The notes: generated by a model from the sequence alone, not told the origin. A DNA stretch of 23,035 nucleotides from Histomonas meleagridis 2922-C6/04-290x (GCA_020184695.1 JAANOX010000209.1:1-23035), one strand, 5' to 3'. Shown: positions 1 through 23,035, numbered from the stretch's first letter. Program-made: numbers and translations.

Positions 1-497
1 CACGATTTAATTTCTTTTCGAAACAAAACGGAGAAAGAAATACAGAGGTATGGCCTTGAAAATAAAATTCTTAGAAATAAATTATCCTCTCTTGAAGAAG
101 AAAATTTTCAACAAGATCTTATTCCAAATGAACTTGTTTCTAGTCTTCAATTTACAGCTCAAAACCTTTCATGTGAGATTGAGTCACTCCGTTTTTCTGT
201 TCATGCAAAGATCAAATAAATCGTAATTCTCATAGAAGCCAAAAAACTTTGCACACAACAGCTTCAAAATTCTTATTCTAACGTTACCAAAAAGTATAAA
301 GAGAAAATCAATAAACTAAATTATATTCTTCAAAATGAAGAAAATAAATTTAATGATACAAAGAACAAAGCGCAAAAAGTTTTAGATGCTGTTTTCGAGA
401 TGACTCCAAACAGCGCATCTCGAATATAACAGCCAGAGAGAATCTTTATGATAAAATAGATGAAATGAAAGAATTTGTACAAAATGCAATAAAATAG
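1..497 (+). pseudogene. 3' fragment of a coiled-coil-like protein gene, disrupted as sequenced
   Basis: Frame 1 from base 1 reads as K/E/N/Q-rich coding sequence (HDLISFRNKTEKEIQRYGLENKILRNKLSSLEEE...). It has an in-frame TAA at 217-219, stays open to 426, and a frame-3 tail (NITARENLYDKIDEMKEFVQNAIK*) ends at TAG 495-497. No family recognised; the 5' end lies outside the window. Confidence 0.4.
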
Positions 498-722
498 ATA
501 TTTAATAAAATTTTTTGAAAATTCTTTTTCCTAATTGTTAGGAAAAAGGAATTTTTTAATACAAACATAAAAACAACGATTTTTTTGTAATGCATTTCAA
601 ATCTTTTTTTTTAATTGGAAAAATTAAAAACGCATATTTAAATATACGTTTAACATTTCAGCTATCGGCTATGATTTTGACCTTACTTAATTCGAACTAA
701 GCAAGTCAATTAAAAAAACATC

Positions 723-761
723 CCTTTTGTGGCGGTTTTGCCATGGTCAATCATTTTCATT
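723..761 (+). promoter_or_regulatory. Trichomonad-type core promoter of Ran: M5-like CCTTT, M3-like GGCGGTTT, Inr TCATT
   Basis: CCTTT at 723-727, GGCGGTTT at 731-738 (fits the DRCSGYTD M3 consensus described in T. vaginalis), and TCATT at 751-755 and 757-761 immediately before ATG 763. Confidence 0.55.
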
Positions 762-762
762 T

Positions 763-1395
763 ATGCAGGCAAAACTTGTCCTTGTAGGAGATGGTGGCGT
801 CGGAAAAACAACTTTTGTCAAACGCCATCAAACTGGTGAATTCGAAAAGAAGTATATCCCAACTCTTGGAGTTCAAGTTTCGCAATTATCTTTCCAGACT
901 ACACATGGTGTTTTAACATATAACATTTGGGATACAGCAGGTCAAGAACGTTTTGGCGGTCTTCGTGAAGGTTATTATCTTGAAGCAAATTGTGCCATCA
1001 TCATGTTCGACGTTACTTCACCAACAACATATCGTAACGTCCCAACATGGCACCGTGATCTTGTTCGTGTATGTCCAAACATTCCAATTGTTCTTGTTGG
1101 TAACAAAATTGATGTTCGTGACAGGAAAGTTCAAGCAAAGCGTGTTATTTTCCACAAGAAGAACAACATGAGATACTTTGAAATCTCAGCAAAGAGTAAC
1201 TACCACTTTGAACTTCCATTCCTTTCATTAGCTCGTTCATTGTCAGGCGATCCAAATCTCCAATTCACCACAGCAACTGTTTTAATGCCACCAGAAGTTG
1301 AAATGGATCCAAATCTTGCTGCACAATATGAAGCTGAACTTCAACAAGCAGAAGCTATTCCACTTCCAGAAGATGATAATGATTTCCTTAATTAA
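763..1395 (+). CDS. RAN: Ran GTPase (GTP-binding nuclear protein)
   Basis: G1 GDGGVGKT, effector [10 protein letters not shown]3 WDTAGQE, G4 NKID, G5 EISAKSNY, and the Ran-specific C-terminal extension with acidic tail ([10 protein letters not shown]). Start moved from the TTG at 727 to ATG 763, which follows an Inr. Confidence 0.96.
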
Positions 1396-1629
1396 AGTTT
1401 CAAGTTTTTAACATTTTTTTTATAAACAACCAAGACATACATCAAATCAGAAGGAAACATAAAGAAACAATATTCTAAATAAATAGTCAAATAAAAATCA
1501 AAAGTTATCTTCGGTTAAACAACTTTTTGAATACTTATTTACTTCACTTTTATCGGTGTAAAGTTTTTAATTTTTAAGACGATAATGGGTTTAACGTACA
1601 TAATGTTAACGTCAAATTTAACTTCATTT

Positions 1630-2439
1630 ATGGAGTTAGTCGCTCTTGCACCAACCAGAAACAGAAAGCAACATGTTTATTCATCTTCAAAAAGGACTAT
1701 TTGGACACCAGAAGAAGATGAACTCTTAATTACATTGATGACAAATAATCAAACAAATTCTTGGAGCGTCTTGGCAAAGTACTTCCCAAACAAAACTGCA
1801 CCACAAATCTCTGGAAGATGGGAAAAGGTATTAAACCCACAACTTGTGAAAGGGTCTTGGACACGTGAAGAGGATGAAATAATCTTGGATTTTGTTAAAA
1901 AAAATGGAGTAAAAGACTGGGCAAAACTAGCTCTCCTCCTCAACGGAAGAACAGGAAAACAATGTAGAGAGCGTTTCAAGAATCATTTAGATTCAAATGT
2001 TGTGCGTACTCCATGGACTCAAGAAGAAGATGAAAGACTAATCGAATATCATAACAAACTAGGAAACCAATGGACAAAAATATCTCCATATTTCCCAGGA
2101 CGTTCAGATAATTGTATTAAGAATCGATGGAATAGCACCTTAAGAAAAAGAATCGAGAGAATGCAAAAAGGTGAGCCATTAGTACAAAAGAGAGGAAGAA
2201 AACCAAAGTCCAATGAAATACCAAAACCAGAAATAGAAATTGTACAATATGATCAAATAGAAGCCTGCTCATCACCCAACATTTCCGATGTACAATCAAA
2301 AATAATTCACTTGGCGCCAATTGCATTTGAACCTTTTTCTTTGTTTAGACAGAATTTTAATCAACCAACGATTTGCCCAACACTAGAGCAAAGTCGGAAT
2401 GACTTAGAAAGGTTGCTTAGTGCAAGGATTATAGATTAA
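1630..2439 (+). CDS. Myb transcription factor with three repeats (R1R2R3)
   Basis: Three Trp-spaced repeats: WTPEEDELL...W...RW, KGSWTREEDEII...W...GRTGKQCRERF, WTQEEDERL...GNQWTKI...GRSDNCIKNRWNS. These are followed by a basic KRGRKPK motif. ATG 1630 is preferred over 1585 because TCATTT (1624-1629) directly precedes it. Confidence 0.92.
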   Translation: MELVALAPTRNRKQHVYSSSKRTIWTPEEDELLITLMTNNQTNSWSVLAKYFPNKTAPQISGRWEKVLNPQLVKGSWTREEDEIILDFVKKNGVKDWAKLALLLNGRTGKQCRERFKNHLDSNVVRTPWTQEEDERLIEYHNKLGNQWTKISPYFPGRSDNCIKNRWNSTLRKRIERMQKGEPLVQKRGRKPKSNEIPKPEIEIVQYDQIEACSSPNISDVQSKIIHLAPIAFEPFSLFRQNFNQPTICPTLEQSRNDLERLLSARIID

Positions 2440-3160
2440 TTTGTTTCTTACAAGAAAATAATTGAGTAAAAATAGCTATGAGCGAAACCTTTGAGAAACC
2501 ATTATTTTGTGAATTTCTTTGAAGTTGAATTTATGTTTCATAAAAACTTTTCGATCATATATTTTTATCCAAAAATTGTTGTGCCCTCCTGAAAATCCAA
2601 TTATCATTTCTCGAGAAATCAGTATTTTATTAGAAAAAAATTTTCAATGAAATTCAATGATTTGCGGGTAGAACACCTCACCTCACTTTTCTAATTTTTG
2701 CTCAAAAATCATCATTTCATATTTATATACCTTTAACTTTATTTATCATTTTCGACAAATAATTGTAGGAAATTCATTTCAAAATAAAATTATATCAATT
2801 CCCGAAGAAATGTCTTTCATTACTTGAATTTATCTATTCAAATCAAAAAAAACATAATTTGATATTAACTCGATGATGAAAGTGTTTATAAACAATTAAA
2901 CATTCATTTTCTCCAAGTCAAACATATACCATTTCTCAGTAACAGTTTAGTGTGTTTCAAATTTTTAGGAATATATTCAATTGAATTTCCTATCGTGTGT
3001 CAGCTTGTTTACAATCTCTCACAAAAGCACGCATATAAAAAGTGTAAAAATTATCGTAGCAGGTTAAAACGCTTTTTATTCAAAAATTGGGTTTTCGGTT
3101 TGAATTTGTGTTGTTTACGATCGAGCAGGTGAGGAATCCAACCGACGTCACAATCATTCC

Positions 3161-4636
3161 ATGTTATTGCTTCTGATGGGCATAGCATATTCATACAGTA
3201 AACCCACCCAACTTCTTGAAATCACAACTCGTCCTTATCTTTACAAGTTAGGACTTAAACTTGGAAAGACAGTTACTCTTCGTGACATCCCACAATCCGA
3301 ATTCGATGATTGGAAAGCCAAAGGATTCCAATGGGTTTGGTTCATGGGCGTTTGGCAAGTAGGACCAAATGGTGTTCAACATTCTAAGACTGATGCCGGT
3401 TGCATTGCCGGATATGATGTTAACTGCCCAGGCTGGACAGAAGAAGATGTCATTGGTTCACCATATGCCATTGTTAAATATGATGTTAATGTTGACATTG
3501 GAACTCTTGATGATCTCAAATGGGTTCGTGAACAACTTAAAGCACGCGGAATCAAATTAATGCTTGACTTTGTACCAAACCACTCAGCCACAGATGCACC
3601 AGAAGTTACCGAAAAGCCAAATTATTATATTCGTGCTCCACCTGGTGTTACAGATTCCACCCGTTATCTCAGCAATGGTGTTGCCTATGGATGTGCCGAA
3701 TGGTGTTCTCCATGGATGGATACAGCCCAATTCAATTATTTCGATTATGAATTCCGTGGTCGTCAAATCCAAATATTAAAGAAAATCGCATCCTTAGCCG
3801 ATGGCTGTCGTTGCGACATGTCCCATGTCATTCTCAAAGATGCATTTGAGAAATATTGGAAGACCGAACTCGATGCATATGGCTATACCAAACCAGAACG
3901 TGAATTTTGGGAAGAAGCCATCGAAGCAGTCAAGGCCGTATATCCTGATTTCATCTTCTTAGCCGAATCATATGGTGATAATGAGGCCAAGCTTGTTTCA
4001 CTCGGCTTTGACTATGCGTATGACAAGATCCCCTATGACAAGCTCACATACCAAGACCCGAGTGGCTTTATCCAAGAAATCCGCAATCGCAATAATGAGT
4101 ATATGTCACATATGTGCTACTTCACTGAGAACCACGACGAAAAACGTGCAGTTGCGAACTTCTTTAACAACTACGATGCAGCTAACGCCGCAGCAGCAGC
4201 ATTACTCACATTGCCTGGAATGAGATTCTTCAACCAAGACCAATGGCTTGGCCCTAAGAACAAGATCGACGTCCACTTGAGGCGAGCTAATGCCGAACCG
4301 CCCAATTCCGTCTGTGTATACTTCTACAGCAAATTGTTTGAGATATTGAAGATGGACGTAATGAGAAACGGCGAATTCCAACAGTTGACGTGCGAAGGCG
4401 CAGCGATCTCCGCGTGGAAGTACAGCTTGGGCGACGAGCACATTTTGGTTACAGTCAACTTCGGCAGCGGCACAGCAGGAGGAGCAATCAAGCTCGACGA
4501 CGCACCGCAATGCGATAAAATTACAGTGAAGGAGTTGTTGACCGGTGATAACTACGAAAGAAATGGATACGAATTAAGAAACAGTGGTTTGTTTGTCATA
4601 TTGGATCAGTACCAAGTGCAAATATTTAAGTACTAA
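3161..4636 (+). CDS. GH13 alpha-amylase-family glycoside hydrolase, probably secreted
   Basis: GH13 conserved regions MLDFVPNH, DGCRCDMSH (nucleophile Asp), FLAESY (acid/base Glu) and FTENHDE, plus a C-terminal beta domain. Short hydrophobic N-terminus MLLLLMGIAYS; Inr TCATT at 3154-3158. Confidence 0.9.
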   Translation: MLLLLMGIAYSYSKPTQLLEITTRPYLYKLGLKLGKTVTLRDIPQSEFDDWKAKGFQWVWFMGVWQVGPNGVQHSKTDAGCIAGYDVNCPGWTEEDVIGSPYAIVKYDVNVDIGTLDDLKWVREQLKARGIKLMLDFVPNHSATDAPEVTEKPNYYIRAPPGVTDSTRYLSNGVAYGCAEWCSPWMDTAQFNYFDYEFRGRQIQILKKIASLADGCRCDMSHVILKDAFEKYWKTELDAYGYTKPEREFWEEAIEAVKAVYPDFIFLAESYGDNEAKLVSLGFDYAYDKIPYDKLTYQDPSGFIQEIRNRNNEYMSHMCYFTENHDEKRAVANFFNNYDAANAAAAALLTLPGMRFFNQDQWLGPKNKIDVHLRRANAEPPNSVCVYFYSKLFEILKMDVMRNGEFQQLTCEGAAISAWKYSLGDEHILVTVNFGSGTAGGAIKLDDAPQCDKITVKELLTGDNYERNGYELRNSGLFVILDQYQVQIFKY

Positions 4637-5401
4637 ATGGCCTTTTATTCAAAGTTTTTGGTAAATTTTTAAAATTTTTGAACAAGAGTTACAAGAGCTC
4701 ATTTATGGTCTTTCATTACATTTTATAAATATATAAAATAGGTATTTTTAAGTTATGTTGGTTGACACCAAAAAAAATTTCAAAAAATCTTGGTGTCCAT
4801 TCAAAAGATATTCAAGTTGATATTTTTTAGAAATGCATATATCATGGAATAAAAAAAAAATTACGCAGAGGGAAATCTTGAAATATCTCATTACGAAAAT
4901 GTAATGATAAAAAAATTATTTTTTACTCAAAACACCATCTCGTTTCTTTAATATAATCATTTTGTGAGTATATCTTCTATATATAAACCAAAATAACACA
5001 TTTTTTGGAAAGATAAATTCGTATTAGAATTGAAGAACGTTAAGTCCCTTCATGTTGTAGAGATATACTGAAAGCTACATTATAATAGCGGGTGCAAAAA
5101 ATTCAATACTTTTTCATTTTGTAGCATATCCAATTTATATCATGACATCGCAGTAGAAGCCGTCTTACACATGCGAAAATAATGAAGTAGTTGCGGCAAA
5201 AAGCCCATTAGCCTTCTCTGCCATACCCCTCCAAATTGTGAATGAGGTTTTCGCCGTTTTTGGATACGAAAAATTTCAAAAAGTCTTCAATAGTGGGTTA
5301 TGTATACAAAATATTTTTTACACCATTCAAATTAAACCAATAAACAGAAATATTGATCGATGTTTAACGGTTGTTTTTTATTCAATTGAATTGCTTTCTC
5401 C

Positions 5402-7611
5402 ATGCTCGTCTTTTCATCAATTCTGTATGCTTTTCATTCTATCAAGCTTAATGCAACTTTTCAAGCTCCCTACGGATGTGGAAAAGGAAGTGTCAAACTT
5501 ACATGGAATAAAAATGAAATCAATGATAATACTTATTATAAAATTTTTCAAAAAACATCGGAAGATGACTACGGTTGGGAAGTAATAAGTACGTATAAGA
5601 AAGATACATATATTAATGTTTTGAATATTTATCCTTCAAATAGTAGTAAAGGCCAGAAATCAAATTCAACACCTTTTCCTATTCCCATAGCAGATATGAA
5701 ATTTAATTCTCAAAAGGGTGATCCTGTGGAATACCCTCTATCAGCATCTTTAAAAGTTTGGATGGAAGGTGGTAAGATAAATGGAGTAACCTCACAAGCT
5801 TATGGCAACAATACTGATACAGACGAAACAATAATGAATGTAACACTTATTTCAATTGATGAATTTGAAGCAGCAGTTAGAAATGATAGTGAATGGGTAT
5901 ATCTGTTTGATGTTATTGTTCTTGGTTTCTGGACTGAAAATGGAGGCTTTTCTCTCTCAACAGAATGTTCAGAGAAAATTATTCAGCAATACATTCAAAG
6001 AGGATATGGTTTTCTTGCAGGTCATGGAGTATTATCTCCATTATTTTGCAATATGACCGATGAAGGATACAAGGCTGCAAGCTTAGTATCAATTAGTAAC
6101 TTGTTTGGAATGGAAGTTGAACTAGCAAAATATCTAGTGCTCGATCCAGTAATATTTATCTTCATAATGATAGCTTAATTCATAAGTATCCATGGAAACT
6201 TAAAAATCCGAATAAAGAAAAACATGAAATTTCCGAGACATATACAACAAACCAAACTACCAGCGGCAATATTAGGTTTTATCTGAGTTATTATGATGAT
6301 GAAAAAAAATCCAAATTTTATCTCACAACATACGGCAATACTGCAGTAATTCAATTAAGAGAAAATCCAAATTATTACGAAAAAAAAATCCTTACGAATA
6401 CAATTTTTCACCTGAAGCAAAGAATAAATGAAAATCATTTTGAAGATCATGTCTATTCTCAAGATTTAGCAAAGCCATTAAAACCAGAAATTAGTTATGA
6501 TAAAACTAATCACATTATTAAAGTACATGCTGATGATGAAGGAACTAAATATTTCTACAAAGTTAAAGAGTATGATTATACTGGAAATTGTATCTCAGAG
6601 TCAAATGTAGCAAGTGTCGATGTTGTTACAGGAATATTTAAATATTTATATATAATTAATAATGATGATGATGTTTCGAGATCAGATAAAGAGGAAGAAT
6701 CACTCAATGGTTTTATTAACATAAGTGATAAAAAAATAACAAATTCACACTATATTCATGTAAGTGCTGTTGATAATGCTAATAACATTGGAGGAAAAAC
6801 ATCATGCAGATTAATGGAAATTACACAAGAACCAATCACATATCCATTTTCACCAAGTAATACATTTTTTAAATCAAATACATATACACAAAGTAATACA
6901 TATACTAAGTCAAATACATATTCTAAATCGAATACATATTCTAAATCAAACACATATACTAAATCAAACACATATACTAAATCAAACACATATACTAAAT
7001 CAAACACATATACACAAAGTAATACATACACTAATTCGAATACATATACACAAAGTAATACATTTTCTAAATCGAATACATTTTCTAAATCGAATACATA
7101 TACACAAAGTAATACATTTACAAATACATTAAAATCAGGTGAAATATTGACACATTCGTATATTATTACACAATCGTTATATATCACACAAACGATTATT
7201 AATCAAACATTTATAACGGAGACACAACTTTTCACAGAAATTGAACGAACAGAAACATATATTCGAACTGAATTTATATATTATAAATATAATGTTGTTC
7301 AATTTTCATCATATTATTATTTTTATTCTGATTTTTATACTATTATTGAAGGATACGAAATATCAGGAGAAGAAGGACTTTCTACAGAAGTTTTAATTGG
7401 TATTATTTGTGGATCGATTGGTATTTTATTTATTCTTATTGGGATTATCATGTTTTTAATTAAAAGTAATCATAATAACAACGAACGAAAAGAAGACGAT
7501 GGAGAATCAGAAGAAAGTATATTGACAGGAATCAAAGAACCAATTCAAGAAGAAGATGTCAACAAAGACATCAGCACATTTGTTCTTGGGGAAGATGACA
7601 AATGGCTATGA
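5402..7611 (+). pseudogene. Type-I membrane surface protein, paralog 1, with one frameshift near 6127-6130 (about 736 aa if repaired)
   Basis: Frame 2 from ATG 5402 aligns with paralogs 2 and 3 to ...LFGMEVE. Frame 1 is stop-free from 6121 to TGA 7609-7611 and continues the homology (LIHKYPWKL...FYLTTYGNTAVIQL...KILTNTIFHLKQR...VDNANNIG, SNT stalk, TM VLIGIICGSIGILFILIGIIMFLI, acidic tail). One extra A in the A4 run at 6127-6130 restores the frame. May be a real lesion or a sequencing error. Confidence 0.75.
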
Positions 7612-7651
7612 TCATAAAATAGAGCGATTCATAATATTGATATCGAATTTA
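6851..7651 (+). repeat. Left arm of ~800-bp inverted repeat (partner 8283-9081)
   Basis: 6851-7621 is the reverse complement of 8311-9081 in every stretch I compared. After a 2-nt indel, 7624-7651 matches 8283-8310. Confidence 0.93.
6856..7125 (+). repeat. 18-bp tandem repeat, 15 units encoding SNT(Y/F)(T/S/F)(K/Q/N) stalk
   Basis: Direct translation SNTFFK SNTYTQ SNTYTK SNTYSK ... SNTFTN. Confidence 0.92.
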
Positions 7652-8282
7652 ATCGATAAAACTTAGCCAAAAAAAAGTAAAACAAATTCCATAAAAAAAA
7701 AACTAGTTTATTTAATGTTACTGTTAATAAGCTGATCAATTTTCTGGAACTTCTATATTGTATGATTTGGAAAAAATTAGTTCTATGTGATAACCTATGA
7801 TTAACATACTGATAATTATTACTCATATCAAATATTTAAAATTTGATATTGTAGCATAAGGATAGATAAAGAAACAAAAATAGAGAAAGTTTTATAAAAG
7901 TTCCTGATGAAGATGTACATGATGTTCATCATTTTAATTTCAAAATTTATGAAAATGTTTGCTAACAAAAAATTATTCTTTTTAGATTCTGATTCCAAAT
8001 TAAAAAATGTAATAACAGTATTCCCAGTATTAAATTCATGACAATTTTATACCTTAATTTCTTTTGATGTAACTGTTGATTAAAGTTCCTGAAATATATG
8101 ATAAAATAATATAAAATTTTGATTAATTTTATATTTATATAACGTATACAATATGTAAATATAATATCAAGAATGTATTTTTATTTGTTTCTATTGGGTT
8201 TTTAAGTTATAGACATAAAATAAAATCAAATTAAATTGTGACCATTCAAAGAATATCTTAAGATCCTAATAGAAAAATTATA

Positions 8283-9081
8283 TAAATTCGATATCAATAT
8301 TATGAATCGCTATTTTATGATCATAGCCATTTGTCATCTTCCCCAAGAACAAATGTGCTGATGTCTTTGTTGACATCTTCTTCTTGAATTGGTTCTTTGA
8401 TTCCTGTCAATATACTTTCTTCTGATTCTCCATCGTCTTCTTTTCGTTCGTTGTTATTATGATTACTTTTAATTAAAAACATGATAATCCCAATAAGAAT
8501 AAATAAAATACCAATCGATCCACAAATAATACCAATTAAAACTTCTGTAGAAAGTCCTTCTTCTCCTGATATTTCGTATCCTTCAATAATAGTATAAAAA
8601 TCAGAATAAAAATAATAATATGATGAAAATTGAACAACATTATATTTATAATATATAAATTCAGTTCGAATATATGTTTCTGTTCGTTCAATTTCTGTGA
8701 AAAGTTGTGTCTCCGTTATAAATGTTTGATTAATAATCGTTTGTGTGATATATAACGATTGTGTAATAATATACGAATGTGTCAATATTTCACCTGATTT
8801 TAATGTATTTGTAAATGTATTACTTTGTGTATATGTATTCGATTTAGAAAATGTATTCGATTTAGAAAATGTATTACTTTGTGTATATGTATTCGAATTA
8901 GTGTATGTATTACTTTGTGTATATGTGTTTGATTTAGTATATGTGTTTGATTTAGTATATGTGTTTGATTTAGTATATGTGTTTGATTTAGAATATGTAT
9001 TCGATTTAGAATATGTATTTGACTTAGTATATGTATTACTTTGTGTATATGTATTTGATTTAAAAAATGTATTACTTGGTG
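8283..9081 (-). repeat. Right arm of ~800-bp inverted repeat (partner 6851-7651)
   Basis: As for the left arm. The ORF-track translations of both arms are identical on both strands. The spacer 7652-8282 is 631 bp. Confidence 0.93.
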
Positions 9082-10638
9082 TATATAACTAGATTTAGTA
9101 TATGTATTACTTTGTGTAAATATATTGGATTTAGTATACGTATTTGATTTCGTAAATGTATTTGTTTCAGGCTTTATTGTTGTTATCTTCTGAATGCCTT
9201 TTATATTAAATGTTGATATTGATCCAATATTACTGGCATTATCAATTGCTGCAATATGAATGTAATTTTCGAAATTTCCAGCTATATTAAAATCAATAAT
9301 ATTATTTGATGTAGAATGATCAAGATCTTTAACGTCTGACCGCCATTTCGTGTTAAAAGTATAAATGTATTTTGTTATATTGGTTTCGACCTTTATCGTT
9401 ATTTTATTTGACTCATCAATAAGATTTCCTTCATAGTCATATGCTTGAACCTTGTATTCATATTCAGTTCCAACATCATGAGCAATAATATATAGACAAT
9501 TATTTTCTGTATTGTATACAAGATAATCGATTTCAGGGCCATTTTTATCATGTGCATAGATATGATCTTCAAATGTATTATTTGTTGTTCTCTGCTTCAG
9601 ATGGAAAATTGTGTTTGCAAGAATCTTTTTCTCTATTTCAGTAGGCATGAAATTTTCATTATCAATTTTTAGTTGAATCATTGCTGCATTATTATTTGTC
9701 GTGAGATAGAATCTATTTTTTGCTTCGGTTCTATATTCTGTTATAAGTGAAAACCAAATATCCCCTGTGGCAGACTGAAATGTTGTTTTGGTATCAGTAA
9801 TCGTGATTTCATCTCTATAATTTCCAATATTCCATGGGTATTTTGTAAGTAATCCTTTATTACGAAGTCTGATTTTAGAAGAAGAGTACTGGTCAAAATG
9901 ACCATTATCGATTTCTTTAACTTTAATTCCAAACATATCACGAATAAGAACTAAGCTTTCAGGAATATATTCACCATCTTCATAATCACAAAAAATATAT
10001 GATAATGTACCATGTCCTGCAAGAAATCCATATCCCCGATTGATGTATTCTCTAATGGTTTGATTCGAACTCTTTGTAGAAAGAGAATAACCACCATTTT
10101 CTTCTCAAAATCCAAGAACAATAACATCAAAGTGATATATCCATTCATCATTATTTTCAACTTTTGTTTCGAATTCATCAATTGTAATAGTTGTTACATT
10201 CATAATCGGTTTGTTGGTCTCACCAATGGTAATATTACCATAAGCAAATGATGTCTCGTCATCAATTGAACCACCTTCCATCCAAACCTTCAATGATGCT
10301 GATTTGGGTAAACACTTATCATTTGCATCAATACCAAACTGCATTCTTGCATCGGGAATATAATATTTCCAATTTCTAATCGTTTTTTGACCTTTAGTAC
10401 TGTTGGACATTGATGGATAAATATTTAAGACATTAATGGGATTTCGATTCTCATATGTACTTATTGTCTCCCAATTATTATTCCATTGCAAAATTTTATA
10501 GTACACATGATTTACATTAATTAGTTTCGTTTCCCACTGAAGATATACCCCTCCTTTCCCATTTGCATATGTAGTATTGGAGGTAGCATTGAGTATTATA
10601 GTTTGGTTCGATATAATCAGCAAAATACATATGAACAT
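8321..10638 (-). pseudogene. Type-I membrane surface protein, paralog 2, with an in-frame TGA and a frameshift
   Basis: ATG 10638 (MFICILLIISNQTIILNATS). TGA at 10105-10107 sits where paralogs have Trp (VLGF*EENGG vs VLGFWTENGG and VLGFWYYNGG). The frame then continues without a shift (GYSLSTKSSNQTIREYINRGYGFLAGHG) into the 8800-9936 ORF. A frameshift near 9082-9090 separates this from the SNT stalk, TM and tail identical to paralog 1. Confidence 0.8.
8807..9165 (-). repeat. 18-bp SNT stalk repeat of paralog 2 (about 4 private units plus 15 units identical to paralog 1)
   Basis: Minus-strand translation TNTFTK SNTYTK SNIFTQ SNTYTK, then a frameshift, then the paralog-1 array. Confidence 0.85.
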
Positions 10639-11686
10639 TAGAAGAAAAAGAACTCTTTTGACCGATATACAATGATTCACGTGGTGTTGTTTTAAATTGA
10701 GACAAAAGTAATAACTTTTTCAGACATAATTGTTGGTTTGTCAATTGAAATTTCTGAGTGAACAAATGGTGTTATTTCAACAACTGTTGTTTTTTCAAAT
10801 TTGAATCAAACCCCCAAATTGCGTCGAATTTTATGAAAAGTTCACATGAATAAGGGATGCAAAATAGGCTTTTCTTCATTTCATTTATTATTTATCTCAG
10901 ACATTATTCAACTTGAATTTGTAACAGAGTGGTTTAGATACAGTGGGTTCATTATCTTGAATTCAAAAATAGTTATCACTATTGATTAAGTTAAAAAAAA
11001 TTCAGTTAATATCATATGTTGAATCAAATCATAATTAAAGAGTTTCATTTTTACTAAGTAATTCATATGGATTCTTTAAATTGACAAAGAATGTTTTCAA
11101 AGATTAAGAATTTTCTTAATAAAATTCGTGCTTTTCTTTTATCTAGAATGTATCTTCATATATATTTAAAAAAATTGTATTTTCTTTAGATGTTGTGAAT
11201 ATAAATCAGAGAAATTGAACATTGCGTTAAATGTTGTTGTTTCTTCATCATTTTTAATGCTTTTTTTTAAACTGCTTCATATAATTACCTTATTTAATAC
11301 ATTTTCAAACTTTCTACAAACAACACCAATTATATTAAAATTTTTATTAAATTACAATTTCTATCATTATTAATATCATTATTATACTTGAAAAGGGAAT
11401 AAAAATCAATATTAATATTAACATTTAAAATCAATCAACATGAATTGGAAACATTCTTCATATCAAATATTTATGAATACAATAAAAATTGATTTTATTT
11501 TCATGATGAGCAAAATATTATATCAACATAAATCTATTAATCATGCATTGAAATTTGATATTTGATGTTTATAACCATTTGTCATCTTCACCAAGAACAA
11601 ATGCACTGATTTCTTTATTCACATCTTCTTCTTGTGTTGGTAAATTTCCGTTACTAACTGCACTTTCTTTCGATTTTTCATTTCGT

Positions 11687-12133
11687 TTGTTATTATGATT
11701 ACTTTTAATTAAAAACATGATAATCCCAATAAGAATAAATAAAATACCAATCGATCCACAAATAATACCAATTAAAACTTCTGTAGAAAGTCCTTCTTCT
11801 CCTGATATTTCGTATCCTTCAATAATAGTATAAAAAAATCAGAATAAAAAAATAATAATATGATGAAAATTGAACAACATTATATTTATAATATATAAAT
11901 TCAGTTCGAATATATGTTTCTGTTCGTTCAATTTCTGTGAAAAGTTGTGTCTCCGTTATAAATGTTTGATTAATAATCGTTTGTGTGATATATAACGATT
12001 GTGTAATAATATACGAATGTGTCAATATTTCACCTGATTTTAATGTATTTGTAAATGTATTACTTTGTGTATATGTATTCGATTTAGAAAATGTATTCGA
12101 TTTAGAAAATGTATTACTTTGTGTATATGTATT
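11687..12133. repeat. Direct repeat of 8451-8893 (shared stalk end and TM region)
   Basis: Identical in the stretches compared, at offset 3240 (3236 on the other side of the two A runs), apart from the two homopolymer length differences. Confidence 0.9.
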
Positions 12134-12244
12134 TGATTTAGTAAATGTATATGACTTAGAATATGTATTTGAATTAGTAAATGTATTTGAATTAGTAAAT
12201 GTATTTGAATTAGAATATGTATTCGATTTCGAAAATGTATTTGA
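12047..12244 (-). repeat. 18-bp SNT stalk repeat of paralog 3, 11 units
   Basis: Translation SNTFSK SNTYSN SNTFTN SNTFTN SNTYSK SYTFTK SNTYTQ ... SNTFTN. Confidence 0.9.
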
Positions 12245-14287
12245 TGGCACAACTGAACTTGCCTTTGAGTATATATTTGATGTCCAAGCTGTTATGTGCT
12301 CTTCTTTTTTGATTTTATTGATTTTTCTGTCAAACATTTCTCCAATGTTGTTGGCATTATCTATTATTTGAATATGAACATAATCATCATAATATTCTGA
12401 GTATTCAAATTCGATTATATTCTCTTCAATTTCGGCGAAATATTGATCAGTATCGCATGTTCTCTTTTCATTAATTTTGTATTTATATCTTGAAATACCT
12501 GTCGTAACATTAACAGTTTCTTCGTTTGATTCAGTAATGTAATTTCCTTCATTATCATATGCTACAACTTTGTATGTATATGAACTTCCAAGATCATAAG
12601 CATAAATTCTTATCCTTTTTTTATGATGTATTATGTTTTTTGAAATTGATGATACTTTCGGGGCTTCCCAATCATGCGAGTAAAAATGATCTTCAAAATG
12701 TTCATCGGTTGTTCTCTGTTTTAGGTGGAAGATTGTGTTTGCAAGAATTTTCCTCTCTTTTTCTGAAATATCATCACTATTTCCTAATTGAATAACTGCT
12801 GTATTACCATATGTTGTAAGATAGAAATTTTGTTCATTATCATTATTATTCTTAAATGAATACCAAATATCTCCTGAAGCATACTGGTTTGTTGTACTTG
12901 TACTACAAATCGAAATTGTTTCCTCATGAATTTCCCATGGATAATTATTAATAAGTCCATTTCTCTTGCTGTTTGTAATTTCATCAGAGCCAATTCCGTC
13001 AGAACAGCAATTATCAATTTTATCAACTTTATCAATCATAATTCCAAACAACTTGCGGATCGAAACCATACTTGCATCATTGTATTTATCTGTTTCACTA
13101 ATTGTACAAAATATAGGTGACAACACGCCATGCCCTACAAGAAAACCGTGTCCTCTATTAATATAATCTCGAATAGTTTGATTGGAAATATTGGTTGACA
13201 ATGAGTATCCTCCATTATAATACCAGAAGCCAAGAACAACGACATCAAACTGATATATCCATTGAGTGTCATTCGCGATTGCTTCTTCGAATTCAGCAAT
13301 AGATTTAAGTGTTACATTCATTGTCATTTCATTAGTTTCGTTATAAAAACTGTAAGTATCTGATGAAGTATTATCAATTTTTCCTCCTTCCATCCAAACC
13401 TTCAATGAAGCAGATTCGGGTATAGTCCGTTCATACTCATTTGAGACAGTCTTAAATGACATTGAAACAGTTGGAATGGAAAATTTTTCTTCTGAATTTG
13501 ATTCATATCCTTTACTACTATTTGAAGGATAAATATTCAAAACCTTAATGGGAACTCCTTTTGTGTATGTGCTTATTGCCTCCCAATCATTATCATTGAT
13601 TTTTCGAAAAATTTTATAATGAGAAAAATTCGAATAATTACCATTAATTTTCCATTTAAGATCAACGCCACCTTTCCCCCGACCATACGAAGAATTGGAA
13701 GTAGCATTTAAATTAATTTCAATAATAGATATAACACCAAAGATACAAAAGATCATTTGTTTTGTGAAAATCAAACTACAGAATATTTTGAACTGCGATA
13801 AAGTCATTTGACAACTTTTCACGGCTCTTAACAACTTTTTCAAATATGCATACTCAAAATCGAAAGCATTCTTTCGGAAGTGAAATACAATCGATCGGTT
13901 TCAATTGAATTGTCTTACAAAAAGTTTTATCGTTTTCCCCTTGATTTCCAGTTTATTACTGTGACAGGTTAGGCGTTAACCAAACAAACACAGTGAAAGA
14001 ATGTTGCAAAAATCAAATCCAACTTTGCTCGTGTTTTATATCTAGGTTGTCTCAACAAGTCAAAGCAACTTCAAATTTTAAACACCATTTGGCCTTTTTT
14101 CGTTTTATCTACTTAAATAAAGCTTATAAAATGAATTAACAAACAATAAATCTTTTCATATCCTTTTCATATTAATTTCCAAAGAAATTATTTCTATATA
14201 TATCACAACAATTTTTGAATTTTTTAACATTAATGTTAAATGAATTCATAAATGCATTATTATTTTTATTTAAATCTGTATTAAAAA

Positions 14288-15664
14288 TCACGTATTTTCT
14301 TGAGGTTCTGAGACCAAATCAAGAAATGTTGTAACTGTTTCCCCAACTTCATTTTCCCCATTTTCTTTTGCAATTTCTTCTAATGTGTTCAATGCTCCAT
14401 TTTGTTCAAATATGCCGGTTACCATTTGTGTGAAGTCGTCTGTATTAATCTTTGTGATCAAACAATTCATTGTGTATGCAACATCTGATGCGACTTCTAC
14501 ACCGCTAAAGACGCATTCACTCATCATCTCAATAATTGTTTCATTAAAAAATTCGTTTGCATCTTCTTCTGTTGATTTCATAGCAAATTCTCTTAACAAT
14601 GGAATGAGTAATACTTTGATACCAAATGAACATGAATTGAAAATATTCCAAAAATCATTTGATATCATCCTAAGAATGAGATCATGAACATACTCTTGTC
14701 CATTCATTGTCCAAACTCGAAGCATTTGCATTAAGTTAATGATGACTTTGGTATCATCCCACCGGAAACAACTTAAAACATCTGAAATAATATCAAATTT
14801 ATCAAATTCTTCAAAAGGGAAATCTGGAACTTGACTAATTTGATAAAGGAAATTTGCACATGTTCTGCGAAGTTTTTTATGATTTGAACGCAGACCTTCT
14901 GAAATTACACTAAGTAAAGATTGTTGAAAAAAGATTTCATATATTGAATATGTCTTGGAAAAAAGTTGAAGAAGACCTTTCAAACCACAATGTTTCGCAT
15001 ATGGAAGTTCTTCATGACAAATAGATATGAAAAAAGGAATGGCATGATTCTGAAACGAAACTTGATACTGACCAAAATCTTGTTTAGATGAAGCAAGAAA
15101 AAATTTGCACTTGGATTCATAGACTTCTTTTGTAGGACATTGAAGAGAACTCATTGTATCAATAATTCCATTTTCAAAAACTGCTTCTCGAAGTGTGAGT
15201 GATTTTTCGATGGAATACATTGCCACAAAGATCGCATAAATTATTATTTCTTGTTCATCACTTTTATTGATAAGAAGATTGATCCACTCATAAAATCGTG
15301 TATGAGCTAAAAGCTCTTGTTTCTCTTGTTCAAAAATTTGCGTAATGTAGCAAAAAGATAAAATAACAGCTCTTTGTGTTCTTGTATCTTGTAAATAATT
15401 TAAATAAGCAAAGAAGACATCAGGACTCATTTCTTCTAATACAAAATTTGTATTCCTTCTTAAATAATCAGCAATTTGGAAAACAGCATAAAAACTATTA
15501 TTTTGACTTAAATCCATTAATGCATTTCTAACTTGACTTTTAGAAAGCATTTCTTGTTCCTTTTCATTTCCATCCTTTTGTTCATGAACCAAATCCAAAA
15601 AATCTGTCTTAATGCCAAATTGTTTAGTTCTTTTTTTTTCGATTTTTTGTCTTTTGTAATTCAT
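14288..15664 (-). CDS. ARM/HEAT-repeat helical protein, importin-alpha-like
   Basis: 458-aa ORF with a basic N-terminus (MNYKRQKIEKKRTKQ), amphipathic helical repeats (LLSVISEGLRSNHKKLRRTCANFLYQIS; DIISDVLSCFRWDDTKVIINLMQML) and an acidic helical end. The family call is by pattern only. Confidence 0.6.
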   Translation of the reverse strand: MNYKRQKIEKKRTKQFGIKTDFLDLVHEQKDGNEKEQEMLSKSQVRNALMDLSQNNSFYAVFQIADYLRRNTNFVLEEMSPDVFFAYLNYLQDTRTQRAVILSFCYITQIFEQEKQELLAHTRFYEWINLLINKSDEQEIIIYAIFVAMYSIEKSLTLREAVFENGIIDTMSSLQCPTKEVYESKCKFFLASSKQDFGQYQVSFQNHAIPFFISICHEELPYAKHCGLKGLLQLFSKTYSIYEIFFQQSLLSVISEGLRSNHKKLRRTCANFLYQISQVPDFPFEEFDKFDIISDVLSCFRWDDTKVIINLMQMLRVWTMNGQEYVHDLILRMISNDFWNIFNSCSFGIKVLLIPLLREFAMKSTEEDANEFFNETIIEMMSECVFSGVEVASDVAYTMNCLITKINTDDFTQMVTGIFEQNGALNTLEEIAKENGENEVGETVTTFLDLVSEPQENT

Positions 15665-15699
15665 TTAATGGCTTTGTATGTCATAGTGACCGTTAAAAA
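15665..15699. promoter_or_regulatory. 35-bp bidirectional promoter with back-to-back initiators
   Basis: Divergent ATGs at 15664 (-) and 15700 (+). The dyad GTCATAGTGAC at 15680-15690 gives TCATA on + and TCACT on -. GACCGTTA at 15688-15695 fits the M3/Myb consensus. Confidence 0.6.
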
Positions 15700-17257
15700 A
15701 TGGGGGCAAGTACCTCTGAACCAGGTGCAGAAAATCGCCTTTCTCAACCTGGAACAGATCATGAAGAGTCAAGTGAACAAACTGGCGTAAGCGAACAAAA
15801 TGGTTCATCCGAAGTTGAAGCAGAATCTCTCAACTCAAGTCGAATCGAATCCGACAATACATTAATTCCAATTCAAATTATGACTCAACATAGACGTGGC
15901 GGATTTGTCACCTTCATGTATCTTACAAATACTCTTCTTGGTCCAGGTATTGTTGCAGTCAGTTCAACATTTAAAACAACAGGAATTGGTCCTACAATAA
16001 TTATTGCTATTGCTGCCGCTTTATTATGTTATATTTCATCATCTCTGTTCATCAGTATTCATCATAAACTCGAAGTGAATACACTGAATGAACTTGCAGA
16101 TAAAACATTTGGCGGTAAAGCAGCTCGTGTCATTTTATCTATTCTTTGTCTTTTTTTCGATCTCACACTTGCATCCACAAATCTTGTTATTGGGACAGAT
16201 CAAGTCAAATCTTGGCTTAGCCTTACCGGTCTTAATTTGTTAGGATTCAAAAAATGGTGTTTAATCCTTTTCTTGTATACACTTGTTATCCCTTCTATGC
16301 TCACTATACCACGCCATTTCGAATTTCTTGACGGTTTTCAAAAACTTACGGTGTTTGGAATTGTTTTATATGCTGTCATCATCACCATTAAAGGTTTTAC
16401 GGTAGGCTCTCTTCCAGCTGAAACTGTTATTGGATATTGTTTTGATATGAGCGCATTTACATCTTTTGCAGTTCATGTTTCATCTTTCTGCTTGCCAATT
16501 CATTTGATTCCTTTGATTGTTCATTACAACCCAAAGAAAATAAGGCGAAAAGTGATCTCAGGAATTTCACTTATTTTCGATTTTATTGTAATTGTAACGC
16601 CTGGTGTTGTAGGTTATCTGACGTATGGATCTGATGTCAAATCAGATGTTTTAAATTCATATCCATCAAATGGTATGTTTCATTTGATTTTTTGCTCTTA
16701 AACTTTTTCAGAAAAAGAAACGATATAAAAATTCAGAAAAAACGATCCGTTTATTCTGAAAAAGTTATTCTTTATTTTTTTGAAAGTTTCATGAGCAAAA
16801 ATCTTTTTACTTTTATAACTAACACATAGATGCACTTATGATCTTTGTAAGGGTGATCATATTTTCACTTGTAACTTTCACATATCCACTACTTGTAAAT
16901 TCAATCACTGGGATTTTAGGCGAAATGCTCTTGAATCAGCCAGATCCTGCTGAAATGACACTTGTTCAACGCTTAGTTCTAATTCCTATTGTTAATATTG
17001 TATCTTTTTTGTTGGCACTTATTTCGAGTGATCTTCAATCAACATTAGGTTTAGGAGGAGCAATCACTGGTTGCTTGGTAGCATTTGCATTTCCTGCTTT
17101 TTGTATGTTGAAGTTTACTTCAAAGAAATGGTATCATTATAAGAAAATTTTGTATTTTCTATTTTGTGTTTTTGGTATTATTGTTGGAGGTATTTCAACA
17201 TACACGTCGATTGCAGATAAAATTAGTTGTTATAAGAATGGCTTACATGAATATTAA
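15700..17257 (+). CDS. Amino acid/auxin permease (AAAP, Aa_trans) family transporter; exons 15700-16672 and 16830-17257, 466 aa
   Basis: AAAP motifs FMYLTNTLLGPGIVAVSSTF and GVVGYLTYG, with many TM helices. Removing intron 16673-16829 joins the two track ORFs in frame (YPSN-D-ALMIFVRVIIFSLVTFTYPL) and supplies the C-terminal GLGGAITGCLVAFAFPA helix. Confidence 0.9.
16673..16829 (+). other. 157-nt spliceosomal intron, trichomonad type
   Basis: 5' GTATGT at 16673-16678. 3' ACTAACACATAG at 16818-16829 is one base from the T. vaginalis fused branch/acceptor motif ACTAACACACAG. Splicing restores the reading frame. Confidence 0.92.
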
Positions 17258-17370
17258 TGAAAATAATTTTGTTTTACTAAAGAATGATGTTTGTTTTAAC
17301 TGGTTTTTGTTGTTTCGTTTTGAGAGATTATAAAAACTGCCTTGATCACGTACGTTTAATTTTTATTATA

Positions 17371-18642
17371 ATGTATAAAAGTCCATACAAATCACCTTCC
17401 AGGAGGTCATTCACAAGCTCAACACCACAGTCATTAAGCATCTCTAGTTACTCAAACAATACATCGAATAAGTCACCATTCAACAGAGATAGATTTGTAG
17501 GATCAAATAAATCCCCATCGAGACAATCTTTAATGAAAGAAAACATGCCACCTGATATGGACTATAACTATGGAAAGAAACTCATGGATACACCAACAAA
17601 ACATAGAACAGCAAAACCTGTTATTAATGATAAAATCCTTGATGCACCAGATGTGTTAGGCGAATTCCCTTGTAAGATACTTGATATTAATCAAAAGAAC
17701 GAGATAGCTGTTGCTTTAGGTTCAAGCGTTTATGTATGGGAAGAAGGACAAGCAAATGAACTTATGCATGGTTGTACAGCAATTAATGCTGTTTGTTGGG
17801 TTGGTGATTATGTTGCCTTATCTGGATCTGGTTATGTAGAACTTTGGGATGTTTCTAGAATGTGTGCAGTGAAAACCCTTAACGGTCACGATAAACGTGC
17901 AGCAGCGCTTGCTTATGGTAACGGTCTCTTTGCAACCGGAGGTGCTGATGGCATTGTGAATGTTTATGACCTTAGAGCGGATACTGTTCAACCATATCAT
18001 GCTCACAAAGGTGAAGTTTGCTCATTAAGTTGGTCACTTGATGGTAGAAGTCTTGCTTCTTGTGCAAGTGATAATTCTATTGCCATATTGGGAAGCAGAA
18101 ACGTAAAACTTCACTCAAGTAGTAGAGTTCAAGCCCTTTCGTGGATGCACTCTGGTGTACTATTAACAGGTGATGAAAACGGAGTTATAAAATTGATACA
18201 TACACGTAGCGAAGATGAAGATATGCGCGTTGCTACGGGATCTCCTATCACAGGAATGTGCTTTACAGAACAATGGGGAATTTTAACAGGTCATATGAAT
18301 GGTACATGGAGTATCTATCAGCCAGACCTCCATAAAGTCGCTGAATATGAAGGACATCATCAAGCAGTTTTAAGCATTGCTGCTAACACAGAAGGAAGTC
18401 TTGTTGCAACAATTTCGGCAGATGAAAGTTTGAGAATATGCGAGCTTTCAATGCCAATCAACAACAGTCCAGTCCACTCGCCAAGGTATGGAATGTCACC
18501 ATTCAATTCACCAAGATATGGAATGTCATCATGCAATTCGCCGAGATTCAGCCACACACCAACAAACTCTCCAACGAATAGAACAACTCCTAACAGAGTA
18601 CAATACTTCCAAAGCTCACGCGGAACACTAATGCCAAGGTAA
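17371..18642 (+). CDS. CDC20: Cdc20/Fizzy/Cdh1-family APC/C activator (WD40)
   Basis: SP/TP-rich N-terminus with C-box-like DRFV and a KEN motif, KILDAP at propeller entry, IAVALGSSVYVW, and WD repeats (GHDKRAAALAY, AHKGEVCSLSWSLDG, GHHQAVLSIA). ATG 17371 (MYKSP) is preferred to 17284. Cdc20 versus Cdh1 is not resolved. Confidence 0.82.
   Translation: MYKSPYKSPSRRSFTSSTPQSLSISSYSNNTSNKSPFNRDRFVGSNKSPSRQSLMKENMPPDMDYNYGKKLMDTPTKHRTAKPVINDKILDAPDVLGEFPCKILDINQKNEIAVALGSSVYVWEEGQANELMHGCTAINAVCWVGDYVALSGSGYVELWDVSRMCAVKTLNGHDKRAAALAYGNGLFATGGADGIVNVYDLRADTVQPYHAHKGEVCSLSWSLDGRSLASCASDNSIAILGSRNVKLHSSSRVQALSWMHSGVLLTGDENGVIKLIHTRSEDEDMRVATGSPITGMCFTEQWGILTGHMNGTWSIYQPDLHKVAEYEGHHQAVLSIAANTEGSLVATISADESLRICELSMPINNSPVHSPRYGMSPFNSPRYGMSSCNSPRFSHTPTNSPTNRTTPNRVQYFQSSRGTLMPR
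18478..18549 (+). repeat. 30-bp tandem repeat in the Cdc20-like C-terminus
   Basis: Encodes SPRYGMSPFN SPRYGMSSCN SPRF. Confidence 0.8.
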
Positions 18643-19141
18643 TTTTATAAAGATTTTTAATTTTGATAATTTTCCTTCGAATCCAAGTGTATGAACATCA
18701 AATAATAAATACACTGTAAAACATTGATATTTTAAAAAAAGAACATAGTAACATCCTAGAGTCACTTTAAATATCAATTTTTTTTATACCTGCAAAGCAA
18801 ACTATTTAAATCATTTAAATACACCTAAAAAACATCTAGTAGAAAATTTTGAAGTTCTTTTGTTCTTAAATGTATTATTTTTTCTTGTGAATATTGTCGA
18901 CAATGTGTTCAAAGTTTCCATACTGCTTGAGAAGTAGCACCAATAATATTAAGCTCAGAAAGTAATCTTATTGATTACTTATTAAAGCGACTCATTTGAA
19001 GATATATAATTTCTATGGGATTTGCATTATATAGTTAAACTAATGATAAAATGATTGAGTCATTTATGTGTTAAGTGAACATAATTTTTTTTAATTGTTT
19101 CTATAGAGAGATACAACGATGATGTATTTTTTAAAACATTT

Positions 19142-20350
19142 ATGCTCAATTACCCCAAACTTAGAAAGAACAATTGGGAACTTCATAAGCAATATGTTAA
19201 AGAAGGACACAATCCAAATGAAATTGCGAAAATAATTCGAAATGATGAAATCAATAAACTTCAAGAAATATCATCACAACCAAAATTTAATTTTAATCAA
19301 ACAATTGAACCATCTCTTTATGAAAGATGTTCATTTATTAATCAAGGAATTTCATTAATTGATTATGCAGCATTTTTTGGATCAATCAAATGTTTTAAAT
19401 ATTTACTTATGAATAATGCAAATGTAAAAAATACAATTAAATATGCAACTGCAGGTGGAAATCTTGAAATTATACATTTATGTGAACAAAATCATTCATC
19501 ATTCGAAAATGCATATGAAGCAGCAATTGAGTTTCATCGAAATGATATTTTTCGTTATTTATGCGAAAATAAAATCTGTGAAATTCATGATTTAACTTAT
19601 TTAGGAAGATTATGTATTTATTATAATAATTTTGGAATTTTCTCATTTCTAGAAAAAGAAGGAATGAAAATTAATAATGACCTTTTTCAAGATGCAGCAA
19701 AAAATGGTAATATGTATCTTATTAAACATTTTCATAAATATAAATTCCCTAAAAATATTTTAGTTATTTCATCAGAATCACAAAATATTGAACTTGTTAA
19801 ATATTGTTTGGATCAAAAAGGATTTAATATCAATGCGAAAGATAATTATTTAAATTATTTGAAAATTCAAAATATTATTTGGAAATTATTTATACTATAT
19901 AAAACAGCGCTAATAAATGCATCTTATATAGGTCAGTTGGAAATAGTTAAATTACTTGTTGACCAAAAAAACATAAAAATAAATCTTAATGATATTTGAT
20001 TATTTTATTACAAATTTATTTAATTAATTTTATATTTCAAAATATTAATTGGAAATTATTTAAAATGTTTAACACGTCATTTATTTATGCATCTAAAAAC
20101 GGTCATGTAGAAATAAGTGCACTTATATGGCATCCTTTTATGGAAAAATAGAAATCGTTAAATTACTTCTAGATCATGAAGGCATTGATATTAATATTCA
20201 AGATATTTCTTTGTATTATTTAAAATTTTTAAAAATAACCTAGTATTTAAATATAATATTTGGAAATTATTTACATTATTTAAAACAGCACTTATGTGGG
20301 CATCTTTAAATGGTTATGTAGAAATAGTTAAATTACTTCAAGAACGATAA
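19142..20350 (+). pseudogene. DUF3447-type ankyrin-repeat gene, probably 5'-truncated and interrupted
   Basis: IAKIIRNDEINKLQEI...LYERCSFINQGISLIDYAAFFGSIKCFKYLLMN...YATAGGNLEIIHLCEQ...AIEFHRNDIFRYL is the typical trichomonad ankyrin N-domain. Ankyrin repeats continue past the stop at 19997-19999 (TSFIYASKNGHVEI; ASFYGKIEIVKLLLDHEGIDINIQD; TALMWASLNGYVEIVKLLQER*), with inserts and a deletion/frameshift near 20115-20130. Confidence 0.75.
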
Positions 20351-20375
20351 AGAAATATATATTAAACAACTCACT

Positions 20376-20397
20376 TATATATATATATATATATATA
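20376..20397. repeat. (TA)11 microsatellite
   Basis: Read directly from the sequence. Confidence 0.9.
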
Positions 20398-20553
20398 AAT
20401 TTGTTATTTTTGTTTTCTTTTATTAATTAGAAGATGGAAACTATGAAAGAACGTTAAAGGAGGCTTAATTTAAAATTGAAATAAACATGACCACTTATTT
20501 GCTGAATATCGTTTTGTTTACAACCCATAATGACTTCACATTTGAAATAAAAG

Positions 20554-21501
20554 ATGTCATTAACTTTTGATGTAAAATCTTTGGTAAAAATGCTTCGACC
20601 AAGAAGGCAAGTTCTTTATGCACCATCGTCTGAAGTCAAAAAACTTGAAAAAGCTTCAAAATTAAGCAATTTGGATACAGTTGTTTTTGATTTAGAGGAT
20701 GGCGTTTCTACTACAAAAAAGGAAATTGCAAGGAAAAATCTCGTTGATTATTTGAATTCAAAACCTAAGATTATTCCAGAACTTGCTATACGAACAAATA
20801 ATTTCAATTCATATGATGGAATGAAAGATCTTAATAAAGTATTTCTTGATCCGGCAACATCTAAGAGAGTTCAAGTTTTAATCATGCCAAAGGTTGAAGA
20901 TGTTAAAGAAGTTCATTTTGTAGAAAGATGGCTCCATTTCAATTCACTTGACCATATTAAGATTTTGGCCATGATTGAAACTCCTCGTGGTCTTTCAAGG
21001 GTCAATGAAATTTGCGCTGCTTCAAAGAAACTTGATGGTATAATTTTTGGTTCCGAAGATTATAGGTCAGCAGCAGGAATATCTCATCAAGCTGGTGACA
21101 CTGGTATTCTTTATGCAAGGTCTGCCATTGTAACAGCTGCCAAAGCTTATGGCTTACAAGCTATTGACATGACATCTCTTGATTTCAAACATCCTGAAAA
21201 TGTCACAAAAGATGCCATTGAATCACGAAGGCTCGGCTTTACAGGCAAGCAAGTTATTCATCCAATGCAAATTGAATGCGTTAATAAAGCATTTACACCA
21301 AGTCAGAAGGAAATGGACGCATCATTCAAAATGGTAACTGGTTTTGTAAAGAATTACATCGTAGATGGAAAAGGAGTTATTGGCGAAAATGGTATTATGA
21401 TTGAGTTACCTCATATTACTGATGCACTTAAAACCCTTATTCTTGGTGGGAAAACAGCTGAAGAAATACAAGCTGAAATTGATTTGATTACTAAACTATG
21501 A
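20554..21501 (+). CDS. citE: CitE-like lyase (HpcH/HpaI aldolase-citrate lyase beta family; CLYBL/malyl-CoA lyase-like)
   Basis: LYAPSS, VVFDLEDGV, IMPKVED, MIETPRGL, FGSEDY, GLQAIDM and GFTGKQVIHPMQI motifs. Inr TCACA at 20536-20540. Substrate not determinable from sequence. Confidence 0.87.
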   Translation: MSLTFDVKSLVKMLRPRRQVLYAPSSEVKKLEKASKLSNLDTVVFDLEDGVSTTKKEIARKNLVDYLNSKPKIIPELAIRTNNFNSYDGMKDLNKVFLDPATSKRVQVLIMPKVEDVKEVHFVERWLHFNSLDHIKILAMIETPRGLSRVNEICAASKKLDGIIFGSEDYRSAAGISHQAGDTGILYARSAIVTAAKAYGLQAIDMTSLDFKHPENVTKDAIESRRLGFTGKQVIHPMQIECVNKAFTPSQKEMDASFKMVTGFVKNYIVDGKGVIGENGIMIELPHITDALKTLILGGKTAEEIQAEIDLITKL

Positions 21502-22036
21502 TTAAAATCAAAAAGAATTTTAATGAATTTCATGAAACAGATTTCATGAATTTTTACAAAAAGTATATAACAATTACCAATAATGTTAATCAGCTACAGC
21601 CATCCAAAAGACTTGTTGTAATTCTTTATTTTTTTTAATTTGAATATATGTTCTTGATTACTTATATCTACTAAAAAAAAATTTTTTTATTTTGCATTAG
21701 CCCATTTTAACAAAGCAACTTCAATTATCTAATAGTGAAATATTCACTAGGTTTATGTGAATAAACACTTGGGATTTAGTTTCAAGAAAATCAAAAACAC
21801 AAAACATCGGGGTGGTTTGTGTTGGAACGAAATGGTCTCACTTTTATTTACACCACTTTTTGTATAATTTACATAAATATCGGGTGCCCGAAAAAATAAC
21901 CATCGCTATACTCATACTTTTTCAACACAATATTTTGACGACTGAAATTAATTAAAAAATTTATTATGTCAAAATATTAATAACTTTTTCAATGGTTAAT
22001 GTTAAATATAAACCATTCAATTAAGCTAAATTCACT

Positions 22037-22112
22037 CGACGATAGATATACGATAGAACTTTTTGAACATATTCAAATATGTTCAAAAAGTTCTATCGTA
22101 TATCTATCGTCG
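22037..22112. repeat. Perfect palindrome: 37-bp arms with a 2-nt centre
   Basis: 22037-22073 (CGACGATAGATATACGATAGAACTTTTTGAACATATT) is the exact reverse complement of 22076-22112. The centre is CA at 22074-22075. Confidence 0.96.
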
Positions 22113-22322
22113 GCCTGTACCAACACGAGAATTAGTTCGTGGGTTGGGACTTCACCAACGGTTATGATCGTCGGATTATAGAATTGTTATTTTGGACCTG
22201 AATTGGACAACCATGACGGTTGTGGTCCAACAAGTTCATAACAACCAACAACCAAAGCTTATACAAACAAGCTTGGTGAAAGCTCAGTAGTTATACAAAC
22301 AAAAGTATTAATTTCATATTGT

Positions 22323-23033
22323 TTATTCGATGTAAACAATATCTGCATCAATTTGCCCATTATAATGTCCCATTGTATTCCATGCATTTAATGGGGTTAA
22401 TGGAAAATGGAATTGTTTTTTTAGGCTTGAATGCAGCCATACATTGTTATATTCAGTGATGATTAAATCAATATATGGTATATCAAGAATTCTTCCTGCT
22501 GCACGGGCTTTTTCGAGAGTACTCCAGAATCTTTCGATCTTTCCATTCTCTTCTGGTGTGCGCGGATGAGTTCGAAAGCATTCTATTTATTTCTCGTCAA
22601 GCACATGTTCGAACTCCTCACCAACAAACTCACCTCCATTATCGATTGTGATTGTTTTTGGCTTTTGCGTTTCTTCCAAAGCATGAATAAGTGCAAGTGC
22701 AGATGCAATAGATGTTTTTTCATCTATCTCTTCCCAATGCACAACATATCTAGAACAATCATCTATGAATGCAATCAGATAATATTGAATATTATTGATT
22801 TTGCTCAAGTAATAGATCTCAGTGTGCCAGAGCTGACCAACATACTTTGCATAAAATCTTTTTTGATGCATTTTTTCTTGTTTTTTCCTTCGAAAGCAAT
22901 ATAGATTATTTTTTGAGAAAATTCTTCTTACATTTCGCTCAGTTGTTAATATACCTCTTGTAATTGCTGCTTGTGTGGTTCTATGAACACCAACATGGAA
23001 TAAATTTTTATAATTTAAAACGAAATTTACACA
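22323..23033 (-). mobile_element. IS481-like (IS481EU-type) DDE integrase/transposase, interrupted; 5' part outside the window
   Basis: The minus frame is open from the window end (...HRTTQAAITRGILTTERNVRRIF...), through QLWHTEIYY, YLIAFIDDCSRYVV and TIDNGGEF. After an in-frame TAA at 22587-22589 it continues IECFRTHPRTPEENGKIERFWSTLE...EYNNVWLHSSL to a stop at 22323-22325. These are rve core motifs. Element termini not identified. Confidence 0.85.
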
Positions 23034-23035
23034 CA

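What the first reader, a model, noticed from the sequence alone, without database searches (positions are those of the whole stretch)
5402..13756. Three surface-protein paralogs with variable N-termini and a DNA-identical constant region
The ~470-500-aa extracellular domains differ at roughly half of aligned residues by eye. Yet the end of the stalk and the TM region are nucleotide-identical in all three copies apart from two homopolymers (8451-8893 = 11687-12133 = reverse complement of about 7039-7481), with sharp identity boundaries. That pattern needs recent segmental gene conversion or module swapping, not simple duplication. It resembles a variable-head/constant-anchor cassette locus for surface variation (inference). 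Recombination between the direct copies would delete paralog 2 and join head 3 to tail 2. Recombination between inverted copies would swap tails.
Basis: partly seen in the sequence, partly recalled or inferred. Interest (0 to 1): 0.75.

Follow-up and report, generated by a model that had tools for sequence, protein, structure and literature searches.

The report
Gene-converted tails in three broken surface-protein genes
Three neighbouring, anciently diverged surface-protein genes of the poultry parasite Histomonas meleagridis have had their stalk and membrane-anchor ends overwritten with the same DNA by recent gene conversion, but all three read as broken, so this is ordinary multigene-family recombination rather than a working switch.

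Summary
Copy 1 (+, 5402-7611) and copy 2 (-, 10638-8321) share a perfect 772-nt inverted block, 6851-7622 = 9081-8310. After a 2-nt gap it continues for 27 nt into the 3' UTR. Copy 3 (-, 13807-11569) shares 7039-7481 with both, differing only by two +2 T-run indels. Heads are about 50% identical in protein and near saturation at fourfold sites.

The genome is the attenuated Histomonas meleagridis assembly. The genes belong to its expanded "bacterial Ig-like" membrane family, with at least 70 loci. The head is Fn3-like plus ThuA/GATase1-like, with homologues in Gram-positive sortase-anchored proteins.

Recent local gene conversion is supported. Head/tail reassortment occurs elsewhere: two heads 93-100% identical carry different tail classes, switching inside the hexapeptide array. 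The same stalk-TM-tail module also sits on BspA LRR genes, and a BspA trio shows the same identical TM-proximal block.

A dedicated variation cassette is not supported. All three copies are disrupted as assembled: one frameshift, one TGA plus a frameshift, and a frameshift before the TM. Other readers of this scan noted similar conversion mosaics elsewhere in this genome. Reads and the sister assembly could not be checked.

The parts
5402..7611 (+). Copy 1 (c1) of the 'bacterial Ig-like' surface family, reading as a pseudogene. Signal peptide and head occupy 5402-6855. The frame breaks between about 6131 and 6147.
   Evidence: tblastn with P0001 gives frame +2 for 5402-6121 and frame +1 for 6145-7608. 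The break is not in a homopolymer and has no GTATGT...ACTAACACAYAG intron signals.
6856..7125 (+). c1 stalk: 15 tandem 18-nt units encoding SNT(Y/F)(T/S)x hexapeptides.
   Evidence: the repeat finder family D2, period 18; translation; coordinates.
7126..7611 (+). c1 anchor module: juxtamembrane segment 7126-7389, TM helix 7390-7461, acidic cytoplasmic tail ending ..GEDDKWL 7462-7608, stop codon 7609-7611.
   Evidence: Translation; coordinates. Homologous modules occur in BspA and family genes across the genome.
6851..7651 (.). c1 arm of the c1/c2 inverted identity tract: 772 nt perfect (6851-7622), a 2-nt gap, then 27 nt perfect (7625-7651).
   Evidence: Exact string test; the repeat finder I1; blastn 99.75% over 801 nt.
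7652..8282 (.). AT-rich tail-to-tail intergenic spacer between the inverted arms, unrelated in the two orientations.
   Evidence: Sequence; alignment falls to about 40%.
8283..9081 (.). c2 arm of the inverted identity tract.
8321..10638 (-). Copy 2 (c2), reading as a pseudogene. An in-frame TGA at 10105-10107 replaces the nearly invariant Trp of the VLGFW motif. The head and tail frames differ by one base at about 9082-9095, at the upstream edge of the identity tract.
   Evidence: Translation with '*'; sequence showing TTT TGA GAA; tblastn frames -2 and -1; junction read; W171 is nearly invariant in alignment A1.
11569..13807 (-). Copy 3 (c3). The head and stalk are intact: the ORF 13843/13807-11819 is 674 aa counted from the upstream TTG at 13843. 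Two +2 insertions in T5 runs at about 11837-11847 put the TM (identical to c1/c2) and the tail out of frame. As assembled it would give an anchorless product.
   Evidence: the ORF listing; tblastn frames -1 then -2; alignment; exact blocks and tail-frame translation.
11687..12133 (.). c3 copy of the three-way identical block, equal to c1 7039-7481 and c2 8451-8893. It covers the last five stalk units, the juxtamembrane segment, the TM and the first six tail codons.
   Evidence: Exact blocks of 286 and 150 nt; the repeat finder D3, D6, I16.
11569..11686 (-). c3 cytoplasmic tail, not converted. It has a 12-nt deletion, then about 55% and finally about 87% identity to c1/c2, and still ends ..GEDDKWL.
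   Evidence: Alignment; ORF 11569-11718.

Best explanation
This is a local cluster of three old paralogues of the expanded Histomonas meleagridis 'bacterial Ig-like' type-I membrane protein family.

Architecture: signal peptide; an ectodomain of about 480 aa (Fn3-like, ThuA/GATase1-like, Fn3/Ig-like) of apparent bacterial origin; an 18-nt/hexapeptide Ser/Thr/Asn stalk; a conserved juxtamembrane segment; one TM helix; and an acidic tail ending [DE]DxW[LIM].

At least two recent non-reciprocal recombination events between neighbours (interlocus gene conversion) overwrote the 3' module.
- One patch of about 800 nt lies between the inverted copies 1 and 2.
- One patch of about 440 nt is shared with copy 3.

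The tracts start in the in-frame tandem repeat array. They run through the part of the gene that is most conserved family-wide, which supplies the homology. They end where homology fails: just after the TM in copy 3, and about 40 nt past the stop codon in copies 1 and 2.

Shown: the identity pattern, the old heads, the lesions as assembled, and the same process elsewhere in the genome. Inferred: that the repeat array and TM block act as the recombination substrate; that the events are conversion rather than double crossover; that the three copies are real pseudogenes, or for copy 3 an anchorless form; and that the family acts in adhesion.
For: - Identity blocks and sharp edges.
- Heads are old. 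They are 49-52% identical in amino acids, fourfold sites give d about 0.8, and terminal branches on the head tree are 0.75-0.94.
- Only the three local copies exceed 90% identity to the block genome-wide. All other tails are 86% or less over short stretches, about 70% overall. The donor was therefore local.
- Genome identity: 281 contigs and 43,133,364 bp match the attenuated strain in Table 1 of PMC8529796.
- Family: 99 matches in the genome, most with open frames of 650-770 aa. The best annotated relatives are H. meleagridis 'bacterial Ig-like domain protein' at 39-41%. The paper describes it as the expanded family HOG02302.
- Bacterial homologues carry SpaA, Cna-B or MucBP domains and LPXTG-like ends.
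- Fold: AF2 model with pLDDT 87. ThuA-like/GATase1-like hits reach Z 16 with rmsd 2.9 A over 194 residues, plus Fn3 hits.
- Reassortment elsewhere: L029/L030, the head tree and the tail tree.
- Same pattern in the C117 BspA trio: perfect runs of 228-297 nt and 98-99 nt over stalk end, juxtamembrane and TM, with divergent heads and tails. The C4 pair is a similar mosaic.
- Lesions.
Against: - No reads and no second assembly could be examined. Perfect identity could be slightly overstated by short-read polishing of an ONT assembly.
- The two T-run indels of copy 3 could be base-calling errors.
- None of the three genes is annotated in public protein sets. There is therefore no outside support for or against the lesions, and no expression data.
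- Conversion versus double crossover is not distinguishable from one haplotype.
Confidence: 0.78

Rival explanations
1. Assembly or polishing artefact. The tails are really similar but distinct. Flye repeat handling or three rounds of racon with multi-mapping Illumina reads homogenised them into identical blocks.
For: The assembly is ONT/Flye --meta polished with racon and subsampled Illumina reads. The contig is only 23 kb. Similar 'identical core' patterns are reported at many places in this genome, which a systematic artefact could also produce.
Against: - Short reads cannot cross-map between sequences that are about 60% identical. The blocks must already be much more alike than the flanks, so conversion is still needed (inference).
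- The c1/c2 block (772 nt) and the c3 block (about 440 nt) have different edges, and c3 keeps two private indels inside the block. Homogenisation would tend to erase these.
- Blocks under 1 kb are easily spanned by long reads.
- Most family members have clean 650-770-aa frames, so base accuracy is good.
Confidence: 0.1
2. Programmed surface-variation cassette. The inverted and direct constant blocks are used at high frequency to re-join heads and anchors, with broken copies serving as a silent donor reservoir.
For: Inverted (c1/c2) and direct (c2/c3) identical blocks exist. Head/tail reassortment has happened repeatedly in the family. Noel et al. suggested that pseudogenes might be a reservoir for BspA diversity (PMC2843621).
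Against: - No intact expressed recipient lies in the cluster.
- Recombination between the identical c1/c2 arms would change no protein sequence.
- The same mosaicism is seen in unrelated clusters and reportedly in housekeeping paralogues.
- No recombinase or expression-site feature was found next to the genes.
- The reassortments seen are old enough to have accumulated substitutions: 1-7% in L029/L030.
Confidence: 0.07
3. Recent whole-gene duplication followed by very fast, selection-driven divergence of the heads, with the tails merely conserved.
For: Ectodomains of surface families often evolve fast, and the three heads do group together on the tree (SH-aLRT 94).
Against: Fourfold synonymous sites in the heads are near saturation, at 49-53% identical against 34% by chance. 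The tails have no change at all, synonymous or in the 3' UTR. Family-wide the tail is only about 70% conserved, so constraint cannot explain perfect identity.
Confidence: 0.02
4. cDNA-mediated conversion. A reverse-transcribed 3' part of one copy's mRNA served as the donor, which would explain why the c1/c2 tract runs to about 40 nt past the stop codon, roughly a trichomonad 3' UTR length.
For: The tract ends in the 3' UTR and not at the stop codon.
Against: There is no A-run at the tract end in either copy. The c3 tract ends inside the coding region. Retroelements are very scarce in this genome: 23-32 fragments in Table 1 of PMC8529796.
Confidence: 0.03

Closest known systems
H. meleagridis expanded family of membrane proteins similar to bacterial Ig-like proteins (HOG02302; Palmieri et al. 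2021, PMC8529796)
   Same: The head domains are homologous to annotated members (E 1e-98 to 1e-67, 39-41% identity). The architecture is the same: head, SNTFTx stalk, TM and tail.
   Different: These three copies are not annotated in public sets and are disrupted as assembled. The paper calls the family Histomonas-specific, but homologues exist in Tritrichomonas foetus (TRFO_31947), in unnamed eukaryote-like metagenome proteins and in Gram-positive bacteria. The paper does not mention gene conversion (0 occurrences).
Trichomonad BspA-like and Pmp surface families sharing a conserved TMD and cytoplasmic tail with endocytic motifs (Noel et al. 2010, PMC2843621; Handrich et al. 2019, PMC6701047)
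   Same: Laterally acquired bacterial ectodomains are fused to a eukaryotic TM plus short tail. The tail motifs [DE]DPF and NPxY occur here too. In Histomonas the very same stalk/TM/tail module sits on BspA LRR_5 genes.
   Different: The head is a different fold (ThuA-like plus Fn3). The tail class of this cluster ends [DE]DxW[LIM]. This ending was not among the motif patterns or tail endings quoted in the passages of those papers I read. Nucleotide-identical blocks between neighbours are not mentioned in those passages either.
Interlocus (ectopic) gene conversion and concerted evolution in tandem multigene families
   Same: A patch of identity is flanked on both sides by old divergence. It lies between physically close paralogues in direct and inverted orientation, and repeats serve as homology.
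   Different: Nothing essential differs. The particular feature is that the converted part is the anchor module and the unconverted part is the ligand-binding head.
Silent-cassette antigenic variation systems (trypanosome VSG, Borrelia vlsE, Neisseria pilE/pilS; named from general knowledge)
   Same: Conserved blocks flank variable segments, and pseudogene copies could act as donors.
   Different: Here the constant part is what was copied, not the variable part. No expression site, no intact recipient and no evidence of switching were found.
N-terminal domain of Gram-positive sortase-anchored surface proteins (P0006 with SpaA/Cna-B; P0010 with MucBP)
   Same: 30-34% identity over 65-74% of the c3 protein, with E 1e-37 to 1e-41. 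Shared motifs include GKGG, SLKVWMEGG, GHD and ERK..ANT.FYLKQ.
   Different: The bacterial proteins continue into Cna-B/SpaA or MucBP repeats and an LPXTG-type anchor. The parasite proteins continue into the hexapeptide stalk, TM and cytosolic tail.

Membership tests
H. meleagridis 'bacterial Ig-like' membrane protein family (HOG02302) | Head domain homologous to annotated family members | tested here: met
   E 1.3e-98 to 3.6e-67 against four H. meleagridis proteins. There are 99 matches in the own genome. All three copies align over the full head.
H. meleagridis 'bacterial Ig-like' membrane protein family (HOG02302) | Single C-terminal TM anchor after a repeat stalk | tested here: met
   The stalk, TM helix (VLIGIICGSIGILFILIGIIMFLI) and tail are present in the DNA of all three copies. 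In each copy they are out of frame with, or separated by a stop from, the head.
H. meleagridis 'bacterial Ig-like' membrane protein family (HOG02302) | Intact coding frame (functional member) | tested here: not met
   c1 has a frameshift at about 6131-6147. c2 has TGA at 10105-10107 and a frame break at about 9082-9095. c3 has +4 nt at about 11837-11847. This is valid only as far as the assembly is correct.
Interlocus gene conversion tract | Identity patch bounded on both sides by much older divergence in both partners | tested here: met
   772 nt at 100%, against 35-82% upstream and about 40% downstream.
Interlocus gene conversion tract | Synonymous divergence outside the patch far above that inside | tested here: met
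   Fourfold-site distance is about 0.75-0.84 in the heads, against 0 substitutions in the blocks.
Interlocus gene conversion tract | Structure confirmed by copy-anchored reads or a second assembly | not testable with these tools
The neighbouring amylase protein is on record on two contigs, the longer 1.375 Mb, presumably the sister assembly, but its DNA could not be fetched.
Programmed cassette / antigenic-variation locus | An intact expressed recipient gene plus silent donors | tested here: not met
   No copy in the cluster encodes a complete anchored protein as assembled.
Programmed cassette / antigenic-variation locus | Recombinant isoforms within a clonal population | not testable with these tools
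   This needs raw long reads or long-read cDNA.
BspA-like (TpLRR, PF13306) surface family | LRR_5 repeats in the ectodomain | tested here: not met
   The c3 protein and P0001 have no Pfam hit. LRR_5 is found only in other genes that share the tail module: L015 at 8.4e-90 and L004 at 3.1e-71.
ThuA-like / class I glutamine amidotransferase-like fold (head core) | Structural match of the central alpha/beta domain | tested here: met
   VIA-align gives Z 16.0 (2gk3, rmsd 2.9 A over 194 residues), 15.9 (4jqs) and 15.8 (1t0b) for model residues about 60-340. Foldseek gives E 1e-5 with probability 1.0. This shows the fold only; catalytic residues were not examined.

The most novel reading that the evidence does not exclude
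The in-frame 18-nt hexapeptide array plus the conserved juxtamembrane/TM block may act as a common recombination platform. More than 150 Histomonas surface genes carry it, from two unrelated laterally acquired head families (BspA LRR and ThuA-Fn3 'Ig-like'). On this reading it re-assorts ectodomains with three sorting-tail classes often enough to create variation within clonal populations, with decayed copies such as these three serving as donors.
Probability: 0.1. Interest if true: 0.7.

Novelty: new member of a known kind. Interest (0 to 1): 0.38.

Why it matters
It gives a clean, dated example of local gene conversion in Histomonas meleagridis, for which the genome paper (PMC8529796) does not mention gene conversion.

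It shows that one of the nine lineage-specific gene family expansions reported for this poultry pathogen is built from modules. The bacterial-type ectodomain is recognisable here as ThuA-like plus Fn3. It is joined to a stalk/TM/tail unit that is shared, and has been exchanged, with the BspA family.

For annotation, members of these families cannot be ordered by one tree, and identical 3' ends will confuse short-read mapping, variant calling and transcript assignment.

For biology, tail class, and therefore probably trafficking, can be uncoupled from ligand-binding head. It does not by itself reveal a new mechanism.

Tried and rejected
Only the first 10 kb of each cluster was available.
- Exact look-ups of nine ORF versions from the window found none in the public protein collection. 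Only the neighbouring amylase is on record.
- A tail-only protein search (residues 325-488 of the c1 reading) gave no hit at E <= 0.001. No annotated protein of 269-855 aa therefore carries this exact tail.
- Pfam gives nothing for the head.
- An intron as the explanation for the c1 frame break: rejected. The conserved parabasalid intron ends seen in the neighbouring Aa_trans gene are absent at 6100-6200.
- An alternative genetic code for the c2 TGA: rejected, because c1/c2/c3 themselves end with TGA.
- Low contig quality as the explanation for all lesions: weakened. The apparent break in Aa_trans is a true intron, and the other neighbours are intact.
- A self-blast of the 10-kb cluster loci with a 90% threshold missed the short perfect blocks, because gapped flanks lowered the HSP identity. 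The sliding-window alignments were used instead.
- Two word searches of earlier findings returned nothing useful.


Full report
**What the window is.** The window is a whole 23,035-nt contig (C209) of a 43,133,364-bp, 281-contig assembly. These figures are exactly those of the attenuated Histomonas meleagridis strain in Table 1 of Palmieri et al. 2021 (PMC8529796). That assembly was made with ONT reads in Flye and polished with three rounds of racon using Illumina reads. The neighbouring genes are eukaryotic and parabasalid-like: Rab, three-repeat Myb, amylase, amino-acid transporter, CDC20 and a DUF3447 ankyrin. H. meleagridis is a poultry pathogen, so I describe the lesions but give no way to mend them.

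**The observation.** Three paralogues lie at 5402-7611 (+, c1), 10638-8321 (-, c2) and 13807-11569 (-, c3).
- Repeat search, three-way alignment and exact comparison show that c1 6851-7622 is the perfect reverse complement of c2 8310-9081 (772 nt). After a 2-nt gap the match continues for 27 nt (7625-7651 = 8309-8283).
- This tract covers the complete 15-unit 18-nt repeat array of c1 (6856-7125), the juxtamembrane segment (7126-7389), the TM helix (7390-7461), the cytoplasmic tail, the stop codon (7609-7611) and about 40 nt of 3' UTR.
- c3 is identical to both over c1 7039-7324 and 7332-7481 (= c3 12133-11848 and 11836-11687). The only differences are two +2 insertions in T5 runs.
- The c3 cytoplasmic tail beyond 7481 is not converted. 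It has a 12-nt deletion, then about 55% and finally about 87% identity.
- Outside the blocks, identity drops within one 60-nt window to 30-80%.
- The heads are 49-52% identical in protein and 62-65% in DNA. Fourfold-degenerate sites are 49-53% identical against 34% expected from base composition, a distance of about 0.8.
- Genome-wide only these three places exceed 90% identity to the block; the next best is 72%.

Zero substitutions next to near-saturated synonymous sites cannot come from duplication plus selection.

None of the three copies encodes a complete anchored protein as assembled.
- c1 changes frame between about 6131 and 6147. The site is not a homopolymer and lacks intron signals.
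- c2 has TGA at 10105-10107 in place of the nearly invariant Trp of the VLGFW motif. Its head frame and tail frame also differ by one base at about 9082-9095, exactly at the upstream edge of the identity tract.
- c3 has an intact head and stalk, but the two T-run insertions (+4 nt, about 11837-11847) put the TM and tail out of frame. The ORF ends at 11819 without an anchor.

Are these lesions assembly errors? Most family members elsewhere have clean open frames of 650-770 aa. The apparent break in the neighbouring transporter gene is a genuine parabasalid intron (16673-16829, GTATGT...ACTAACACATAG, frames join). General base quality therefore looks good. The TGA substitution and the non-homopolymer frameshift are probably real. 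The c3 T-run indels are the least certain. In a BspA trio on contig C117, the only break inside the equivalent perfect block lies at the homologous TAT/TTT-rich 'YYYFYS' spot, so that spot seems prone to slippage.

**What the genes are.**
- The c3 protein finds H. meleagridis 'bacterial Ig-like domain' proteins at 39-41% identity (E down to 1e-98). It also finds a Tritrichomonas foetus protein and unnamed eukaryote-like metagenome proteins.
- It further finds Gram-positive-type proteins in which the same N-terminal domain of about 480 aa is followed by SpaA/Cna-B or MucBP repeats and LPXTG-like ends.
- Palmieri et al. list this family (HOG02302) among nine lineage-specific expansions, 'likely involved in adhesion'.
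- The own genome holds 99 matches, at least about 70 loci.
- Pfam has no model for the head.
- An AlphaFold model built on 24 sequences (pLDDT 87) has a central ThuA-like/class-I-GATase-like domain flanked by Fn3/Ig-like sandwiches. Its best matches are 2gk3 (Z 16.0), 4jqs (Z 15.9) and 1t0b (Z 15.8).

**The tail is a shared module.**
- Searching the genome with the c1 tail finds more than 40 places at about 70% identity. Many of these genes have BspA-type LRR_5 heads, not this head.
- All carry the same order of parts: SNTFTx hexapeptide array, FIYYxY...YYSDFYTI juxtamembrane segment, LIGIICGS TM, then a tail.
- Three tail classes occur in the family: ending [DE]DxW[LIM] (this cluster), containing EEDPFAxDF, or containing NPLY...DDPFxDDF. 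The last two resemble the endocytic motifs described for Trichomonas BspA and Pmp tails (PMC2843621, PMC6701047).
- On a tree of heads, tail class changes at least 7 times. On a tree of tails, BspA and 'Ig-like' genes are intermixed.
- The clearest case is L029 (C269) and L030 (C81). They are 93-100% identical through the head, and identity collapses to about 45% inside the hexapeptide array. After that, L029 carries an L027-type tail and L030 an EEDPF-type tail.

**The pattern is not special to this locus.**
- Three BspA genes within about 12 kb on C117 share perfect runs of 228-297 nt and 98-99 nt over stalk end, juxtamembrane and TM. Their heads and cytoplasmic tails differ.
- A tandem pair on C4 is a 62-80% / 97-100% mosaic.
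- First-stage notes elsewhere in this genome report similar mosaics in BspA pairs and even in VPS28 paralogues (not checked by me).

**Most likely mechanism.** I infer local interlocus gene conversion between neighbouring paralogues. It is seeded in the in-frame 18-nt array and the family-conserved TM-proximal block. It ends where homology fails. At least two events are needed here, because the c1/c2 and c3 tracts have different ends.

A dedicated variation cassette is unlikely. There is no intact recipient. Exchange between the identical c1/c2 arms would change no protein. And the process is generic in this genome.

**Limits.**
- Polishing artefacts cannot create identity from 60%-identical DNA, but they could have erased a few real differences.
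- This could not be tested.
- None of the ORFs is in public protein sets.

**Verdict.** Interest is moderate.

Noticed in passing
window 16673-16829 (+), inside the amino-acid transporter gene 15700-17257: Canonical parabasalid spliceosomal intron of 157 nt, with 5' GTATGT and 3' ACTAACACATAG. It is phase 1, and the two Aa_trans ORFs join in frame across it.
   Followed up: partly
L015, L018, L019 (G000:C117, about 90.6-105.1 kb): Three BspA LRR genes share perfect 228-297-nt and 98-99-nt blocks over stalk end, juxtamembrane and TM, with divergent heads and cytoplasmic tails. The single break in the block is at the same TAT/TTT-rich 'YYYFYS' spot where c3 has its indels.
   Followed up: yes
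L029 (G000:C269:120613-125016) and L030 (G000:C81:43777-48180): Two family genes on different contigs are 93-100% identical through the head. They switch inside the hexapeptide array to different stalk/TM/tail classes. The L029 tail also ends early, without the DxW motif.
   Followed up: yes
L043 and L045 (G000:C4, about 38.9-49.7 kb): This tandem pair of the NPLY-tail subclass is a mosaic: 62-80% identity in the first kilobase, two 90-nt windows at 100% (alignment columns 1080-1259), and 97-100% over the tail region.
   Followed up: partly
family-wide (loci L004-L050): Three cytoplasmic tail classes occur: C-terminal [DE]DxW[LIM], EEDPFAxDF, and NPLY..DDPFxDDF. The first is an extreme C-terminal acidic-Trp-hydrophobic ending whose sorting role is unknown.
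   Followed up: partly
P0002, P0003, P0004 (public H. meleagridis models): Several annotated family members start inside the conserved SLKVWMEGG region or just before it. Public gene models of this family therefore seem to be often N-terminally truncated.
   Followed up: no
window 14288-15664 (-): This 458-aa ORF next to c3 has no Pfam match and its exact sequence is not in the public protein collection.
   Followed up: no
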